From positions 19,957-66,039 of the forward strand of contig MFLS01000002.1 in assembly GCA_001781625.1 (NCBI GenBank): 46,083 nucleotides of DNA. The letters are read 5' to 3'. This document shows positions 1 through 46,083 of the stretch, one piece after another. This DNA comes from Candidatus Kaiserbacteria bacterium RIFCSPHIGHO2_12_FULL_56_13. Its GTDB lineage: Bacteria > Patescibacteriota > Minisyncoccia > Phycocordibacterales > Phycocordibacteraceae. The position numbers were made by a program, and so were the translations under genes. Under the pieces are notes generated by a model that was given only the letters and a program-made list of their open reading frames with translations, did not search any database and was not told the origin of the DNA. Numbering within the stretch: position 1 is the first letter of the stretch; each line of letters starts with the position of its first letter.

Positions 1-10
1 GACGAAATCG
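1..10 (+). ncRNA. Hammerhead ribozyme, 3' fragment cut off by the window start
   Basis: GACGAAAUCGGAAGUUCUUU (1-20) aligns with GAUGAAACAGAAGUUCUUUGAG (310-331) and GACGAAACAGAAACUCUUUGAG (2368-2389). That covers the stem II 3' strand, GAAA, stem III and the shared downstream motif. Confidence 0.4.
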
Positions 11-83
11 GAAGTTCTTTAATAACATTGAGTAGCGTCGAGTTAGATCCTCTCCAACAGAGTCCCGTAGCGTATGGTCCTGG

Positions 84-105
84 GCGAGCTGAGAAATCTG
101 CTCGC
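84..105 (+). repeat. Hairpin H0 of the GGCG...CGCC family
   Basis: GCGAGC (84-89) pairs with GCUCGC (100-105). The loop contains GAGAAAUC, as in H1 and H4, and the hairpin is preceded by GG. Confidence 0.4.
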
Positions 106-165
106 TACTCTTTTGCCACTGTTCAGCACCGTGGCGTTGAGCAAAGTTAAACAGGGTGTGGTAAT

Positions 166-186
166 GGGCGGAGAGAAATCTTCGCC
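166..186 (+). repeat. Hairpin H1 of the GGCG...CGCC family
   Basis: GGCGGAGA (167-174), GAAA loop, UCUUCGCC (179-186). 8 bp including one G-U. Confidence 0.5.
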
Positions 187-240
187 AAAATATCTAGTCT
201 GGTTTTGTACGCCCAACAGGCGCACTGCCTACTAGTGTAT

Positions 241-268
241 GGGGCGGGAGAACCAAGATTCTCCCGCC
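241..268 (+). repeat. Hairpin H2, immediately 5' of hammerhead 1
   Basis: GGCGGGAGAA (243-252) pairs with UUCUCCCGCC (259-268), 10 bp. It is followed by AACUGUC exactly as for H3. Confidence 0.6.
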
Positions 269-270
269 AA

Positions 271-319
271 CTGTCCCAGGATGTGTTTCCTGGCTGACGA
301 GTCCGAAAGGATGAAACAG
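271..319 (+). ncRNA. Type III hammerhead ribozyme, copy 1
   Basis: Stem III is CUGU (271-274) with ACAG (316-319). The cleavage triplet GUC ends at C275. Stem I hairpin is CCAGGA-UGUGUU-UCCUGG (276-293). Core is CUGACGA (294-300). Stem II is GUCC-GAAA-GGAU (301-312). GAAA lies at 313-316. Confidence 0.85.
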
Positions 320-365
320 AAGTTCTTTGAGTACGAACCACCGAACCATCAGAGGGAAAATCCAG

Positions 366-2162
366 ATGAAAAATCTCGATCTCATGGGGTCATTCCCGTA
401 CGATCGTCACCGCGTTATGCGAGACGGCCAGAAGATCGCCTTTGAAGAACTCAGGGGCGTCGAAGGTAAGGCAATCATCGAATCACCAGTCGGCACGGGT
501 AAAACCGCTGTCGGCATCACCTATCTTTCGGCGCTCGAAAAGCGTTTGAAGGCAGAACGGAATTTCGGCGGTCACCTGTTCTACATCGCGCCCAACAAGG
601 CGCTTGTCGAACAGGTGCATACGCTCTATCCGAAGGTGAATGTCGTCTACGGCCGCAACGAGCACCCGTGCTTCTACTACAAGGACGAGGACCTCAAGGC
701 GGACGAAATTCCCTGCTCAATGCTCACGGACTGCCCGCACAGGGTGGACCAGGAGACTGGGAAGACGCATACGGCCGGGGCGAAGCCTTGCGCGTACCTC
801 AAACAGAAGTACGAAGCAAAGAAGAATCCCGGCATCATCGTCTGCACCAACGCCTTCTTTCTCTACTCGGTTCTGTTCTCGAAAGAGTTTACGCCGGTAG
901 GGGTCGTCATCGACGAGGCGCATCGCATGGCACAGTCCATCCGCTCGGTTCTCCAGACGGAGATCACCGACTGGAAGGTTCAACGAGCGGTGGATGTGCT
1001 CGACGAGGTGAATCCTCGCCAATGCGCGAAGCTCTCGGCGTTCCTCGCGAGCATGAAGCGCACGGTAAAGCACTACGCGATGGGCAAGGAGACTCTGCTC
1101 GAAGAAGAGCAAATCCAGCGTCTCTACGAAACACTCTCTGCGGTTAATACTGACGCGCTCGAAGGCGAAGTCCGCCGGGCGATCGCGAAGGGTAAACTCG
1201 ACAAGAAGGCTGACCGTGAGGTCATCAAGCAAGTCGAGGACATCGCGCGGAGTGTGCGCCGCTTCAGGTACGCGCTCTCGTTCACGATGGCGACCAAGGA
1301 GCGACCGCCCCTTTCATTTATCTTCGCGTACGGCAAAACGGAGATGGGCGAGCACGACAAGGTGCAGTACAAAATCGTGGTCAAGGACTACTATGTGGTT
1401 CCCTTGATCAAGAAGATGCTGCCGGAGCACACGCTCGCCTACTCGGCGACGATATCGGACCCCGAACTCTTCGAGTTCGAGACCGGTATCAAGGGAACCT
1501 TCGCGTCAATCCCCTCCGGATTCCCGGTGGAGAACGCGCGAATCTATATGCCTACCGATACGGCAAATCTTGCGACCGCGAAATGCGGGAAGCAGGATAA
1601 GACGAGAAGCTTGCGGCTCATCGCCAAGACCGCGAAGAAATTCGCGCGAAAGGGGATGCGTTCGTTGATCATCGTCGTGTCAAACGCCGAGCGGCAGAAG
1701 TTCCTGATGCTCGCCGGAGAAGAAGGTCTTGACGTTCTCTCCTACGGAGAGGGAGTCACCGCTCGCGAATGCGCTTTTCGCTTCCAAAAGGGCGAGGGCG
1801 AATGCTTGGTCGGCACCATGGCTAACTTCGGCGAGGGTATCGACCTCCCGAAACAGATGGCACCGGTCATCTTCTACCTTCGGCCCGGCTATCCGCGCCC
1901 CAACGACCCACAAACGGTCTTTGAGGAGCGGCGCTTCCGAAATCGGCGGTGGGCGCTCTGGAATTGGCGCGTGATGGTGGAGTTGCTCCAAGTGCGGGGA
2001 CGGAACATTCGTTCCGAAACCGACCTCGGGGTCACCTTCCTCATCTCACAGCAGTTCCGGCGCTTCGCGTTTGGAGCGCTTCCCTCTTGGCTCGAGCCCG
2101 CGTATCGCGGCAACTCGACTCTCGACGAATGCGTGAAGGACGCGATGAAGTTGTTGTCGTAG
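366..2162 (+). CDS. DinG/XPD (Rad3-related) superfamily 2 DNA helicase with a 4-Cys Fe-S cluster insert
   Basis: Walker A is ESPVGTGKTAVG and the DEAH box is VVIDEAHRM. Four Cys lie between them (HPCFYY...IPCSMLTDCPH...KPCAYL). Motif V is FGEGIDLP and motif VI is QVRGRNIRSETDLG. ATG 366 is preceded by AGAGGG. The TTG at 327 in the ORF track lies only 8 nt downstream of the ribozyme's 3' end (319), with no visible SD. Confidence 0.85.
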   Translation: MKNLDLMGSFPYDRHRVMRDGQKIAFEELRGVEGKAIIESPVGTGKTAVGITYLSALEKRLKAERNFGGHLFYIAPNKALVEQVHTLYPKVNVVYGRNEHPCFYYKDEDLKADEIPCSMLTDCPHRVDQETGKTHTAGAKPCAYLKQKYEAKKNPGIIVCTNAFFLYSVLFSKEFTPVGVVIDEAHRMAQSIRSVLQTEITDWKVQRAVDVLDEVNPRQCAKLSAFLASMKRTVKHYAMGKETLLEEEQIQRLYETLSAVNTDALEGEVRRAIAKGKLDKKADREVIKQVEDIARSVRRFRYALSFTMATKERPPLSFIFAYGKTEMGEHDKVQYKIVVKDYYVVPLIKKMLPEHTLAYSATISDPELFEFETGIKGTFASIPSGFPVENARIYMPTDTANLATAKCGKQDKTRSLRLIAKTAKKFARKGMRSLIIVVSNAERQKFLMLAGEEGLDVLSYGEGVTARECAFRFQKGEGECLVGTMANFGEGIDLPKQMAPVIFYLRPGYPRPNDPQTVFEERRFRNRRWALWNWRVMVELLQVRGRNIRSETDLGVTFLISQQFRRFAFGALPSWLEPAYRGNSTLDECVKDAMKLLS

Positions 2163-2209
2163 AGCATTGCAGAGTTATGTCTTGTCCACTGAGATGCTCA
2201 AAGGTACTG

Positions 2210-2241
2210 GATGAGAAGGAGTAGAAATATTCCTTCTCATC
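2210..2241 (+). other. Strong stem-loop downstream of the helicase stop
   Basis: GAUGAGAAGGA (2210-2220) pairs perfectly with UCCUUCUCAUC (2231-2241), 11 bp. The loop is GUAGAAAUAU. No clean U-tract follows (GCUUUGC). Confidence 0.4.
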
Positions 2242-2298
2242 GCTTTGCACTGTCCTGCCGCGTCGTTCAGTTGGGTAAATCATTGTTCTTTATTGTTC

Positions 2299-2326
2299 GG
2301 GGCGAGGAAACTTCGGTTTCCTCGCC
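2299..2326 (+). repeat. Hairpin H3, immediately 5' of hammerhead 2
   Basis: GGCGAGGAAAC (2301-2311), UUCG loop, GUUUCCUCGCC (2316-2326), 11 bp. It is followed by AACUGUC. Confidence 0.6.
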
Positions 2327-2328
2327 AA

Positions 2329-2377
2329 CTGTCGGAGGATGTGTATCTTCCCTGATGAGTCCGAAAGGACGAAACAG
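2329..2377 (+). ncRNA. Type III hammerhead ribozyme, copy 2 (canonical core)
   Basis: Stem III is CUGU (2329-2332) with ACAG (2374-2377). GUC cleavage is after C2333. Stem I is GGAGGAU-GUGU-AUCUUCC (2334-2351). Core is CUGAUGA (2352-2358). Stem II is GUCC-GAAA-GGAC (2359-2370). GAAA lies at 2371-2374. Confidence 0.9.
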
Positions 2378-2402
2378 AAACTCTTTGAGGAGACACCATG
2401 AA

Positions 2403-2546
2403 ATGAAATCAAGCAACAAGACGAAGACGCGAGTCAAAGTCACCCTCGTCAGCACTTCGCCAATGATTCAGAACGCCTTCAGGGAGATCCTGTACTTCAC
2501 GTGCGGGACGGAGAGAAATCTCCGTCGTACATCCTGTCGGGTTTAG
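2403..2546 (+). CDS. Possible 47-aa basic peptide downstream of hammerhead 2
   Basis: GAGGAG lies 5 nt before ATG 2398, which opens only ATG-AAA-TGA. The overlapping ATG 2403 opens MKSSNKTKTRVKVTLV.... The 3' end runs through hairpin H4. No recognisable family. Confidence 0.2.
   Translation: MKSSNKTKTRVKVTLVSTSPMIQNAFREILYFTCGTERNLRRTSCRV
2501..2531 (+). repeat. Hairpin H4 of the family
   Basis: GACGGAGA (2508-2515), GAAA loop, UCUCCGUC (2520-2527). Extended by GUGC/GUAC with a GG bulge. Confidence 0.5.
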
Positions 2547-2587
2547 CTCACTTGCTTCAAGTTGCGTCAGGTCCCCTCAGGTGAACT
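2534..2587 (+). other. Probable decayed hammerhead remnant after H4
   Basis: CUGUC|GGG follows H4 just as the cleavage site follows H2 and H3. GCGUCAG-GUCC-CCUC-AGGU-GAAC (2564-2585) aligns with CUGAUGA-GUCC-GAAA-GGAC-GAAAC, but the catalytic core is mutated. Confidence 0.3.
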
Positions 2588-2589
2588 TA

Positions 2590-2615
2590 GGGGCGGAGAA
2601 CTACAGTTTTCCGCC
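2590..2615 (+). repeat. Hairpin H5 of the family
   Basis: GGCGGAGAAC (2592-2601), UACA loop, GUUUUCCGCC (2606-2615). 10 bp with one G-U. Confidence 0.55.
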
Positions 2616-2684
2616 ATTCACCCTGCTTGGTACCGTTGGGTCGTGTGTCGCAGGGTTTGCTGTTCGTTCTCAAATCTTCAGTTC

Positions 2685-2714
2685 GGGGCGGAGAAGGACT
2701 TGGTCTTTCCTGCC
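2685..2714 (+). repeat. Hairpin H6 of the family
   Basis: GGGGCGGAGAAGGAC...GUCUUUCCUGCC. About 12 bp if one A is bulged; two G-U pairs. Confidence 0.45.
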
Positions 2715-2789
2715 ACATTTTTGAGTGCAGACAGGTGGCGTGTCGCATTCTTCGTTATTCTGCAGCAAAGTCGAACTTCAGTCGAGTGC

Positions 2790-2817
2790 GGGGCGGAGAG
2801 ACTTTGGTCTCTCCGCC
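2790..2817 (+). repeat. Hairpin H7 of the family
   Basis: GGCGGAGAGAC (2792-2802), UUUG loop, GUCUCUCCGCC (2807-2817). Perfect 11 bp. Confidence 0.6.
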
Positions 2818-2878
2818 AAACATCATTGTGCAATATCGTCAGGCTGACTCTAGTTTTCTACAGTCTTATAACGTATGG

Positions 2879-2916
2879 AGCGGGTTCCCCTAAAAAGGAA
2901 CCCGCTATTTTATTTT
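2879..2916. terminator. Bidirectional intrinsic terminator (end of hairpin array / rarA)
   Basis: AGCGGGUUCC (2879-2888) pairs with GGAACCCGCU (2897-2906), followed by AUUUUAUUUU. It overlaps the rarA stop. Confidence 0.6.
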
Positions 2917-4091
2917 CCGCCAGAGGCGGATCCGCCTTCGGCGGACAAATACTTCTTTTTCTTTAGCTTTTCCGGTAATAGCGACTCCGTATCGCCATAC
3001 ATTTCGTATCCTTTTCCATAATCCAAATCCTTCATGAATTTCGTTTCAGGGTTGCGGAGTTTTTTGGGGACGGGGAGATTACCGAAGGCCTGCACATCGG
3101 CTTGCGCTGACCGCAACGCGTCATACGCGCTACGATTTTTCTTACACTGCGCGAGGTACGCAACGCCGTGAGCGAGCGTAATGGCGCATTCAGGGTAACC
3201 GATCGTCTCGCAGGCGCGAAATACGGCGTTTGCGACCACAAGCGCAGTTGGTTGTGCAAGGCCGATGTCTTCTGAAGCGAAAACGACCATGCGGCGCGCG
3301 ATAAAAAGAGGGTCCTCCCCTGCTTCGACCATGCGTGCGAGGTAGTAGAGGGCGGCATCAGGCTGCGAGGCACGCATGCTTTTAATAAATGCACTGATGG
3401 TGTCATAATGCTCCTCGCCTTTTTTGTCGTAGCGCAGGTGCGGCGACTCAAGCGCTTTGTTCAAGGTTTCGACATCTACTTTTCCATACAAACTCTGCGC
3501 ACCCTCAAGCATTCCGAGTGCTTTACGTGCGTCGCCATTTGCGTACCCAAGGAGCCAATCAAAAGTTTTTGCATCTATTTTAATTTTTGTGCTCTTTACG
3601 ATTGCTTTCAGCGCTTCTTCAGAGAGTGGCTCGAGCACGAATACTCGGCAGCGCGAAAGCAAAGCAGGTATCACCTCGAAACTCGGATTTTCGGTCGTAG
3701 CGCCGATCAGGGTGAGAACACCGTTTTCGACATACGGCAAGAGAAAATCCTGCTGTGCTTTATTGAAACGATGGATCTCGTCGAGAAAAAGGAGTTTCGG
3801 TTTCTCAAACATCGCGATTTCATTGCGCCCCTTCTCACTCCCAACAATTTTCTTGATGTCCTCTTTGCCCGCAGAGACCGCCGAGAGCTCGTGAAGTTCG
3901 GCATCGAGTGCGCGCGCATAAATGCGCGCGATAGTCGTCTTGCCAGAGCCCGGCGGACCCCAAAGGATGAATGAGAAGAGGTGCTTTTTCTCTATCGCAA
4001 CGCGAAGAGGTTTACCCGCCCCTACCAAATGCTCTTGCCCCACGACTTCGTCGAGGGTTTGCGGCCTCAAGCGCGCAGCCAACGGCTCCAT
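2910..4091 (-). CDS. rarA: Replication-associated recombination protein A (AAA+ ATPase RarA/MgsA)
   Basis: N-terminus is PLAARLRPQTLDEVVGQEHLVG. Walker A is WGPPGSGKTTIAR and Walker B is LLFLDEIHRFNK. The C-terminal MgsA domain includes YDTISAFIKSMRASQPDAALYYLARM. Confidence 0.9.
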   Translation of the reverse strand: MEPLAARLRPQTLDEVVGQEHLVGAGKPLRVAIEKKHLFSFILWGPPGSGKTTIARIYARALDAELHELSAVSAGKEDIKKIVGSEKGRNEIAMFEKPKLLFLDEIHRFNKAQQDFLLPYVENGVLTLIGATTENPSFEVIPALLSRCRVFVLEPLSEEALKAIVKSTKIKIDAKTFDWLLGYANGDARKALGMLEGAQSLYGKVDVETLNKALESPHLRYDKKGEEHYDTISAFIKSMRASQPDAALYYLARMVEAGEDPLFIARRMVVFASEDIGLAQPTALVVANAVFRACETIGYPECAITLAHGVAYLAQCKKNRSAYDALRSAQADVQAFGNLPVPKKLRNPETKFMKDLDYGKGYEMYGDTESLLPEKLKKKKYLSAEGGSASGGK

Positions 4092-4092
4092 G

Positions 4093-4163
4093 TGCGGGAT
4101 GGGAGAATCGAACTCCCGCTCTCAGTTTGGAAAACTGACGTTCTACCATTAAACTAATCCCGC
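4093..4163 (-). tRNA. tRNA-Gly (UCC)
   Basis: The reverse complement folds as a cloverleaf with acceptor GCGGGAU/AUCCCGC. Anticodon stem is UCAGU/ACUGA with loop UUUCCAA, giving UCC. T arm is GGGAG-UUCGAUU-CUCCC. No encoded CCA. Confidence 0.8.
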
Positions 4164-4202
4164 TTACTCGCGAGGATACCATTTTTGAGGTAGCGTAGGA
4201 GC

Positions 4203-5315
4203 ATGCCGCTGTATTTGTGGGCGACAATAGTTTTCGCCATCGTCATCGCGCTTAGCGCAAGCGTGTATAACGCGCCGAGGGTGGCCACTGCCCCGCCTAC
4301 CCAAAACACGATTGAGACAGTAACGGATGAAGAAGTTGTTTGGGGTGACGTGCCGACAGCGAGCGAGCCAGTTGTCGAAGCATCGCCGTTTGTCGAGCCC
4401 GCACAACCTGCGGCTACGACCCCGATCTCTCAACCGCCTGCATCACAGCCGGTCGCGGTTGCCGTACAACCCACACAGAGCGAATTTGAAAGTGCGGCCG
4501 AAGCACTGCGCGCTGCCCTCGTCAACATATTTTGCATCTCCGGTCGTCGTGATATCATCTCGATCTCTGGCTCGGGCGTCATCGTTGATCCGCGCGGCAT
4601 CATCATCACGAATGCGCATATCGCACAATACTTTTTGCTCGCCGGCGATCCCGCGCTTGAGGTCTCGTGCATGATACGTGCCGGGAGCCCCGCAAAAGAT
4701 CTCTATCGCGGGAGCCTCATGTTCCTCCCGCCCTCGTGGGTCGCACAAAACGCCGACATTCTGACTAAAGACGACCCGACTGGGAATGGCGAATACGACT
4801 TCGCTTTTATCGCCATCACGGGGAGTGCAACCGCTTCATCCTTGCCGAGCATCTTCGCCCATGTGCCGCTTGGCGAGGGCGATGCCCACGCTCTCGAGCC
4901 CGTCATCATCGGCGCCTATGCGGCACAATTTCTTTCATCGAGCCAGTTGCAGTCGGCGCTCTTCCCCACCCTTGTGTATGGTTCGATAAAAGAGGTTTTT
5001 ACTTTTGTCGCGACGACGATCGATGTCATCACGCTTGGCGGCTCGGCGGCGGCACAAGAGGGCTCTTCAGGCGGCGGAGTGGCACGCACCGACGGCACCT
5101 TAGGCGGCCTTATCACCACCTCGACGATTGAGGGCGATACCTCTGCGCGCACCTTAGGCGGAATCACGGCGTTATACATTCGCCGCGCCTATGAAGCCGA
5201 GACCGGTACAACACTTACAACGCTCATGTCGAAGTCGCCAGTTGAAGCGGCTGCCAGCTTCGCGCCGCAGATACCCGCGCTCCGCGCGCTCCTCACTGCC
5301 GCTCTTTCGCAATAA
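4203..5315 (+). CDS. Membrane-anchored trypsin-like (S1 family) serine protease
   Basis: N-terminal TM segment is LYLWATIVFAIVIALSA. GSGVIVDPRGIIITNAHIAQY provides the catalytic His context, EYDFAFIAI the Asp, and EGSSGGGVA the Ser. Confidence 0.7.
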   Translation: MPLYLWATIVFAIVIALSASVYNAPRVATAPPTQNTIETVTDEEVVWGDVPTASEPVVEASPFVEPAQPAATTPISQPPASQPVAVAVQPTQSEFESAAEALRAALVNIFCISGRRDIISISGSGVIVDPRGIIITNAHIAQYFLLAGDPALEVSCMIRAGSPAKDLYRGSLMFLPPSWVAQNADILTKDDPTGNGEYDFAFIAITGSATASSLPSIFAHVPLGEGDAHALEPVIIGAYAAQFLSSSQLQSALFPTLVYGSIKEVFTFVATTIDVITLGGSAAAQEGSSGGGVARTDGTLGGLITTSTIEGDTSARTLGGITALYIRRAYEAETGTTLTTLMSKSPVEAAASFAPQIPALRALLTAALSQ

Positions 5316-5318
5316 CGT

Positions 5319-5389
5319 TCGGGCCGCCGAGAGTCGAACTCGGTCTACCTGCTCCCAAAGCAGGCGTACTACCATCATACGCCGGCCCG
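5319..5389 (-). tRNA. tRNA-Pro (UGG)
   Basis: Acceptor is CGGGCCG/CGGCCCG. Anticodon stem is CCUGC/GCAGG with loop UUUGGGA. T arm is CCGAG-UUCGACU-CUCGG. Confidence 0.8.
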
Positions 5390-5399
5390 CTTTTGCATC

Positions 5400-5792
5400 C
5401 TACACGATTTGCGGCAAGTAGCGGACACGAGCGCGACCGTCGTGAGCTCGAAGCCACACCAGCGCTCCGTCGACCTGCCACTCTCCCTCCCAGTTCTTTT
5501 GCATGACATACCACTCCCCCGTTCGTGCAACCTTGCGCACTTTCGCTTCGTGGAGATTTAAAGAAGGATCATATTCGTCTGTCGGTTCTGCCGTTGGGAA
5601 TTCGCGACAGACAACCGTCTTAACCTCGACAAAGTGAAGAGTGTTACCCTCGTGGGCCACAAGGTCGATCTCTCCTGTTTTGCGGGTGACATTGCGGTCG
5701 ATAATCTTTATGCCGTGTCGGCGAAGGTATTCGGCCGCCACCCGCTCTCCCAGAGTCCCAATCTCCCTCCTACTCTTACCAAAGAGGTTCAT
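5400..5792 (-). CDS. YraN family (UPF0102) endonuclease-like protein
   Basis: GERVAAEYLRRHGIKIIDRN...GEIDLVAHEGNTLHFVEVKT is the typical YraN signature. Confidence 0.85.
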   Translation of the reverse strand: MNLFGKSRREIGTLGERVAAEYLRRHGIKIIDRNVTRKTGEIDLVAHEGNTLHFVEVKTVVCREFPTAEPTDEYDPSLNLHEAKVRKVARTGEWYVMQKNWEGEWQVDGALVWLRAHDGRARVRYLPQIV

Positions 5793-5920
5793 GTCCTTTA
5801 ATTATAGCCCTTATTTGCTTGTTTTTCTTTAAAGTCAAGATATTTGGGGGTATGTCCTTTATCCCCATGTCCCCAACTTTATCCCCTACTTCGCTCAAGC
5901 TACGTAAGGTAAGCACTTTG

Positions 5921-5991
5921 TGCGGATAGCGAGAATCGAACTCGCGTCTCGTCCTTGGCAAGGACGCATTCTACCACTAAACCATATCCGC
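5921..5991 (-). tRNA. tRNA-Gly (GCC)
   Basis: Acceptor is GCGGAUA/UAUCCGC. Anticodon stem is CGUCC/GGACG with loop UUGCCAA. T arm is GCGAG-UUCGAUU-CUCGC. Confidence 0.85.
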
Positions 5992-6019
5992 TTTTCGCGA
6001 GGCACTATACCATATCTTG

Positions 6020-6091
6020 CGCCTCGGCCAGGACTCGAACCCAGAATTCGACGTCCGAAGCGTCGCGTGATATCCATTTCACCACCGAGGC
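6020..6091 (-). tRNA. tRNA-Arg (UCG)
   Basis: Acceptor is GCCUCGG/CCGAGGC. Anticodon stem is CGACG/CGUCG with loop CUUCGGA. The T loop is UUCGAGU and the T stem has two G-U pairs. Confidence 0.75.
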
Positions 6092-6131
6092 ATTACGCCG
6101 TAAAGCGTAACAAACATGCTACCATCACGCC

Positions 6132-7595
6132 ATGAGCCATGCTGTGCCAAAAGAGGTTGCGGGCGTCTCCTCTGCCCTTCGCAACGCTGGTTTTGAGGCC
6201 TATTTGGTTGGTGGATGCGTCCGCGATCTCCTCCTTAGCAGAACGCCGAAGGACTGGGATATCACCACGAATGCCTCCCCGGAGCAAATCCAGGTCGTGT
6301 TTCCTGACTCTTTTTACGAAAATGAATATGGCACCGTGGGTGTAAAAACTGGCGCCCTCGATCCGGCTCTCGCCATTGTTGAAGTAACTCCCTATCGTAA
6401 AGAGTCGGGCTACTCTGACAAGCGCCGGCCTGACTCGGTTGAGTTTGGCGCCTCGCTCGAAGAGGATCTTGCAAGACGCGACTTCACCGTGAACGCCATC
6501 GCCCTCGGTGGCTCTCAAGGACAACCTGTTGACCCGTATAAAGGACAAAAGGACATAAAGGACAAAGTCATACGTGCCGTAGGCAAGCCAGAAGAGCGCT
6601 TTAACGAAGACGCACTCCGTATTATGCGGGCCGTGCGGCTTGTCGCCGAGCTTGATTTTGCCCTCGACACAGACACGGCCGCGGCAATGAAGTTACACGC
6701 GAAACATCTAGGAGCTATTTCACGTGAAAGAGTCAGGGACGAGCTTGTCAGGATCCTCAATTCAGATTCCCCCATGACAGCCCTAACTCTTGCACAGCAG
6801 CTTGGGCTTTTGGAGTTTATCGCCAAGGATCTCTGCCGGGGTATAGGCGTGGAGCAAAATCAGGCTCATAAATACGATGTTTTTGAACACTTGATGCGTA
6901 CCATGCAGCACGCTGCAGACAAGAGTTACAACTTCGAGACCCGCCTTGCTGGGCTCTTTCATGATGTCTCGAAGCCAGAGACGCGGCGTTGGTCTGACGA
7001 AAAGAATGATTGGACCTTTCATGGCCATGATGTTGTTGGTTCACGTGTAACAAAAAAGGCTCTAGAAGATTTGAAGTTTTCACGGAATACCATAGATAAA
7101 GTCGTGAAACTTGTGAGATGGCACATGTTCTTCTCTGACCCTGAAATAGTGACCACTTCAGCTGTGCGGAGGGTCATTACTAATGTCGGACAAGAGAACA
7201 TTGAGGATTTGCTGAACTTGCGGATTTGTGACCGCATTGGCACTGGGCGGCCAAAGGAGCAACCCTTTCGCTTTCGTAAATACAAGGCCATGGTAGAGCA
7301 GGCCCTGCGAGACCCCGTTTCAGTTGGGATGCTTAAGACTGACGGCAACCGGCTCATGGAGAAGTTTCGCGTGGAACCTGGGCCAAAGATAGGATGGGTT
7401 TTACATGCTCTTCTTGAAGAGGTGCTTGATAACCCAAACCTTAATACTGAGGAGTATATGGATAAAAGAGCGGCTGAAATGCTCGCCATGAAGGAGACAG
7501 AACTTAAGAAGCTGGGCCAATCGGGCAAAGAAAAGCGTGAAAAGAGGGAAGAGGAGGAGCTGAAAAAGATAATGGAGAAGCACCACGTTTGCTAG
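6132..7595 (+). CDS. cca: CCA-adding tRNA nucleotidyltransferase with HD domain
   Basis: Polymerase-beta motif is AYLVGGCVRDLLL...DWDI, followed by RDFTVNA. The HD domain includes LFHDVSKP. Confidence 0.85.
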   Translation: MSHAVPKEVAGVSSALRNAGFEAYLVGGCVRDLLLSRTPKDWDITTNASPEQIQVVFPDSFYENEYGTVGVKTGALDPALAIVEVTPYRKESGYSDKRRPDSVEFGASLEEDLARRDFTVNAIALGGSQGQPVDPYKGQKDIKDKVIRAVGKPEERFNEDALRIMRAVRLVAELDFALDTDTAAAMKLHAKHLGAISRERVRDELVRILNSDSPMTALTLAQQLGLLEFIAKDLCRGIGVEQNQAHKYDVFEHLMRTMQHAADKSYNFETRLAGLFHDVSKPETRRWSDEKNDWTFHGHDVVGSRVTKKALEDLKFSRNTIDKVVKLVRWHMFFSDPEIVTTSAVRRVITNVGQENIEDLLNLRICDRIGTGRPKEQPFRFRKYKAMVEQALRDPVSVGMLKTDGNRLMEKFRVEPGPKIGWVLHALLEEVLDNPNLNTEEYMDKRAAEMLAMKETELKKLGQSGKEKREKREEEELKKIMEKHHVC

Positions 7596-7798
7596 AAACA
7601 AACAAGCCGCCCGTGAGGGTCGGCAACGAAAAAGGAGCGAGGGCGTTAAATGATAGTGCTACCGAGGAGAAATAGGGCAGCTTGTGACTTGTTTGCGCTC
7701 TCAAAGGGGAACGAAGCCCAAAAGATCCAATCGCGGATACGCCGCGGAGCCGTAGGCAAGGACCACCTTAACCGAGCGCGCTGATGCGAAAGACCACC

Positions 7799-7819
7799 AA
7801 AAGGACAATCCGTCCTTTA
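7799..7819. terminator. Hairpin in the convergent cca/xth gap
   Basis: AAAGGAC (7800-7806) pairs with GUCCUUU (7812-7818). UUUU follows on the minus strand. Confidence 0.35.
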
Positions 7820-7847
7820 GTTAGGATACTTGTGTAAAGGACATTGT

Positions 7848-7876
7848 AAAGGACACCCTGTGGATAAGTGTCCTTT
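7848..7876 (-). terminator. Probable xth terminator overlapping its stop codon
   Basis: AAAGGACAC (7848-7856) pairs with GUGUCCUUU (7868-7876), 9 bp. The minus strand continues with a U-rich stretch. Confidence 0.5.
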
Positions 7877-8639
7877 AGGACAGATTTATAGAGACTGGGC
7901 AATGGTCAGAGCCGTAGATGTCCGCATGTATTTCTGCCCCCCGGACACGTTTCATAAGCTCTTGCGCGGCAAAAAAGTAGTCGAAGCGCCACCCCACATT
8001 CCTATCTCTTGCCCGAGTTACTAAATCCCAATACGTGTAAGCACCCGAACGGCTTGGGTTAAAGTGTCGGTACACATCCGAATAACCAGCCGCGATGACT
8101 TCGTCTATCCAAGCTCGCTCTTCTGGCAAAAAGCCCGTATTTTCTTCATTTTCTTTAGGTCTTGCAAGATCAATTTCTTCATGAGCGACATTTAAATCAC
8201 CACAAAAAATAACTGGTTTTTGTTTGCGGAGCCGCTCGGCAAGTGCGAGAAAAGCGTCGAAAAAGCGTAGCTTATAGTCGAGTCGTTCGGGGCCACGACC
8301 AGCGTTGGGGAAGTAGGCGTTCAAAAGCCAAAAGTCCTCGAACTCACCCCCGATCGTTCGACCCTCCTGATCGAACTCGGGTATTCCCATATTTATTATC
8401 GAAAGCGGTTCGATTCTTGAATAAAGAGCGACACCACTGTAACCCTTGCGCACTTGGCTTGAGGAAAAGAACGAAGAAAAACCCTTGGGATCGCGAAGTT
8501 CGTCCGGTACTTGATCGGGCGAGGCCTTCGTTTCTTGGAGGCAAAAGATGTCGGGCTTCGCGCCCTTCAAAAAGCTCTCCCAATAGCCGTTTTTCGCGAG
8601 CGACCGGAGACCGTTCACATTCCACGATACAAGACGCAT
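7875..8639 (-). CDS. xth: Exodeoxyribonuclease III
   Basis: MRLVSWNVNGLRS, FCLQETK, GDLNVAH and SDHCPV motifs. Confidence 0.9.
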   Translation of the reverse strand: MRLVSWNVNGLRSLAKNGYWESFLKGAKPDIFCLQETKASPDQVPDELRDPKGFSSFFSSSQVRKGYSGVALYSRIEPLSIINMGIPEFDQEGRTIGGEFEDFWLLNAYFPNAGRGPERLDYKLRFFDAFLALAERLRKQKPVIFCGDLNVAHEEIDLARPKENEENTGFLPEERAWIDEVIAAGYSDVYRHFNPSRSGAYTYWDLVTRARDRNVGWRFDYFFAAQELMKRVRGAEIHADIYGSDHCPVSINLS

Positions 8640-8661
8640 GTGCGCATTCTAGCGCACCTTG

Positions 8662-9561
8662 TTAACGGCTGCGGGAGTGGTACTTCTTGTGAATTTCGTG
8701 CAGGTGCGAGTCGGTAACGTGCGTGTAGATTTGCGTCGTGTTGATGGAGGCGTGTCCGAGGAGCTGCTGGACCGAGCGGATGTCGGCGCCGTTACTGAGA
8801 AGATCAGTTGCAAATGAGTGCCGCAGGACGTGCGGCGTTACTTTTTTCGTAATACCGGCCTTGATCGCGTAGTACTTGATGACGCGCTCGATCGAGCGGG
8901 ACGTGAGCCGCTCGCCGCGCTCACGCCCCTTCGCGATATTGACGAATAAGGCCTCGCCCATGTCCTTACGTGCTTGCACATACGCTTTCACCGCCTCTTT
9001 GGCAGAAGGGGAGAGAAAGACGACGCGCACCTTCTCGCCCTTGCCACGCACTGAAAATTCGTCCTTCGATAAGTCCAAATCAGCATCAAGAGAACAGAGT
9101 TCGGAGACGCGGAGCCCTGTGGAGAAGAGGAGCTCGAGGATGGCCCTGTCGCGGAGCGCTTTTTCGTCAGTGTCGTCTGCGGCCCTCATGAGGCGCGAGA
9201 GTTCTTGGGTCGTAATGAGGTCGAGCGAACGCTCGGGGAGCTTTGCGAGTTCAATTTTCTCGGGCGAGATGCACTTGATGCCCCGCTTTTGTAGATACTT
9301 GAGGAAGGCGCGTATGGCGATGAGGTAGTAGTTCTGCGTCCTTCGCTTCATCGAGCCCTCCACCCCATCCTGCCTATTGAGCCAGAGGCGAAAGTCGCGC
9401 ACAATATCCTCCGTAATATCACTCGGCTCCCTGATCTTCATTTGCTCGAAAAAGCGCGTGAGGTAATGGTCGTAATTCTCAACCGTTTTCACCGCGCGGC
9501 CGCGCTCTATCTCGATGTACTCCAAGAACTGCCGCTTTGCCTGCTCCGCGTCCATACGCAC
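8662..9561 (-). CDS. Tyrosine site-specific recombinase, XerC/XerD type
   Basis: C-terminal catalytic region is HVLRHSFATDLLSNGADIRSVQQLLGHASINTTQIYTHV. An N-terminal SAM-like domain is present. Confidence 0.9.
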   Translation of the reverse strand: MRMDAEQAKRQFLEYIEIERGRAVKTVENYDHYLTRFFEQMKIREPSDITEDIVRDFRLWLNRQDGVEGSMKRRTQNYYLIAIRAFLKYLQKRGIKCISPEKIELAKLPERSLDLITTQELSRLMRAADDTDEKALRDRAILELLFSTGLRVSELCSLDADLDLSKDEFSVRGKGEKVRVVFLSPSAKEAVKAYVQARKDMGEALFVNIAKGRERGERLTSRSIERVIKYYAIKAGITKKVTPHVLRHSFATDLLSNGADIRSVQQLLGHASINTTQIYTHVTDSHLHEIHKKYHSRSR

Positions 9562-9612
9562 ATAGTAGCATCAGAACATTGTGCGACATTCGACTTTCGC
9601 ATTCTGCAACCC

Positions 9613-9641
9613 TTGCGAGAATAATCAAGGTGTGGTAGAGT
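9613..9641 (+). promoter_or_regulatory. Candidate sigma-70-type promoter for rpsO
   Basis: TTGCGA (9613-9618), 17 nt spacer, TAGAGT (9636-9641). The ATG follows only 8 nt later. Confidence 0.4.
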
Positions 9642-9649
9642 TGGCTCAC

Positions 9650-9916
9650 ATGCTTACCACGAAGAAAAAGGCCGCCATCATGAAAGACGCGGCTCGTCAC
9701 GACACGGACACTGGTTCAGCCGAGGTCCAGATCGCGCTCCTTTCGAAGCGTATCGATGAACTCACGAAGCATTTGAAAAAGAATACGAAAGATTTTCATT
9801 CACGCCGCGGCCTCTTGCAGATGGTTGCTGATCGCCGCTCACACTTACGCTATTTGGAGAACAGCGATAAGCGCCGCTACAATGCGCTCGTGAAAAAGTT
9901 GGGGCTTAAGAAGTAA
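9650..9916 (+). CDS. rpsO: 30S ribosomal protein S15
   Basis: GSAEVQIALLSKRIDELTKHLKKNTKDFHSRRGLLQMVADRRSHLRYL. Confidence 0.9.
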   Translation: MLTTKKKAAIMKDAARHDTDTGSAEVQIALLSKRIDELTKHLKKNTKDFHSRRGLLQMVADRRSHLRYLENSDKRRYNALVKKLGLKK

Positions 9917-9940
9917 TCCTCTCCGTGTGCTAGCATGGAT

Positions 9941-9960
9941 GCGGGAGATATCCCGTTTTA
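9941..9960 (+). terminator. Intrinsic terminator after rpsO
   Basis: CGGGA-GAUA-UCCCG followed by UUUU. Confidence 0.55.
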
Positions 9961-9989
9961 ATAACCGTTTATTTTCATAAGACATTTCT

Positions 9990-10505
9990 ATGGCAGTTAT
10001 CAAACATAAAGCCCAGCGTGTGGGCGTGTTTATAGACACGCAAAATCTCTATCACAGCGCCAAGCACCTTTATAAGGCGAGGGTCAACTTCGCCAAAGTG
10101 CTAGAAGAGGCGCTTGGTGGCCGCACCTTGGTGCGCGCTATCGCTTATGTGATCTCAACCGAAAGCGGGGAGGAGAAGAACTTCTTCGAGGCCTTGACCA
10201 AGATGGGCATCGAGACCAAGGTCAAAGACCTTCAGGTCTTTGCCGACGGCGCGAAGAAGGCCGACTGGGATGTGGGGCTCGCTATCGACGCGGTAAAGCT
10301 CGCCCCAAAACTCGATACGGTCGTTCTTGCGACCGGCGACGGCGATTTTATCCCCTTGATCCAATACCTTGACATGAACGAGGGGTGCCAAGTTGAAGTG
10401 ATCTCATTTGGTAAATCTTCGTCAGCAAAACTCAAAGAGGTTGCGCACGCCTTTACCGACCTGTGCGACGATCCGAAGCGCTTCACGATCGGGTATCGGA
10501 GTTAA
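9990..10505 (+). CDS. NYN-domain (LabA/DUF88-like) protein
   Basis: VGVFIDTQNLYHSAK...VVLATGDGDFIPLIQYL, as in NYN/LabA predicted RNases. Confidence 0.8.
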   Translation: MAVIKHKAQRVGVFIDTQNLYHSAKHLYKARVNFAKVLEEALGGRTLVRAIAYVISTESGEEKNFFEALTKMGIETKVKDLQVFADGAKKADWDVGLAIDAVKLAPKLDTVVLATGDGDFIPLIQYLDMNEGCQVEVISFGKSSSAKLKEVAHAFTDLCDDPKRFTIGYRS

Positions 10506-10510
10506 CAGTC

Positions 10511-11554
10511 ATGCCTCCTTCGCCGAACCGGCCTGAATCTGCAAAGGATGCGCCACCCGAGGAGCCGAAGCGCTTTATCAGGACGCTCGAGAGCGATGCG
10601 GCGGCGCTTCAGGAGGGGAGCAGGCCTGGATTTACCCAAGTTGATGGACAGGGAGGCGGCGCGTCTCAACGGATCGTCGAGGGCTCGGTGCTCCCACCTC
10701 CGCTCCCGCCTCCAAAGAGCGCGCCCTACGCGCCCCCTCCGCCCCCGACCCCTGCCTCAAGAGTCGAAGCGCCGCTCCACACCTATACCAGTGATTTTTC
10801 AGAACGCCTGAAGGAGGAGAAGGCCTCGACAGCGACCGTCCTTGCGGCAGAGGGAGATATCGGCCTGCGCCGCCCGCGTCGCTCTTTCGCCCTGAATGTC
10901 CCGCTTATTGCGGGCGGCATCCTGCTCATCATCCTTGGCGCGGGCGGCGCCTACGCGACCTATCGCTCTGTCTCGTTGCCCCAGCCGGTTACGATGGTGC
11001 CAGTGATCGCGGCACCTATCTTTGTGAACGAGCGCGAGGAGGTGAGCGGGGGGGGAACGACGCTTGCGGGCGCTCTCGTCATCTCACTTCAAAACCCGCC
11101 CGGCGCGGGGAGCATACGGCTCCTCTACACCCTCGTCGCGACCTCGACGGGGAACGATGTCTTTCACGCCCTTCAGTTCCCCGCACCGGGCTCCTTGCTC
11201 CGCAATATCAGCGCCGAGGGGAGCATGGCCGGCATTGTCGCGCTTGAAGGCGGCGCTTCACCATTTTTTATCCTTAAGGTGAGCTCGTACGGTGATACCT
11301 TTGCCGGCATGCTTGCGTGGGAGCCAAGAATGAGCGCGGACCTCGCGATCCTCTTCCCCCCGCAGGGCACAACGACACCCGCCTTTGTCGATGAGGTTAT
11401 CGCAAATCACGATGCGCGCGCACTCCGCTCCCCCGGAGGAAGGAGTGTGGTAGTATACGGATACTGGGACCCGACGCTCCTCATCATTGCGCGTGACGAG
11501 AACGCGTATACCGAAATCTTGCGGCGCCTCTCGACCTCGCGGACAGTACACTGA
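10511..11554 (+). CDS. Hypothetical proline-rich single-pass membrane protein
   Basis: ATG 10511 lies just after the NYN gene stop. Features are a PPPLPPPKSAPYAPPPPPTP tract and the TM segment LIAGGILLIILGAGGAYATY. No recognised family. Confidence 0.55.
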   Translation: MPPSPNRPESAKDAPPEEPKRFIRTLESDAAALQEGSRPGFTQVDGQGGGASQRIVEGSVLPPPLPPPKSAPYAPPPPPTPASRVEAPLHTYTSDFSERLKEEKASTATVLAAEGDIGLRRPRRSFALNVPLIAGGILLIILGAGGAYATYRSVSLPQPVTMVPVIAAPIFVNEREEVSGGGTTLAGALVISLQNPPGAGSIRLLYTLVATSTGNDVFHALQFPAPGSLLRNISAEGSMAGIVALEGGASPFFILKVSSYGDTFAGMLAWEPRMSADLAILFPPQGTTTPAFVDEVIANHDARALRSPGGRSVVVYGYWDPTLLIIARDENAYTEILRRLSTSRTVH

Positions 11555-11575
11555 CCGTTTGTTATACTGCAAGCA

Positions 11576-11932
11576 ATGAAAACCGCGCACTTTAAGGCGC
11601 TCCTCATTCAAGAAAAGGATAAGCTCGAAGCAGAACTTTCGGGCATCGGTCGCAAAAACCCGGCGAACCCTAAGGATTGGGAGCCGGTCCCGCCTGCGAA
11701 TGGCGAGGCCGAATCTGATCTCGCCGACATCGCTGATCGCTCGATCGGTTTTGATACGAACGCTTCTATCGTCGCTGATCTCGAGACGCGGCTCAATGAG
11801 GTCACAGCCTCTCTCGATAGGGTGGAAAAGGGCACCTATGGGAAGTGCGAAGTGTCGGGTGAGCCGATCGAAGAGGAGCGTCTTAGCGCTGACCCCGCCG
11901 CCCGCACATGCCTCAAGCATTTAAACCAATAA
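11576..11932 (+). CDS. DksA/TraR-family protein (only two Cys in the finger region)
   Basis: A coiled-coil N-terminus is followed by [27 protein letters not shown]. Confidence 0.65.
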
Positions 11933-12000
11933 AGGCCAACACAAGGGATACACCCGTCTCCGCCAAGGCTACGGTGGGGAAACGCGGGTACGCAAAGGTA

Positions 12001-13494
12001 ATGACAGCACAGCCCATAGCGGCTGCAGCCGAGATGATTACGGTCGAGGCTGATCTGACACGCGGCCTCCACTCTTTTTCAATCGTTGGGCTCCCCGACA
12101 AGGCCGTCGAGGAGGCACGTGACCGGATCGCGGCTGCAATCCGCCACTCAGGCTTCAAGTCGCCCAAGCAAGAGAATCGCCGCATCGTCCTCTCCCTCTC
12201 GCCTGCTGATTTGAAGAAAGAGGGCTCGCACTACGATCTCCCGCTTGCGCTCGCTTATCTCATCGCGTCGGGGAATCTGCAACCGCTCACGCCGCACCTG
12301 TTGTTTGCCGGCGAACTCGCACTTGACGGTACCTTGCGCAGGGTACGTGGCATCTTGCCGCAAGTGCTCGCGGCAAAGCGGGCGGGTATCAAAGCCGTTT
12401 TCGTACCTTCCTCGACCGCGCACGAAGCCCTTCTCGCCGAAGGGATCGCTGTGTATGCGCCCGCTTCGCTCGCCGAGGTCGTCGCACATCTCAAAGGAGA
12501 AAAGCGTCTCCCTGCATTAACACGCGACCCTCGCGAGGAACTCCCACCTCCCTCGATCGATCTCGCTGATATCAAAGGGCAGGAGAGCGCAAAGCGCGCT
12601 CTCGAGATTGCGGCTGCTGGCCGCCACAATATCGTTTTCTACGGGCCGCCGGGGACAGGGAAGACCATGCTTGCGCGTGCCCTCTCTGGCATCCTGCCGC
12701 CCCTCACTCCTGATGAGGTACTTGAGGTAACGGCGATACACTCGACCGCTGGGCTCCTCGGGGGAGGCGAGGCGGTGTATCACCCGCCCTTCCGCGCTCC
12801 GCATCATTCGGTGTCGCATGTGGCGATCGTGGGCGGTGGGGCCTTCCCCAAAGCGGGGGAGGTGACGCTCGCCCACAAGGGAGTACTTTTTCTCGACGAG
12901 TTTACCGAGTTTGACGCGCGGGCCCTCGAGGCCCTGCGTCAACCGCTTGAAGACAGGGTGGTGACGGTCTCGAGGGCCCGCGCGTCGATCACTTTTCCCG
13001 CTGACTGCATGATCGTCGCGGCGATGAACCCTGCCGAGACGATTTCGGACGATGTGCGAACCACGCTCCGCGCCGCGGCGCGCCAATCACGTCGCCTTTC
13101 GCGCCCTATTGTGGATCGTCTTGATCTGTGGATCGAGGTCCCCCTCGTCCCGCACGAGACCTTGGCGCGTCTCGCAACCGGCGAACCGTCAGAGGTGGTC
13201 AGGAAGCGTGTCATAGCGGCACGCACGCACGCCGAGAAGCGCATGAAAAAGCGCGGAACCACGAACGCGCATCTTTCAGGCCGCGAGCTTGATGAAAAAA
13301 GCGGGTTTTCACCCGCCGTGAAGGAGGTACTCATGCATGCCGCGGCGCGCATGAATCTCTCACCGCGCGCCTACCATCGCACTATGCGCGTCGCGCGCAC
13401 TATCGCCGACCTTGCAGGCGCGCATGAAGTCGCGCCTGCGCATGTGCATGAAGCCCTGCAGTATCGCCCCCGCGGTATGTTTGGATTTGAGTAA
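12001..13494 (+). CDS. comM: YifB/ComM Mg-chelatase-like AAA+ protein
   Basis: [22 protein letters not shown], Walker [13 protein letters not shown], and [11 protein letters not shown]. The ATG at 12001 fits the family N-terminus. Confidence 0.9.
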
Positions 13495-13504
13495 GTATTG
13501 AAAA

Positions 13505-14431
13505 CTAGCGTGGCTGGCAGATAGCACCCACGGGGCAGAAGGCGAACGGATTTTGGGCGCCGCGCACTTCGTAGTGGAGGTGGGAGCCGGTCACTTTACC
13601 GGTCGCACCGACATAGCCGATCAGCTGTCCGCGGCCAACGCTTTGGCCAACTGTCGCGATGCCGTAATTCAGGTGGGCGTAGAGGGTTTGCGTGCCGTTG
13701 GCGTGTGAAATGACGACATAGTTGCCGTAACCACCGTTCCACGCGCCGTTGTTCCTCACGACGATGACGGCGCCCGGGGCGACGGCATAGACGGGCGTGC
13801 CCTTTGGTGCGCCAAAGTCGACCCCATTCCAGCCGTGGAGGCTTTGAGTGAGGATCGCGCCCGGCACCGGATTACCGAAATAGCCGGCAAAGGCCGCACC
13901 GCCCCCGCCGCGGAGCGTTGTGCCTGGAGCAGTACCCGAGGAGGCAGGCACGGCAAGTTCACCTCCGGGAACGATCAAGATCGAGCCGACTGCAAGCACG
14001 GTACCGGTGTCAAGGCCGTTGAAGTCGGCGATCTCGCCAGCATCGGCCTTGTACTTTTTCGCAATCGAAGCGAGAGTATCGCCCCTCTTGATCGTGTGTT
14101 CGACGCCCGAGACGGGGAGGATGACAAGCTGCTGCCCCGGGCGGATCACGCGTGCGCTCCCGAGATCGTTCGCCCAGATAATCGTATTGATAGAGACACT
14201 GAACATGCGCGAGATGTCAGACAAGGTATCGCCGGTACGCACAGTGTAGAGGGAGATCTGGCCTGGCGTTAGGGAACCGCTCACGTCGGCGGCAGTGCCC
14301 TCTGGCCCAGCGTCAGCGACGAGGGCGCTCCCGCCTGAAAGGGTTACCGGTGCGGGCCCCTTGGTCGGATTCGGGTCTTGATTTGTCGCGGCGTTGAGGA
14401 GAGCGAGGCTCGTGTCGTGCAAAACTGGCAT
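13505..14431 (-). CDS. LysM-repeat M23 metallopeptidase
   Basis: Two LysM repeats (YTVRTGDTLSDISRMF, HTIKRGDTLASIAKKY). The M23 core includes GVDFGAPKGTPVYA, YVVISHANG and TGSHLHYEV. The called N-terminus lacks a signal peptide (see findings). Confidence 0.85.
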   Translation of the reverse strand: MPVLHDTSLALLNAATNQDPNPTKGPAPVTLSGGSALVADAGPEGTAADVSGSLTPGQISLYTVRTGDTLSDISRMFSVSINTIIWANDLGSARVIRPGQQLVILPVSGVEHTIKRGDTLASIAKKYKADAGEIADFNGLDTGTVLAVGSILIVPGGELAVPASSGTAPGTTLRGGGGAAFAGYFGNPVPGAILTQSLHGWNGVDFGAPKGTPVYAVAPGAVIVVRNNGAWNGGYGNYVVISHANGTQTLYAHLNYGIATVGQSVGRGQLIGYVGATGKVTGSHLHYEVRGAQNPFAFCPVGAICQPR

Positions 14432-14584
14432 TCTCGATCCGGCGGCGTCGGCGTATGAAGAAAACGGCCAAAAGGCGCCCGCATTCGCAGGAGTGAAGGT
14501 TACAAATATGGCCAGAGCTATCGCGGCAAGATGTGGGATGAATACGATGGGAAGGTCGGGATTATCAGCCGGGCTTTCATGTAC

Positions 14585-14609
14585 AAAAATGGCTTACCTA
14601 AGCCATTTC
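14585..14609 (-). terminator. Intrinsic terminator after clpP
   Basis: Minus strand reads AAAUGGCUUA-GG-UAAGCCAUUUUU. Confidence 0.6.
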
Positions 14610-14714
14610 TTTCGTGCCTCCAGAACTACCGATTGGAGCATTTTAGCAGGATTTTGCTCCCAGTCAACCGACCAAAAAAGGGATTGGGGAGAGCTTTTGT
14701 ACCGCATTACCGCA

Positions 14715-15320
14715 CTACTGTTTGAAAACCTGGTCGACGATGCCGTATTTCTTCGCCTCTTCGGCGGTCATGAAGAAGTCGCGATCGACATCTTTTTGTA
14801 TCCGCTCGAGAGGTTGGCCCGTTTCTTTCGCGAGGATTCTGTTCAAACGATCGCGCGTCGAGAGGATGTGTTTTGCCGAGATCTCGATATCAGAGGCCTG
14901 GCCCTCGGCGCCGCCCAATGGTTGGTGGATCATTATCTCGGCGTTGGGGAGGGCGTAGCGCTTGCCCTTCGAGCCCGAGGCGAGGAGCCAGGCGCCGCCA
15001 GAGGCCGCCATGCCGACACACACCGTTGCGACATCGGGTTTGATGTGATTCATCGTGTCGACGATCGCCAAGGTTGAGGTGACCGAACCCCCCGGGCTGT
15101 TGATGTAGAGAGAGATGTCCTTTTTCGGGTCTTCAGATTCAAGAAAGAGGAGTTGGGCGATGATGAGGTTCGCCGAGTCGTTGTCGATCGGCCCGCCCAT
15201 GAAGATGACGCGCTCCTTAAGGAGCCGCGAGTAGATGTCGTACGCGCGTTCGCCAAACTGGCTCTTCTCGACGACCATGGGGACCAAATAGGAGGCACGG
15301 GGAAGTGGCGAGGTAATCAT
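14715..15320 (-). CDS. clpP: ATP-dependent Clp protease proteolytic subunit
   Basis: [17 protein letters not shown], catalytic Ser in [11 protein letters not shown], and IMIHQPLGG. Confidence 0.95.
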
Positions 15321-15331
15321 AGGTAAAGTGG

Positions 15332-15514
15332 TTAAAATTGTTGCGATTCAAGCTGTTCAATGAGCGCGCGCTCTTCAGCGACGCGTTTGCCCCACGCATA
15401 GAGAGCGCCAACGATAATCATGAGGATAATGATGACGAGCGAGATGATAGTACCCCACGACTGCTGGCGTGGCGAGGGCGGCTTGATGATGGGTGTCGAT
15501 GAGGAAGGGGGCAT
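15332..15514 (-). CDS. Small hypothetical membrane protein (60 aa)
   Basis: Fits tightly between ppa and clpP on the same strand. It has one clear TM segment ([22 protein letters not shown]). Confidence 0.4.
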
Positions 15515-15526
15515 GGTTATTTTCCA

Positions 15527-16057
15527 CTAGGCGGCCCCTTTGGGGTTCTCTTTATACATCTTGCACGCGCGCTCAAATGCCGCTTGCGCTTCGCCTGCTC
15601 CTTCATATTCGCCGATTGAAACCTCTTTGTCCTGCAGTTTCTTGTAGGTGACGAAAAAGTGCGCGATCTCTTTCAGCGTGTGCGCGTTGACATCTTTGAG
15701 CTCTTTGATGCTTGCAAAGCGCGGGTCGTCTGCCGGGACCGCGATGACCTTTTCATCGGGATCGCCGTCGTCGATCATCGGCATGATGGCGACGGGGCGA
15801 GCGCGCACCAAGATACCGGGCGCAAGCGGTACGGTCGTGAGGAGGACGACATCAAGCGCATCGCCATCGTCCCACAAGGTTTGCGGCACGAAACCGTAGT
15901 CGAAAGGATACGCTTGAGCGGTGTGGAGGACGCGATCAAGGGCAATGAGACCCGTTTTTTTGTCGATCTCGTATTTGTTTTGCGAGCCGCGCGGGATCTC
16001 AATGACGACATTCATTTCTTCTTTCGTTCCTGGCGCGATATCGTGAAGCAGGTTCAT
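15527..16057 (-). CDS. ppa: Inorganic pyrophosphatase (family I)
   Basis: VIEIPRGSQNKYE, DGDALDVVLL and DPDEKVIAV. Confidence 0.95.
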   Translation of the reverse strand: MNLLHDIAPGTKEEMNVVIEIPRGSQNKYEIDKKTGLIALDRVLHTAQAYPFDYGFVPQTLWDDGDALDVVLLTTVPLAPGILVRARPVAIMPMIDDGDPDEKVIAVPADDPRFASIKELKDVNAHTLKEIAHFFVTYKKLQDKEVSIGEYEGAGEAQAAFERACKMYKENPKGAA

Positions 16058-16066
16058 ATTTTTATT

Positions 16067-17455
16067 TTACTCGTTCGGGGCCTCCTTGTCTCTATCCTCC
16101 TCTTTGTCAGCCATCGTCTCGTCGCCTGCGGGAGTGGGCGTGAGCTCCTCTTCAGCGGGGAGAGCAGTCTTCTCTGCCGCCTCTTCGGTGATGATTTCGG
16201 CGCTCTCGGTAGGAGAGATTCCTGCCTCGACTGCAGCATTATCCTTCTCACCCCCCTCTGCCGAGAGGTCAACGACGGGCTCCTCGGCGATGGTGACGGC
16301 CTCACCGTCTGTGCCCGCAACGCTCGCGCCTTTTGCAGAGATGATATCGATGTTCCACCCCGTAAGCTTGGCCGCGAGCCGCACATTTTGCCCGCCGCGC
16401 CCGATCGCGAGTGACTGCTCGTCTTCTGATACGGTCACGGTCGCGCGGTGCGCCGCTTCATCGAGCGAGACCTCGAGGGGCGAGGCGGGCGACAAGGCCT
16501 CTTTGATGAAGGAGGCGGCGGTATCACTCCACTCGATGATGTCGATGCGCTCGCCGCCGAGCTCGCTCATGACGGTTGAGACCCTTACGCCACGCTGACC
16601 CACTAGGGAGCCCACTGGGTCGACATGCGGGTCAAGCGACGCGACGGCGATCTTCGTGCGACTCCCCGGCTCGCGCGCGATCGCTTTGATCTCGATCGCG
16701 CCTGATGCAAGTTCAGGCGCTTCTTGCTCGAAGAGTTTCACGACGAATTTCGGGTGCGCGCGCGAGAGGCGTAAATAGACGCTTCTAAAACCTTCCTCGA
16801 CATTGTAGAGATAGGCCCTGACGCGCTCGCCCGGGCGATAGCGCTCGCCCGGGATCTGCTCTTCATAAGGGATCACGCCCGTTGTCCTCCCCAAGTCGAC
16901 AAATATCGCGCCGCGCTCCATCCTTTGCATCACCCCGCCGACGATCTCACCTTTTTTCTCGGCAAACTCTTCGAGCATCGAGCGCTTTTCGGCCTCGCGC
17001 ACCTTTTGGATCACCACTTGCTTGGCGGTCTGCGCGGCTATGCGGCCGAAATCCTCTTGGGGCTCGAGCGGGAAGACGATCTCACTCCCCAGTTCAGCTC
17101 CCTTTTTGATACGGCGCGCGTCTTCGAGGAGGATATGCTTTTCGGCGTCAAAGCGCGGGAGCTCGCCCTCGACGACCTGCTCTTCTTCATGCGGATGGTG
17201 GAGTGCGGGCGGGGGCTCCTCGTCTCCATCGGGGAAGCGCACAAGCCCTTCATTGACGACGGTCTTGACCTGTTCGAAAGAGATAGTGCCCGTGTGCATA
17301 TCGAGCTTCGCGCGGATGACCTGCCCGCGCTTGCCGTATTCGCGCTTGTAGGCGGTTGCCATCGCGTTCTCGATTGCGTCGATCATAGTCTCGCGCGTGA
17401 TACCGCGATCTTCGAACTCGCCGAGCACTGCATTGATGGTCTTGAGATCTAACAT
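16067..17455 (-). CDS. nusA: Transcription termination/antitermination factor NusA with an acidic C-terminal tail
   Basis: An N-terminal NusA domain is followed by an S1 domain (GEIVGGVMQRMERGAIFVDLG). Two KH domains are present (GSRTKIAV..DPVGSLVGQRGVRV and AIGRGGQNVRLAAKLTGWNIDI). Confidence 0.9.
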   Translation of the reverse strand: MLDLKTINAVLGEFEDRGITRETMIDAIENAMATAYKREYGKRGQVIRAKLDMHTGTISFEQVKTVVNEGLVRFPDGDEEPPPALHHPHEEEQVVEGELPRFDAEKHILLEDARRIKKGAELGSEIVFPLEPQEDFGRIAAQTAKQVVIQKVREAEKRSMLEEFAEKKGEIVGGVMQRMERGAIFVDLGRTTGVIPYEEQIPGERYRPGERVRAYLYNVEEGFRSVYLRLSRAHPKFVVKLFEQEAPELASGAIEIKAIAREPGSRTKIAVASLDPHVDPVGSLVGQRGVRVSTVMSELGGERIDIIEWSDTAASFIKEALSPASPLEVSLDEAAHRATVTVSEDEQSLAIGRGGQNVRLAAKLTGWNIDIISAKGASVAGTDGEAVTIAEEPVVDLSAEGGEKDNAAVEAGISPTESAEIITEEAAEKTALPAEEELTPTPAGDETMADKEEDRDKEAPNE

Positions 17456-17577
17456 ATGGATTATGTATGTCGCACTTTATAAAGAAAGCCCCAAAGGGGC
17501 ATCCAGTTGCCTATAAAAATACCCGAGTGTGGGGACGAAGTCAATACCCCTCGCGCGCGCGTTATACTTTTATCTAT

Positions 17578-19323
17578 ATGCACGTTTCGGAGAGCGAGCT
17601 CAAGGACTTTATCGTTGATTCGGGTCTTGTCTCCCGCAAAGATATCGATGCCGCTCTCGTCGAGGCGAAGAAGCGCGGGTTGCCTCTTGGCGATGTTTTG
17701 GTCGGTAGCGGTGCCTTGACCGAGGACGCCCTACGGCGCATCCAGGCCTATGTGCTCGGCATCCCCTTCGTGAGCTTGAAGGAGCACAAGATACCGGTCG
17801 ATGTGCTGGCGCTCATCCCCGAGCCGATCGCCCGCACGCACAACATCATCGCTTTTAAGAAGGAGGCAGACACTCTCGCGGTTGCGATGCTCGATGTCGA
17901 GGATCTGCAATCTATCGAATCGGTACGCAAAAAGACCGAACTCAAGATTTTGCCGCGCTTGACTGATACCGATTCGATCAAGCATGCGCTTTTGCAGTAT
18001 CAAAAGTCCTTGAAGGACGAGTTCGGCGACATCATCTCGACCGAGGCAGGAAAGTTGCGTGTCGTCGCGGCCGAGGCCGAGACCTCGGGCGAAGAGCTTA
18101 AGAAGATGGCCGAAGATCTGCCTATCGTGCGCATCGTCGATACCTTGTTGAAACATGCCATCGTGCAAGACGCCTCTGATATCCACATCGAACCCATGGA
18201 GCAAGAGGTGCTCGTCCGTTACAGGATTGATGGCATTCTCCATGACGCGATGACCTTGCCGAAGGCCGCGGCGCCGGGTCTTGTCGCGCGCATCAAGGTC
18301 TTGTCGAACTTGAAGCTTGATGAGAAGCGCCTGCCGCAAGACGGCCGTTTCAAGATGGAGACCGAAGGCGACAGGGTCTCCTTTCGCGTCTCGGTGTTAC
18401 CGACCTTTTACGGCGAGAAGATCGTCATGCGCCTCCTCCGTGAGACCGGCGAGGGTTTCACCCTCGAGGCGCTCGGCTTTCACGGCCAAAGCTTAGAGCG
18501 CATCCACAGCGCTCTCAAACAAACGACCGGCATCATCCTTGCGTCAGGGCCGACCGGGAGCGGCAAAACGACGACCCTCTACACGATGCTCGACATCTTG
18601 AATACGCCCGATGTGAATATCTCGACGATCGAAGACCCCATCGAATACCAGATGAAGCGGGTCAACCAGACACAGGTCGCACCGGCGATCGGCTTTACCT
18701 TCGCCAATGGACTGCGTTCTCTCGTGCGCCAAGACCCCGACATCATCATGATAGGCGAGATCCGCGACGGCGAGACGGCCTCGCTCGCGATCAATGCCGC
18801 GCTGACCGGCCACCTCGTCCTCTCGACGATCCATACCAACTCGGCTGCAGGCGCGATCCCGCGTTTGATCGACATGGGCGTCGAGCCCTTTCTCCTCGTC
18901 TCGACCGTGAAAGTCATCATCGGTCAGCGCCTCGTGCGCCGTCTCACCGAGGCGAAAAAGGAGCACAAGCTCACCAAGGCCGAGCGTGCACAGATCGCCC
19001 TCGACGCGCACTTTGACGCGGCGCTCGCGGCGCTCAAAGAGGAGAAACTGCTCAAGGAGAATACGACAATCGAATCGGTGCCGTTTTATAAGCCCGAGCC
19101 GTCGGGCGACAGCGAGGACGGCTACAAGAGCCGTATCGGCATTCACGAAGTACTCGCGGTCTCCTCCGCGATACGCGAAGTCATCTTGCGTAAAGGCACC
19201 TCTGATGCCATCGAGACGCAGGCCAAGAGCGAAGGCATGCTCACAATGCTCGAAGACGGCCTCTATAAGGCCGTGCGCGGCGTCACCTCGCTTGAAGAGG
19301 TATTGCGTGCCGTCACCGAATAG
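17578..19323 (+). CDS. pilB: Type IV pilus / type II secretion assembly ATPase (PilB/GspE family)
   Basis: N-terminal T2SSE_N-like domain. Walker A is GPTGSGKTTTLY, followed by IEDPIEY, MIGEIRD and the His box LVLSTIHTN. Confidence 0.9.
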   Translation: MHVSESELKDFIVDSGLVSRKDIDAALVEAKKRGLPLGDVLVGSGALTEDALRRIQAYVLGIPFVSLKEHKIPVDVLALIPEPIARTHNIIAFKKEADTLAVAMLDVEDLQSIESVRKKTELKILPRLTDTDSIKHALLQYQKSLKDEFGDIISTEAGKLRVVAAEAETSGEELKKMAEDLPIVRIVDTLLKHAIVQDASDIHIEPMEQEVLVRYRIDGILHDAMTLPKAAAPGLVARIKVLSNLKLDEKRLPQDGRFKMETEGDRVSFRVSVLPTFYGEKIVMRLLRETGEGFTLEALGFHGQSLERIHSALKQTTGIILASGPTGSGKTTTLYTMLDILNTPDVNISTIEDPIEYQMKRVNQTQVAPAIGFTFANGLRSLVRQDPDIIMIGEIRDGETASLAINAALTGHLVLSTIHTNSAAGAIPRLIDMGVEPFLLVSTVKVIIGQRLVRRLTEAKKEHKLTKAERAQIALDAHFDAALAALKEEKLLKENTTIESVPFYKPEPSGDSEDGYKSRIGIHEVLAVSSAIREVILRKGTSDAIETQAKSEGMLTMLEDGLYKAVRGVTSLEEVLRAVTE

Positions 19324-19325
19324 CC

Positions 19326-20537
19326 ATGAAATTTCGTGTCACGATAAAAAAACCCGGAGCGAAAGACGAAGATCGCATCATCGAAGCTGCGTCACGCTTT
19401 GCGGTGTATGACGCAGTGCAGAAGGAGGGGGGAACGGTCGCCGCGATAGTCGAGGGCGGCGGGTTTGCGCTCCCGACGAAGTTCAACTTTGTGATCGGGA
19501 CAGGGGTGAAACGCCAAGAGATCATCACCGTAGCCACCAACCTCTCGGCGATGCTCTCTGCCGGCCTCGCGCTCGCGCGCGCCCTCTCGGTCTTGGAACG
19601 GCAGTCGCGGAACGCGCGCCTCAAGGAGATCATTACAAACATCGTCGCGACGGTGACCAAAGGCGCGACATTTCATGAGGCCCTGGCCTTGTACCCCAGG
19701 GTCTTTTCGAAGCTCTTTGTTGCCATGGTGAAAGCGGGTGAAGAGTCGGGAGGGCTCGCGACCTCTCTCAAGGTCGTCGGTATGCAGATGGAGCGCGCCG
19801 AAGAGCTCGCGCGCAAGGTCAAGGGAGCGATGATTTACCCGGCGATCGTCATTGCGGCCATTATTGTCGTCACCATATTGATGCTCGTGTTCGTCGTGCC
19901 GACCTTGTCAACGACTTTTAAGGAGCTTGGCGTCGAACTGCCGCTTGCGACCCGGGTAATCGTCGGCACCTCTGATTTCATGGTGAACAACGTGTTTCTG
20001 GTGCTGATCCTCGTTGTCCTTGTCATCGCGGGTGCGATTGTCTTTGCGCGCGGAGAGACGGGGCGCGGGCTGATCCTCAAAGCGGCGCTCATGCTACCGG
20101 TCATCGGCGAGATAGTGCGAGAGACCTTTGCGGCGCGCGCTTCGCGCACTCTCGCCTCGCTCCTTGCTTCGGGCGTCCCCGTCTTGAGCGCTCTCGAGAT
20201 CACCGAAGAGGTGGTCGGCGCCCCGCTCTTTGCCCTCGTGCTTCGCGATGCTGCCGCCCGAGTCAAGAAGGGTGACCCTCTTTCTGCATCCTTCATCGAG
20301 CACCCAGAGCTCTATCCCCTCATGATGAGCGACATGATCGCGGTCGGTGAAGAGACCGGAAAGCTCTCGGAGATGCTTCAGCAGGTGGCTGAGTTTTACG
20401 AGGGAGATGTCGCACAGAAGACCAAGGACCTCTCAACGATCATCGAGCCCTTGCTCATGCTCTTTATCGGAGGCGTCGTCGGCATTTTTGCCGTCGCGAT
20501 GATCTCGCCAATCTACTCACTTTCTGAAGCGATTTGA
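19326..20537 (+). CDS. pilC: Type IV pilus platform protein (PilC/GspF family)
   Basis: Two GspF repeats and three TM segments; IAVGEETGKLSEML is present. Confidence 0.9.
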   Translation: MKFRVTIKKPGAKDEDRIIEAASRFAVYDAVQKEGGTVAAIVEGGGFALPTKFNFVIGTGVKRQEIITVATNLSAMLSAGLALARALSVLERQSRNARLKEIITNIVATVTKGATFHEALALYPRVFSKLFVAMVKAGEESGGLATSLKVVGMQMERAEELARKVKGAMIYPAIVIAAIIVVTILMLVFVVPTLSTTFKELGVELPLATRVIVGTSDFMVNNVFLVLILVVLVIAGAIVFARGETGRGLILKAALMLPVIGEIVRETFAARASRTLASLLASGVPVLSALEITEEVVGAPLFALVLRDAAARVKKGDPLSASFIEHPELYPLMMSDMIAVGEETGKLSEMLQQVAEFYEGDVAQKTKDLSTIIEPLLMLFIGGVVGIFAVAMISPIYSLSEAI

Positions 20538-20539
20538 GT

Positions 20540-20914
20540 ATGCGGGGATTCTCATACATCGAACTCATTGTTACTCTCGCTCTCGTTGGTGTAATCTTGA
20601 CAGTGTTCTTAGCACTCCTCTCCCCCCTCCCGCTCGCTCGTGTTGCCGAGCACCGGTCAATCGCTCTTGCCGTTGCTGAAAATGAGCTCGATGCTCTGCG
20701 TGCAGCGGGCTATGGTGTACTCCCCGAAAGTGGATCGTGGAGTGCACCAGAACTCGCTCTTCTCCCTTCAGGGGCAGGGACGCGCACGGTAACTGATTAC
20801 AATGATACGACCAAGCAAGTCGTGGTGAACGTCACGTGGAGCGAGATTGAGAGCACAACGCCCTATTCAATAACGCTTTCCACACTCATCACAATTGTCG
20901 GCGGTATACCATGA
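20540..20914 (+). CDS. Prepilin-type N-terminal cleavage/methylation domain protein (pilin/pseudopilin)
   Basis: MRG|FSYIELIVTLALVGV has Gly at -1, Glu at +5 and a hydrophobic helix. ATG 20540 lies just after the pilC stop. Confidence 0.7.
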   Translation: MRGFSYIELIVTLALVGVILTVFLALLSPLPLARVAEHRSIALAVAENELDALRAAGYGVLPESGSWSAPELALLPSGAGTRTVTDYNDTTKQVVVNVTWSEIESTTPYSITLSTLITIVGGIP

Positions 20915-21468
20915 TAAATCGCACAGCAGGATACACTCTTGTCGAAACGGTCATCATCGTCGGTCTTGTGGCGATGCTCTTCTTGGCGCTTTTTACTCTC
21001 TTTGTCACTGCAAGCCGCATTTTTTCCCACGAACAGCGAGCCGCTGGCGCTGCCTATGAGGCGCGTACGACCATACGAGAGATTCAGATCATGGCGCGTG
21101 CAGCACACTCCGTCGTTGACTCGGTCGTAATCAACACTACTACCTATACGACCGACATGAACTCGACGCTGGTCTTAGCTCTTCCCGCAATCAACACGCT
21201 TTATGACGTGATCCCTAGTGCATACGACCACGTAGTCTTTTCTCTTTCCGGCAGTGAGCTTACAAAAATCGTTTCTCCGCATGCGGCAAGCGCGCGCGCG
21301 CCCATCGATAAAACGCTCTCCAAACTCGTTGCCGACCTCACTTTTGCCTATGATAGCCCTACTCCTTCTGATGCGCGCTCTATTGATGTCACCATCATCA
21401 CCGAGGCATCCACGCAATTGGGGACAAAATCATATACGCTCGTCGGGCGAGCCCATATGCGCAACTAG
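20911..21468 (+). CDS. Prepilin-type pilin/pseudopilin
   Basis: MINRTAG|YTLVETVIIVGLVAMLF has Glu at +5. Confidence 0.7.
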   Translation: MINRTAGYTLVETVIIVGLVAMLFLALFTLFVTASRIFSHEQRAAGAAYEARTTIREIQIMARAAHSVVDSVVINTTTYTTDMNSTLVLALPAINTLYDVIPSAYDHVVFSLSGSELTKIVSPHAASARAPIDKTLSKLVADLTFAYDSPTPSDARSIDVTIITEASTQLGTKSYTLVGRAHMRN

Positions 21469-21472
21469 ACAT

Positions 21473-22753
21473 ATGACATCCTCTTATCGCGGCAGTGTTT
21501 TTCTTGTTACACTCGTCTTTCTCGGCGTTTTCATTACAGTGACCACTTCGCTCATTGGTTCACTAACAGCCTATGGTCGCGCCGCGAATCACGCCGTTAC
21601 CGTTGCGCAAGCCCTTGCGCTTGCCGAGGGGGCACTTGATAAAGCGGCATATGAGCTGAATCGTAACCCCAGTTATGAGGGAGAAGTGAATACGCCACTT
21701 GCGCCGGGTGATTTTTCAATCGCGGTTTCGACGATAGATTCATCGAACAAGAAAGTGACTGTCACAGGGACTGTCTCGGGAGTGACGAAGACGATTTCGG
21801 CGATATTAGCTACCGATTCATCTGTTGCAACGTTTCGTTATGGCGTGCAGTCGGACGCAGGCGGCGTGCATCTTAAAAACTCTGCGTCGGTGCACGGCAA
21901 CGTGTTTTCAAATGGCTTCGTGACAGGGCAAAACAGCAATATCGTGCGCGGCGACGTTATTTCTGCGGGCCCCTCAGGACTCATAGACGGAATATATGCA
22001 ACCTCTTCAGGCTATGCGCGCACCATTCGAAATTCGACCATCGATCAAGATGCGCACTATGAGGTCATTTCGAATACGACAGTCGGCGGGATACAGTATT
22101 CGGGGAGCACTAGTCAGGCAACTGCGGACATGCCAATTACTGATACACAGGTAGAGGGGTGGAAAGCTGACGCCGGGGCTGGTGGGACCTACACAGGTAC
22201 CTGCCCGTATACCATCACCTCGTCGGTTATCCTCGAGCCTTTGAAGATCCCCTGCAACGTGACCATAAGCGGCACGCCGACCATCACACTAACGGGGCCA
22301 CTCTGGATTGTCGGTAATCTCGAGATACAGAATACTGCACACATTCGCGTCGCCGACTTTCTCGCCGACCGTTCCATCGCCATCGTTGCTGACAACCCGG
22401 CAAACCCTTCATCGAGCGGGAAAATAATTCTCAAGAACAGCGTGATAGTCACCGGCGCGGGCACGGATTCTTATGTACTTTTCCTCTCGCAAAATCGGAG
22501 CGCTGAAAGTGGCGGGAGCGTTACCGCAATCGAGGTGCAAAACTCGGTCTCAGGTGATCTCTTAGTCTATGCAGGACATGGGAAGATCATCCTTAAAAAC
22601 TCCATCCATCTTAAAGAGGTAAGCGCGTACCGCATTGAGGTCGAGAACTCCGCCGAGATCGTATACACAAGCGGGCTCACAAATACGCTTTTTAATTCTG
22701 GTCCCGGCGGGTCGTGGGTCTTTAAGCCAGGCACCTACGTCGTTTCACCGTGA
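21473..22753 (+). CDS. Large pilus-associated protein with an N-terminal pilin-like anchor
   Basis: MTSSYRGSVFLVTLVFLGVFITV is a hydrophobic N-terminus without Glu at +5. It is followed by a Gly/Ser/Thr/Asn-rich, repeat-like region (VHGNVFSNGFVTGQNSNIVRGDVISAG). Last gene of the pil cluster. Confidence 0.55.
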   Translation: MTSSYRGSVFLVTLVFLGVFITVTTSLIGSLTAYGRAANHAVTVAQALALAEGALDKAAYELNRNPSYEGEVNTPLAPGDFSIAVSTIDSSNKKVTVTGTVSGVTKTISAILATDSSVATFRYGVQSDAGGVHLKNSASVHGNVFSNGFVTGQNSNIVRGDVISAGPSGLIDGIYATSSGYARTIRNSTIDQDAHYEVISNTTVGGIQYSGSTSQATADMPITDTQVEGWKADAGAGGTYTGTCPYTITSSVILEPLKIPCNVTISGTPTITLTGPLWIVGNLEIQNTAHIRVADFLADRSIAIVADNPANPSSSGKIILKNSVIVTGAGTDSYVLFLSQNRSAESGGSVTAIEVQNSVSGDLLVYAGHGKIILKNSIHLKEVSAYRIEVENSAEIVYTSGLTNTLFNSGPGGSWVFKPGTYVVSP

Positions 22754-22775
22754 CATTTGGTATGATTGAGTGCGT

Positions 22776-23519
22776 ATGCTTATCGTCGCAAACTGGAAGG
22801 CCTATGTCGAAGAGCGCGAGCGGGTAAAAAAGCTCTATGCGCTTGCGAAACGCCTGACGTCGGCGACGAAGGTTGCGATTATTCTCGCGCCTTCAGCGCC
22901 GCAACTCGGCTTTTTGGCACCGCGCAACACCTCAAAGGTCGCGTTTGCTGCGCAGGATATCTCGCTTACGACTGGCGGGCCTCACACGGGTGAGGTGACG
23001 GCTGCGGCGTTCGCCGCTCTTGGCGCCACCTATACCATTGTCGGTCATTCCGAGCGCCGCGCGAAAGGCGAGACGCGCGAGACGACGGCGCAGAAGGTCG
23101 CGCATGCGGTGGCCAACGGTCTCACGCCGATCCTCTGCGTCGGCGAGAAGGAGCGTGACACCGAAGGGCGCTATCTCGCCGATGTCCGTGCCGACCTCGA
23201 GGGCGCACTTGAGTCGATTGCCCCCAAAGAGCGGTCACGGATCATTGTCGCCTACGAGCCCGTATGGGCGATTAACAAGACCTTCGACGACGCTATTTCG
23301 GTCACCGATCTTGCCGAGATGGCGCTCTACATCCGCAAGGTCCTTGCCGAGCTCTCGACGGCGAAAACGTCAGCAAAGACGACCGTCTTGTACGGCGGCT
23401 CGGTCGAGCCCGAGAATATCCGCGGTCTTGCTGCCGGCTCCGACGTCGACGGCTTTCTCGTCGGACACGCCTCTGTTGACCCGGTGATGTTCGCTGCGCT
23501 CGTCAAGGCGCTTTCTTAG
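22776..23519 (+). CDS. tpiA: Triosephosphate isomerase
   Basis: MLIVANWK, VGHSERR, ILCVGE and AYEPVWAI. Confidence 0.9.
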   Translation: MLIVANWKAYVEERERVKKLYALAKRLTSATKVAIILAPSAPQLGFLAPRNTSKVAFAAQDISLTTGGPHTGEVTAAAFAALGATYTIVGHSERRAKGETRETTAQKVAHAVANGLTPILCVGEKERDTEGRYLADVRADLEGALESIAPKERSRIIVAYEPVWAINKTFDDAISVTDLAEMALYIRKVLAELSTAKTSAKTTVLYGGSVEPENIRGLAAGSDVDGFLVGHASVDPVMFAALVKALS

Positions 23520-23592
23520 CGGGCAGAAAATGCCGCTTTCTGAGTACGCATAATTTCTTGCTAGAAATTTACTTGCGTCCGCTATACTTTGA

Positions 23593-24672
23593 ATGATGCG
23601 TAGCATCACGGAGATCCCTGTCCTTCACAACATCCCTGTCCTTGTACGCGCCGCCCTCAACGTTCCCCTTGAAGGCGGTAGGGTGGCGAGCGAGTACCGC
23701 TTACGGCGCGCCCTCCCCACGATCGTGTATCTGCGCGAGAGAGGGGCGCGGGTTGTACTTGCAAGCCACATTGGGGACACCAGCACGGCGACCTTGCGCC
23801 CTGTGGTGGAGGAACTCGAGAAACTTATCGGGCCGGTCGCGTTTTGCGAAGTGCCGGTTGGCGCAAGAGCGCGTGAAGCGGTGCGTGTGCTGCGTCCCGG
23901 CGAGGTGCTGGTGCTTGAGAATCTTCGGCGCGACCCGGGCGAAGTTGCAGGGAGCATTGAATTTGCGCGTGAACTCGCGGCGCTCGCCGATGTCTTTGTG
24001 CAAGACTCATTCGATACCTGTCACCGCGCGCACGCCTCAATCGTACGTCTCCCCGCTCTCCTCCCCGCTTATGCGGGGTTCGAGCTCCTCGACGAGATAC
24101 GAGAACTCAGTAAGGCGCTTTCGCCGCGGCACCCCTCATTTGCGATTATTGGCGGCGCAAAGTTTTCAACCAAAGAGGCAGTCCTCACCAGACTTTTAGC
24201 AACGTACGACCACGTGTTCGTGGGCGGCGCTTTGGCAAACGACTTTCTCAAAGCGAAGGGGCAAGAGGTGGGGGAGTCACTCATTTCAGACACTTCACCC
24301 GATGAGTTACAAAAGGTGCTTGCACACCCGCGTCTCCTCTTACCCATCGATTCGCGCATCGAAGACGGGCGCATCGAGGACCATGGTCCTAAGACAATCG
24401 AACTCCTCGTCGATCTTGTGAACAACGCGCGCACAATCCTTTGGAATGGCCCTTTGGGCGAGTATGAAAAAGGTTTCACTGCCGCGACTGACGCGGTTGC
24501 CGAGGCGATTGCGGGGAGCGGCGCATACTCAGTTGTCGGCGGCGGAGACACCGCAGTCGAGCTCGAGCGCAGGGGGCTTCTTGAGCGCTATTCATTCGTC
24601 TCTATCGGCGGCGGCGCGATGCTTGAATTCCTCGCCAAGGGAACTCTCCCAGGGCTAGCTGCATTAGGGTAG
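23593..24672 (+). CDS. pgk: Phosphoglycerate kinase (short form)
   Basis: LVRAALNVPL, ASHIGD, LLENLRRDPGE, IIGGAKFSTK and VGGGDT. Confidence 0.9.
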   Translation: MMRSITEIPVLHNIPVLVRAALNVPLEGGRVASEYRLRRALPTIVYLRERGARVVLASHIGDTSTATLRPVVEELEKLIGPVAFCEVPVGARAREAVRVLRPGEVLVLENLRRDPGEVAGSIEFARELAALADVFVQDSFDTCHRAHASIVRLPALLPAYAGFELLDEIRELSKALSPRHPSFAIIGGAKFSTKEAVLTRLLATYDHVFVGGALANDFLKAKGQEVGESLISDTSPDELQKVLAHPRLLLPIDSRIEDGRIEDHGPKTIELLVDLVNNARTILWNGPLGEYEKGFTAATDAVAEAIAGSGAYSVVGGGDTAVELERRGLLERYSFVSIGGGAMLEFLAKGTLPGLAALG

Positions 24673-25050
24673 ATGCGCGCGGATTTTCGCGGCGTTCCCG
24701 GTAAAATCCATCTTGTCTCCTGCCACCTGGTCGTTCGGGAAGACCCATATATGCGCATGAGAGATCTCATCGCCGACGCTTTTGGTGAGTATCCAATCGG
24801 TAGAAAACGCTTTTTGCTCGGCCTTCGCTATCTTTCGCGCCACTTCAAAATACTGGCCGATATTCGGCACATCCCAGATCCAGCGATAATGTGTCTTTGG
24901 GACAACTTGTACATGACCCGGCGACTGCGGGTGGATGTCGAGGAAGGCGAGAAACTGCTCATCTTCGTACACCTTGGTTGAAGGAATCTCGCCGCTGACT
25001 ATTTTGCAGAAAATGCAACCTGCCCGACCAGGGTCTTTCATTCCCGCCAT
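24664..25050 (-). CDS. HIT (histidine triad) family protein
   Basis: CIFCKIVSGEIPS is followed by the histidine triad SHAHIWVFP. Confidence 0.85.
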   Translation of the reverse strand: MAGMKDPGRAGCIFCKIVSGEIPSTKVYEDEQFLAFLDIHPQSPGHVQVVPKTHYRWIWDVPNIGQYFEVARKIAKAEQKAFSTDWILTKSVGDEISHAHIWVFPNDQVAGDKMDFTGNAAKIRAHLP

Positions 25051-25064
25051 AGTATCATTCCTCC

Positions 25065-26723
25065 ATGCCCGATGACTTCACTCTTATGTTACTCCGCAGG
25101 CGAGGAATAGAGACAAAAGATGAGATAGAGAAGTTTCTCAACCCCTCGTATGACCTTCACCTCCATGACCCGCTTTTGATGAAGAATATGAGAGGGGCCG
25201 CACAGCGACTTGCGGCCGCTATCAAAAGCGGTGAACGCATCGCCGTGTGGAGCGATTATGATTGCGACGGCATCCCTGCTGCGGTCTTGCTTCACGATTT
25301 TTTGGAAAAAGCTGAAGCGAATTTCGAGAATTACATTCCACACCGGCATGAAGAGGGGTATGGCGTCAATACTGAAGGCATAGAGAAGCTCGCAGAGAGC
25401 GGCGCGAAGCTCATCGTCACGGCAGATGTTGGCATCACTGATGTGGGGGCGGTCGCGCGTGCGCGCGAACTTGGCGTCGAGGTCATTGTTACCGATCACC
25501 ACCTGCCGGGCGACGAGCTCCCCGACGCGATCGTGGTTGACGATAAGCAAAAGGGCGAAACGTATCCCTTCCCCGAGCTTTGTGGCGCGGCGACCGCATG
25601 GAAACTCGTGTGCGCCATACTTGCTGTCGCTCCCGAACTTCGCGAAAAGATCCCCGTGGGATGGGAGAAATGGCTCCTCGACATGGCGGGACTCGCGACC
25701 ATCGCCGATATGATGCCGCTCGTAGGAGAGAATCGTGTCATCGCAACATATGGCCTCAAGGTTCTTCGCAAGTCCCCGCGTATCGGGCTCCAGAAACTCT
25801 GTCGCGTGATGCGCGTCAATCAATCGACCCTCACTGAAGACGATGTCGGCTTCATGATCGCACCTCGCGTGAACGCGGCATCGAGGATGGGCGATGCGTG
25901 GGATGCTTTCAACCTCTTCACGGCCACAGACGAGGTCGAGGCCGAGGCGCTCGCGCGAAAGCTCGACAAGGCAAATCGCGAACGCAAAGCGCAAGCCGGG
26001 GCGATCACGCGCGCGGTGCATACACGCCTCAAAAGCCGCACCTCAATCCCGACCGTGATCGCGCTTGGCGACCCGGCATGGCGACCGTCCTTGCTCGGGC
26101 TTGTCGCAAGCGGGATTGCTGAAGAATATGAGCGACCGGTCTTTTTGTGGGGCAGAGAGGGCAATCAGTCTCTCAAGGGCTCATGCCGTTCAGACGGGCG
26201 CGTGCATGTCATCGAGCTCATGACGGCGACGACTGAAGTGTTCGCCGAGTTCGGCGGTCATGCAGGATCAGGCGGTTTCACCGTGAGAGACGACCAAATT
26301 TTTTATCTCGAAGAGCGTCTTGTCGAGGCGCACACACGGGTAGAGGTAGCAGAGCTCTCGCAAAGAGAGTACGAGATTGACGCGAGGATCTCGCCTGATC
26401 AGGCAGATGAATCCCTGCTTGCGAAAGTGGAGCGGCTCGCACCTTTTGGCGAGAAGAATGAAAAGCCTCTTTTCTTGTTTCGTGAGTGCGAGATCGCACG
26501 CATTTCGCGCTTCGGCAAAGGGAACGAGCACCTCAAGATAGAGATTGCGCGGCCCTTCGGCGCGCTTGAAGCCGTGAGTTTTTTCGCAAAGGGAGATCTC
26601 GCGAAAGCGGCGCATGCCCTCTCGCCCCATTCGCGTGTGAACCTCGTCGGGCACCTCGAACGCGATCAGTTCTCCCGTCGCGGAGGACCGCGCCTCCGGC
26701 TCATCGGCATAGCACCTGTATGA
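25065..26723 (+). CDS. recJ: Single-stranded-DNA-specific exonuclease RecJ
   Basis: DHH motifs are present: SDYDCDGI, TADVGI, IVTDHH and GHAGSGG. Confidence 0.9.
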   Translation: MPDDFTLMLLRRRGIETKDEIEKFLNPSYDLHLHDPLLMKNMRGAAQRLAAAIKSGERIAVWSDYDCDGIPAAVLLHDFLEKAEANFENYIPHRHEEGYGVNTEGIEKLAESGAKLIVTADVGITDVGAVARARELGVEVIVTDHHLPGDELPDAIVVDDKQKGETYPFPELCGAATAWKLVCAILAVAPELREKIPVGWEKWLLDMAGLATIADMMPLVGENRVIATYGLKVLRKSPRIGLQKLCRVMRVNQSTLTEDDVGFMIAPRVNAASRMGDAWDAFNLFTATDEVEAEALARKLDKANRERKAQAGAITRAVHTRLKSRTSIPTVIALGDPAWRPSLLGLVASGIAEEYERPVFLWGREGNQSLKGSCRSDGRVHVIELMTATTEVFAEFGGHAGSGGFTVRDDQIFYLEERLVEAHTRVEVAELSQREYEIDARISPDQADESLLAKVERLAPFGEKNEKPLFLFRECEIARISRFGKGNEHLKIEIARPFGALEAVSFFAKGDLAKAAHALSPHSRVNLVGHLERDQFSRRGGPRLRLIGIAPV

Positions 26724-27139
26724 AGTACTTCATTCACGCTGATGGCGGGGCGAGGGGGAACCCGGGGCCTTCTGGCGCGGGGGCAGTCATTCGCGACGAA
26801 TACGGGAGCACGATCGCGATGGTCTCTGCATTTTTAGGACGACAGACCAATAATTTTGCCGAGTACGAAGCGGTCATCCGAGCGTTTGATGAACTCCTCC
26901 GTATCGTCCCAGAGAGCAAGCGCTCGAAAGCCGATGTCGTCGTGAAAATGGACAGCGAGCTCGTCGTAAAGCAGATGAATCGAGAATATAAGGTCAAGCA
27001 CCCTCATTTAAAAGAACAGCAGGCGCGCCTTGTGCAGCACGCGGGCGCCTTCAGATCAGTTACTTTCACACATGTCCCGCGTGCGCAAAACTCCGACGCC
27101 GACGCACTCGCAAACGAAGCGATGGATAGGGGAGCTTGA
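26720..27139 (+). CDS. rnhA: Ribonuclease HI-type (RNase H fold) protein
   Basis: ADGGARGNPGPSGAGAVI, NNFAEYEA and DSELVVKQM, with C-terminal NSDADALAN. Overlaps the recJ stop by 4 nt. Confidence 0.8.
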   Translation: MKYFIHADGGARGNPGPSGAGAVIRDEYGSTIAMVSAFLGRQTNNFAEYEAVIRAFDELLRIVPESKRSKADVVVKMDSELVVKQMNREYKVKHPHLKEQQARLVQHAGAFRSVTFTHVPRAQNSDADALANEAMDRGA

Positions 27140-27193
27140 CCGTCTGCGGGCCGGGGCGTACTTTTGCTGAGGACAAACCATGCGGGAGGCGAG

Positions 27194-27574
27194 ATGTTGA
27201 ACGTGATGGACTTTCAAATAGAGCTTGAAGACGAGATTCTTCAAGGACTCAAGGAAAGGCGCGACGAAGTGGAGGAGTGTATCGCCCGGTCACTGCGCAA
27301 TTATGGGTTCATAGAGGCCCTGGCGGTCGCACTTCTTAAAGCCCAAGAAATATACAATGAACTTGGGCCGAAGTTCTCGGGCGTTGCATTCGGGACAGTC
27401 TTCACGATGGAAAAGAACCCGCGCGAAGCGTGCCTCGAAGTGTGTCTCGGGTACGAAGATGGACTCCAAAAAATCTCCATTTTCTGCTCGAAAGACACGA
27501 AATCGGGACACATTACTTTTATCGCATCCGAGCCTCAAAAAAGCTCCACCGGGGTCATTCGTCGAGTAAGATAA
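27194..27574 (+). CDS. Hypothetical protein (126 aa)
   Basis: ATG 27194 is preceded by GGGAGG. Fills the rnhA-comEC gap. No recognisable family. Confidence 0.4.
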   Translation: MLNVMDFQIELEDEILQGLKERRDEVEECIARSLRNYGFIEALAVALLKAQEIYNELGPKFSGVAFGTVFTMEKNPREACLEVCLGYEDGLQKISIFCSKDTKSGHITFIASEPQKSSTGVIRRVR

Positions 27575-27578
27575 GTAA

Positions 27579-29075
27579 ATGGCGGCGTTGATCGCGGTAA
27601 CGGCGGGCTTTGCGAGCGGAGTGTTACTCCGCTCGCTTTTTGTTTTTGGGTGGCCCATTATTCTTTTTATCGCGCTTGTCGGCTTAATGCTGTTTGCCGC
27701 GCGGCTCGTGGCGAGCCGCGCGGCCTACCTTTTGTGTGCGCTCTTTGTAATCGCGGCCGCGCTTGGCGCGGCGCGATTCCACATGGCTGACGCGCCATTA
27801 CCCGCGCCCCTTCTCGCCGACCTCGATACCCGTGTGGTTTATGAAGGCGAAGTGGTTGTCGAACCTGATGTGCGCGATTCGCACCAGCGCATTACGGTAG
27901 AGGTTCGCGAGGGAGAGGAGGAGGCGCGTGTTTTTATTGTTGCCGACCGTTACCCTGCCGTTTCGTACGGCGACCACGTAGTGGCAAGGGGCGTGCTTGC
28001 CTTACCCGAGCCTTTTGCGACCGATGCGGGCCTGCTCGGCCAGGGCCGCGTCTTCAGGTACGACCACTACCTGAAGAAAGACGGTGTCGAGTTCATCATC
28101 GAGTTTGGCGAGCTCGACATCATTGCAAAGCACGAAGGATTTTCTCTCTATGGCGCGCTCTACGACTTGAAGCATGCATTTAACGCCGCGCTCTCGCGCG
28201 CCTTGCCTGAGCCCGAGGCCTCGCTTGCAAGCGGCTTGATCTTGGGAGGGAAGCAGGGACTTGGAGAAGATTTGAAAGAAGCGTTCACGATTGCCGGGCT
28301 CATACATATCGTCGTCTTGTCTGGCTACAATGTGATGATCGTTGCGATTGCGATGATGCGGTTCTTTGTATTTTTGCCGCGCCGCGCTGCCGCCACGCTT
28401 GCGGGCATAACCATCGGGCTCTTTGTCCTCATGGCAGGAGCAGGTGCCGCAAGCATGCGCGCCGGCCTCATGGCGGGCCTCGGCCTCTTTGCGCGCGCCT
28501 CGGCGCGCACCTTCGATGCGCTGCGCGCCTTGCTTGTCGTTGGTGTTGCGATGGTGGCGTGGAATCCGTTCACGCCTGTCTTTGATCCCGGATTCCAACT
28601 TTCATTTGTCGCGACCGCAGGTCTTATTCTCGGCGCACCCTTGGTGGCGGCGCGCTTCGCATTCATACGAAACGAGTTTTTTAAAGAAATCGCGGCGTCT
28701 ACTATCGCCGCGCAAATTGCTGTCTTGCCGCTCCTTTTGTATCAAACCGGTCTCTTTTCTTTAGTCGCGCTTCCTGCGAACTTACTTGTTTTGCCGGCAA
28801 TCCCTCTTGCAATGGGACTTTCGTTTTTTGCGGGCACAATTTCGCTCGTATTCCCGTCGCTCGCGCTCGTTGCGGGCCTCCCCGCCCATGCGGTGCTCTC
28901 ATATATCATCGCGGTGGCCGAAAGCGCCGCCGCACTCCCGCTTTCGTCGCTTTCGATCCCCGCCTTCCCCTTCATCTTTGTACTCATTGCGTACGCAACC
29001 CTTGGCTACACCGCTTTCGTAAAACGCTCTTCAATGACGCTCCAGTTGATGTTCTCGAAAAAAACATCCACGTAA
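27579..29075 (+). CDS. comEC: ComEC/Rec2 DNA-uptake channel protein (DUF4131 + competence domain only)
   Basis: Polytopic membrane protein with an OB-like region (VVYEGEVVVEPDVRDSHQRITV). Competence-domain motifs include LILGGKQGL and GLIHIVVLSGYNV. It lacks the C-terminal metallo-beta-lactamase domain. Confidence 0.8.
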   Translation: MAALIAVTAGFASGVLLRSLFVFGWPIILFIALVGLMLFAARLVASRAAYLLCALFVIAAALGAARFHMADAPLPAPLLADLDTRVVYEGEVVVEPDVRDSHQRITVEVREGEEEARVFIVADRYPAVSYGDHVVARGVLALPEPFATDAGLLGQGRVFRYDHYLKKDGVEFIIEFGELDIIAKHEGFSLYGALYDLKHAFNAALSRALPEPEASLASGLILGGKQGLGEDLKEAFTIAGLIHIVVLSGYNVMIVAIAMMRFFVFLPRRAAATLAGITIGLFVLMAGAGAASMRAGLMAGLGLFARASARTFDALRALLVVGVAMVAWNPFTPVFDPGFQLSFVATAGLILGAPLVAARFAFIRNEFFKEIAASTIAAQIAVLPLLLYQTGLFSLVALPANLLVLPAIPLAMGLSFFAGTISLVFPSLALVAGLPAHAVLSYIIAVAESAAALPLSSLSIPAFPFIFVLIAYATLGYTAFVKRSSMTLQLMFSKKTST

Positions 29076-29599
29076 TTCTTTTTTTCGGCAGGGAGGTAAT
29101 CCACCATGTAGGCATGCTCCCAAAGGTCGAGGGCGAGAATCACGGGGAGGCTGGCAAGCTGTCCGATTTCGTGGTCAGTAACGAAAACGGTGTGAAGCAC
29201 GCTCTCGACAGAATCGAAGTATACGACGACCCAGCCCACGCCTCGCGTGCCCGCAACTTCTTTTATGTGTGCAATAAATTTTTCTTTGCTCCCGTATTTT
29301 TCGCGCGCAGCGCGCGCAAGCGCCGAGTCTTCGCTCGGCGCTTTAGTCCCATTTTCAAACTGTTCGAAATAATATTCATGCATGCGCATGCCGTCGAACT
29401 CGAAGGCGAAGCGACGGCGAAGCTCTGCGGCGATGTAGGGATCAAGCTCGAGCGCGCCCTCGCGCGCTACTTTAAATTTATCCGCGATCAAGTTCACGTG
29501 CTTCACGTATCCCTCGTAAAGCCCGAGATGCACTTTTACTTGCTTCTCCGAGAGCCCCTTGAGAGCGGGAAGGTTGAACTGTCGAACTGCATATGCCAT
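29006..29599 (-). CDS. Fe/Mn superoxide dismutase
   Basis: LPALKGL...H, FNGGGH-equivalent region, and C-terminal DLWEHAYMVDY metal-ligand motif. Confidence 0.85.
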   Translation of the reverse strand: MAYAVRQFNLPALKGLSEKQVKVHLGLYEGYVKHVNLIADKFKVAREGALELDPYIAAELRRRFAFEFDGMRMHEYYFEQFENGTKAPSEDSALARAAREKYGSKEKFIAHIKEVAGTRGVGWVVVYFDSVESVLHTVFVTDHEIGQLASLPVILALDLWEHAYMVDYLPAEKKNYVDVFFENINWSVIEERFTKAV

Positions 29600-29664
29600 A
29601 GATATAGGCAGTATAGCAAAATCCGTGGTATACTTTTCCTTTGTAAAAATTATTTGATTGACCT

Positions 29665-29826
29665 ATGGAAGAATTCAAGAGAAGTAAAGAGGCCGAAGCT
29701 CGTGCTGAAGAAGCAGAATCTGGCCCAGCGTTCTACGCGCTCGATAAACATGGCGCTCCTCATTTCGCCATGAGCAAAGAGGAGGCGGTGGGAAAGGCGC
29801 AAACAGCAAACGAGGGGTATCAATAA
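29665..29826 (+). CDS. Possible 53-aa acidic peptide
   Basis: MEEFKRSKEAEARAEEAESGPAFYALDKHGAPHFAMSKEEAVGKAQTANEGYQ ends 14 nt before a strong terminator. Below the ORF-track size cut-off. No visible RBS. Confidence 0.25.
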   Translation: MEEFKRSKEAEARAEEAESGPAFYALDKHGAPHFAMSKEEAVGKAQTANEGYQ

Positions 29827-29839
29827 TCTGCCGTATGTG

Positions 29840-29871
29840 AAAGGGGCGCTCCCATGAGGAGCGCCCCTTTT
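29840..29871. terminator. Bidirectional intrinsic terminator
   Basis: GGGGCGCUCC (29843-29852) pairs with GGAGCGCCCC (29858-29867). Flanked by AAA and UUUU. Confidence 0.7.
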
Positions 29872-29875
29872 GCCG

Positions 29876-30121
29876 TTAATGCGTCGTGCGATTGTTCCCT
29901 AGTGAGCCGAGCGCTCGGCGTATCGCCGCCCTGATCTTTGCTCCAACATATCGTTGTTGCTCATGGGGATCAACCGGGAATTGCCGGTGAGCTTCTCTGT
30001 GTGCGGCCGACGCAATCTTCGCCAGGTCTTCAATGACCTCCTCCGTGCTTGCGTGCGGGAATATAGCCCGAGCCTGACGAACAGCTTCTTTCATAAAATC
30101 GCCAACCACGATACCCACCAT
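29876..30121 (-). CDS. Hypothetical protein (81 aa)
   Basis: The ORF ends right at the terminator. No recognisable family. Confidence 0.35.
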   Translation of the reverse strand: MVGIVVGDFMKEAVRQARAIFPHASTEEVIEDLAKIASAAHREAHRQFPVDPHEQQRYVGAKIRAAIRRALGSLGNNRTTH

Positions 30122-30164
30122 TTGTTCTGTTGCCGGTTAATATTGTACTGTATTCTTTATATTT

Positions 30165-31028
30165 ATGCAAGTTCGCGCGATTAGCCGCCCGTATCTGTTT
30201 CTCGCCGTTGTGGGCCTGTTCGTTGTGAATTTTTTCATCTTTCGCGCGGCGCTTGCGCCGCGCGTTCTCTCCGTGGTGGTGCTTGATATCGGGCAGGGTG
30301 ACTCAATCCTCATCGAGGGCCCGACAGGCATCACGATGCTCGTTGACGGCGGCCCCGACCGAGGGGTGCTTCGTGAACTCGGCGCCGTTTTGCCGCTTGG
30401 CGAGCGCACAATAGACGCCGTCGTCGCCACCCACCCTGATAAAGACCATATCGGCGGCTTGCCTGATGTATTTGCAAACTACGAGGTCGCATATTTCCTC
30501 GAGCCCGGGATACCGAATGACACGAATGCGGCGCGCGCCCTTGAGGCAGCGGCTCATGAGGAGCAGGGCATGACGCGCACCGTCGCGCGACGCGGCATGC
30601 GCCTTGATCTTGGCGGGGGCGCCTATGCCGATATTCTCTACCCCGACCGCGACCCGGCGAGAATGGATACGAACGACGGTTCTATCGTCATGCATCTTGC
30701 GTATGGGCAGACCTCTTTCATGCTGACCGGCGACCTCACATCAGATATAGAAGCATGGCTTCTTGTACTTGATGGTGAGGATGGCGAGTTGCCGACCGAT
30801 GTGTTTAAGGCGGGACATCACGGCTCGAAGTATTCGACGAGCGAAGCGTGGCTTGCGGCACTCAATCCTTCTGTTGTCGCAATTTCGGTCGGGGAGCGAA
30901 ACTCCTACGGCCACCCGACGCCCGAAGTCCTCGCGCGCGTTGCGGCAGCGGGCGCCGCCGTCTATCGCACTGATGAAGACGGCCGTCTCACTTTCACCTC
31001 TGACGGCGAGAGAGTGAGGAGAGATTAA
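30165..31028 (+). CDS. Stand-alone metallo-beta-lactamase-fold protein, ComEC C-terminal-domain type
   Basis: N-terminal TM segment, then LDIGQGDSILIEGPTGITMLVDGG, THPDKDHIGG, MLTGDL, KAGHHGS and SYGHP. This matches the nuclease domain normally fused to ComEC. Confidence 0.8.
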   Translation: MQVRAISRPYLFLAVVGLFVVNFFIFRAALAPRVLSVVVLDIGQGDSILIEGPTGITMLVDGGPDRGVLRELGAVLPLGERTIDAVVATHPDKDHIGGLPDVFANYEVAYFLEPGIPNDTNAARALEAAAHEEQGMTRTVARRGMRLDLGGGAYADILYPDRDPARMDTNDGSIVMHLAYGQTSFMLTGDLTSDIEAWLLVLDGEDGELPTDVFKAGHHGSKYSTSEAWLAALNPSVVAISVGERNSYGHPTPEVLARVAAAGAAVYRTDEDGRLTFTSDGERVRRD

Positions 31029-31267
31029 AGCACGCCTGCTTTCTTGAGGGAGTGGTAGGCGCCGCGCTTCTTGATTGCGCGCAAGCCCTTTACCGAGACA
31101 TCGACAAGCACGGTCTTGTTAAGTTCGGGTATGAAGATGCGACGGCGTTGAAGGTTTGCCTTGCGGCGCGTCTTGCCAGAGGGGTTAAACTGCGTCGCGC
31201 GGGTGCGGTTAGAATATCGACCTCCGACTTGGGTTGATTTGCCGGTGATGACGCATGCTCGTGCCAT
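31025..31267 (-). CDS. rpmB: 50S ribosomal protein L28
   Basis: MARACVITGKSTQVGGRYSNRTRATQ...VSVKGLRAIKKRG. The start is taken at MARAC. Confidence 0.9.
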   Translation of the reverse strand: MARACVITGKSTQVGGRYSNRTRATQFNPSGKTRRKANLQRRRIFIPELNKTVLVDVSVKGLRAIKKRGAYHSLKKAGVL

Positions 31268-31308
31268 AGGTAGCTCGCATGCTACCATGAGTTTTCACGA
31301 GCGCAACT

Positions 31309-31932
31309 ATGGAGGCAGTCTTTCTTACCCTTGTTCTTATCATCTCGGTCATCGCGCACGAGGTGGCGCACGGCTATGCGGCCTCCGTGCTTGGCGACCC
31401 GACTGCGCGGCTTGCGGGGCGTCTGACTTTGAACCCGCTGCCGCACATCGACCCCATTGGCTCAATCATCATCCCCGCGCTCCTCGTGTTTGCGAACGCC
31501 AGCGTCCTCTTCGGCTGGGCAAAGCCCGTACCGTATAACCCCCATAATCTGAAGCATCATCGGTGGGGTGAGGCGATCGTCGCGGTGGCGGGGTCGGGCG
31601 TCAATCTCCTCCTCGCTGTGCTCTTTGCGCTTGTCGCGCGTCTCACCGCAGACATCGCTCCTGCCGCCTCTGAACTCGCTGCACTCATCGTGTTCGTGAA
31701 CCTCTTCTTGGGCCTCTTGAACCTGATCCCCCTCCCGCCCTTAGACGGCTACACGGTGCTTCGGAGCATCGTGCCTTTCTCGGTCGCTCGGGCACTGCAG
31801 GATCTCGAGATGCGCGTCCGCGCGCTCGGGGCGATCGGCCTCTTTGTCACGCTCCTCATATTCATATTTGTGCTCGCAAGCCCCTTCTATGCATTCGTGT
31901 CGTGGCTCTTCGGCCTCTTGGTGGGCGCGTGA
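31309..31932 (+). CDS. Site-2 protease family (M50) zinc metalloprotease
   Basis: HEVAHGY zinc motif, polytopic topology, and NLIPLPPLDG. Confidence 0.8.
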   Translation: MEAVFLTLVLIISVIAHEVAHGYAASVLGDPTARLAGRLTLNPLPHIDPIGSIIIPALLVFANASVLFGWAKPVPYNPHNLKHHRWGEAIVAVAGSGVNLLLAVLFALVARLTADIAPAASELAALIVFVNLFLGLLNLIPLPPLDGYTVLRSIVPFSVARALQDLEMRVRALGAIGLFVTLLIFIFVLASPFYAFVSWLFGLLVGA

Positions 31933-31961
31933 TTGCAATAGTGCCTTTATTCATTTATAGT
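31933..31961 (+). promoter_or_regulatory. Candidate promoter for rpsL-rpsG
   Basis: TTGCAA (31933-31938), 17 nt spacer, TATAGT (31956-31961). Confidence 0.45.
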
Positions 31962-31966
31962 GCTCG

Positions 31967-32009
31967 GTGACCCCTGCCTGCCGGCAGGCGCACACGGGGT
32001 CATTTTTTT
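31967..32009 (+). terminator. Terminator-like hairpin plus U7, ending 2 nt before the rpsL ATG
   Basis: The outer stem is GUGACCCC pairing with GGGGUCAU. The inner hairpin is GCCUG-CCGG-CAGGC. UUUUUUU (32003-32009) follows. Confidence 0.55.
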
Positions 32010-32010
32010 A

Positions 32011-32418
32011 ATGTCCACTATCAATCAGCTCGCGAAGAGGCATCGCAAAGATAAACCTCGTAAAACGAAGGTCCTCGCCCTTGGGCGCGGCTTTAATGTA
32101 CTCAAAAATCGCCCGGCATTCTATTCGGCGCCCTTTAAGCGCGGCGTCTGCATCAAGGTCACCACGAAGACGCCGCGCAAACCGAACTCCGCGATCCGCA
32201 AGATCGCTCGTGTCCGGCTCACGAACGGCATGGAGGTCACCGCCTATATCCCGGGCGAGGGGCACAATTTGCAAGAGCACTCGGTCGTGATGCTCCGCGG
32301 CGGGCGCGTGAAGGACATCGGCGTGCAGTACACGGTCGTGCGCGGCAAACTCGATACGGCCGGTATCGAGAAGCGTCGCCGTGGCCGCTCGCTCTACGGC
32401 GCGAAGCGCCCGAAATAA
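32011..32418 (+). CDS. rpsL: 30S ribosomal protein S12
   Basis: MSTINQL...[18 protein letters not shown]...[12 protein letters not shown]. Confidence 0.95.
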
Positions 32419-32421
32419 GCT

Positions 32422-32886
32422 ATGCGTCGCCCAATTAGAAAGCCGCGCACATGGAAGCCCGATTTAGAGTACAAGTCAGAGGGTGTCGCGCGTTTTATCA
32501 ACGCCGTGATGTGGGATGGGAAAAAAGACACGGCGCGGCGCGTCGTTTACGATGCTTTTTCAAAAATAAAAGAGGGTGGGGCAAACCCGCTTGAGACCTT
32601 TGAGGCGGCGATTCGCAATGCCTCGCCTTTGATGGAGGTACGCTCGCGTCGCGTCGGGGGCGCGAACTACCAAGTGCCGCGCGAAGTGCCGCAAAATCGT
32701 CGCCTCGCGCTCGCATACCGTTGGCTTATTGGCTCGGCTCGCTCGAAGAAAGGCCGCCCGATGGCCGATAAACTTGCTGAAGAGCTCTCGCTTGCCGCGA
32801 AGAACGAGGGTGAAGCGATCAAGAAGAAGGACGAGATGCACCGCATGGCTGAAGCGAACAAAGCCTTCGCCCACTTTGCCTGGTAA
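32422..32886 (+). CDS. rpsG: 30S ribosomal protein S7
   Basis: FINAVMWDGKK...VRSRRVGGANYQVP...EANKAFAHF. Confidence 0.95.
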   Translation: MRRPIRKPRTWKPDLEYKSEGVARFINAVMWDGKKDTARRVVYDAFSKIKEGGANPLETFEAAIRNASPLMEVRSRRVGGANYQVPREVPQNRRLALAYRWLIGSARSKKGRPMADKLAEELSLAAKNEGEAIKKKDEMHRMAEANKAFAHFAW

Positions 32887-32888
32887 AG

Positions 32889-32918
32889 AAAAACGGCGCC
32901 CGAGGGGCGCCGTTTTTT
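32889..32918. terminator. Bidirectional intrinsic terminator (rpsG / orphan A)
   Basis: ACGGCGCCC (32893-32901) pairs with GGGCGCCGU (32905-32913). Flanked by AAAAA and UUUUUU. Confidence 0.75.
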
Positions 32919-32928
32919 AGAGTTCACT

Positions 32929-33306
32929 TCAGTCCGTGTCTTTTTCTTTCGTCCGTCGACAATGCCGGGGGTTGAAGTAGATGATTGAGCCCGGATGTTT
33001 CATCACCTGTTCTGCCGTCTCGGGGTCGAGGGGGACCCCTTTGGGAATTGTTTGCACGAAACCGTCTTTGTGCAGGTAGATCCTTTTTGGAGCGAACCAA
33101 TCTCTCCCTCGCGCGTCTCTCGCGAAGGTCATGTAAACGGCGCCCTGTCGCGTCTCGGCAAGACGGCTCACCTTAAAACAGGGCAGGGGAGCCGAGGTTT
33201 TGATGTGTTCTCCGCGAGGGGCTCGCGTGAACCCGAGCGCGAGCATTTTACGTGCGATTTCGTCGGGGGGCGGCTCCGTACGGCTTCGCCGTCGTAAAAC
33301 AGCCAT
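32929..33306 (-). CDS. Orphan A: hypothetical 125-aa basic protein, antisense to the str operon
   Basis: GGAGG lies 6 nt before the ATG. A candidate promoter is TTGCAA-16-TATAAC on the minus strand (33364-33337). It ends at the shared terminator. No recognisable family. Confidence 0.5.
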   Translation of the reverse strand: MAVLRRRSRTEPPPDEIARKMLALGFTRAPRGEHIKTSAPLPCFKVSRLAETRQGAVYMTFARDARGRDWFAPKRIYLHKDGFVQTIPKGVPLDPETAEQVMKHPGSIIYFNPRHCRRTKEKDTD

Positions 33307-33371
33307 TGGTTTCCTCCGCGTATGTTCCTAGTTGCCGTTATACCACAATGCAATGCTTTTGCAAATGCCCG

Positions 33372-33399
33372 TTGCTTTTTATACAAAGTTCGTTATTGT
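33372..33399 (+). promoter_or_regulatory. Candidate fusA promoter
   Basis: TTGCUU (33372-33377), 16 nt spacer, TATTGT (33394-33399). The alternative is TTGCAA (33359-33364), 17 nt, TACAAA. Confidence 0.3.
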
Positions 33400-33405
33400 A
33401 CGCAT

Positions 33406-33428
33406 AACGCCTCGGCGTTTTTATTTTT
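33406..33428 (+). promoter_or_regulatory. Small CUCG-loop hairpin plus U-tract in the fusA leader
   Basis: AACGC-CUCG-GCGUU is followed by UUUAUUUUU, 6 nt before the ATG. Confidence 0.4.
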
Positions 33429-33434
33429 GTAGAC

Positions 33435-35582
33435 ATGAATCGGGATTACCCACTAGAGAAAGTCCGTAACTTCGGGATTATCGCGCATATTGATGCGGGT
33501 AAGACGACTACGTCTGAACGCGTCCTTTTCTATACCGGTTCCCAGCACAAGATAGGCGAGGTGCACGAGGGCGATACCACGACCGACTGGATGGAGCAGG
33601 AGCGGGAGCGTGGTATCACGATCACCGCAGCCGCCATTACCTGCTTTTGGGTACCGACACGCGAAAAGGACAAAGCCGACATTACAAAAAAGTTTCGTTT
33701 CAATATCATCGACACGCCGGGCCACATCGACTTCACCGCTGAAGTGAAGCGAAGCATGCGCGTGCTTGACGGCGCCGTCGTCGTTTTTGACGGTGTCGCG
33801 GGCGTCGAGCCGCAGAGCGAGACGAACTGGCGCTACGCCGACGAGGCGAATGTCCCGCGCCTCTGCTTTATTAACAAGCTCGACCGTACGGGCGCCTCGT
33901 TCGAGCGCTCGTACGCCTCGATCCTCGATCGCCTCTCGAAAAAGGCCGTCAGGATGCAAATACCCATAGGAGAGGAGGGTAATCACGAGGGAGTGATCGA
34001 CCTCCTCGCCATGAAGGCGTATCGATTTGAAGGCGACATGGGCAAAACGGTAGTTGAGGGCGAAATTCCCGAGGACCTCCTCGAAGAGGCAAAAAAGTAT
34101 CGCCACGAACTCATTGAGCGCATCGTCGAGCACGATGACGCGGCGATGCATGCGTATCTTGAGGGAAAGGAGCCCGCACTCGATGAACTGAAGAATATTT
34201 TGCGTAAGGCAGTCATCAATAACGCCGTTTTCCCGGTCTTCACCGGTTCGGCGCTCAAAAATAAAGGGGTGCAACTCGTCCTCGATGCGGTCGTTGATTA
34301 CCTCCCCTCTCCTTTGGACCTCCCGCCGGTCAAGGGCATTAATCCGAAAACCGGCGAAGAGCTCGTGCGCTACGCCTCTGACGATGAGCCCTTCACCGCG
34401 CTCGCCTTCAAGCTCCAGGCCGATCCCTTTGTCGGCCAGCTCACCTTCTTCAGGGTCTATGCGGGTACCGTTGAGGCGGGCTCTTACATTTACAACGCGA
34501 CCACCGGCACCAAGGAGCGGCTCGGCCGCATCGTGCGGCTCCAAGCCGACAAGCGCGAGGAGGTAAAGAAGGTCTTCTCGGGCGAAATCGCCGCCGCGGT
34601 TGGCCTCAAAGACACGAAAACCTCGCACACCTTGTGCGTTGAAGACGCACCCATTATCCTTGAATCCATCAAGTTCCCCGAGCCCGTGGTCTCACTTCGC
34701 ATTGAGCCAAAAACTAAGGCCGATCAGGAGAAGATGGGCATGGCCCTCAAAAAACTTTCAGATGAAGACCCGACCTTTCGCGTCTCGACCGATGACGAGA
34801 CGCTTGAAACGATTATTTCAGGCATGGGCGAGCTTCACCTCGAGATACTTGTTGACCGTATGAAGCGCGAATTCAGTGTCGAGGCCAATGTGGGGAAGCC
34901 GCAGGTGGCGTATCGCGAGACGATCCTCGGTACTTCGGAGGCCGAAGGCAAGTACATCAAGCAGACGGGTGGTCGCGGGCAATACGGCCATGTCCGCATC
35001 AGGATGAAAAAAATGGAGCCGCTCGAGGAGGGCAAGAAAATCGCGAAGAACACGACACGTGAAGATCACTTTGAATTCGTGAACTCCATCAAGGGCGGCG
35101 TTGTCCCGCAAGAGTACATCCCGGCGGTTGAAAAGGGTGTGCGGGAGGCGATGGGGCGCGGCATTTTGGCCGGCTTTCCTGTCGTGGATGTCTCCGTCGA
35201 TCTCTACGACGGCTCGTACCACGATGTTGACTCGTCAGAGATCGCCTTTAAGATTGCGGCCTCGATGGCTTTTCAGGACGCAGCGAACCGCGCGAAACCG
35301 GTCCTCCTTGAACCGATCATGAAGATAGAGGTAGTGGTGCCTGAGCAATTCATGGGTGACATTACGGGCTCTCTCTCCGGTAAACGCGGCGCTATCGAGA
35401 GCATGGAGGATCGCGGGCAAAACAAAGCGATCAGCGCCAAAGTCCCACTTTCAGAGATGTTCGGTTACACGACCCAGCTCCGTTCGATGACCGAAGGCCG
35501 CGGCTCGATGACGATGGAGTTCGATCACTACGATGTCGTCCCGCAAAACGTCGCGGCCGACATCATCGCGAGCCGGAAGTAA
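33435..35582 (+). CDS. fusA: Elongation factor G
   Basis: [28 protein letters not shown] and the full five-domain length. Confidence 0.97.
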
Positions 35583-35660
35583 CGCATCCACGAACACTAT
35601 CCCCAGGGGCTCTTGACCGGTGGGGTATCATTAAAGGTGGAGATAACCAAGGAGAGTGCG

Positions 35661-36110
35661 ATGCCGAAATCGACAGAGGACTGCGTTCGCGAGTACATCG
35701 AAGCTCAAGCAGGACGAGTTCTTACCAACCTGGCAGAACCCACGCTCCAAGCAGAACTTCTTGTTGCGGGCAAGATGCGGATATGCACCTTCTCGTGCAG
35801 GAAGAACCCGCTTAAAATAGCGGTTATCGTTGGTCGGGCCCAAGCCGATGTGGAGGTGTTTCTTGATGAACTTATACGCATCGATCCGCAGGGCGACTTT
35901 TCGTATCGCGTGGGGAACGATAGCGAATACATCTACTGGGTGTTCGATCTCCTTGTGCCAGACGGCTCGCTCACCAAGCTCCTCGGCCTTTGGCACTCAC
36001 TTGCCGAAATCGAGGTGGCAAAGCTCGACAGTATCTCTTTGCTCGATGATCAAGAGGGGTCACGTATATCGGGGTACGAATTTCCTGTCGTGAGCACGCT
36101 TCGGCACTGA
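35661..36110 (+). CDS. Orphan B: hypothetical 149-aa protein inserted between fusA and tuf
   Basis: AAGGAGAG lies 4 nt before ATG 35661. Followed by its own terminator. No recognisable family. Confidence 0.5.
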   Translation: MPKSTEDCVREYIEAQAGRVLTNLAEPTLQAELLVAGKMRICTFSCRKNPLKIAVIVGRAQADVEVFLDELIRIDPQGDFSYRVGNDSEYIYWVFDLLVPDGSLTKLLGLWHSLAEIEVAKLDSISLLDDQEGSRISGYEFPVVSTLRH

Positions 36111-36125
36111 CTTGTGTACAGAACG

Positions 36126-36165
36126 CGGCCGCTATCGAGAGCGATAGCGGCCGTCTTGCATTTTT
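36126..36165 (+). terminator. Intrinsic terminator after orphan B
   Basis: CGGCCGCUAUCG (36126-36137), AGAG loop, CGAUAGCGGCCG (36142-36153), then UCUUGCAUUUUU. Confidence 0.6.
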
Positions 36166-36184
36166 GGGCGCCCTCCGGTACATT
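36156..36184 (+). promoter_or_regulatory. Candidate tuf promoter
   Basis: TTGCAT (36156-36161), 17 nt spacer, TACATT (36179-36184). Confidence 0.4.
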
Positions 36185-36282
36185 CTCCTATAACGCAGTA
36201 CCGCATGTACTTTGTCGTGTGTGCGGTTGGCGCGTATTACCAGACCTCCCCCGCGAGGGGGAACTATTTACCAATCGCTATC

Positions 36283-37482
36283 ATGGCAGAATTTAATCGG
36301 GCAAAGCCGCACATGAATGTGGGCACCATCGGCCACGTCGACCACGGCAAGACGACCCTGACTGCTGGTATCTTGCATGTCCTCGACCTGCTCAAAGACA
36401 AGGGTTACAGCGCCCGCGTCGAGGCCGTCGATAAGATCGACAGCGCTCCTGAAGAGAAAGCGCGCGGTATTACTATCGCGCTCCACCACTCGGAGTACGA
36501 GACCCCGAACCGTCACTACGCGCACATCGATGCGCCGGGGCACGCTGACTATATTAAGAACATGATTACGGGTGCCGCCCAGATGGACGGCGCTGTCCTC
36601 GTCGTCGCCGCGACTGACGGCGTGATGCCCCAGACTCGCGAACACATCTTGCTTGCCAAGCAGGTGGGCCTCAAAAAGCTCATTGTCTTCCTTAACAAGG
36701 TAGACATGGTCGCCGAGAAAGATCTCATCGACCTCGTCGAAGAGGAGGTGCGCGAACTCCTCGCGAAGCAGGGCTACGACGGCAAAGGTACGCCGATTAT
36801 CCGCGGCTCGGGCTTGAAAGCCCTTGAGGCGAAAAGTGTTGATGATGAGTATGCAGCGAAGGCAAAAGAGCTCGTCGACACGATGGACACCTACTTTGAG
36901 GTGCCGGTTCGCGAGACAGACAAGCCGTTCTTGATGCCGATCGAAGACATCTTCTCGATCGAAGGCCGTGGCACCGTCGTGACTGGCCGCATCGAGCGCG
37001 GCGTCGTGAAGGTTGGCGAAGAGGTTGAGATCGTCGGTATCAAACCGACGGCAAAAACGACCGTCACGGGTATCGAGATGTTCAACAAGCAGCTCCAAGA
37101 GGGCATGGCAGGCGACAATGCCGGCGTCCTCCTTCGCGGTACGAAGAAAGAAGATGTGCATCGCGGGCAGGTTATCGCGAAGTCGGGCTCGGTGACTCCC
37201 CACACCGACTTTGAGTCCGAGGTCTACGTGCTCGGCAAGGATGAAGGCGGGCGACACACCCCTTTCTTCTCCGGCTATAAGCCGCAGTTCTATATCCGCA
37301 CGACTGATGTGACGGGCGAGGTCACCTTGCCTGAAGGAAAAGAGATGGTGATGCCGGGTGACACGATCACCTTCAAGGTAAAGCTCGTGGCGCCGGTCGC
37401 GCTTGAAGAGAAGCAGCGCTTCGCGATTCGCGAAGGCGGCAAGACGGTCGGCGCAGGCGTCGTGACGAAGATCACGGCATAA
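36283..37482 (+). CDS. tuf: Elongation factor Tu
   Basis: [34 protein letters not shown] and NKVD. ATG 36283 fits the family N-terminus. Confidence 0.97.
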
Positions 37483-37488
37483 CTCTCA

Positions 37489-37929
37489 ATGGCGACAGCA
37501 GCGGCACCCTCCTCCGCTAAAGCTACGAAGGGCAAGAAACCTCGCGTAGCAAAAGCTAAAGCTGTTCCTAAGGCAAAGCCCAGGGCGTCTGTCGCTGTGC
37601 CAAAAGCCGCAGTTCCTGCAGTTGAGCACAAGCTTCGCATCAGGGTTCGCGCCTATGAGCACAAGATCCTCGATGTGTCAGTCAAGCAGATCATGGACAC
37701 GGCTGCGCGCTTTGACGCGAAGGTCGTGGGTCCGATCCCTTTGCCGACCGAGATCAAGCGCTGGACAGTGAACCGCTCGACCTTCGTGCATAAAGACGCG
37801 CGCGAGCAGTTCGAGATGCGGATCCACAAGCGCCTTATTGACATCCTGAACCCCTCTCCAAAGGTCGTCGAAGCCCTCACGAATTTGAATCTCCCATCCG
37901 GTGTCACGATCGACGTGAAGATGGTGTAG
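37489..37929 (+). CDS. rpsJ: 30S ribosomal protein S10 with a ~44-aa Ala/Lys/Pro-rich N-terminal extension
   Basis: The core is KLRIRVRAYEHKILD...GPIPLPTEIKRWTVNRSTFVHKDAREQFEMRIHKRLIDI. Confidence 0.9.
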   Translation: MATAAAPSSAKATKGKKPRVAKAKAVPKAKPRASVAVPKAAVPAVEHKLRIRVRAYEHKILDVSVKQIMDTAARFDAKVVGPIPLPTEIKRWTVNRSTFVHKDAREQFEMRIHKRLIDILNPSPKVVEALTNLNLPSGVTIDVKMV

Positions 37930-37951
37930 ATTTTTCTCAAAATGTTTTCGC

Positions 37952-37975
37952 AAAATCGGCCGTGCGGCCGGTTTT
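37952..37975 (+). terminator. Intrinsic terminator after rpsJ
   Basis: AAAAUCGGCC-GUGC-GGCCGGUUUU. Confidence 0.7.
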
Positions 37976-37981
37976 GCTTTG

Positions 37982-38296
37982 ATGTGGTATGCTCGCACGC
38001 GGCTTGAAACAGGGGAGACATATGTGACAGTACGACTTCGAACGAGCACAGTCCAGAAAGTGCTTGCCGATATGTACGGACTTGACTTCTCAGATCGTAG
38101 CGAGGCATTCGCGCGATTCGAGGCAATTTTCGTCAAAACGCATACAGATTTGAAGCAGATTGCTCGGATAGATATCAATACTAGCCGCAATCACTGGCTT
38201 CTCGAGTTCTGGTCGTTTAACGAGTCGAAGGGGTTTAAGAAGCTTATATCTTTTTCGGCGGCACTTGATTTCGGCAAGCCTCTTTCGTGGGAATAA
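37982..38296 (+). CDS. Orphan C: hypothetical ~100-aa protein inserted between rpsJ and rplC
   Basis: The ORF opens at ATG 37982, directly after the terminator. In-frame GTG 38024 has GGGGAG 6 nt upstream and may be the real start. It has its own terminator. No recognisable family. Confidence 0.45.
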   Translation: MWYARTRLETGETYVTVRLRTSTVQKVLADMYGLDFSDRSEAFARFEAIFVKTHTDLKQIARIDINTSRNHWLLEFWSFNESKGFKKLISFSAALDFGKPLSWE

Positions 38297-38323
38297 AACC
38301 GCTCATCGTCGCGATGAGCGGTT
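38295..38323 (+). terminator. Intrinsic terminator after orphan C
   Basis: AAACCGCUCAUCG-UCG-CGAUGAGCGGUUU, then CGCUUUA. Confidence 0.7.
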
Positions 38324-38330
38324 TCGCTTT

Positions 38331-38359
38331 ATTGCATCTTTATGGAGGGTGAGGTAGAG
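38331..38359 (+). promoter_or_regulatory. Candidate promoter for rplC and downstream genes
   Basis: TTGCAT (38331-38336), 17 nt spacer, TAGAGT (38354-38359). Confidence 0.45.
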
Positions 38360-38440
38360 TGCCTCGACGCTACGAACGGCCCCGCGGCCGGTCCTATGGC
38401 AAAGGGTTTCGCCCTGCGCCGTCGAGGCGCATTTATTTTT
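38360..38440 (+). promoter_or_regulatory. Structured ~80-nt leader before rplC
   Basis: GCCUCGACG (38360-38368) pairs with CGUCGAGGC (38420-38428), closing a GC-rich domain. GCAUUUAUUUUU then runs directly into the ATG. Confidence 0.4.
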
Positions 38441-39055
38441 ATGAAATTTATTCTCGCTAAGAAAGAAGGCATGACGCGCGTCTTCTCTGAAGACGGGCGT
38501 TCTGTTGCCGCAACCGTGCTCAAAACGGAGCCCATCGTCGTGACGCAGGTCAAGACCACTGATGGTAAGGACAAGTACTCGGCAATCCAAGTCGGATATG
38601 GCGCGCGCAGGGCGAAAACCGTTTCAAAGGCAGTACTCGGGCACGGCAAAGGTAAGGCCTATAAGGTACTTCGCGAGTTCCGGACAGACGAAGTGGGCAG
38701 TACCGCAGTGGGCAATGAAATTCAAAACACCTTTGCGGTTGGCGACACGGTCAAGATTTCTGGAGTGTCAAAGGGCAAGGGTTTTGCAGGCGTGGTGAAG
38801 CGCTACGGTTTCAAAGGCGGGAGACGCACGCACGGCCAAAAACACAGTGAGCGCGAGGCGGGTTCGATCGGCGGCGGCGGCCGCGCGGGCGGTCGCGTCG
38901 CGAAAGGTATGCGCATGGCGGGACGCCTCGGCGGCGAGCGCGTGACGGTAAAAAATCTAAAAGTGCTCGCCGTCGACCCCTCGGCGGGCGAACTTGTTGT
39001 CTCGGGTGCCGTGCCCGGGGTGCGCGGCGCCGTGCTCGAAGTCATTTCTGAATAA
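38441..39055 (+). CDS. rplC: 50S ribosomal protein L3
   Basis: MKFILAKKEGMTRVF...GKGFAGVVKRYGFKGG..THGQ. Confidence 0.95.
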   Translation: MKFILAKKEGMTRVFSEDGRSVAATVLKTEPIVVTQVKTTDGKDKYSAIQVGYGARRAKTVSKAVLGHGKGKAYKVLREFRTDEVGSTAVGNEIQNTFAVGDTVKISGVSKGKGFAGVVKRYGFKGGRRTHGQKHSEREAGSIGGGGRAGGRVAKGMRMAGRLGGERVTVKNLKVLAVDPSAGELVVSGAVPGVRGAVLEVISE

Positions 39056-39059
39056 AGCC

Positions 39060-39815
39060 ATGGCTCCTACCAAGAAAATCGTCCTTCGAAAAGACTCGGG
39101 ACCTTCGGCGAAGAAGGCACCGAAGGCACGCACACCAAAAACGGTTGCGACAAGCGCCACCGAGCTACCTATTTTTGATATGGCGGGCAAGAAGGTCGGG
39201 GTTGCCGCACTCCCCCCGAAGATTTTCAGCGCCACATGGCGCCCTGATCTCGTGCATCAGGTCACCACGGCGCTTGCGGCAAACAAACGGCAGAACCGCG
39301 CGCACACGAAAGATCGTGCCGAGGTCGCGGGCGGCGGTCGTAAGCCCTGGCGACAAAAGGGGACAGGCCAGGCGCGTCATGGTTCGACACGTTCGCCACT
39401 ATGGCGGCACGGGGGAGTCACCTTCGGCCCGCGCACCGAGCGCGACTACCATGAGAAGGTGAATCAAAAGATGAAGCAGAAGGCGCTCGCCTCAATCTTG
39501 GCGCGCAAAGCTCAAGATGGCGAACTTGTTTTAGTCGACAAGCTCATCTTCGCTACCCCGAAGACCAAAGAGGCGATTGCCGCTCTCGCCGCGCTCTCAA
39601 AAGCGGCAAAAGTGAAGCTTCTTGCGCCGCGCGGCAATCGCGCACTCGTCGCCCTTTCGCGCTACGACGGGATCGCCATGAAGAGTTTTCGCAATCTAGG
39701 AGGAGTCGCAACCGAGGAGGCGCGCAACATAAATCCGCTCATGCTCCTCTCCTATAAGTATCTCGTGGTTGAAAACCCTGACGAATCGTTTAAGGTGCTT
39801 GCTTCACGCATATGA
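39060..39815 (+). CDS. rplD: 50S ribosomal protein L4 with a basic N-terminal extension
   Basis: RQNRAHTKDRAEVAGGGRKPWRQKGTGQARHGSTRSPLWRHGGVTFGP. Confidence 0.9.
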   Translation: MAPTKKIVLRKDSGPSAKKAPKARTPKTVATSATELPIFDMAGKKVGVAALPPKIFSATWRPDLVHQVTTALAANKRQNRAHTKDRAEVAGGGRKPWRQKGTGQARHGSTRSPLWRHGGVTFGPRTERDYHEKVNQKMKQKALASILARKAQDGELVLVDKLIFATPKTKEAIAALAALSKAAKVKLLAPRGNRALVALSRYDGIAMKSFRNLGGVATEEARNINPLMLLSYKYLVVENPDESFKVLASRI

Positions 39816-40096
39816 AAAACGCCCACACTATACTCAAGGCCCCGTGGTTTTCAGAAAAAGCGCTCATCCAGACAGAGCATGGGGTCTACACCTTTGCCGT
39901 CCCGAAGGGAGTTAACAAATATGAAATCGCGAAAGCGATCAAAGAGATCTACAAGGTAACGCCCACGAAGGTGCGTGTCGTGAACCTCCCCGGCGCGCGC
40001 GTATCCTTGCGTACCCGTCGCGGTGTCGCAACGCGCGCGGCCAGGCGCAAAGCCCTCGTGTATCTCAAAAAGGGCGACACCATCCAATTTGCCTAA
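39812..40096 (+). CDS. rplW: 50S ribosomal protein L23
   Basis: Synteny, plus YTFAVPKGVNKYEIAKAIKEIYKVTPTKVRVVN. Confidence 0.9.
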   Translation: MKNAHTILKAPWFSEKALIQTEHGVYTFAVPKGVNKYEIAKAIKEIYKVTPTKVRVVNLPGARVSLRTRRGVATRAARRKALVYLKKGDTIQFA

Positions 40097-40099
40097 TCT

Positions 40100-40948
40100 A
40101 TGAAATCATACCGCCCCACCTCGAAGAGCCGCCGCTTCATGACCACCTTGCCCTACAAGGCGCTCCTCTCTGGCGATAAGCCCGCGAAAGCGCTTTTGAA
40201 GAGCAAGAAACGGCAGGCAGGCAGGAACGCTTTTGGCCGCATCACGACCCGTCATCAGGGCGGGGGGCACAAGCGTCGCCTCCGTGAGATCGACTTTGTT
40301 TTTGATAAGAAGGATATCCCGGCGAAGATCGAGACCATCGAATACGACCCGTTTCGCTCGGCGTTTATCGCACGCGTACTCTACGCTGACGGTGATCGCC
40401 GTTACATCACCGCACCGAAGAGCGCGAAAGTCGGCGATACCCTCGTGGTCTCAAAAGAAGCGCCGGTGGCGGCGGGGAATCGTCTGCCGCTTAGGGCTAT
40501 CCCGGTCGGGACCTTTATCTACAATATCGAGCTTAAGCCGGGCGCTGGCGGCGTGCTTGCGCGAAGCGCCGGCAACTACGCTGAAGTTGTCGCGCACGAC
40601 GGCGGGTTCGCCCAGTTGAAGCTCCCCTCGACTGAAGTGCGCAAGGTTTCTGACGACTGCTGGGCCTCGATAGGGAGCGTGGGGAATGAGGAGCACAATT
40701 TGGTAGTCATCGGCAAAGCTGGCCGTTCGCGTTGGATGGGTATCCGGCCGACCGTACGCGGTACGGCGATGAACCCAGTTGACCACCCGCACGGCGGCGG
40801 CGAAGGCCGTCAAGGTCGCGGCCTCCGGCGCGCAAAATCGCTCTGGGGCAAGCCGACGGGGAAGGGCCAAAAGACCCGCACGCCGAAGAAATATTCGAAT
40901 GTTTTCATCATCTCTCGCCGCCGCGTTGGCAAAAAGCGCAGCGCATAG
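40100..40948 (+). CDS. rplB: 50S ribosomal protein L2
   Basis: GRNAFGRITTRHQGGGHKR and MNPVDHPHGGGEGR. Confidence 0.97.
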   Translation: MKSYRPTSKSRRFMTTLPYKALLSGDKPAKALLKSKKRQAGRNAFGRITTRHQGGGHKRRLREIDFVFDKKDIPAKIETIEYDPFRSAFIARVLYADGDRRYITAPKSAKVGDTLVVSKEAPVAAGNRLPLRAIPVGTFIYNIELKPGAGGVLARSAGNYAEVVAHDGGFAQLKLPSTEVRKVSDDCWASIGSVGNEEHNLVVIGKAGRSRWMGIRPTVRGTAMNPVDHPHGGGEGRQGRGLRRAKSLWGKPTGKGQKTRTPKKYSNVFIISRRRVGKKRSA

Positions 40949-40962
40949 TAAGTTAAGACCTT

Positions 40963-41325
40963 ATGGCACGTAGCTTAAAGAAAGGGCCCTTCGTTGACGT
41001 AAAACTTATGAAGAAGGTCCAAGGCGCAAAACCCTCATCGGCAGGGATTATTCGGACATGGGCACGCCGCTCGCAGGTCGCTCCTGAAATGGTCGGTTTT
41101 ACGCTCGGCATCCACAATGGCAAACAGCATGCGGAGGTGCTCGTCACCGAAGAAATGGTCGGGCACCGCCTGGGCGAGTTCGCTCCGACGAAGAAGTTCA
41201 CCCGCCATGGCGGCAAGATGCAGAAGGAGCTTGAGATGAAGGCGCAAGAGGCCGAGATCGCTGCCGCGCAGTCGGCAAAGGCGGCCGCAAGCGAGGGGCA
41301 GACGAAAGCGCCTGAAGGCAAATAA
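40963..41325 (+). CDS. rpsS: 30S ribosomal protein S19 with a ~30-aa C-terminal extension
   Basis: [12 protein letters not shown]...[17 protein letters not shown]. Confidence 0.95.
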
Positions 41326-41329
41326 TTTT

Positions 41330-41647
41330 ATGCAAGCGACACTCGGAAATTACAATCAGACGCCTCGCAAGGTGAAACTGGTCGCAGATCTAGTGAAGGG
41401 GAAGAAAGTCCCCGAGGCCTTGGCGACTCTCACCTTTCTCCCCAAGCGTGTCGCCGACCCGATCGCGAAGCTCATCAAGAGCGCCGCGGCAAACGCTAAG
41501 GTAAAAGGCAAAGACCAGGGAGAACTCACCGTGAAGAACATCATCGTCGAGAGTGCCGGCATGCAGAAGCGCTACATGCCGAGGGCCTTCGGCCGCGCCT
41601 CAATGATCCGCCGCCGCCGCTCGCGAGTGAAGGTTTCGCTCGCCTAA
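41330..41647 (+). CDS. rplV: 50S ribosomal protein L22
   Basis: Synteny, plus RKVKLVADLVKGKKVPEALATLTF...RYMPRAFGRASMIRRRRSRV. Confidence 0.9.
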   Translation: MQATLGNYNQTPRKVKLVADLVKGKKVPEALATLTFLPKRVADPIAKLIKSAAANAKVKGKDQGELTVKNIIVESAGMQKRYMPRAFGRASMIRRRRSRVKVSLA

Positions 41648-41651
41648 CGAT

Positions 41652-42329
41652 ATGACACACGTCGCTCATCCCTACGCGCACCGCCTCGGCATTATCCGAG
41701 ACTGGAAGAGCCGCTGGTTCGCCGGCGGTAAAAAGCATTTTCGTGAGAACATCAAGGTCGATGAGACGGTGCGTAGCTTCCTCAAAAAGCGTCTGCGTGG
41801 CACCTATACCACCGGGGTCGAGATTGAGCGCTCTGCAAACGAGCTCCACATCATGGTTTATACGGCGCGGCCGGGCCTCGTGATCGGCCGCTCGGGTGAG
41901 AACGCGACGAAGCTCCGGCAGGAGCTCGCAAGGGTAGTGCGCAAGGTTGCTCCTGCGGATAAGCGCGCGGTGAAGCTCGACATTTTGGATGTGCGTCAGC
42001 CCGAAGCGGCGGCGGCGGCGGTTGCCTATATGGTTGCTGAGGGCCTTGAAAAGCGGCTACCGTTTCGTCGGGTCTTGAAGCAGACGGTCGATAAAGTGAT
42101 GGCGATCAGAGAGGTACAGGGAGTCCGCGTGACCATCTCGGGACGTTTGGGCGGCGCCGAGATGAGCCGCAAAGAGGAGGTCAAGAAGGGACGCATCCCG
42201 CTGCAGACCTTTCGTGCCGACATCGATTTTGCGCAAGAGGAGGCGTATCTCCCCTACGGTGTCATCGGCATCAAGGTATGGATCTACCGCGGCAATATCT
42301 TTGCCGACAAGAAGGGGAAAGCCGTCTAG
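41652..42329 (+). CDS. rpsC: 30S ribosomal protein S3
   Basis: HPYAHRLGIIRDW, KH domain, and ISGRLGGAEMSRKE. Confidence 0.95.
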   Translation: MTHVAHPYAHRLGIIRDWKSRWFAGGKKHFRENIKVDETVRSFLKKRLRGTYTTGVEIERSANELHIMVYTARPGLVIGRSGENATKLRQELARVVRKVAPADKRAVKLDILDVRQPEAAAAAVAYMVAEGLEKRLPFRRVLKQTVDKVMAIREVQGVRVTISGRLGGAEMSRKEEVKKGRIPLQTFRADIDFAQEEAYLPYGVIGIKVWIYRGNIFADKKGKAV

Positions 42330-42331
42330 CT

Positions 42332-42754
42332 ATGCTGTTTCCGAAAAAAGTCAAACACCGTAAGTGGCAGACGGGCCGGAAGAGCCCCTCGCGCCTCGCG
42401 CGCCCCGATACGCGCGGCACGCGGCTCGCCTTCGGTTCGTATGCCTTGAAAGCGACGATGCCCTCGCGTCTCACCTCAAATCAGATCGAGGCGGCGCGCA
42501 AGGTCTTGACTCGATCGACGGCAAAAGGCGGCAAACTCTGGATACGCGTCTTTCCCGATTGGCCGATCACCGGGAAGCCCGCCGAAGTAGGGATGGGGAG
42601 CGGTAAGGGGGACTTGAAGCATTTTGTCTTTCAAGTGCGGCCTGGGCGGATTCTTTTTGAGCTCGACGGCGTACCCGAGGCCTCCGCGCGCGAGTACTTG
42701 CGGCAGGCGGGTGCGAAACTCCCCATGAAAACGGTTATCATTGCGCGCGATTAA
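42332..42754 (+). CDS. rplP: 50S ribosomal protein L16
   Basis: [16 protein letters not shown]...FGSYALKA...[15 protein letters not shown]. Confidence 0.95.
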
Positions 42755-42972
42755 TGAGTATGGCAAAACGACAGAATATGAAGACGATGAGCGATGCTGA
42801 ACTTGCAAAACTCCTTGCAGATACGCGCAAGGAGCTTCGCGAGCACCGCTTCGCTGCAGCTGGCGCGCGCCCAAAAGACACGAACGCGCTCTCAAAGGCC
42901 CGCAAGCAGATCGCGCGTGCGCTCTCCGAACAGCACGCGCGTGGAGTGAGTTCGCGACGAGCCGCCGCATAA
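42754..42972 (+). CDS. rpmC: 50S ribosomal protein L29
   Basis: Synteny, plus MSDAELAKLLADTRKELREHRF. TAATG overlap with rplP. Confidence 0.85.
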   Translation: MSMAKRQNMKTMSDAELAKLLADTRKELREHRFAAAGARPKDTNALSKARKQIARALSEQHARGVSSRRAAA

Positions 42973-42975
42973 TGT

Positions 42976-43224
42976 ATGACGACCACCTCTCCTCGACCGC
43001 AGATATTCAAAGGAGTCGTCGTCAAGATGGCGATGGCCGACACGGTAACGGTGCGCGTTGACCGCTATGTGAAGCATCCGAAATACAAGAAATATTTCGT
43101 ACGCTCGAAAAAGTATCTGGTGCACGATCCTGGCAATACCGTAGCGATAGGCGACCGGGTGACCATCGTCGCCTGCCGGCCGATCTCGCGGCGCAAGCAT
43201 TTCAAACTATATGTTGCAAGATAA
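42976..43224 (+). CDS. rpsQ: 30S ribosomal protein S17
   Basis: KGVVVKMAMADTVTVRVDRYVKHPKYKKY...HDPGN. Confidence 0.9.
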   Translation: MTTTSPRPQIFKGVVVKMAMADTVTVRVDRYVKHPKYKKYFVRSKKYLVHDPGNTVAIGDRVTIVACRPISRRKHFKLYVAR

Positions 43225-43588
43225 ATCACTCGTCATGGTCGCCGACAACTCTGGCGCAAAGATCGCCCGAGTATTCAAGGTGCCCGGCGGTTCGCGCCGC
43301 CGCTATGCCGGCATCGGCGATACGGTTGTCGTCTCGATCCAAGTCGCAGAGCCCCGCAAGGCGGTGAAGAAGAAAGATGTCTACCGCGCCGTCGTCGTGC
43401 GGCAAAAGAATCCGTATCTCCGCAAGGACGGCTCCTACCTCCGTTTCGATGAGAACGCCGTCGTGCTTGTAGAGAAGGTGGGCAAGGAGATGGGCCCGAA
43501 GGGGAATCGCGTCTTTGGCCCTGTGCCGCGCGAGCTCTCGGAGCGCGGCTGGCACTCGATCGTCTCCTTAGCTCCTGAAGTGGTATGA
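43211..43588 (+). CDS. rplN: 50S ribosomal protein L14
   Basis: MLQDKSLVMVADNSGAK...FGPVPRELSERGW. Confidence 0.95.
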   Translation: MLQDKSLVMVADNSGAKIARVFKVPGGSRRRYAGIGDTVVVSIQVAEPRKAVKKKDVYRAVVVRQKNPYLRKDGSYLRFDENAVVLVEKVGKEMGPKGNRVFGPVPRELSERGWHSIVSLAPEVV

Positions 43589-43809
43589 AACTGCATGTAA
43601 AAAAGGGCGATAAGGTGAAGGTCTTAACCGGCAAGGACAAGGGCAAGATCGGCACAATCGTGCGCGCCTTGCCCAAAGAGCACAAGGTCGTCATCGAGGG
43701 CGTGAATGTCGCGAAGCGCCACCTTAAGAAGCGCGGCAACCAGTCAGGGCGTATCGTTGAGCGACCGATGCCGATTCATGTCTCGAATGTGGCGAAGGTC
43801 GAGAAATAA
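43585..43809 (+). CDS. rplX: 50S ribosomal protein L24 (short, 74 aa)
   Basis: VKKGDKVKVLTGKDKGKIGTIVR...VEGVNVAKRHLK. Confidence 0.9.
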   Translation: MKLHVKKGDKVKVLTGKDKGKIGTIVRALPKEHKVVIEGVNVAKRHLKKRGNQSGRIVERPMPIHVSNVAKVEK

Positions 43810-43811
43810 CT

Positions 43812-44360
43812 ATGATGCTCACGAAACAGCGCCAGCAAACAGCCTACGACGCCTTGCGCGGCGAGTATGCCTATACCTCGCCCATGCAAGCACCGCGCAT
43901 CGCGAAGGTCGTGGTCTCAACCGGGGTGGGGAAGAAGCGCGACCCCAAGGTACTCGCGCTCGTTGAAGATCGGCTCGCGCGTATCACGGGGCAAAAGGCC
44001 GCGGCGCGCGCGGCTCGCGCTTCAGTCGCTTCATTCAAGGTGCGACAGGGCGACACGGTGGGGCTCCAGGCGACGTTGCGCGGGTCACGCATGTTCGACT
44101 TTTTGGATAAATTGATCCACATCGCTTTGCCGCGCGCGCGCGACTTTCGCGGCATCCCCGTGACCGCACTCGACGACATGGGCAATCTTACGATCGGCAT
44201 CAAGGAGCACACCATTTTCCCCGAGACCTCGGATGAAGACCTCAAAGATGTCTTCGGTCTTGCGATCACTATCGTGACGACCGCAAAGTCGAAAAAAGAG
44301 GCCGAGGCCTTTTTCCGCCACCTCGGTATTCCCTTTCGCGCCCCCGAATCTAAGAGGTAA
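43812..44360 (+). CDS. rplE: 50S ribosomal protein L5
   Basis: APRIAKVVVSTGVG...FDFLDKLIHIALPRARDFRG. Confidence 0.95.
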   Translation: MMLTKQRQQTAYDALRGEYAYTSPMQAPRIAKVVVSTGVGKKRDPKVLALVEDRLARITGQKAAARAARASVASFKVRQGDTVGLQATLRGSRMFDFLDKLIHIALPRARDFRGIPVTALDDMGNLTIGIKEHTIFPETSDEDLKDVFGLAITIVTTAKSKKEAEAFFRHLGIPFRAPESKR

Positions 44361-44406
44361 CCGTTTTGTTTGACGCGATAGGTCGCGAATGATACAGTAG
44401 CCGCAC

Positions 44407-44429
44407 GCTCCTCGGAGCTTTATTTTTTA
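44407..44429 (+). promoter_or_regulatory. Small CUCG-loop hairpin plus U-tract before rpsN
   Basis: GCUC-CUCG-GAGC is followed by UUUAUUUUUU. This is the same motif as before fusA and ends 1-2 nt before the ATG. Confidence 0.35.
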
Positions 44430-44699
44430 ATGGCAAAGAAATCTCAGTGGGCGCGGCTCGCCAAGCGCGAAAAGCTCGTCAAGAAGTACGCTCTCAAGCG
44501 TGCGGCCTTGAAGCGTGCGGGCGACTGGGATGCACTTCAAAAGCTCCCGCGGAACTCCTCTCCGGTACGCATCAAGAATCGTTGTGCGGTGACCGGCCGC
44601 TCGCGCGGCTACATGAGGGCCTTTGGCCTCTCGCGCATTACTTTTCGCACTCTTGCGCGCGAGGGCAAAATACCGGGCGTGAAGAAAGCTTCGTGGTAG
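44430..44699 (+). CDS. rpsN: 30S ribosomal protein S14 (long, non-zinc form)
   Basis: [41 protein letters not shown]. Confidence 0.95.
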
Positions 44700-44701
44700 G
44701 T

Positions 44702-45094
44702 ATGAGCACCGATCGCGTTGGAGATTTTATCGTGCGCCTTAAGAACGCCACCGCAGCAGAGAAGAGCGCGGTCTCGCTCCCGCACTCAACCTACCTCGAG
44801 GCGATCGCAAAAAAGCTTCACGAGCTCGGTTTTGTCGCTGCAGTTTCGGTCGAGGGTGATGCGAAGAAGACGCTCACCGTCGCGCTCGCGCGCGACGAGG
44901 CAGGACGCCCTAAAATCAGGGGCGTGCGCCGCCTTTCGAAACCCGGTCGCCGGCTCTATCTCGCCCACCATGAGGCGCACGAGGTGAAAGAGGGCCTTGG
45001 CGCGCGCATCCTTTCGACGCCCTCAGGCATCGTCTCTGACACCGAGGCGCGCAAAGCGCGCCTCGGCGGGGAGGACTTGTTCGAAATTTGGTAA
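44702..45094 (+). CDS. rpsH: 30S ribosomal protein S8
   Basis: MSTDRVGDFIVRLKNA...ILSTPSGIVSDTEARKARLGGEDLFEIW. Confidence 0.95.
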   Translation: MSTDRVGDFIVRLKNATAAEKSAVSLPHSTYLEAIAKKLHELGFVAAVSVEGDAKKTLTVALARDEAGRPKIRGVRRLSKPGRRLYLAHHEAHEVKEGLGARILSTPSGIVSDTEARKARLGGEDLFEIW

Positions 45095-45097
45095 ACC

Positions 45098-45628
45098 ATG
45101 AGCCGTCTCGCAAAAAAGCCAATCATAACGGGCAAGGCAGAGGTCTCCTTCGCAGGAGACACGCTTTCGGTCAAAGGCCCGAAGGGCGCCGTGACAAGGC
45201 GCGTTCACCCGGACATCACGATCACTGTTGCGCCCGAAGGGGTTTCAATCGTCCCGAAGAACGACGCGCGCGCGACTCGTGCGCTCACCGGCACCTACGC
45301 GTCGCATGTGCGCAACATGGTGCAGGGAGTGCAAGTGCCGTATAAGAAAGTTTTGATACTTGAGGGCATCGGCTACAAGGTCGAAGCAAAGGGCAAGGAG
45401 ATACAGTTCTCCGTCGGTTTCTCCCACCCTGTCAAACTCGCCATCCCTGCCGATGTCACGGTGACAATCGAGAAGAATGTCATTACGCTCGAGAGCCCTT
45501 CGAAAGAATCGGTCGGACAGTTTGCGGCGAATGTGCGCGCGGTAAAGCCCCCCGAGCCCTATCTCGGCAAGGGTATCCGGTACGAGGGTGAGGTGATTCG
45601 TCGCAAACAGGGAAAGAAAGCAGTCTAG
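45098..45628 (+). CDS. rplF: 50S ribosomal protein L6
   Basis: MSRLAKKPI...GIGYK...PEPYLGKGIRYEGEVIRRKQGK. Confidence 0.95.
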   Translation: MSRLAKKPIITGKAEVSFAGDTLSVKGPKGAVTRRVHPDITITVAPEGVSIVPKNDARATRALTGTYASHVRNMVQGVQVPYKKVLILEGIGYKVEAKGKEIQFSVGFSHPVKLAIPADVTVTIEKNVITLESPSKESVGQFAANVRAVKPPEPYLGKGIRYEGEVIRRKQGKKAV

Positions 45629-45634
45629 CCATAT

Positions 45635-45979
45635 ATGAAACACACACCAAAAAATGAACTGCGACAGCGCCGGCATGCACGTGTACGTGCGCGAGTCATC
45701 GGCACGAGAGAGCGCCCGCGCCTCGCGGTCTTCAAATCGAATCGTTTCGTCGTCGCACAGCTTATCGATGACGAAAAAGGGCACACGCTTGCCTCGGCGC
45801 ATGGCCGAGAATTCAAGGCCTCGCAGGTCTTGCAAGCGACGAAGATCGGCGAGGCGATTGCAAAGCGTGCGAAGGAGGCAGGCATCTCTGCCGTTGTCTT
45901 TGATCGCGGCGGATACCGCTATGCTGCACAGATTAAGGCCCTCGCTGACGCCGCACGTGCGGGCGGTCTTGTTTTCTAG
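45635..45979 (+). CDS. rplR: 50S ribosomal protein L18
   Basis: RPRLAVFKSNRFVVAQLIDD...VFDRGGYRYAAQIKALADAARAGGLVF. Confidence 0.95.
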   Translation: MKHTPKNELRQRRHARVRARVIGTRERPRLAVFKSNRFVVAQLIDDEKGHTLASAHGREFKASQVLQATKIGEAIAKRAKEAGISAVVFDRGGYRYAAQIKALADAARAGGLVF

Positions 45980-45982
45980 GAT

Positions 45983-46083
45983 ATGGGAACGGCAACTGAT
46001 CAAGGGAAGAATGGCGTGGTGGTTGAGGCGGCAGGAGCGTCGCAGGCCGTTCCGGCGCCGCGGGCAGAAGAGCGGCGCGCGCC
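45983..46083 (+). CDS. rpsE: 30S ribosomal protein S5, 5' partial (runs off the window)
   Basis: Called from its position after rplR only. The 33 visible codons are a low-complexity N-terminal extension. Confidence 0.55.
   Translation, partial: MGTATDQGKNGVVVEAAGASQAVPAPRAEERRA

What the first reader, a model, noticed from the sequence alone, without database searches (positions are those of the whole stretch)
84..2817. Family of at least eight GGCG...CGCC hairpins with compensatory changes, forming an ~80-100 nt periodic array
The hairpin locations are H0 84-105, H1 166-186, H2 241-268, H3 2299-2326, H4 2501-2531, H5 2590-2615, H6 2685-2714 and H7 2790-2817.

They share a 5' GG(G)GCG and a 3' CGCC. 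The middle of the stem and the loop differ, yet stay paired:
- H2: GGCGGGAGAA / UUCUCCCGCC
- H3: GGCGAGGAAAC / GUUUCCUCGCC
- H7: GGCGGAGAGAC / GUCUCUCCGCC

Distances between successive 3' ends are 81 and 82 nt on the left side, and 84, 99 and 103 nt on the right side. H2 and H3 sit exactly 2 nt before a hammerhead. The intervening segments are non-homologous and show no convincing coding signal.

The layout looks like an array of small RNAs that each end in a protective or recognition hairpin. Alternatively the hairpins could be repeated protein-binding sites. It is not a CRISPR array.
Basis: seen in the sequence. Interest (0 to 1): 0.75.

Follow-up and report, generated by a model that had tools for sequence, protein, structure and literature searches.

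The report
Guide-RNA tails of a VIPR array
The repeated GGCG...CGCC hairpins are real: each is the conserved 3' cap of a roughly 85-nt guide RNA (vrRNA) in a hammerhead-interspersed VIPR locus, a CRISPR-related RNA-guided system first described in 2026 preprints, here in a Kaiserbacteria (CPR) genome.

Summary
A covariance model of the hairpin finds seven of the eight copies (H0 is missed). It finds nothing in the other 43 kb of the window. It also finds about 125 further distinct copies (about 130 in all), all on the gene strand, in homologous loci from other Patescibacteria.

The "non-homologous" segments between hairpins are not featureless. They carry about 10-14 pentanucleotide repeats, n-[G/C]-[U/C]-N-N, in fixed register with the hairpin on their 3' side.

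The same contig encodes a small RAMP protein 1.6 kb upstream of the window. Its family profile matches the solved SUSP1 Vipr protein, and its model resembles Cas7/Csm3. The window itself encodes a DinG/XPD-like helicase and type III hammerheads placed 2 nt after some hairpins.

This matches VIPR systems (bioRxiv 10.64898/2026.04.26.720920): Vipr protein, vrRNAs made of GGY/NN repeats plus a structured 3' tail, accessory helicases or nucleases, and ribozyme-interspersed arrays.

The hairpins are therefore vrRNA tails. This is a new member of a known, very recent kind. No targets were found.

The parts
1..11 (+). 3' end of a type III hammerhead cut off by the window start, followed by the conserved AAGUUCUUU motif at 12-20
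   Evidence: The complete ribozyme is at L001 5658-5705, directly after a family hairpin. Window position 1 equals L001 position 5695 with 0 mismatches.
31..106 (+). vrRNA unit 1: ten n-S-Y-N-N repeats (31-80) plus the tail hairpin H0 (83-106)
   Evidence: 8/10 repeats are in frame. The hairpin folds at -14 kcal/mol. H0 is too divergent for model R1.
115..186 (+). vrRNA unit 2: repeats (115-164) plus the tail hairpin H1 (167-186, GAAA loop, one G-U pair)
   Evidence: 9/10 in frame. R1 hit at 160-192.
191..275 (+). vrRNA unit 3: repeats (191-240), tail H2 (243-268), and AACUGUC up to the predicted hammerhead cleavage site after C275
   Evidence: 8/10 in frame. R1 hit at 236-274, 37.7 bits. The hammerhead follows directly.
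271..319 (+). Type III hammerhead ribozyme (core CUGACGA...GAAA; stem II closes with a G-U pair)
   Evidence: Rfam RF00008 at 268-322, 35.8 bits, E 2.4e-5, below GA 48.5. The core and stems were checked by pattern search.
366..2162 (+). DinG/XPD-like SF2 helicase (598 aa), the candidate VIPR accessory (vap) gene
   Evidence: Pfam Helicase_C_2 and DEAD. phrog_2488 DNA helicase, 2e-37. PADLOC typeIV_DinG PDLC01439, 1.5e-34, full length. NCBIfam DinG/YoaA hits are weak. The gene is syntenic with vipr in more than 15 loci.
   Evidence: 8/10 in frame at offset 0, and 0/10 at offsets +-1. Hairpin seen.
2249..2333 (+). vrRNA unit 5: repeats (2249-2298), tail H3 (2301-2326), and AACUGUC up to the cleavage site after C2333
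   Evidence: 8/10 in frame. R1 hit at 2294-2332, 48.2 bits.
2329..2377 (+). Type III hammerhead ribozyme with a canonical CUGAUGA core
   Evidence: Rfam RF00008 at 2326-2380, 40.2 bits, E 1.4e-6.
2403..2546 (+). 47-codon ORF resembling the N-terminal strand of Vipr; probably a truncated vipr remnant
   Evidence: hhalign against the Vipr family alignment A1: probability 93%, E 3e-7, residues 8-29 aligned to 36-57.
2507..2526 (+). Tail-like hairpin H4 with no periodic guide region upstream (degenerate unit)
   Evidence: R1 hit at 2500-2532, 22.3 bits. Only 2/10 in-frame S-Y.
2535..2615 (+). vrRNA unit 6: 11 repeats plus tail H5 (2592-2615)
   Evidence: 9/10 in frame, run of 11. R1 hit, 26.8 bits.
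2620..2714 (+). vrRNA unit 7: periodic region with a 1-nt frame slip near its 3' end, plus tail H6 (2687-2714; bulged A, two G-U pairs)
   Evidence: Windows with >=8/10 S-Y start at 2615-2625. R1 hit, 20.3 bits. Fold.
2725..2817 (+). vrRNA unit 8: periodic region (frame slipped) plus tail H7 (2792-2817)
   Evidence: A window with >=8/10 S-Y starts at 2725. R1 hit, 46.6 bits.
   Evidence: 8/10 in frame at offset 0, against 0-1 at offsets +-1. It is the only + strand terminator-like site in 1-3000.

Best explanation
The hairpins are the invariant 3' tails of vrRNAs, the guide RNAs of a VIPR (Viral Interference Programmable Repeat) system in a Candidatus Kaiserbacteria chromosome.

What the sequence shows. 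The locus appears to be one long operon: vipr, array, p119, array, DinG-like helicase, array, terminator. No sigma-70-like promoter is found in window 1-3000. Promoter-like TTGACA motifs lie upstream of vipr, outside the window, but I saw these only by eye. Each ~85-nt unit holds about 10-14 pentanucleotide repeats (n-S-Y-N-N, a relaxed GGY/NN) followed by GG and a GC-rich hairpin G(G/U)CGG...CCG(C/A)C-A.

What is inferred from the published SUSP1 system. One Vipr protomer binds each pentanucleotide. The filament is anchored and capped at the structured 3' tail. The NN dinucleotides read double-stranded DNA with a one-nucleotide skip. I infer that the hairpin (i) sets the register and 3' boundary of the filament, (ii) protects the 3' end, and (iii) marks the processing site. 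After some tails, typically the last one before an ORF, a type III hammerhead cuts 7 nt downstream. That cut separates the guide from the following mRNA or unit. How the other unit boundaries are cut is unknown. The helicase is the likely effector or accessory (vap) protein.
For: 1. Hairpin family. It is specific to this locus, strand-specific, and conserved in structure but not in sequence across about 130 distinct copies (131 units used; 129 distinct rows) drawn from about 20 non-redundant loci among the 24 sources searched.
2. 5-nt periodicity. S-Y sits at positions -6/-5, -11/-10 and so on to -51/-50 relative to the stem in 131 units. 83 of 119 units have >=8/10 in-frame S-Y against a background of 0.265. 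In the window the count is 50/80, p=1.6e-11. Windows with >=8/10 make up 20 of 1031 positions in the arrays against 23 of 43088 outside.
3. Register. The repeats are locked to the downstream hairpin, not the upstream one.
4. Vipr homologue. The adjacent 239-aa protein (P0001, L001 3366-4085) has an AF2 model (pLDDT 75) whose top 50 PDB matches are all CRISPR RAMP-effector chains, nearly all Cas7/Csm3-type backbone subunits (E down to 3e-8). Its family profile hits only 'SUSP1 Vipr protein' 36pp_D in the PDB, E 1.3e-5, over the G-loop region. It also hits the phage family phrog_4652.
5. Synteny. vipr and the DinG-like helicase occur together in more than 15 Patescibacteria loci. Arrays lie between the genes in nearly all of those loci; hammerheads were detected in 8 of the non-redundant ones.
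6. Guide-like evolution. Variable regions are unrelated between lineages (0.4-0.5 identity, which is the frame baseline), while some are shared between close relatives. In six orthologous vrRNA pairs, substitutions avoid the NN positions: 3/132 against 25/198 at the g/S/Y positions, Fisher p=9e-4.
7. Published description. The VIPR preprint describes ~100-nt vrRNAs with 9-16 YNNGG repeats or related consensus forms (NNNGG, YNNNG, NNNNG), an invariant structured 3' tail, hammerhead-interspersed arrays, and helicase or nuclease vap genes. The cryo-EM companion describes the 3' cap and 3'-to-5' filament assembly.
Against: - No RNA data are available for this locus. Expression, processing and Vipr binding are all inferred.
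- The pentanucleotide consensus is relaxed: the first G is weak and the second position is G or C, rather than GGY.
- The tail is a plain hairpin, not the pseudoknot seen in SUSP1.
- Sequence-level similarity to SUSP1 Vipr covers only about 55 residues.
- Exact one-nucleotide-skip searches for five vrRNAs in IMG/VR found no target.
- The vipr gene lies outside the window; the window holds only a remnant.
- H4 lacks a guide region. H6 and H7 have frame slips.
- The VIPR type (I-VII) could not be assigned because the paper's figures and tables are not held.
Confidence: 0.88

Rival explanations
1. The hairpins are generic RNA-stability or processing elements of a ribozyme-processed polycistronic operon. 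They block 3' exonucleases after hammerhead cleavage, and the segments between them are non-functional spacer RNA with no guide role.
For: Hairpins sit directly 5' of every hammerhead, so each cleaved upstream RNA ends in a stable stem. The hairpins have no U-tract. No targets were found.
Against: Most hairpins have no ribozyme after them. This model does not explain the fixed 5-nt S-Y register, the conservation of NN positions, or the obligatory association with a Vipr/RAMP protein.
Confidence: 0.05
2. This is a degenerate or atypical CRISPR array of a reduced type IV-like CRISPR-Cas system (Cas7-like protein plus CasDinG-like helicase). On this view the hairpins are diverged repeats and the 55-75 nt segments are contiguous spacers.
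For: The helicase matches a PADLOC 'typeIV_DinG' profile over its full length, E 1.5e-34. The RAMP model resembles Cas7/Csm3. The repeat-plus-variable organisation is array-like.
Against: The repeats share only the basal ~6 bp and flanks (mean column identity 65%), and TRF finds no array. There is no Cas1/2, Cas5, Cas6 or Cas8. The NCBIfam Csf4 match is marginal, E 0.004. The 'spacers' have an internal pentanucleotide scaffold that CRISPR spacers lack. The only sequence-level PDB hit of the RAMP is Vipr.
Confidence: 0.04
3. The hairpins are DNA-level repeats: REP/MITE-like palindromes, recombination sites such as attC, or transcription terminators or attenuators.
For: They are GC-rich palindromes clustered in intergenic DNA. 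The cassette sits at different chromosomal sites in different genomes.
Against: G-U pairs and the asymmetric flanks (GG 5', A 3') make the motif strand-specific; reverse-strand model hits cover only the stem and score lower. There are no copies elsewhere in the 43 kb of chromosome. H0-H7 have no U-tract. The spacing and register are tied to an RNA-type 5-nt code.
Confidence: 0.02

Closest known systems
VIPR systems with hammerhead ribozyme-interspersed vrRNA arrays (bioRxiv 10.64898/2026.04.26.720920, fig. S19; examples from types I and V; types III-V carry helicase or nuclease vap genes)
   Same: A small Vipr RAMP gene flanked by long intergenic arrays. ~100-nt units made of pentanucleotide repeats plus a structured 3' tail. 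Hammerheads between units. A helicase accessory gene. No CRISPR array. Chromosomal rather than viral location, as in the 25% cellular fraction of VIPR loci.
   Different: The exact type could not be assigned here. The consensus is n-S-Y/NN rather than GGY/NN, closest to the paper's 'YNNNG' class. Only some units carry a ribozyme. The arrays are interleaved with three genes and hold about 20 units. I could not establish whether this Kaiserbacteria clade is in the paper's dataset.
SUSP1 / P. fulva type II VIPR (the experimentally characterised systems; cryo-EM in 10.64898/2026.04.26.720927)
   Same: The Vipr G-loop region aligns (E 1.3e-5). The variable tract has 9-16 repeats followed by a 3' cap structure. 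The arrays hold several vrRNAs.
   Different: The SUSP1 tail is a pseudoknot and its vap genes encode DNA-binding proteins. SUSP1 is phage-encoded, has no hammerheads, and has a strict GGY motif.
CRISPR repeat hairpins bound and cut by Cas6 (types I-E, I-F and IV-A crRNAs)
   Same: A GC-rich stem-loop at the 3' end of each mature guide that serves as the protein handle. The guide region is coated by a RAMP (Cas7) filament. A DinG-family helicase partner, as in type IV-A.
   Different: CRISPR repeats are near-identical and are added by Cas1-Cas2. Spacers pair contiguously. Processing is by a Cas6 protein, whereas here a cis ribozyme or an unknown nuclease does the cutting.
Type III hammerhead ribozymes in bacterial and phage operons (Rfam RF00008)
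   Same: The conserved catalytic core, three stems with stem III open, and placement between cistrons.
   Different: Bit scores are below the Rfam gathering threshold. Stem III is only 4 bp. Each ribozyme is coupled to an upstream vrRNA tail hairpin 2-4 nt away.

Membership tests
VIPR system | A Vipr protein: a small single-RRM RAMP with a G-loop and thumb, in a non-CRISPR context | tested here: met
   P0001 (239 aa) lies 1.6 kb upstream of window position 1 on the same contig (L001 3366-4085). Its AF2 model matches Cas7/Csm3 folds. Its family profile hits SUSP1 Vipr 36pp_D, E 1.3e-5, including the GxxGRF G-loop. The window itself holds only a 47-aa remnant.
VIPR system | vrRNA variable region made of tandem pentanucleotide repeats (GGY/NN or a related consensus), 9-16 or more units | tested here: met
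   n-S-Y-N-N repeats, 10-14 units, in 131 units from about 20 loci. In the window, 50/80 in frame, p=1.6e-11. The consensus is relaxed compared with GGY.
VIPR system | An invariant, structured 3' tail that caps each vrRNA | tested here: met
   A covarying hairpin with conserved base and flanks. The repeat register is locked to the hairpin on the 3' side. It is a hairpin rather than a pseudoknot.
VIPR system | An accessory vap gene predicted to act on DNA (DNA-binding protein, nuclease or helicase) | tested here: met
   DinG/XPD-like helicase at 366-2162, syntenic with vipr in more than 15 loci.
VIPR system | No CRISPR array and no other cas genes at the locus | tested here: met
   No tandem array in the window. 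PADLOC and Pfam give no Cas hits except the DinG-like helicase.
VIPR system | vrRNAs are expressed as discrete small RNAs and co-purify with Vipr | not testable with these tools
   This needs sRNA-seq and pull-down experiments. Only the operon layout (no internal promoter, one terminator) and the ribozyme sites can be inferred.
VIPR system | NN dinucleotides specify DNA targets (usually mobile elements) under the one-nucleotide-skip rule | tested here: inconclusive
   Exact-match searches for five vrRNAs in IMG/VR gave 0 hits. Only exact matches could be searched, whereas the paper used >=80% NN identity. There is no self-target above chance. Indirect support: NN positions are conserved in orthologous vrRNAs, p=9e-4.
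CRISPR array | Near-identical direct repeats separated by unique spacers of similar length, with cas1/cas2 or effector genes | tested here: not met
   Hairpins share only basal pairs and flanks (65% mean column identity). TRF finds no array. No adaptation genes are present.
Type IV CRISPR-Cas | Csf1/Csf2/Csf3 (plus Cas6) effector genes with CasDinG and a CRISPR array | tested here: not met
   Only one RAMP and one DinG-like helicase are present. The PADLOC typeIV_DinG profile matches, but NCBIfam cas_csf4 is marginal (E 0.004) and there is no array.
Intrinsic (Rho-independent) terminator | A GC-rich stem-loop followed directly by a U-tract | tested here: not met
   H0-H7 have no U-tract. Only the hairpin at 2879-2906 qualifies.
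Hammerhead ribozyme type III (RF00008) | CUGANGA...GAAA core, closed stems I and II, open stem III, and a score at or above the Rfam gathering threshold | tested here: inconclusive
   The core and stems are present with E values of 1e-6 to 2e-5. The bit scores of 35.8 and 40.2 are below GA 48.5. Cleavage was not tested.
REP / MITE-type dispersed palindromes | Many copies dispersed around the chromosome, in either orientation | tested here: not met
   The model finds no copy in the other 43 kb of the window. All full-length hits in all loci are on the gene strand inside the arrays.

The most novel reading that the evidence does not exclude
This Kaiserbacteria/Patescibacteria clade could be a distinct VIPR variant. 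A cis hammerhead coupled to a simple hairpin tail would take the place of a Cas6-like processing step. The code would be relaxed to S-Y/NN. The effector would be a DinG-family helicase specifically related to type IV CasDinG. That combination would tie VIPR evolutionarily to type IV CRISPR-Cas (RAMP filament plus DinG, interference without a nuclease).
Probability: 0.2. Interest if true: 0.65.

Novelty: new member of a known kind. Interest (0 to 1): 0.42.

Why it matters
VIPR is a newly reported mode of RNA-guided DNA recognition, proposed to pre-date CRISPR. This locus supplies a large natural set of guides from an uncultivated CPR lineage: about 20 in one operon and over 100 across relatives.

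It offers three things that can be used directly:
- A simple hairpin tail whose distance to the last repeat is fixed. This gives a clean rule for annotating vrRNAs.
- Comparative evidence that the NN positions are the constrained part of the guide.
- A natural ribozyme-hairpin module that defines guide 3' ends without a protein nuclease.

It also shows that a plain reading of raw sequence can pick out such arrays. The kind of system is already described, so the value here is confirmation and detail rather than discovery.

Tried and rejected
- Rfam at gathering and at E<=5 gives no family for the hairpins. It returns only hammerheads and a spurious L20-leader match on the terminator.
- I considered a type IV CRISPR variant after the DinG profile hit and the Cas7-like fold. 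I dropped it once the Vipr match and the 5-nt code were found.
- Literature searches for hammerhead with DinG, CRISPR, CPR or Cas7 led nowhere. The lead came from the PDB sequence hit.
- Single-sequence scans of viral contigs with the helicase and with Vipr found nothing. An alignment-based scan of viral contigs also found nothing, and tblastn against phage genomes found nothing. This clade was therefore not seen on viruses.
- Target searches with exact one-nucleotide-skip patterns for five vrRNAs gave 0 hits. The self-target scan gave only one chance-level 16/20 hit.
- The AF2 model of the 119-aa protein was unusable, pLDDT 47.7. Pfam, PHROGs, PADLOC and NCBIfam give nothing for p119 or p139.
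- I tested whether the conserved GUUCUUU motif after each hammerhead forms an alternative pairing with stem II. Minimum-free-energy folds keep the ribozyme stems, so this is not supported.
- The paper's supplement text gives no taxonomy or type table, so the VIPR type could not be assigned.

Full report
**The observation**

The eight hairpins are in the sequence at the stated coordinates and fold as described, at -13 to -24 kcal/mol. The spacings between their 3' ends (81, 82, 84, 99 and 103 nt) are correct.

H2 and H3 are each followed by AA and then a type III hammerhead. Rfam places RF00008 at 268-322 and 2326-2380, with E 2.4e-5 and 1.4e-6. Both are below the gathering score, but the full catalytic core is present. 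The first 11 bases of the window are the 3' end of a third hammerhead.

G-U pairs in H1 and H6 and the asymmetric flanks (GG on the 5' side, A on the 3' side) show that the + strand RNA is the structured species.

**Is it more than chance?**

I built a covariance model (R1) from 23 hairpins taken from this and related loci. In the window it finds H1-H7 and nothing else in the remaining 43 kb at E<=1. H0 is too divergent for the model.

Across 24 sources it finds about 150 full-length + strand hits, about 130 of them distinct. Essentially all lie in the intergenic arrays of homologous loci. Reverse-strand hits cover only the stem and score lower.

On 129 distinct hits, 98.7% of cells are paired. 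All 11 pairs show double-sided changes, with 345 such cells against 71+-13 in shuffles. Examples are G-C, U-A and A-U at stem position 2. Two caveats apply: the seeds were chosen as hairpins, and this alignment was fitted to the model.

**Context**

The rest of the window is ordinary chromosome: MgsA, four tRNAs, the CCA-adding enzyme, XerC/D-like recombinase, ComM.

An exact look-up of the helicase found longer contigs. L001 is identical to the window over 1-2910 and adds 5.7 kb on the left. It shows that the array continues upstream: about 20 hairpin units and five hammerheads, interleaved with three genes. Those genes are a 239-aa protein, a 119-aa protein, and the DinG/XPD-like helicase at window 366-2162.

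The organism is Candidatus Kaiserbacteria bacterium RIFCSPLOWO2_02_FULL_56_11.

The pairing of the 239-aa protein with the helicase recurs in more than 15 other Patescibacteria loci, at 32-75% protein identity. In the closer relatives the 119-aa gene lies between them. In some of these genomes the cassette sits at a different chromosomal site. Hairpin arrays lie between the genes in nearly all of these loci. Hammerheads were detected in eight of the non-redundant ones, always 2-4 nt, rarely about 15 nt, after a hairpin.

**What the proteins are**

The helicase has Helicase_C_2 and DEAD domains. It matches phrog_2488 and one PADLOC 'typeIV_DinG' profile over its full length. Curated DinG, YoaA and Csf4 models match only weakly.

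The 239-aa protein has no Pfam hit. Its AF2 model (pLDDT 75) matches Cas7/Csm3 RAMPs; the top 50 PDB matches are all CRISPR RAMP-effector chains, E down to 3e-8. A profile of its family hits exactly one PDB sequence, 'SUSP1 Vipr protein' (36pp_D), at E 1.3e-5 across the G-loop.

That hit led to two 2026 preprints on VIPR systems. They describe:
- Vipr, an ancestral RAMP.
- vrRNAs of about 100 nt, made of 9-16 YNNGG (GGY/NN) repeats followed by an invariant structured 3' tail.
- Accessory vap genes, which are helicases or nucleases in types III-V.
- 'Hammerhead ribozyme-interspersed arrays' in some types.
- Alternative repeat consensus forms: NNNGG, YNNNG and NNNNG.
- A cryo-EM structure with one Vipr protomer per pentanucleotide and a 3' structure that caps the filament, which assembles 3' to 5'.

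**Testing the VIPR prediction on the RNA**

If the hairpins are vrRNA tails, the 'non-homologous' segments should carry a 5-nt code. They do.

- I anchored 131 units on the first stem base. Positions -6/-5, -11/-10 and so on to -51/-50 are [G/C][U>C], with A/T or G almost excluded. The two following positions are unconstrained, and the preceding one is weakly G.
- 83 of 119 units have at least 8 of 10 in-frame S-Y dinucleotides, against a background frequency of 0.265.
- In the window the in-frame count is 50/80, against 9-21 in the other four frames (p=1.6e-11).
- H0, H1, H2, H3 and H5 score 8-9 of 10. H6 and H7 are periodic but have a one-base frame slip. H4 has no periodic region and sits at the end of a 47-codon remnant of the vipr N-terminus.
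- Windows with >=8/10 make up 20 of 1031 positions in the arrays, against 23 of 43088 positions elsewhere.
- The register is tied to the hairpin on the 3' side (peaks 0.74-1.00) and not to the one on the 5' side (0.43-0.54). Each hairpin therefore closes the unit that precedes it.
One has a divergent tail at 2210-2241. The last has a tail at 2879-2906 that is also the operon's only intrinsic terminator.

**Evolutionary behaviour**

The variable regions are unrelated between lineages whose proteins are 60-75% identical. Some are shared between close relatives (L016 and L018), while neighbouring units differ.

In six orthologous pairs, substitutions fall on the scaffold positions (25/198) and avoid the NN dinucleotides (3/132; Fisher p=9e-4). 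Changes at the Y position are almost all C-to-U or U-to-C. This is what a code carried by the NN positions predicts. The sample is small.

**Mechanism**

Shown here:
- A conserved, covarying, strand-specific hairpin at a fixed distance from a pentanucleotide repeat tract.
- Ribozymes placed to cut 7 nt after some tails, after C275 and C2333 in the window.
- A single terminator at the end, and no sigma-70-like promoter inside 1-3000.

Inferred by homology with SUSP1:
- Vipr protomers coat the repeats.
- The hairpin caps and registers the filament and protects the 3' end.
- The NN positions read DNA with a one-nucleotide skip.
- The helicase acts downstream.

Unknown:
- How units without a ribozyme are separated.
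- The targets. Exact-match skip-rule searches for five vrRNAs in IMG/VR found nothing, and there is no self-target above chance.

**Rival explanations**

Four alternatives were considered: plain stability hairpins, a degenerate type IV CRISPR array, REP or attC-like DNA repeats, and terminators. Each fails on at least one tested feature:
- The fixed 5-nt register.
- The lack of near-identical repeats and of other cas genes.
- Strand specificity and confinement to the locus.
- The lack of U-tracts.

**Novelty**

The kind of system, including ribozyme-interspersed arrays and helicase accessories, is described in the 2026 preprints. One of that paper's five seed proteins has a UniProt accession (A0A1F4YLN4) in a range that I recall as belonging to Rifle CPR genomes; I did not check this. 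This is therefore a new member, not a new kind.

Several details may go beyond the text I could read: the plain hairpin tail with its G(G/U)CGG...CCG(C/A)C-A base, the relaxed S-Y motif, the terminator-tail, the interleaving of about 20 guides with the genes, and the NN-conservation signal. The VIPR type could not be assigned.

Noticed in passing
window 2403-2546: A 47-codon ORF directly after the second hammerhead. Its residues 8-29 align to the first beta-strand region of Vipr (hhalign probability 93%). It looks like a truncated duplicate of the vipr 5' end and finishes in the tail-like hairpin H4.
   Followed up: partly
window 12-20, 320-328, 2378-2389; also after hammerheads in L007, L009 and L023: A conserved (A)AGUUCUUU / ACUCUUU motif lies a few bases after every hammerhead. 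It is complementary to the stem II 3' strand and loop (AAAGGAC), but minimum-free-energy folds do not favour that pairing. Its function is unexplained.
   Followed up: partly
L001 2543-3210 (upstream of the window); L023 6087-6730: A two-gene unit, a 139-aa protein plus an 83-aa zinc-ribbon protein, lies next to vipr. In L001 promoter-like TTGACA motifs precede it (my reading of the sequence, not a tool result). In L023 and L024 it is present but on the opposite strand. It may be a further accessory or regulatory pair. No family hits were found.
   Followed up: partly
L001 4471-4830 and homologues (P0021-P0028): A 119-aa protein is conserved between the first and second arrays in the closer relatives. 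It has no family hit, and its AF2 model was unusable (pLDDT 47.7).
   Followed up: partly
L023 9269-9582: An extra ~104-aa ORF is preceded by its own hairpin plus hammerhead inside the array of a related locus. The L023 locus has about 25 vrRNA units.
   Followed up: no
L001 4278-4332: The first hammerhead of the locus has CCGAUGA instead of CUGAUGA in its core (U4 changed to C), so it may be inactive. The hammerhead at window 271-319 closes stem II with G-U instead of the usual G-C.
   Followed up: no
L016 versus L018 (arrays at 2100-3300 and 5200-5760 versus 2790-4330 and 6260-6730): Closely related loci share some vrRNAs at 86-100% identity while neighbouring units are unrelated, and L018 has more units. 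Orthologous units keep their NN dinucleotides, but the upper stems and loops of their tails differ. This suggests unit-wise turnover or recombination.
   Followed up: partly
L001 4892-4926; L002 60-95: Public assemblies break inside the arrays: a run of N inside one hairpin, and a low-complexity G/A/C artefact at a contig end. The window also begins inside a hammerhead. Repeated hairpins and ribozymes appear to fragment short-read assemblies here.
   Followed up: no
window 1-2910 versus L007-L010: The cassette lies between HU and MgsA in this genome but between an M13 or M16 peptidase and AlaRS in other Kaiserbacteria-like genomes. It has therefore moved, yet no integrase or phage genes flank it and no viral contig carries this Vipr clade.
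   Followed up: partly
window 4092-6091 (- strand): Four tRNA genes lie here: Gly-UCC, Pro-UGG, Gly-GCC and Arg-UCG. They are interleaved with a trypsin-like peptidase gene and a YraN/UPF0102 gene and sit next to the CCA-adding enzyme gene. This is ordinary chromosome and unrelated to the finding.
   Followed up: no

Follow-up and report, generated by a model that had tools for sequence, protein, structure and literature searches.

The window analyzed here (that is, the whole stretch of 46,083 nucleotides from Candidatus Kaiserbacteria, a CPR bacterium) encodes on its + strand, at positions 366..2162, a DinG/XPD-like SF2 helicase of 598 aa that is preceded by a ribosome-binding site (RBS; GAGGG, 352-356) and contains the Pfam domains DEAD and Helicase_C_2. 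Its top PADLOC model is typeIV_DinG (PDLC01439; E 1.5e-34) and it also matches PHROG 2488 (E 2e-37), whereas the cas_csf4 model TIGR03117 gives it 15 bits against a cut-off of 400; its cysteines C102, C123 and C142 are invariant, C117 is nearly invariant, and they occupy the position of the XPD/DinG iron-sulfur domain. We read this protein as an accessory (vap-type) helicase. Further downstream on the same strand, a 47-aa ORF with its own RBS (2403..2546) appears to be the remnant of a second vipr-like gene, sharing 9/19 identities with the Vipr protein P0001 (E 5e-6, in one pairwise BLASTP); the ORF, which overlaps a tail-like hairpin at 2505-2526, was called in L003/L004.

On both sides of the helicase gene, and all on the + strand, lie units of about 80-100 nt that resemble the guide RNAs (vrRNAs) discussed below, each consisting of a tract of xGYnn pentamers (5-9 strict pentamers per unit) capped by a GGGGCGG...CCGCC tail hairpin. 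Upstream of the gene, unit U1 (12..106) comprises the leader AAGTTCTTTAAT, xGYnn pentamers with GY periodicity and a tail hairpin at 82-106; U2 (107..184) ends in a hairpin at 164-184 of the form GGGCGGAGA-GAAA-TCTTCGCC (repeat family D16); and U3 (185..275) has its tail hairpin at 241-268, followed by AACUGUC and a predicted 3' end after C275 that would carry a 2',3'-cyclic phosphate. Downstream, U4a (2163..2241; hairpin 2210-2241, repeat I15) begins directly after the helicase stop codon and contains five consecutive xGYnn pentamers, and U4 (2242..2333) has a tail hairpin at 2299-2326, again followed by AACUGUC, with a predicted 3' end after C2333; the hairpin named H3 in the original prediction is the 3' tail of this guide RNA-like unit. 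The series continues with U5 (2528..2615; hairpin 2590-2615, repeat D3), U6 (2616..2714; seven xGYnn pentamers in succession, hairpin 2685-2714), U7 (2715..2817; hairpin 2790-2817, repeats D2 and D3, with a partial R1 match at 2787-2833 that covers the hairpin only) and the last unit, U8 (2818..2916), whose tail is also an intrinsic terminator according to the terminator scan (stem-loop 2879-2906 plus a T-run).

In the pentamer tracts of the window, the dinucleotide GY recurs at lags of 5, 10 and 15 (z of 10.9, 10.7 and 7.7, respectively), a periodicity that the same autocorrelation test found to be absent from the helicase ORF. With the tail as anchor, G accounts for 48% and A for 2% of pentamer position 2, and T for 57% of position 3. 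Pentamer periodicity was also observed in most of 53 related vipr-helicase spacers. A search with TRF and for repeats found no CRISPR-type array of near-identical repeats; the hairpins differ from each other with compensatory changes, their identity being 65-76% in the 34-nt D2 family, with values of 80-93% confined to the 15-nt 5' core (D3).

Two type III hammerheads, both on the + strand, flank the helicase gene. The first copy (HHR-d; 268-322 overall, core extent 269..319) lies in the helicase 5' UTR and is composed of AACUGUC^ (269-275; ^ denotes the cut), stem I (276-293), CUGACGA (294-300), stem II (301-312), GAAA (313-316) and CAG (317-319), with the cut predicted between C275 and C276. 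The second copy (HHR-e; 2326-2380 overall, core extent 2327..2377) is composed of AACUGUC^ (2327-2333), stem I (2334-2351), CUGAUGA (2352-2358), stem II (2359-2370), GAAA (2371-2374) and CAG (2375-2377), with the cut predicted at C2333/G2334. Both copies have the catalytic core and the GUC^ cleavage site, with a nucleotide other than G at H17 as expected of a hammerhead; of 39 distinct related copies, about 33 retain the core according to visual inspection, with C or A at H17. In addition, the first nucleotides of the window (1..11, + strand) represent the 3' end of a further hammerhead truncated by the window edge (stem II 3' strand GAC, GAAA, stem III 3' strand UCGG), the full version of which is found at 5621-5719 of the metagenome contig L001 (R1 score of 87.9 bits).

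Both window copies match RF00008 (Hammerhead_3) end to end, with 35.8 bits (E 2.6e-5) for HHR-d and 40.2 bits (E 1.5e-6) for HHR-e in a 3.2-kb search, or E 3.7e-4 and 2.2e-5, respectively, over the whole window. These scores are below the RF00008 gathering cut-off of 48.5 bits, which is an operational, not a structural, criterion; when aligned to the model, the copies have mispaired positions in the outer part of stem III, 5 nt inserted in loop I and 4 nt deleted in loop II. The R1 scores were 93.6 bits for HHR-d (over 238-334) and 98.9 bits for HHR-e (over 2296-2392). Nearest-neighbour folding yields stem I, stem II and the tail hairpin, but it pairs the CUG of the core with CAG in place of the 4-bp stem III. 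Loop I, (G)AUGUG, and loop II, GAAA, are conserved while the stems vary, consistent with a putative contact between the two loops. As for deviations, the 10.1-11.1 pair of HHR-d is G.U, and the hammerhead upstream of gene 2 (the gene that may stand between vipr and the helicase, see below) reads CCGAUGA, i.e., it has a U4C change.

It is important to note that the loose core pattern by itself is not significant (2 matches vs. 0.67 expected; 15 of 100 shuffles reach 2); the evidential weight for the ribozymes comes from the comparison across loci. In a MAFFT alignment of ten copies from four loci, 94.5% of the cells assigned to helices were paired and 20 of 29 pairs showed compensatory changes (stem I, 6/7; stem II, 3/4; stem III, 3/7; tail hairpin, 8/11), and a model-fitted alignment of 39 distinct metagenome copies gave 97.1% pairing and compensatory changes in 24 of 27 pairs, including 4/5 in stem III and 11/11 in the tail hairpin. 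As a control, pairing dropped to 34-50% once the partners were slid by 1-3 columns (34-49% for the 39 copies). That is, covariation is seen in each of the three ribozyme stems as well as in the tail hairpin, and the helix sequences change but the catalytic core does not, across loci whose helicases share only 50-70% identity. Tail and ribozyme, most often separated by 1-3 nt, co-vary as a single module of about 97 nt; a few weaker copies are devoid of the hairpin (e.g., L040 5047-5130).

Together with the RF00008 matches, this covariation confirms, at the level of sequence comparison, that the two hammerheads around the helicase gene are real and are located where the original prediction had placed them, with cuts after C275 and C2333; the RNA very likely cleaves itself at both sites, 275/276 and 2333/2334. 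The RNA excised in this way would span 276-2333 (2058 nt), contain the whole helicase ORF (366-2162) and end in the hairpin 2299-2326 plus AACTGTC, just as had been proposed, and it would also carry two guide-RNA-like units (2163-2241 and 2242-2333).

The sequence upstream of the window was viewed in L001, which matches the window without a difference along 12,162 nt. The two copies at the helicase gene do not stand apart as a pair: five hammerheads are found in about 4 kb of this contig, all on the + strand and each directly after a tail hairpin; neither this total nor the fact that the hairpins are a repeated element was visible from the window in the original prediction. Across 18 distinct related loci, no helicase lacks a 5'-UTR hammerhead, which is located 10-130 nt upstream of the start codon, and every gene 2 of the clade is also preceded by one; therefore, a ribozyme-defined mRNA 5' end appears to be a conserved design. 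A hammerhead downstream of the helicase, by contrast, occurs in only 6 of the 18 loci, the other 12 having none within 2-4 kb. Wherever a vrRNA array gives way to an ORF, a hammerhead is always present, and others are inserted exactly at some of the junctions between a tail and the next unit: 29 of 45 are followed by an RBS and ORF within 160 nt, and 16 of 45 by further vrRNA units. Since most vrRNA junctions have no ribozyme, hammerheads are not the general route of vrRNA maturation, and another nuclease or Vipr itself must act at the ribozyme-free junctions. HHR-e precedes the RBS and the 47-aa remnant ORF and for this reason is read as the 5'-UTR ribozyme of the next, probably decayed, cistron.

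About 2 kb upstream of the window, L001 carries a gene (3366-4085) for a Cas7-like RAMP of 239 aa. Profile A1 of this protein matches PDB 36pp ("SUSP1 Vipr protein") with E 1.3e-5; the alignment includes the SUSP1 thumb residue Arg138 (...YRP...) and pairs the SUSP1 G-loop GVGDWRPRFGRF with GLGDHRKKGSFGRF, so the aligned motifs are RP (thumb) and GxGD[W/H]R...FGRF (G-loop). The top Foldseek matches of its AlphaFold model (pLDDT 75) are Cas7/Csm3 subunits (E 3e-8, probability 1.0). In 49 of the 53 loci with enough upstream sequence, the helicase is preceded by a vipr homologue in the same orientation, the order being vipr-(gene 2)-helicase. The vipr gene of our locus is outside the window and its link to the window rests on the identical contig L001; it is the homology of this upstream RAMP to the SUSP1 Vipr protein that leads us to match the locus to a VIPR (Viral Interference Programmable Repeat) system.

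VIPR systems have been described in a preprint, without peer review, that covers 667 systems (bioRxiv 10.64898/2026.04.26.720920). According to the preprint, they consist of Vipr, vap genes (helicases or nucleases in types III-V) and ~100-nt vrRNAs with GGY/NN repeats or related consensus variants (NNNGG, YNNNG, NNNNG) and a structured 3' tail; the Vipr-vrRNA filament recognizes DNA via NN dinucleotides with a 1-nt skip; and hammerhead-interspersed arrays, reported for types I and V, were confirmed by sRNA-seq, with hammerhead cleavage in vivo shown for related VIPR types. Our locus has the same parts, i.e., a single small RAMP with a predicted G-loop and thumb, pentamers in tandem beyond the minimum of four, with a repeat related to GGY/NN (here fitting the YNNNG variant), a conserved structured 3' tail (the GGGGCGG...CCGCC hairpin) and a minimal vipr plus vap locus with long non-coding flanks. 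PADLOC matched none of the remaining neighbouring proteins to other cas genes. A search of viral contigs for DNA targets with two exact 10-repeat NN-x patterns gave no match, and the preprint accepts matches of ≥80%.

Hence, the best explanation, to which we assign a probability of roughly 0.75 as a whole, is that positions 1-2916 of the window are the downstream half of a chromosomal VIPR locus, and that the hammerheads around the helicase gene belong to this RNA-guided defence-type locus. The ribozyme folds, pentamer repeats, tail hairpins, RAMP homology and conserved gene order are all evident at the sequence level. Under this explanation, a single long + strand transcript would start from a promoter-like site upstream of vipr, about 2.3 kb before the window, and would end at the terminator at 2879-2916, encompassing vipr, a 119-aa gene, the DinG/XPD-like helicase gene and >20 vrRNAs of about 80-100 nt. 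Based on established hammerhead chemistry, cleavage would give the upstream vrRNA an exact 3' end, consisting of the tail hairpin and AACUGUC with a 2',3'-cyclic phosphate, and the downstream mRNA a 5'-OH with a folded ribozyme at its start, thereby uncoupling guides and messages. The 2058-nt helicase RNA would then be one such cistron, in which the ribozyme and 5' UTR precede the helicase ORF and two vrRNAs follow it, and whose 3' boundary is the ribozyme of the next, decayed cistron. The ends may have a stabilizing effect, and the targeting of DNA would be expected.

Alternatively, the excised 2058-nt RNA might have its ends joined, by RtcB or by reversal of the hammerhead reaction, to form a circular RNA with a rebuilt hammerhead, similar to retrozymes or viroid-like RNAs, as the original prediction had raised. 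The 5'-OH and 2',3'-cyclic phosphate are suitable end chemistry, the identical stem III halves (AACUGUC at 269-275 and 2327-2333, ACAG after both cores) would rebuild HHR-d exactly, and two type III hammerheads of the same polarity do bound the helicase cistron in this locus and in the minority of related loci mentioned above. However, the identity of the stem III halves (CUGU/ACAG), although correctly noted, is a trait of the family that four of the five locus copies have in common, and thus confers no pairing specificity; stem III, with only 4 bp, is weak for ends 2 kb apart; and a flanking pair is not what the relatives conserve, with the upstream copy present in all 18 loci and the downstream copy missing from two-thirds of them and, here, serving an RBS and ORF remnant of its own. 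No RtcB was found among the 19 ORFs scanned, every ORF of at least 350 aa included, and the RNA to be circularized would contain two guide-RNA units. Moreover, a study of hammerhead clusters in bacteria looked for circular or spliced RNAs and detected none (Perreault et al. 2011, PMC3088659). Compared to retrozymes, the locus is a chromosomal operon encoded in DNA, with an RBS before its ORFs, and has no LTR/PBS/PPT features or rolling-circle logic. We therefore consider it very improbable that the excised RNA is re-ligated, whether here or in the other loci where the helicase cistron is flanked on both sides, and whether into a circular or a concatenated form; its support comes from the chemistry of the ends and from the stem III halves being identical, and the sequence does not forbid it. 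If it were true, the re-ligated ribozyme-helicase-two-guide RNA would be a long-lived bacterial circular mRNA and guide carrier. The trimming and insulation parts of the earlier reading are supported, while the idea that the two ribozymes function together to bound or circularize the helicase RNA is not.

The insulator logic, in turn, can be taken further, namely that the hammerheads mainly serve the mRNAs as RiboJ-like insulators or stabilizers that provide a uniform, structured 5'-OH leader, the definition of the vrRNA 3' end being incidental. The synthetic RiboJ is a self-cleaving hammerhead that strips an mRNA of the RNA preceding it, so that the message begins with a structured 5'-OH leader, and ribozyme-gRNA-ribozyme cassettes release guides with defined ends from a longer transcript. 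The geometry of our locus is that of RiboJ, with the ribozyme body remaining on the downstream RNA, and the hammerheads upstream of every helicase and gene 2, at a conserved distance to the RBS, as well as the mostly ribozyme-free vrRNA-vrRNA junctions, fit such a role; in contrast to the synthetic devices, the locus is natural, chromosomal and evolutionarily conserved, and only the guide 3' end is ribozyme-defined. Each cistron 3' end would also obtain a protective hairpin, and the expression of the helicase and gene 2 would be independent of the upstream array. Nonetheless, more than a third of the hammerheads lead into further vrRNA units instead of an ORF, and most ribozymes abut the tail hairpin in the co-varying module, which makes a purely mRNA-centered function unlikely; in any case, this alternative is compatible with the VIPR explanation and differs only in emphasis. 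Finally, the hammerhead-like sequences could be what is left, in inactive form, of a repeated or mobile element, or could match by chance, with the helicase mRNA made and degraded like other messages. While the RF00008 scores under the gathering cut-off, the non-significant bare core pattern, the U4C change and the G.U pair could be viewed in this way, compensatory change in all helices around an unchanged core, at the helicase divergence given above, and the conserved placement relative to ORFs argue otherwise, as do the sRNA-seq data on hammerhead-interspersed arrays that the preprint reports for related VIPR types (10.64898/2026.04.26.720920), and we regard relics or chance as extremely improbable.

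With respect to known systems, the VIPR explanation favored here thus places the locus next to the systems of the preprint (structures in 10.64898/2026.04.26.720927), with which it shares a single small RAMP, a vap gene, no CRISPR array, guides of about 80-100 nt in which a conserved, structured 3' tail follows the pentamer repeats, hammerheads between units, and a cellular defence-type context. It differs in its consensus (xGY-NN, i.e., the YNNNG variant, rather than GGY-NN), in its tail (a simple GC-rich hairpin vs. the SUSP1 pseudoknot), in the extra 119-aa gene, in its CPR host, and in that its ribozymes are also found at every array-to-ORF border, bounding mRNAs, whereas the text of the preprint describes them between adjacent vrRNA segments. 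Type IV-A CRISPR-Cas systems similarly combine a Cas7-like RAMP that coats the guide RNA with a DinG-family helicase (CasDinG, Csf4) as accessory effector, but our locus has no CRISPR array with identical direct repeats and spacers and only one RAMP gene in place of the multi-subunit Csf1/Csf2/Csf3/Csf5 set, its helicase is far below the TIGR03117 cut-off, and it keeps four conserved cysteines. Clusters of hammerheads on the same strand were previously found in prophages and bacteria, where they flank single genes or short blocks and were proposed to divide a long transcript into gene-length mRNAs; the same study describes, in an archaeal virus, a hammerhead located immediately before a helicase ORF (Perreault et al. 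2011, PMC3088659). Most of those ribozymes are of type II or I and belong to prophage operons, for which neither guide-RNA arrays nor a RAMP gene were noted, whereas in our locus the ribozyme and the tail hairpin of a guide RNA make up one co-varying module.

In conclusion, the two ribozymes most likely serve to divide a single long precursor into guide RNAs and mRNAs of one gene each, rather than to generate a circular helicase RNA. Hammerhead-interspersed vrRNA arrays and helicase accessory genes have already been reported for VIPR, and the Kaiserbacteria locus is a further example of this organization; its assignment to type V is only a guess, given that hammerhead arrays occur in types I and V and helicases or nucleases in types III-V.

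The locus appears to be a CPR-chromosomal VIPR (Viral Interference Programmable Repeat) system in which hammerheads punctuate the guide array and the accessory helicase is DinG-like; it does not call for a new category. Two type III hammerhead ribozymes stand on the forward strand on either side of the helicase ORF: copy 1 at 269-319 (AACUGUC^CCAGGAUGUGUUUCCUGG-CUGACGA-GUCCGAAAGGAU-GAAA-CAG) and copy 2 at 2327-2377 (AACUGUC^GGAGGAUGUGUAUCUUCC-CUGAUGA-GUCCGAAAGGAC-GAAA-CAG), with predicted cuts after C275 and after C2333. The RNA in between measures 2058 nt; it spans the helicase ORF (366-2162, 598 aa) and has a hairpin (2299-2326) followed by AACUGUC at its 3' end. The original prediction had described all of these elements accurately. 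In a 3.2-kb search, the Rfam Hammerhead_3 model aligned end to end with copy 1 (35.8 bits, E = 2.6e-5) and copy 2 (40.2 bits, E = 1.5e-6), both scores being below the curated Rfam cut-off of 48.5 bits, and the bare hammerhead core pattern was not significant by itself. Searching 1-3200 for other ribozyme and RNA families returned weak matches only, to snoRNAs and to an 'L20 leader' at the terminator (2879-2916), which we rejected as spurious. Minimum-free-energy folding recovered the tail hairpin and stems I and II, with the core CUG paired to CAG and the 4-bp stem III absent. Given that covariation (below) supports the fold, we regard the missing stem as a limit of the energy model for a 4-bp stem adjoining a tertiary core and not as counter-evidence.

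The covariation comes from relatives of the locus on metagenome contigs (L-numbers below). Several of them encode a helicase identical at every residue; one of these, L001, matches the window exactly over a 12,162-nt overlap and reaches 5.7 kb farther upstream. L001 carries five hammerheads within about 4 kb, all on the forward strand and all directly 3' of a GC-rich hairpin, GGGGCGG...CCGCC. The third of these (full copy at L001 5621-5719), whose 3' end is window 1-11, has CCGAU/AUCGG as stem III vs. CUGU/ACAG in copies 1 and 2, is predicted to cleave after AUC, and reads as a natural compensatory variant of the two. For the three hammerheads of L001 other than copies 1 and 2, the predicted cuts fall at L001 4283/4284, 5184/5185 and 5663/5664. 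A MAFFT alignment of 10 hairpin-plus-hammerhead modules from four loci had 94.5% paired cells and compensatory change in 20 of 29 pairs, the stem III variants being CUGU/ACAG, CCGAU/AUCGG and CUGAU/AUCAG. The covariance model built from these 10 modules (R1) recovered an unused copy in L010 and, in 80 metagenome loci encoding helicase homologues, gave 48 matches, of which 39 were distinct. In the resulting alignment, itself fitted to R1, 97.1% of cells were paired and 24 of 27 pairs showed compensatory change, as opposed to only 34-49% pairing when the partners were slid by 1-3 columns. The catalytic core and the loop I AUGUG were constant across copies and the stems variable, and the tail hairpin and ribozyme evolve as a single module. 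GC-rich insertions of 20-30 nt in stem II, with the core intact, occur in L018 (3585-3713), L025 (111-243 and 2373-2503) and L015 (2545-2664). The motif AAGTTCTTTRA stands 3' of every hammerhead of the locus and its close relatives (12-23, 320-331 and 2378-2389 in the window; AAACTCTTTGA in the last copy), whereas junctions without a ribozyme begin with a looser U/C-rich stretch; the motif might serve as a leader, or as a 5' handle for the unit that follows.

The part of L001 that precedes the window encodes a 'hypothetical' Candidatus Kaiserbacteria protein of 239 aa (OGG68249.1; A0A1F6E3I0), whose C-terminal glycine-rich loop reads GIGDHRKKGSFGRF. A profile built from 19 homologues matched a single PDB sequence, the 'SUSP1 Vipr protein' (36pp, E = 1.3e-5), in an alignment covering the thumb Arg-Pro and the G-loop (GVGDWRPRFGRF in SUSP1); thumb and G-loop residues contact the guide RNA in the SUSP1 structural preprint [10.64898/2026.04.26.720927]. 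For the AlphaFold model of OGG68249.1 (pLDDT 75), the matches (E = 3e-8, probability 1.0) were to Cas7/Csm3 subunits from CRISPR complexes of types III and VII. VIPR systems, which are RNA-guided, were described only in 2026, in an unreviewed preprint that covers 667 representative systems and whose available text defines them by a small ancestral RAMP protein (Vipr) and an accessory gene (vap), with guide RNAs (vrRNAs) of about 100 nt in which 9-16 pentamer repeats (GGY/NN or variants, e.g., YNNNG) are followed by a conserved structured 3' tail; the same text reports 'hammerhead ribozyme-interspersed arrays', confirmed by sRNA-seq, as well as helicase and nuclease accessory genes [10.64898/2026.04.26.720920].

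The cassette of vipr, a gene of about 119 aa (gene 2) and a helicase gene of about 595 aa recurs in other Kaiserbacteria-like contigs. Upstream sequence exceeding 2.5 kb was available for helicase homologues at 53 distinct loci; in 49 of these a same-strand vipr homologue precedes the helicase gene, and most vipr-helicase spacers are 5-nt periodic. Pattern-based scans of limited sensitivity found this Vipr clade in no viral contigs, and only three distant relatives in GTDB species genomes. Gene 2 (119 aa at L001 4471-4830, upstream of the window; also in L033, L051 and L059) is conserved, and lies between vipr and the helicase gene in close relatives and downstream of the latter in three more distant loci, always with its own leader hammerhead where one was detected. 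Neither gene 2 nor the two genes upstream of vipr had an informative Pfam, PHROG, PADLOC or NCBIfam match. In the other Kaiserbacteria-like contigs the cassette has a different chromosomal neighbourhood, between a peptidase gene and alaS, and here four minus-strand tRNA genes (Gly-TCC, Pro-TGG, Gly-GCC and Arg-TCG) and a XerC/D-type tyrosine recombinase gene are found a few kb downstream (4092-6091 and 8662-9561); hence, the cassette appears mobile or variably placed. A CCA-adding enzyme with an HD domain (6132-7595) and RNase Y (L001 504-2033) are also encoded nearby. In enzymes of the CCA-adding class, HD domains are able to hydrolyse 2',3'-cyclic phosphates; the two nearby genes are housekeeping genes, and their nearness to the VIPR locus is probably a coincidence.

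Many more of the GGGGCGG...CCGCC hairpins occur without a ribozyme, 75-105 nt apart, up to the intrinsic terminator at 2879-2916. GY dinucleotides in the inter-hairpin tracts are autocorrelated at lags of 5, 10 and 15 nt (z = 10.9, 10.7 and 7.7 vs. shuffles), and the helicase ORF gave no such signal in the periodicity test. With pentamer composition anchored on the hairpin, G occupies position 2 at a frequency of 48% against 2% for A, and T makes up 57% of position 3. The units do not share a common phase, so that a global Fourier test for period 5 gave a weak signal; the anchored and autocorrelation tests are the decisive ones for the 5-nt period. Each unit has 5-9 strict xGYnn pentamers (e.g., tGCtt gGTac cGTtg gGTcg tGTgt cGCag gGTtt at 2622-2656), a repeat of the YNNNG type. 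Since such pentamer tracts separate the hairpins, the latter would be vrRNA tails, and the window holds nine or ten vrRNA-like units. The terminator hairpin has xGYnn pentamers just 5' of it and seems to serve also as the tail of the last guide RNA. Sigma-70 promoter scans of window 1-3000 and L001 2000-8700 found none; candidate TTGACA...TGCTAA-like sites were picked out by eye 5' of vipr (L001 ~3268) and of gene 2 (~4443). Extreme 5-nt GY periodicity was also seen in two very long ORF-free spacers, L012 6705-8963 (z = 14.8) and the 3.2-kb vipr-helicase spacer of L043 (z = 32.8), in neither of which the R1 hammerhead model found a match; these look like giant guide arrays processed without this ribozyme.

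The placement of the ribozymes bears on what they might do. Of 45 hammerheads at 19 loci, 29 have a ribosome-binding site (RBS) and an ORF within the next 160 nt, and the other 16 lead into further vrRNA units; a leader hammerhead is present in the 5' UTR of every helicase gene and every gene 2. Downstream of the helicase gene, only 6 of 18 distinct loci have a hammerhead, with none within 2-4 kb in the other 12. Directly 3' of copy 2 is a 47-aa ORF (2403-2546) with a good RBS (GAGGAG) and an ATG. Its residues 11-29 show a likeness (9/19 identical, pairwise E = 5e-6) to the first, N-terminal strand of Vipr, and the ORF is likely a relic of a second vipr gene in a duplicated cassette. Copy 2, being followed by an RBS and a Vipr-like ORF, would therefore be the leader ribozyme of a decayed second cassette. 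Taken together with the usual absence of a downstream ribozyme, this argues that the 2058-nt RNA, apparently composed of ribozyme, 5' UTR, ORF and two trailing vrRNAs, is one cistron unit of a long precursor, and not, as originally proposed, a helicase RNA that the ribozymes specially excise. In this Kaiserbacteria/CPR clade, each protein-coding cistron after a guide array opens with a hammerhead. Two independent copies, L001 4278-4332 (5' of gene 2) and L051 3707-3792, have CCGAUGA for CUGAUGA (a U4C core change) and may be slow or dead ribozymes.

A type III hammerhead stays almost wholly on the 3' product, and its cleavage chemistry is well established. Cleavage would give the upstream vrRNA a precise 3' end, i.e., the tail and a further 7 nt ending in a 2',3'-cyclic phosphate, and the downstream mRNA a 5'-OH and a compact fold at its start, uncoupling guides from messages and giving each cistron a uniform leader; junctions without a ribozyme would require some other processing. 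We infer a single precursor, a stabilising effect and DNA targeting. Cleavage in vivo is reported for related VIPR types only, in the available preprint text [10.64898/2026.04.26.720920]. The trimming and 'insulator' logic of the original prediction is thus supported, given the leader hammerheads of the helicase genes and gene 2, and the hammerhead-led cistrons of this clade would be nature's equivalent of synthetic RiboJ and ribozyme-gRNA designs.

The same cannot be said of its other element, the joining of the helicase RNA ends into a circle, which would have been the surprising part and which we consider very improbable. In its favour, the ends are ligatable in principle and joining them would restore a hammerhead. 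Against it, having the same stem III in both copies is typical of the family, relatives mostly have no downstream ribozyme, and a scan of 19 ORFs, with all those of at least 350 aa among them, found no RtcB. Further, a 2011 study of clustered bacterial hammerheads put the circular idea to the test and had no success (PMC3088659).

The accessory helicase is a DinG/XPD-family SF2 protein (Pfam DEAD and Helicase_C_2). Among 32 homologues, C102, C123 and C142 are invariant and C117 nearly so, at the position of the XPD/DinG iron-sulfur domain, and the protein would be an iron-sulfur-type DinG/XPD relative. Its best defence-database match is the type IV CRISPR DinG model (PADLOC typeIV_DinG, E = 1.5e-34), and it fails both the curated Csf4 and DinG models. 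The PADLOC match had prompted the alternative reading of a type IV-like CRISPR array cut by ribozymes, which we rejected in view of the divergence among the hairpin 'repeats' and the pentamer periodicity of the 'spacers'; nor were a CRISPR array or other cas genes found at the locus. A phage origin was also rejected: blastn of 1-8000 against phage records matched only tRNA, a RarA-type ATPase gene and a CCA-enzyme gene, and the window is CPR chromosome, encoding NusA, EF-G/EF-Tu, PGK, RecJ and ComEC. As for targets in nature, viral contigs held no match to either of two exact NN-x patterns, each 10 repeats long, and shorter NN-x seeds would give too many chance matches. The target workflow of the VIPR preprint uses nhmmer and accepts NN matches of at least 80% with a 1-nt skip [10.64898/2026.04.26.720920].

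In conclusion, an odd-looking 'ribozyme-flanked helicase gene' becomes a well-resolved natural case of ribozyme-assisted VIPR processing. One hammerhead per cistron, the tail-plus-ribozyme module and the iron-sulfur-type helicase go beyond the available text of the VIPR preprint, and the likeness of the helicase to type IV CRISPR DinG may be relevant to the VIPR-CRISPR link that has been proposed. The R1 model and the 5-nt GY periodicity test together provide a simple means of recognizing such loci in CPR genomes, where their genes are all labelled hypothetical.

What the first reader, a model, noticed from the sequence alone, without database searches (positions are those of the whole stretch)
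366..2162. Fe-S helicase as the only large cargo of the ribozyme/hairpin locus
The protein has all SF2 motifs and a 4-Cys insert between Walker A and DEAH, as in XPD/DinG. It is not next to any usual repair partner.

DinG-type helicases are recruited as effectors in some RNA-guided systems (type IV CRISPR-Cas). An adjacent array of structured small RNAs raises the speculative possibility of an RNA-helicase partnership or a defence or mobile module. No cas, reverse transcriptase, integrase or transposase gene is visible here.

The flanking non-coding DNA looks noticeably more AT-rich than the rest of the window. I judged this by eye and did not compute it.
Basis: partly seen in the sequence, partly recalled or inferred. 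Interest (0 to 1): 0.6.

Follow-up and report, generated by a model that had tools for sequence, protein, structure and literature searches.

The report
Helicase partner of a VIPR RNA-guided system
The iron-sulfur helicase is the accessory gene of a small horizontally acquired VIPR-type RNA-guided system (a Cas7-like Vipr protein plus arrays of pentamer-repeat guide RNAs cut apart by hammerhead ribozymes), a kind of system first described in 2026 preprints, here inserted in a tiny Patescibacteria-like genome.

Summary
Window 366-2162 encodes a 598-aa XPD/DinG-fold SF2 helicase. Walker A, DEAH, motif VI and four cysteines (C102, C117, C123, C142) are conserved across 24 homologues.

It is not a housekeeping repair gene. 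It was found in 0 of 100 other genomes of its family and in 4 of 401 of its class. It lies in a 6.1-kb insertion between HU and rarA, which are direct neighbours in a same-genus genome.

It encodes a 239-aa protein whose profile matches the solved SUSP1 Vipr protein (E 2e-9) and whose model has a Cas7/Csm3 fold. This gene and the helicase occur together in the same 4 of 401 genomes, and in all 7 related loci examined.

The "hairpin array" consists of guide-RNA-like units: 7-12 pentamers with a fixed G-Y dinucleotide, each ending in a GGCGG...CCGCC hairpin. Five type III hammerheads are interspersed with them.

This matches published VIPR systems, which include helicase accessories and ribozyme-interspersed arrays. 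I rate it a new member of a known kind. No targets were found, and RNA data could not be examined.

The parts
1..24 (+). 3' end of a fifth hammerhead (GACGAAAUCGGAAGUUCUUU). Its 5' part is hidden by the N run at C2:19939-19956.
   Evidence: It matches the GAAAUCGGAAguucuuu variant of the L007 hammerhead.
32..106 (+). vrRNA-like unit: G-Y pentamer tract 32-81 plus tail hairpin 83-106
   Evidence: Tract with 8/10 pentamers carrying [G/C]T. Hairpin dG -12.9, z -3.9.
121..186 (+). vrRNA-like unit: pentamer tract 121-165 plus tail hairpin 167-186
197..268 (+). vrRNA-like unit: pentamer tract 197-241 plus tail hairpin 243-268, directly abutting hammerhead 3
268..322 (+). Type III hammerhead (HH3). 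Predicted cut after C275. Core is CUGACGA, with a G10.1-U11.1 pair.
   Evidence: Rfam RF00008 35.8 bits, E 2.4e-5. Own model R1 102 bits. Covariation.
366..2162 (+). XPD/DinG-fold 4-Cys (Fe-S type) SF2 helicase, 598 aa. Candidate VIPR accessory protein (Vap).
   Evidence: Co-occurs with vipr.
2210..2241 (+). 14-bp inverted repeat after the helicase stop codon; role unknown
   Evidence: I15, 93% complementary
2250..2326 (+). vrRNA-like unit: pentamer tract 2250-2299 plus tail hairpin 2301-2326
2326..2380 (+). Type III hammerhead (HH4) with a canonical core. Predicted cut after C2333.
   Evidence: RF00008 40.2 bits, E 1.4e-6. R1 106.6 bits.
2403..2546 (+). 47-codon ORF: remnant of a Vipr N-terminus (VKVTLVSTSPMIQNA)
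   Evidence: BLASTP against Vipr residues 39-57: 47% identity, E 5e-6
2507..2526 (+). tail-type hairpin GACGGAGA..UCUCCGUC
   Evidence: dG -12.8, z -6.6
2536..2615 (+). vrRNA-like unit: pentamer tract 2536-2590 (9/11) plus hairpin 2592-2615
2630..2714 (+). vrRNA-like unit: pentamer tract 2630-2664 plus hairpin 2687-2714
2725..2817 (+). vrRNA-like unit: pentamer tract 2725-2774 plus hairpin 2792-2817
2828..2916 (+). Last unit: pentamer tract 2828-2877 plus hairpin 2879-2906 followed by a T run. It likely serves as tail and intrinsic terminator, and marks the right end of the island, next to the rarA stop at 2910.
   Evidence: Empty site in G089.

Best explanation
The helicase is the accessory (Vap-like) enzyme of a VIPR-type RNA-guided system. 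The system sits on a 6.1-kb horizontally acquired island (G000:C2:16723-22865, which is window -3233 to 2909) inserted between HU and rarA.

Components of the island:
- two small genes, A and B;
- a vipr gene (C2:17687-18406) encoding a minimal Cas7-like RAMP;
- a conserved 119-aa gene D;
- the helicase;
- about 15 guide-like units, each with 7-12 pentamers carrying a fixed G-Y dinucleotide and ending in a GGCGG...CCGCC hairpin tail;
- five type III hammerheads, each placed directly 3' of a tail hairpin.

Inferred working:
1. The + strand is transcribed as long precursors.
2. Hammerhead self-cleavage just after hairpin-AACUGUC separates the guide arrays from the D and helicase mRNAs and fixes guide 3' ends.
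3. Vipr protomers polymerise on the pentamer tracts, flipping out the fixed bases and presenting the variable ones for gapped pairing with double-stranded DNA of a competing mobile element or phage.
4. The Fe-S helicase is then recruited to the bound target. It would act as a 5'-3' translocase that extends silencing or displaces the target's replication or transcription machinery, as CasDinG does for type IV-A CRISPR.

Shown here: gene content, homology, co-occurrence, the insertion, the repeat periodicity and the ribozyme and hairpin structures.

Inferred only: transcription, processing, RNP formation, targeting and the helicase's role.

The confidence given is for the identity of the module (a VIPR-type system with the helicase as its accessory gene). 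The helicase's specific role is much less certain, roughly 0.4.
For: Vipr homology:
- The profile of protein C homologues hits PDB 36pp 'SUSP1 Vipr protein' at E 2.1e-9 over 187 of 211 positions. The G-loop GxGD[W/H/F]R..FGRF aligns.
- The C model (pLDDT 73) matches Csm3, type VII Cas7 and gRAMP at Foldseek probability 1.0, E 4e-7.
- C hits phrog_4652.

Co-occurrence:
- The same 4 of 401 class genomes carry both helicase and vipr.
- All 7 related loci have vipr upstream of the helicase on the same strand.

Accessory status and insertion:
- The helicase was found in 0 of 100 other genomes of the family.
- HU and rarA are adjacent in same-genus G089.
- Flanking genes differ in every relative.

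Guide-like RNAs:
- [G/C]T dinucleotides show lag-5, -10, -15, -20 and -25 periodicity in all four non-coding arrays and none in coding sequence.
- There are 13 tracts in the 6.2-kb island against 26 weaker ones in 1.02 Mb (both strands) of the rest of the genome. Most end exactly at a hairpin.
- The same G-Y tracts plus GGGCGG tails occur on the gene strand in the relatives.
- Eighteen stable hairpins have z-scores of -3.8 to -6.9.

Hammerheads: units with covariation were found in L006, L007, L009 and L019.

Literature: VIPR systems consist of a Vipr RAMP plus vrRNAs with 9-16 pentamer repeats and a structured 3' tail. The papers also report hammerhead-interspersed arrays, helicase or nuclease vap genes, and 25% of systems on chromosomes (PMC13142463; 10.64898/2026.04.26.720927). 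Non-canonical pentamers are reported in 10.64898/2026.10.21.760802.
Against:
- No target was found. Local scans under 12 pairing rules gave only chance-level matches. Exact-match scans of three guides under period-3 rules found nothing in viral, metagenome or genome collections.
- The repeat consensus has only two fixed positions (G 0.70, Y 0.94), not the canonical GGY.
- Sequence similarity to the solved Vipr is visible only at profile level. PADLOC and Pfam have no model for C.
- No phage genes are on the island, and close relatives are absent from IMG/VR and GenBank phages.
- The helicase's functional link to Vipr rests on co-occurrence alone.
Confidence: 0.8

Rival explanations
1. Housekeeping DinG/XPD-type DNA repair helicase of the host that merely lies beside unrelated ribozymes.
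For: It has the XPD/DinG fold and an intact 4-Cys cluster. Overall GC and codon-usage distance are ordinary. More than 300 homologues exist in Patescibacteria metagenomes.
Against: It was found in 0 of 100 genomes of the same family and 4 of 401 of the class. It sits on a 6.1-kb insertion that is absent at the HU|rarA site of a same-genus genome. It always occurs with vipr. NCBIfam DinG, YoaA and rad3 scores are 28-36 bits against cut-offs of 247-789.
Confidence: 0.03
2. Degenerate or minimal type IV CRISPR-Cas module in which the helicase is CasDinG (Csf4) and the hairpins are decayed CRISPR repeats.
For: The best PADLOC hit is a 'typeIV_DinG, CAS-IV-A associated' model over its full length, E 1.5e-34. 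The partner protein has a Cas7-like fold. Hairpin-containing units are spaced 80-105 nt apart.
Against: TIGR03117 Csf4 scores 15 bits against a cut-off of 400. CasDinG structures rank below DinG and XPD. PADLOC gives no Csf1, Csf2, Csf3 or Csf5 hits, and there is no CRISPR array in the island. The 'spacers' have 5-nt periodicity, and the hairpins differ by compensatory changes rather than being identical. The partner matches Vipr by sequence.
Confidence: 0.05
3. Ribozyme-bounded RNA element: the two hammerheads release a 2058-nt helicase RNA with 5'-OH and 2',3'-cyclic phosphate ends. This RNA is circularised or mobilised, like a retrozyme or viroid, and the helicase serves that element.
For: Hammerheads bracket the gene in the same orientation, and do so in relatives too. 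A 2454-nt Logan contig begins and ends inside hammerheads.
Against: No RtcB ligase was found in the genome, which is 89% complete. There is no reverse transcriptase or replicase. The same protein and the same pair of hammerheads lie on a 106-kb chromosomal contig, so the short contig is most simply an assembly break at repeats. Distant relatives keep vipr, helicase, tracts and hairpins but lack the hammerhead core, so the ribozyme is dispensable for the module.
Confidence: 0.05
4. Remnant of a prophage or satellite whose replication helicase survives, with the RNA repeats serving phage regulation.
For: The helicase hits phrog_2488 (2e-37) and protein C hits phrog_4652 (8.5e-11). One relative has a serine recombinase beside the module. 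VIPRs are mostly viral or proviral (PMC13142463).
Against: The island has no structural, lysis or integrase genes. No terminal repeats were found. IMG/VR and GenBank phages hold no close relatives. The module is conserved as a compact unit in different chromosomal sites. This rival is compatible with a VIPR identity and concerns only its origin.
Confidence: 0.1

Closest known systems
VIPR (Viral Interference Programmable Repeat) systems: Vipr RAMP, vrRNA and vap genes (PMC13142463; 10.64898/2026.04.26.720927)
   Same: - A small single-RRM RAMP with a G-loop, matching the solved SUSP1 Vipr by profile.
- Long intergenic regions carrying arrays of units about 80-100 nt long, made of pentamer repeats capped by a structured 3' tail.
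- Hammerhead-interspersed arrays.
- An adjacent accessory gene predicted to act on DNA; helicases are reported for some types.
- No CRISPR array and no cas1.
- Patchy, horizontally transferred distribution.
   Different: - The repeat consensus is xGY/NN (or GY/NNN), with the first G degenerate, instead of GGY/NN.
- The tail is a simple GC hairpin, not the SUSP1 pseudoknot.
- The location is a chromosomal island of a tiny Patescibacteria-like genome, with no phage genes.
- Hammerheads also bracket the protein-coding genes.
- The published type assignment could not be made: the authors' tree and data S4 were not available.
Type IV-A CRISPR-Cas with CasDinG (Csf4)
   Same: A RAMP-based RNA-guided complex paired with a DinG/XPD-family 5'-3' helicase and no nuclease. 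A PADLOC type IV DinG-associated model matches the helicase over its full length.
   Different: There is no CRISPR array, Cas6, Cas5 or large subunit. The helicase keeps all four Fe-S cysteines, whereas CasDinG is described as having a vestigial Fe-S domain (own knowledge). It is structurally nearer to DinG and XPD than to CasDinG.
XPD/Rad3 and bacterial DinG/YoaA repair helicases
   Same: The domain order is HD1, 4-Cys Fe-S domain, Arch, HD2. The SF2 motifs are present. Foldseek gives E 1e-22 to 3e-24 with TM up to 0.70-0.73. The profile hits XPD at 4e-16.
   Different: Identity is 13-17%. Scores are far below the NCBIfam cut-offs. The gene is accessory, sits on an inserted island and has a RAMP gene as its fixed partner.
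Bacterial and phage type III hammerhead ribozymes (Rfam RF00008)
   Same: Conserved core CUGAUGA...GAAA, three stems with covariation, an open stem III and a GUC cleavage site.
   Different: Scores are 33-42 bits, below the gathering score of 48.5. Stem III is only 4 bp. Each ribozyme is always fused 3' of a GC hairpin. The stem I loop (AUGUGUAU) and the GAAA stem II loop are conserved.

Membership tests
VIPR system | Vipr protein: minimal RAMP with an RRM core, a glycine-rich loop and a thumb | tested here: met
   Profile A3 against PDB 36pp_D SUSP1 Vipr gives E 2.1e-9, with the G-loop aligned. The AF2 model matches Cas7/Csm3 at probability 1.0.
VIPR system | vrRNA with 9-16 tandem pentanucleotide repeats, GGY/NN or a related consensus | tested here: met
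   The arrays show 5-nt periodicity and coding sequence does not. Tracts have 7-12 repeats. The logo is G 0.70 and Y 0.94 at two positions, with the other three flat. This is a related consensus, not the canonical one.
VIPR system | Structured, conserved 3' tail after the repeat tract | tested here: met
   Tracts end at GGCGG...CCGCC hairpins. There are 18 hairpins with z-scores -3.8 to -6.9 and compensatory changes between copies.
VIPR system | Minimal locus: vipr plus an accessory vap gene, long intergenic regions, no CRISPR array or adaptation genes | tested here: met
   Island content. Strict vipr-helicase co-occurrence. No CRISPR family at Rfam gathering score.
VIPR system | vrRNAs are expressed, processed and bound by Vipr | not testable with these tools
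VIPR system | Gapped (1-nt skip) pairing to double-stranded DNA targets in competing mobile elements | tested here: inconclusive
   No match above shuffled controls in local DNA. No exact matches for three guides in public collections.
VIPR system | Viral or proviral location (about 71% of described systems) | tested here: not met
   The island is chromosomal and carries no phage genes. This is compatible with the 25.5% of VIPRs reported on chromosomes.
XPD/DinG (Rad3-like Fe-S SF2 helicases) | SF2 motifs I, II (DEAH) and VI, plus a 4-Cys domain between motifs Ia and II and an Arch domain | tested here: met
   Invariant columns. Model and Foldseek. Profile hits to XPD, FANCJ and DinG.
XPD/DinG (Rad3-like Fe-S SF2 helicases) | Equivalog-level membership (NCBIfam DinG, YoaA, rad3 cut-offs) | tested here: not met
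   Scores of 28-36 bits against cut-offs of 247-789.
CasDinG / Csf4 | TIGR03117 score; association with Csf1-3, Csf5 and a CRISPR array | tested here: not met
   15.4 bits against a cut-off of 400. No Csf hits. No array. One PADLOC 'associated' DinG model does match at 1.5e-34.
Hammerhead ribozyme type III (RF00008) | Rfam gathering score | tested here: not met
   35.8-41.3 bits against 48.5.
Hammerhead ribozyme type III (RF00008) | Catalytic core and three helices supported by covariation | tested here: met
   Of 26 predicted pairs in the hairpin-plus-hammerhead alignment, 21 show double-sided changes. Stem III switches between CUGU/ACAG and CGAU/AUCG. Exceptions: HH1 has C at core position 4, and HH3 has a G-U pair at 10.1-11.1.
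Hammerhead ribozyme type III (RF00008) | Self-cleavage activity | not testable with these tools
   Needs in vitro transcription or RNA end mapping.

The most novel reading that the evidence does not exclude
This Patescibacteria clade is a distinct VIPR variant in three respects.
- Only two bases per pentamer are fixed (G-Y). The code may therefore read three variable bases per repeat rather than two, which would be a different gapped-pairing rule.
- An XPD-like helicase with an intact Fe-S cluster is the obligate effector. That would make it a functional counterpart, and perhaps an evolutionary precursor, of the RAMP-plus-DinG arrangement of type IV CRISPR.
- Hammerheads process both the guides and the effector mRNAs.
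Probability: 0.2. Interest if true: 0.8.

Novelty: new member of a known kind. Interest (0 to 1): 0.5.

Why it matters
VIPR systems were described only in 2026, and their helicase-bearing types are uncharacterised. This locus and its more than 300 helicase homologues (46-74% identity in those compared) give a compact, well-delimited example with four useful properties:
- The RAMP and an Fe-S XPD/DinG helicase show strict co-occurrence.
- The guide units are easy to read.
- Ribozymes define the ends of the RNAs.
- The host has a genome of about 0.5-0.6 Mb, in which any accessory cassette is unusual.

The locus offers a direct test of how a helicase is coupled to a Vipr filament. It also allows a test of whether a degenerate GY pentamer changes the recognition code. 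For genome annotation, it shows that 'Rad3-related helicase' calls in Patescibacteria MAGs can mark RNA-guided systems rather than repair genes.

Tried and rejected
- Core-gene idea: rejected by the family and class surveys.
- Phage or prophage origin: GenBank phages hold only helicases of 24-26% identity in jumbo phages. The gene next to the Ralstonia phage RsoM2USA helicase is not a Vipr. IMG/VR has no close relative of the helicase or of protein C. With a profile it yields helicases of only 20-29% identity, none with a Vipr neighbour. Protein C has no tblastn match in phages.
- Island ends: no direct or inverted repeats beyond chance.
- Proteins A, B and D: no informative Pfam, PHROG, PADLOC or PDB match, apart from a zinc ribbon in B.
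- Target search: 12 pairing rules against the genome and all held loci gave chance-level scores, apart from the trivial self-match at period 5. Six exact-pattern scans of public collections gave nothing.
- 'Decayed hammerhead copies' as the explanation for the inter-hairpin DNA: not favoured. The segments carry strand-specific 5-nt G-Y periodicity that also occurs in relatives lacking hammerheads.
- RNA circularisation: no RtcB found.
- Literature: searches for hammerheads in candidate phyla radiation bacteria, or hammerheads with DinG, gave nothing relevant.
Full report
**1. The observation**

Window 366-2162 (+) is a 598-aa ORF.
- Pfam finds DEAD, ResIII and Helicase_C_2.
- NCBIfam gives only weak DinG, YoaA and rad3 hits: 28-36 bits against cut-offs of 247-789.
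- In an alignment of 24 homologues (49-74% identity), Walker A, DEAH, motif VI and four cysteines are invariant or at least 90% conserved. The cysteines are C102, C117, C123 and C142 and lie between motif Ia and DEAH.
- An AlphaFold2 model (pLDDT 88.6) is closest to E. coli DinG (E 3e-24) and archaeal XPD (2e-23). CasDinG structures rank lower, at 7.5e-18 to 1e-15.
- A profile search of PDB sequences ranks XPD, FANCJ, archaeal XPD and DinG.

The XPD/DinG-type 4-Cys helicase is therefore real.

The flanking hammerheads are also real.
- RF00008 matches lie at 268-322 and 2326-2380. They score below the gathering threshold.
- All three stems covary across relatives. Stem III, for example, switches between CUGU/ACAG and CGAU/AUCG.

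The AT-richer flanks are confirmed but unremarkable. Their GC is 0.50, against 0.576 for the gene and 0.562 for the genome. The 5th percentile of genome windows is 0.49. The helicase's codon-usage distance is average. Its GC3 is at the 97th percentile, and that of the upstream vipr gene is the highest in the genome.

**2. The locus is larger than the window**

The window is G000:C2:19957-66039, in a 512-kb assembly that is 89% complete. It begins right after an 18-N run.

Two more hammerheads lie upstream, at C2:18599-18653 and 19486-19540. Window 1-24 is the 3' end of a fifth hammerhead.

The upstream genes on the same strand are:

| Gene | Position (C2) | Size | Note |
|---|---|---|---|
| A | 16864-17283 | 139 aa | no informative match |
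| B | 17280-17531 | 83 aa | zinc ribbon |
| C | 17687-18406 | 239 aa | Vipr homologue (section 5) |
| D | 18792-19151 | 119 aa | no informative match |

**3. It is an inserted accessory island**

The helicase was not found in 100 other genomes of the same family, 63 of them from the same genus. In the class it occurs in 4 of 401 genomes, counting G000.

In same-genus genome G089, the HU gene and rarA are convergent neighbours separated only by a terminator. In G000, 6.1 kb lie between them. No terminal repeats were detected.

**4. A conserved module**

The helicase has more than 300 homologues in Patescibacteria, Kaiserbacteria and Parcubacteria metagenome bins; those compared are 46-74% identical.

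In all seven related loci examined, a homologue of protein C lies upstream on the same strand, at 34-68% identity.
- D is present in the closer relatives.
- A and B lie downstream of the helicase in one relative.
- The surrounding housekeeping genes differ each time.
- One locus has a serine recombinase next to the module.

A profile of C finds exactly the same 4 of 401 class genomes that carry the helicase.

**5. What protein C is**

Pfam and PADLOC give nothing for C, and PHROGs gives phrog_4652, of unknown function.

A profile of 15 homologues hits a single PDB entry: 36pp, 'SUSP1 Vipr protein'. The E-value is 2.1e-9 over 187 of 211 positions, and the C-terminal G-loop GxGD[W/H/F]R...FGRF aligns.

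The AF2 model (pLDDT 73, core 80-93) matches Csm3, type VII Cas7 and gRAMP at Foldseek probability 1.0.

Vipr is the minimal RAMP of the recently described VIPR systems (PMC13142463). According to that paper:
- a VIPR system is Vipr plus vrRNAs of 9-16 YNNGG pentamers followed by a structured 3' tail;
- the locus is minimal and carries an accessory vap gene;
- there are seven types;
- some types have hammerhead-interspersed arrays;
- types III-V have nuclease or helicase vaps;
- 25.5% of systems are on chromosomes.

A companion structural paper notes helicase accessories whose role is unknown. Another preprint reports non-canonical pentamers.

**6. The 'hairpin array' consists of guide-like units**

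[G/C]T dinucleotides recur at lags 5, 10, 15, 20 and 25 in all four non-coding arrays. They do not in the helicase or vipr coding sequences.

Thirteen tracts of 7-12 pentamers lie on the + strand of the 6.2-kb island. The remaining 1.02 Mb (both strands) holds 26 weaker ones. Most island tracts end exactly at a GGCGG...CCGCC hairpin.

Eighteen such hairpins are stable, with z-scores of -3.8 to -6.9, and differ by compensatory changes.

Relatives show the same pattern, often more cleanly. One tract in L018 has 14-16 G-Y-N-N-N repeats before GGGCGG. The tracts are strongly biased to the gene strand.

The pooled logo (1616 pentamers) is G 0.70 / C 0.23 at the first position and T 0.61 / C 0.33 at the second. 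The other three positions are flat. This reads as xGY/NN, that is, GGY/NN with a degenerate first G.

The G-loop residues that read G1, G2 and Y3 in SUSP1 Vipr are D, W and R. In C they are D, H or F, and R.

**7. The role of the hammerheads**

Each hammerhead abuts a tail hairpin, and the predicted cut falls after hairpin-AACUGUC. Model R1, built on hairpin plus hammerhead, finds strong units between vipr, D and the helicase, and after the helicase, in L006, L007 and L009, and one strong unit between vipr and the helicase in L019. It finds none at the empty site.

More distant relatives (L011, L017, L018) keep tracts and tails but lack the hammerhead core. The ribozyme is therefore a processing add-on of one subclade.

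Two of the own copies deviate from the consensus. HH1 has C at core position 4, and HH3 has a G-U pair at 10.1-11.1.

**8. Mechanism (inferred)**

1. Long + strand transcripts are made.
2. Ribozyme cuts separate the guide arrays from the D and helicase mRNAs and fix guide 3' ends.
3. Vipr filaments assemble on the pentamer tracts and bind matching double-stranded DNA by gapped pairing.
4. The Fe-S helicase, which has no nuclease domain, is recruited to the bound site. It acts as a 5'-3' translocase that reinforces silencing or clears the target, by analogy with CasDinG in type IV-A.

Only the anatomy, homology and co-occurrence are shown here. Expression, processing, binding and targeting are not.

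**9. What failed**

- No targets were found.
- RtcB was not found, which weighs against circularisation of the 2058-nt inter-ribozyme RNA.
- No close relatives exist in phage collections.

**10. Verdict**

The 'missing' cas-like partner exists just outside the window. The system belongs to a kind already published in 2026, so this is a new member of that kind.

Its particular features are a degenerate GY pentamer, a simple hairpin tail, an intact Fe-S XPD/DinG helicase, ribozymes that also bracket the mRNAs, and a Patescibacteria host.

Other first-stage notes of this scan on the same DNA had already listed the hammerheads, the hairpin family and the truncated upstream hammerhead.

Noticed in passing
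window 2403-2546: The 47-codon ORF after hammerhead 4 resembles the N-terminal beta-strand of Vipr (VKVTLVSTSPMIQNA against IAITLISRQPMLQNA; E 5e-6). It is probably the stump of a second vipr copy or of a rearrangement.
   Followed up: partly
G000:C2:19939-19956 (just before window base 1): An 18-N run hides the 5' part of a fifth hammerhead and probably its tail hairpin. It is either a scaffold gap or a withheld stretch.
   Followed up: no
L040 1137-1191; L041 6653-7291; L039 1125-2725 and 2991-5741: The HU|rarA intergenic site varies within the genus: about 55 nt in G089, 637 nt with a minus-strand ORF in G507, and 1.6 kb in G088, which also has a further 2.7-kb stretch between HU and the next conserved gene. 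It may be an insertion hotspot.
   Followed up: no
L005 16864-17531 (G000:C2): Genes A (139 aa) and B (83 aa, zinc ribbon) have their own promoter-like site and terminator and lie inside the island. Homologues lie downstream of the arrays in L007 (9716-10119). They may be further accessory genes.
   Followed up: partly
L010 (Logan contig, 2454 nt): The contig starts and ends inside hammerhead units that flank the helicase gene. The same protein, flanked by the same pair of hammerheads, lies on a 106-kb contig (L009), so this looks like an assembly break at repeated ribozymes rather than a circle.
   Followed up: partly
L005 18599-18653 and window 268-322: HH1 carries C instead of U at core position 4 (CCGAUGA). 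HH3 has a G10.1-U11.1 wobble pair. HH2 and HH4 are canonical. The copies may differ in activity.
   Followed up: no
L005 1816-1850 (G000:C2): Sub-threshold CRISPR-DR29 match (28.9 bits, gathering score 39, E 0.014), 15 kb upstream of the island.
   Followed up: no
L005 17687-18406 and window 366-2162: GC3 is 0.854 for vipr and 0.758 for the helicase. These lie at the 100th and 97th percentiles of 324 long ORFs of the genome, although overall GC and codon-usage distance are ordinary.
   Followed up: partly
L011 3913-4762; L017 and L018 arrays: In helicase relatives of about 50% identity, the tails read GGGGCGGGG...CCCCGCCAACUAAUC with no hammerhead core behind them. The post-hairpin CCAACU motif is conserved with or without the ribozyme.
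   Followed up: partly

Follow-up and report, generated by a model that had tools for sequence, protein, structure and literature searches.

Chromosomal hot spots without mobile elements diversify by recombination at the core genes on either side, above all in bacteria capable of transformation (Oliveira et al., 2017, Nat Commun 8:841, PMC5635113), and loss of the anti-Shine-Dalgarno (anti-SD) sequence is described for a subgroup of the Parcubacteria (Tsurumaki et al., 2022, RNA 28:1041, PMC9297842). The locus analyzed here lies in a window of 46,083 nt from the groundwater organism Candidatus Kaiserbacteria bacterium RIFCSPHIGHO2_12_FULL_56_13 (GCA_001781625.1, MFLS01000002.1, forward strand 19,957-66,039; GTDB lineage Patescibacteriota; Minisyncoccia; Phycocordibacterales; Phycocordibacteraceae) and carries the str/S10 string of translation genes (Table 1). 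The ribosomal-protein block is a standard syntenic marker for placing and binning genomes of the candidate phyla radiation (CPR).

The E. coli str and S10 operons hold the same genes in the same order, with rpsL-rpsG and rplC-rplD tightly linked in both organisms. The string had been called universally conserved in an initial annotation of this DNA, which is an overstatement, since in E. coli K-12 tufA is separated from rpsJ by 17 genes; this is the only break there, and its rpsG-fusA, fusA-tufA and rpsJ-rplC junctions measure 27-70 bp. At the present locus the pattern is reversed, with tuf joined closely to rpsJ and the other three junctions occupied by terminators, promoters and cargo.

Four units of the str/S10 string and their promoters

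At each of the junctions rpsG/fusA, fusA/tuf and rpsJ/rplC we found one small open reading frame (orf1, orf2 and orf3, respectively) together with strong terminators, in the arrangement that had been described initially: a bidirectional terminator and a minus-strand orphan, then an orphan with its terminator, then a terminator, an orphan and another terminator. Six or more metagenome assemblies made independently contain the identical arrangement, each with a sequence identity of at least 99.2%, so that it is no assembly artefact. The S10 protein of this string has a Lys/Ala-rich N-terminal extension of ~45 aa. Elsewhere in the window, a putative comEC (27579-29075), named for its ComEC-like translation, provides a DNA-uptake context.

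Table 1. Features of the str/S10 region, in window coordinates
Feature	Position	Strand	Details
rpsL promoter TTGCAA-17-TATAGT	31933-31961	+	Promoter scan; equivalent element conserved in genus relatives
Unit 1, rpsL-rpsG	32011-32886	+	Junction tight in relatives
rpsL	32011-32418	+	Pfam S12; unit 1
rpsG	32422-32886	+	Pfam S7; unit 1; 3 nt after rpsL
Bidirectional terminator	32889-32917	both	Common to rpsG and orf1; -23.7 / -22.1 kcal/mol, z -5.7 / -6.7
orf1	32929-33306	-	125 aa, basic (pI 10.3); antisense to ribosomal genes
orf1 SD	33313-33317	-	GGAGG-6-ATG (CCTCC on + strand)
orf1 own promoter TTGCAA-16-TGgTATAAC	33337-33364	-	Read from sequence
fusA promoter TTGCTT-16-TATTGT	33372-33399	+	Genus-conserved
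fusA leader	to 33434	+	Short; TAACGCC 5′ hairpin 33406-33419, then U-rich tract; no SD
fusA (EF-G)	33435-35582	+	Full-length homology to EF-G of relatives; unit 2
21-nt repeat, copy 1	35383-35402	+	Within 3′ part of fusA
orf2 SD	35649-35654	+	AAGGAG-6-ATG
orf2	35661-36110	+	149 aa, acidic (pI 4.7)
21-nt repeat, copy 2	36122-36142	+	Directly after orf2; left arm of T2
Terminator T2	36125-36154	+	After orf2; -25.8 kcal/mol
tuf promoter TTGCAT-17-TACATT	from 36156	+	Read from sequence
tuf leader	to 36282	+	~95 nt, begins ATAACGCA; genus-conserved
Unit 3, tuf-rpsJ	36283-37929	+	
tuf	36283-37482	+	Identified by homology; unit 3
rpsJ	37489-37929	+	Pfam S10; unit 3; 6 nt after tuf
Terminator T3	37950-37977	+	After rpsJ; -20.8 kcal/mol, z -3.6
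Possible extended -10 TGgTATGCT	37985-37993	+	At orf3
orf3 SD	38012-38017	+	GGGGAG-6-GTG
orf3 (candidate ORF)	38024 (GTG) or 37979 (TTG) to 38296	+	90 or 105 aa
Terminator T4	38296-38324	+	Overlaps orf3 stop codon, 7 nt before rplC -35; -20.4 kcal/mol, z -5.5
rplC promoter TTGCAT-17-TAGAGT	38332-38360	+	Genus-conserved
rplC leader	to 38440	+	~80 nt, structured; ends in hairpin + U-tract; -37.2 kcal/mol
rplC	38441-39055	+	Pfam L3; heads unit 4 (rplC-rplD-rplW-rplB...)

Comparison with relatives showed that the string of this genus is divided into four putatively autonomous units (rpsL-rpsG, fusA, tuf-rpsJ and rplC onwards), each with its own conserved, predicted sigma-70-like promoter and a leader that lacks an SD and consists of a hairpin at the 5′ end followed by a U-rich tract. 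The sequence does not predict a single co-transcribed str-S10 operon free of internal terminators and promoters; four strong terminators and conserved internal promoters were found. The element TTGCAW-17-TAnnnT that had been proposed for the units was present at rpsL, tuf and rplC and absent at fusA, where the suggested TTGCAA-17-TACAAA does not fit TAnnnT and the genus-conserved promoter is a different one, following a pattern common to genus relatives (TTGCNT-16/17-TATNNT-N5-TAACGCC). In the rplC leader, base pairs covary among 15 genus sequences, and an Rfam search with the rplC promoter/leader region returned no match.

For fusA, tuf and rplC, promoter and leader were conserved throughout the genus, also at gaps of only ~150-220 bp with no called ORF of at least 45 aa, and relatives with empty gaps also have a terminator directly 5′ of TTGCAT. 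Since promoters and leaders are kept at near-empty gaps, the comparison shows the segmentation to be ancestral, and the idea that the orphans themselves cut the string into four was not supported.

Gene turnover in the three gaps

Across 36 relatives, the rpsG-fusA gap ranged from 8 to 1687 bp, the fusA-tuf gap from 226 to 3249 bp and the rpsJ-rplC gap from 10 to 1836 bp, the last of these exceeding 250 bp in 34 of 60 further loci. Wherever both genes were present among the 36 loci, the junctions rpsL-rpsG, tuf-rpsJ and rplC-rplD were almost always tight, the exceptions being a tuf-rpsJ distance of 464 bp in L015 and an rpsL-rpsG distance of 101 bp in L033. Judged within this gene cluster, three junctions vary by up to ~3 kb next to fixed neighbors, and the same core-gene interval holds different accessory genes across genomes. 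The gap ORFs of relatives were nearly all singletons; Pfam matches among them included RDD, MOSC, DKNYY, PG-binding/PKD, amidase, GGDEF, acyltransferase and IS200 transposase domains, with an IS200-like gene in the gap of one relative (L026). The nearest species, G550, retains a homolog of orf1 only and has different ORFs in the other two slots. The comparison shows the three gaps to be hot spots of gene turnover, with different, mostly unannotatable and fast-evolving genes in different species.

The synteny comparison upheld the view that the orphans are not lineage core genes: among 258 other family genomes searched, orf1 was present in one and orf2 in none, orf2 was also missing from 400 class genomes, and orf3 had no homolog in any database searched, family genomes included. 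That they belong to no recognizable family was correct for curated libraries (orf1 matched nothing in Pfam, NCBIfam, PHROGs or PADLOC) and incorrect for orf1 and orf2 otherwise, both of which have homologs. The orf1 homolog of G550 is 41% identical (E 1.5e-22) between flanking genes that are 88-90% identical, and because its place, orientation and terminator architecture are the same, orf1 looks vertically inherited from an ancestor common to the two species. For orf2 we recovered eight remote homologs of 148-158 aa, one of them directly 3′ of fusA on L132. As the homologs of both genes are full-length and share conserved residues, orf1 and orf2 are, by this measure, real, fast-evolving genes, orf2 belonging to a rare ~150-aa family. 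It is probably co-transcribed with fusA, because neither a terminator (folding z +0.19) nor an own promoter was predicted between the two.

We also considered orf1 as a HicA toxin (PF07927) and rejected this assignment. The full-length protein gave no match; without residues 35-73 it reached E 0.0085 at 16.6 bits, below the 27-bit cut-off; a hit to 1WHZ (E 0.35) was lost with a two-sequence profile; the G550 homolog has a Cys in place of the catalytic His expected after the Gly; and the segment taken for an insert proved to be conserved best.

Remote-homology and structure searches (AlphaFold2, Foldseek) gave no significant structural or family match for the orphans, and the orf1 model was very poor (pLDDT 40). 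Three weak hints of a YbjN / type III chaperone-like fold were obtained for orf2: one of nine family members weakly matched PF22551 (TY-Chap1 / YbjN / type III secretion chaperone-like; E 0.079), the AlphaFold2 model has the alpha-beta3-alpha-beta2-alpha order of that fold but a pLDDT of 48, and Foldseek listed ExsC at rank 27 (TM 0.35). Together with the probable co-transcription of orf2 with fusA, the position of its L132 homolog, and the position and antisense orientation of orf1 kept in G550, these hints would agree with small genes whose fast-evolving products, restricted to this lineage, assist the neighboring translation genes (for example by binding or regulating EF-G, EF-Tu or the ribosome) and which are functionally placed for co-expression. 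We think this improbable, however, as searches of more than 220 genus genomes with the same EF-G, EF-Tu and S10 did not recover these genes, the slots of relatives hold unrelated enzymes and surface proteins, and significant structural or family matches were lacking in the searches above.

The composition of the three orphans is host-like, contrary to what a foreign origin had led one to expect: GC contents were 0.577, 0.536 and 0.469 for orf1, orf2 and orf3, compared with a genome value of 0.559, and their codon scores fell at percentiles 18, 49 and 21, with orf2 scoring best in its own frame and orf3 barely above its antisense frame. Against shuffled spacers, ORF lengths gave p = 0.085, 0.01 and 0.10, respectively, so that length alone is only weakly significant for the three. 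Public gene callers start orf3 at GTG 38024 (90 aa) or at ATG 37982 (104 aa); it has no counterpart elsewhere, and could be of very recent origin or not code for a protein at all. Its lack of homologs, its length, codon score and GC content, and the poor orf1 model, could mean that one or more of the ORFs (orf3 in the first place) arose by chance, are what is left of decayed former cargo, or are very young de novo ORFs in spacer DNA near highly transcribed genes. We give this reading little credence for the set, given the full-length, conserved homologs of orf1 and orf2, the correctly spaced SD and the terminator that all three possess, and the position of orf3 between two strong terminators, like a discrete cassette.

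Shine-Dalgarno motifs without a 16S partner

SD motifs precede all three orphans and none of the ~30 other starts in the window, and this contrast, already pointed out between the orphans and the translation genes, is real. The 16S rRNA 3′ tail is GGAACAUAUCC(A/G)A, without CCUCC, in eight of eight genus genomes including this one, and its ...AUAUCC... stretch permits only GGA:UCC pairing; SD motifs were not enriched at gene starts of the genus. The three ORFs thus bear a motif whose complement, CCUCC, is absent from the 16S tail, which is at odds with canonical SD-led initiation. The SD was retained in two homologs (of orf1 and orf2) that are only 33-42% identical, and the junction ORFs of relatives showed a modest SD excess (6.7% versus 3.2% per candidate start, p = 0.011). 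The conserved SDs of the orf1 and orf2 homologs are hard to reconcile with cargo that is simply neutral, and a different mode of translational control for the orphans, as first suggested, is possible. That fast-evolving accessory genes between translation operons keep a canonical SD under selection despite the lost anti-SD, with the spacers acting as a nursery, we regard as quite unlikely. If true, it would imply either a route of reading SDs without the 16S tail or a deliberate channel of low or conditional translation for newly acquired genes. In any event, SD motifs in an anti-SD-less host offer a clean natural case of what an SD does without its partner.

The same motifs could be leftovers of an SD-using donor (a bacterium, phage or mobile element) whose recent insertions split an ancestral single operon, the promoters arising or being recruited later. 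The absence of the orphans from almost all relatives, the presence of SDs although the host 16S rRNA has no anti-SD, the SD excess at junctions of relatives and the higher A+T content of orf3 all speak for this explanation. We nevertheless consider it unlikely: the promoters and leaders are genus-wide and were observed at empty gaps, composition and codon use are host-like, the shared setting of orf1 in G550 argues for vertical descent, SDs kept across such divergent homologs are unlike decaying relics, and searches including PHROGs and PADLOC returned no phage, viral or defence-system matches for the orphans.

Putative insertion footprints and comparison with known systems

In several relatives, a gap contains a displaced piece from the 3′ end of the gene upstream. 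In L012, a 102-nt fusA fragment follows the cargo, identical to the resident fusA over 75 nt and then differing mostly at third codon positions; fusA fragments of 118 nt (84% identical, including the stop codon) and 87 nt (92% identical) were found in L017 and L006, and rpsJ 3′ fragments lie within the rpsJ-rplC gaps of L061 and L113. The fragments in all five show allelic differences, mostly at third positions, and may point to recombination in the conserved upstream gene. In our window, the fusA repeat (Table 1) scored 35 in local alignment, where 300 shuffles reached 30 at most; this footprint is short, with 21 nt and one indel, and the repeat search of the window showed no footprint or bounding repeats for orf1 or orf3. 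Family-library searches detected no recombinase in the three window gaps, which speaks against an element bearing an integrase or transposase, and a site-specific recombinase acting in trans is a possible agent of insertion. Even to the nearest species, fusA DNA identity is ~79%, and homologous recombination would therefore be confined to the most conserved stretches. Of the earlier proposal of later insertion from a foreign background, the footprints in relatives sustain the insertion, while host-like composition and the vertical appearance of orf1 tell against the foreign background.

Judging from these footprints, cargo would enter when recombination takes hold at the strongly conserved 3′ terminus of fusA or rpsJ, whichever lies upstream, and a piece of this terminus would be left, displaced, on the far side of the cargo. 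DNA of related species, taken up via the competence machinery, would be the likely source, and the spacers between units tolerate insertions. In this genome each slot appears to hold a single gene for a small soluble protein, with terminators as insulation, orf1 being old enough to be common to the nearest species and the orf2 family recurring just after fusA. On balance, we favor four ancestral units with three turnover slots filled by recombination at upstream gene ends as the probable history of this locus. Recurrent cargo slots and the detachment of S10 from L3 bear on marker-based binning, on operon models and on gene gain in half-megabase genomes, and the displaced fusA and rpsJ fragments suggest a concrete, testable route, recombination anchored in ultra-conserved gene ends.

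In archaea and cyanobacteria, str-type clusters have the S10 gene behind that for EF-Tu/EF-1alpha and away from the L3 gene. The Kaiserbacteria locus resembles these clusters in that rpsJ is joined to tuf and parted from rplC, and differs in that rplC has its own conserved, structured leader; the archaeal and cyanobacterial clusters are not known as variable cargo slots. As in the subgroup of Tsurumaki et al. (PMC9297842), the genus has a 16S tail without CCUCC and no SD enrichment at starts, and the passages of that paper searched here make no mention of a minority of accessory genes that keep a canonical SD in an anti-SD-less host. With the hot spots of Oliveira et al. (PMC5635113) the locus shares different accessory genes in the same core-gene interval, rapid turnover, the usual absence of integrases and transposases, possible signs of recombination in a flanking core gene, and genes for DNA uptake. 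Unlike those hot spots, the Kaiserbacteria slots lie between translation genes, within the string of genes that bacteria conserve most, in a CPR host genome of only ~0.5 Mb; their cargo is mostly single small orphan genes; and the displaced 3′ fragments of upstream genes suggest single-crossover or 3′-end-targeted integration rather than clean double-crossover replacement.

Organization of the rpsL-to-rplC region

The initial annotation had placed three small orphan ORFs (orf1, orf2 and orf3) at the rpsG-fusA, fusA-tuf and rpsJ-rplC junctions of this genome (a 512-kb bin, 89% complete, with Candidatus Kaiserbacteria of the Parcubacteria/Patescibacteria as its closest public relatives), and all three were located there along with four terminators. 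The four U-tract hairpins displayed fold energies of -20 to -26 kcal/mol and z-scores of -3.6 to -6.7. The fusA/orf2 interval contained no terminator-like fold (z +0.19), which makes co-transcription of these two genes probable; orf1 has a good predicted minus-strand promoter of its own (TTGCAA-16-TGgTATAAC). The same arrangement recurred, with DNA identity of at least 99.2%, in six or more public assemblies made independently, which rules out an assembly artefact; strain-level SNPs were too few to support dN/dS.

Coordinates of translation genes, orphan ORFs and hairpins in the window
Feature	Position	Strand	Length	Description
rpsL	32011-32418			translation gene
rpsG	32422-32886			translation gene
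Bidirectional hairpin	32889-32917			rpsG/orf1 interval
orf1	32929-33306	minus	125 aa	orphan ORF
fusA	33435-35582			translation gene
orf2	35661-36110		149 aa	orphan ORF
Hairpin + U-tract	36125-36154			3′ of orf2
tuf	36283-37482			translation gene
rpsJ	37489-37929			translation gene
Hairpin + U-tract	37950-37977			3′ of rpsJ
orf3	38024 or 37979 to 38296		90 or 105 aa	orphan ORF, coding status unproven
Hairpin + U-tract	38296-38324			3′ of orf3
rplC	38441-39055			translation gene

S10 carries a Lys/Ala/Pro-rich N-terminal extension of ~45 residues (37489-37620) that differs in length and sequence between relatives (tblastn coverage begins at residue 3 to 49). A 16-nt direct repeat, CGGCC(G/C)(T/C)GCGGCCGGT, identical at 14/16 positions, lies on both sides of orf3; one copy (37957-37972) makes up the rpsJ terminator core, the other (38377-38392) is the initial hairpin in the rplC leader, and the repeat may reflect chance or be a trace of insertion.

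Junctions in relatives and proposed cargo entry

We compared the tuf regions of 36 genomes, 20 of the same genus and 16 of the same order, in which the six genes were placed by tblastn. The rpsL-rpsG, tuf-rpsJ and rplC-rplD junctions were tight in nearly all loci, and the widely varying junctions were the same three that hold orphans in the window, with gaps across the 36 relatives of 8 to 1687 bp (rpsG-fusA), 226 to 3249 bp (fusA-tuf) and 10 to 1836 bp (rpsJ-rplC); in seven loci, fusA was missing from the stretch of roughly 4.4 kb that precedes tuf. A further 60 Kaiserbacteria/Paceibacteria loci gave 34 rpsJ-rplC gaps longer than 250 bp and only 12 of no more than 60 bp. Gap content differed from species to species, and almost none of the relatives' gap ORFs were related to each other: among the larger were proteins with RDD, MOSC, DKNYY, peptidoglycan-binding/PKD, amidase, GGDEF, acyltransferase, prephenate-dehydrogenase or IS200-transposase domains, and many had no family match at all. 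The nearest-species relative, G550, had only an orf1 homolog in common with the window, its other two gaps being different (fusA-tuf, 830 bp; rpsJ-rplC, 960 bp, with a 229-aa ORF that by eye is sugar-transferase-like). This comparison of gene content shows the three junctions to be gene-turnover hot spots rather than the sites of three private insertions. In one same-genus locus (L039, G003:C1:209911-211103), tuf matched in three pieces in different frames, owing either to frameshifts or to sequencing errors.

Upstream of rpsL, fusA, tuf and rplC we observed a common architecture throughout the genus, consisting of a TTGCNT -35 element, a 16-17-nt spacer and a TAGAGT, TATAGT or TATNNT -10 element. 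The predicted transcripts of these four units begin at ~(T)AACGC and continue through a 5′ hairpin and then a U-rich tract to the AUG, with no Shine-Dalgarno (SD) sequence. The architecture was also present in species whose rpsJ-rplC gap measures just 154-219 bp and holds the terminator, promoter and leader alone, so the predicted four-unit layout is ancestral to the genus. We have therefore replaced the earlier proposal that three insertions broke the operon with one in which the units are ancestral and cargo turns over in three permissive spacers between them. The conserved upstream elements of the earlier promoter list stood, except that its fusA element (TTGCAA-17-TACAAA) is not the conserved one; across the genus, conservation falls on TTGCTT-16-TATTGT (33372-33399). 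Since TTGCAW-N16-18-TAnnnT was not enriched genome-wide (16 hits vs 12.4 expected), the promoter calls rest on cross-species conservation.

The rplC leader (38361-38440) is conserved and covaries across the genus (one pair is CG in 6, GC in 5, AU in 2 and GU in 1), and it ends in a terminator-like hairpin and U-tract; an Rfam scan of the region, this leader included, returned no family. Of the 19 leader bases at 38401-38419, 17 are complementary to a stretch of rplC codons (38605-38623; p about 0.007). In the leaders of rpsL (31962-32010), fusA (33405-33434) and tuf (36185-36282), (T)AACGC or a 5′ hairpin directly follows the -10 element and a U-rich tract precedes the AUG, features kept in the genus, and the hairpins resemble 5′ stabilisers more than they do terminators.

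Displaced fragments of the upstream genes bear on how cargo may enter. Three same-genus relatives carried fusA 3′-end fragments within the fusA-tuf gap. The first of these loci, L012, has a DKNYY-domain gene of 1 kb and, after it, 102 nt of fusA (~5053-6331 on the locus's minus strand). The first 75 nt of this fragment match the resident fusA exactly, forming perfect 75-nt direct repeats on both sides of the DKNYY-domain gene; the remaining 27 nt diverge from it, mainly in third-codon positions, which points to another allele as their source. The fragments at the other two were 118 nt long, stop codon included, with 84% identity and mainly third-codon differences (L017), and 87 nt long with 92% identity (L006). 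A second rpsJ 3′ fragment occupied the rpsJ-rplC gap of two relatives' loci (L061 and L113). If incoming DNA bearing the end of a resident gene together with cargo were to recombine with that gene, by a single crossover or by 3′-end-targeted integration, displaced 3′ fragments of the upstream gene would be left behind.

In the window itself, the 21-nt sequence AACGCGG(C)CGCTATCGAGAGC lies within fusA (35383-35402) and again 12 nt past the orf2 stop codon (36122-36142), there supplying the left arm of the post-orf2 terminator; the two copies aligned with a score of 35 vs a maximum of 30 in 300 shuffles. An identity profile of fusA against G550, meant to reveal any breakpoint at the repeat, was flat, and a search for a comparable repeat trace at orf1 and orf3 found none. 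As supporting context, the window encodes a ComEC-like protein (27579-29075), and a published study describes hot spots without mobile elements whose diversity arises through recombination in the core genes beside them, above all in transformable species (PMC5635113). With moderate confidence, we infer from the fragments that cargo enters by recombination in the flanking conserved gene; a recombinase acting in trans may be another route.

The orphan proteins

None of the three orphans had matches in Pfam, NCBIfam, PHROGs, PADLOC, phage records or viral contigs, or a significant match in a PDB sequence search, and a word-indexed search of 5.8 billion proteins recovered same-species copies alone. 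Six-frame searches of relatives' genomes were more informative. Among 258 other family genomes, orf1 had a single real homolog (E 1.5e-22), located in G550, which is the nearest sampled relative for fusA, rpsG and rpsL (88% identity in EF-G, 88% in S7 and 90% in S12; EF-Tu, at 93%, is level with another genome, G008). This homolog keeps the rpsG/fusA position and the antisense orientation, followed by a bidirectional terminator, and aligns over its full length at 41% identity, so orf1 is a real gene that the two species inherited from their shared ancestor. By these identities, orf1 evolves several times faster than its neighbours. A HicA-like identity for orf1 was tested and ruled out.

orf2 was not found in the 258 family and 400 class genomes, including by profile search. 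Eight full-length relatives (148-158 aa, 28-39% identity), each known from one or two contigs only, emerged when 1.8 billion cluster representatives were searched exhaustively with HMMER. Genomic context was read for the one homolog whose DNA was obtained (P0006, at locus L132); it begins 87 nt past a stop codon ending EF-G C-terminal sequence, so the orf2 family has a second occurrence immediately after fusA. No homolog of orf3 was found in any database searched; its ORF length by itself was not significant (p about 0.1) and its GC content was low (0.469). Thus homologs were recovered for two of the three orphans, and orf1 and orf2 are real, fast-evolving genes.

The composition of the orphans was host-like overall, with GC contents for orf1, orf2 and orf3 of 0.577, 0.536 and 0.469 vs 0.559 for the genome, and codon-score percentiles of 18, 49 and 21. 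All three are predicted to be soluble proteins without a membrane segment (pI 10.3, 4.7 and 9.1, respectively). AlphaFold2 on single sequences gave a pLDDT of 48 for orf2 and 40 for orf1, and no fold was assigned to orf2 because its model reached a Foldseek TM of only about 0.3, against kinase N-lobes. The alpha-beta3-alpha-beta2-alpha order of this model, a low-ranked Foldseek match to ExsC and a PF22551 match by one family member (E 0.079) are concordant but non-significant hints, which weakly suggest a YbjN or type III secretion chaperone-like fold.

Translation signals and comparison with known systems

The SD contrast noted in the initial annotation was borne out, GGAGG, AAGGAG or GGGGAG being present six nt ahead of the start in 3/3 orphans and at none of the window's other starts, which number about 30. 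Genome-wide, SD 5-mers preceded 4/99 unambiguous starts vs 3.2% of internal in-frame start codons. Junction ORFs in relatives displayed a modest SD excess (6.7% vs 3.2% per candidate start, p = 0.011), compared with 2/106 true core-gene starts; with the background rates of this junction analysis, the chance of three of three is roughly 0.001-0.01.

The 3′ tail of 16S rRNA read GGAACAUAUCC(A/G)A in 8/8 genus genomes, the window's included (L047, L048, L049, L140-L144), compared with GGAUCACCUCCUUA at the same place in E. coli. The genus tails lack the CCUCC anti-SD, leaving only GGA:UCC pairing, which accounts for the scarcity of SD sequences at gene starts in the genus. The genus tails match the anti-SD loss already published for a Parcubacteria subgroup (PMC9297842). 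The 16S rRNA gene of this bin (G000, C9:1266-3505, L049) is interrupted, immediately ahead of helix 45, by a ~730-nt insertion with AAGTCGTA on one side and ACAAGG on the other; two relatives (G024 and G003) lack the insertion, and the 3′ exon of the gene matches the relatives' tail exactly.

It is tempting to regard the orphans' SD motifs as donor relics. Against this, the motif is retained by homologs whose identity has fallen to 33-42%, with AAGGAG-6-ATG before the G550 homolog of orf1 and AAAGGAG-7-ATG before the L132 homolog of orf2. SD sequences on orphans in an anti-SD-less host stand out as the anomaly of most interest here. Two explanations were dropped: reading of the GGA motifs by CsrA, since no CsrA gene was found in the genome, and use of GGAUAU as an alternative SD that would pair with the host's own 16S tail, since this motif was not enriched.

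Across the genome, TATAC and ATACT showed the strongest enrichment of any k-mer ahead of starts, which suggests many leaderless mRNAs. A TATACT or TATATT box lies 4-9 nt 5′ of the ATG in several genes, for example at 29599 (-), 30165 (+) and 23593 (+), among them genes for a superoxide dismutase and a metallo-beta-lactamase-fold protein, which fits leaderless mRNAs. Outside the window, a 21.3-kb contig of the same bin (C32) has the bin's lowest GC content (0.521) and 10 SD-led ORFs, or 4.7 per 10 kb vs about 1 elsewhere, one of them preceded by CAAGGAGAGTGCG, the same string as precedes orf2. Either this contig is a foreign island or it was binned wrongly.

The rpsL-to-rplC string, described in the initial annotation as universally conserved, is not universally unbroken, although breaks at these three junctions are unusual. 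In E. coli K-12 the pattern is the opposite of the window's, with 17 genes parting tufA from rpsJ and gaps of 27-70 bp at rpsG-fusA, fusA-tufA and rpsJ-rplC. The kind of hot spot described here is already known; its site within a string of translation genes is unexpected, and it comes with a translation-signal anomaly attached.
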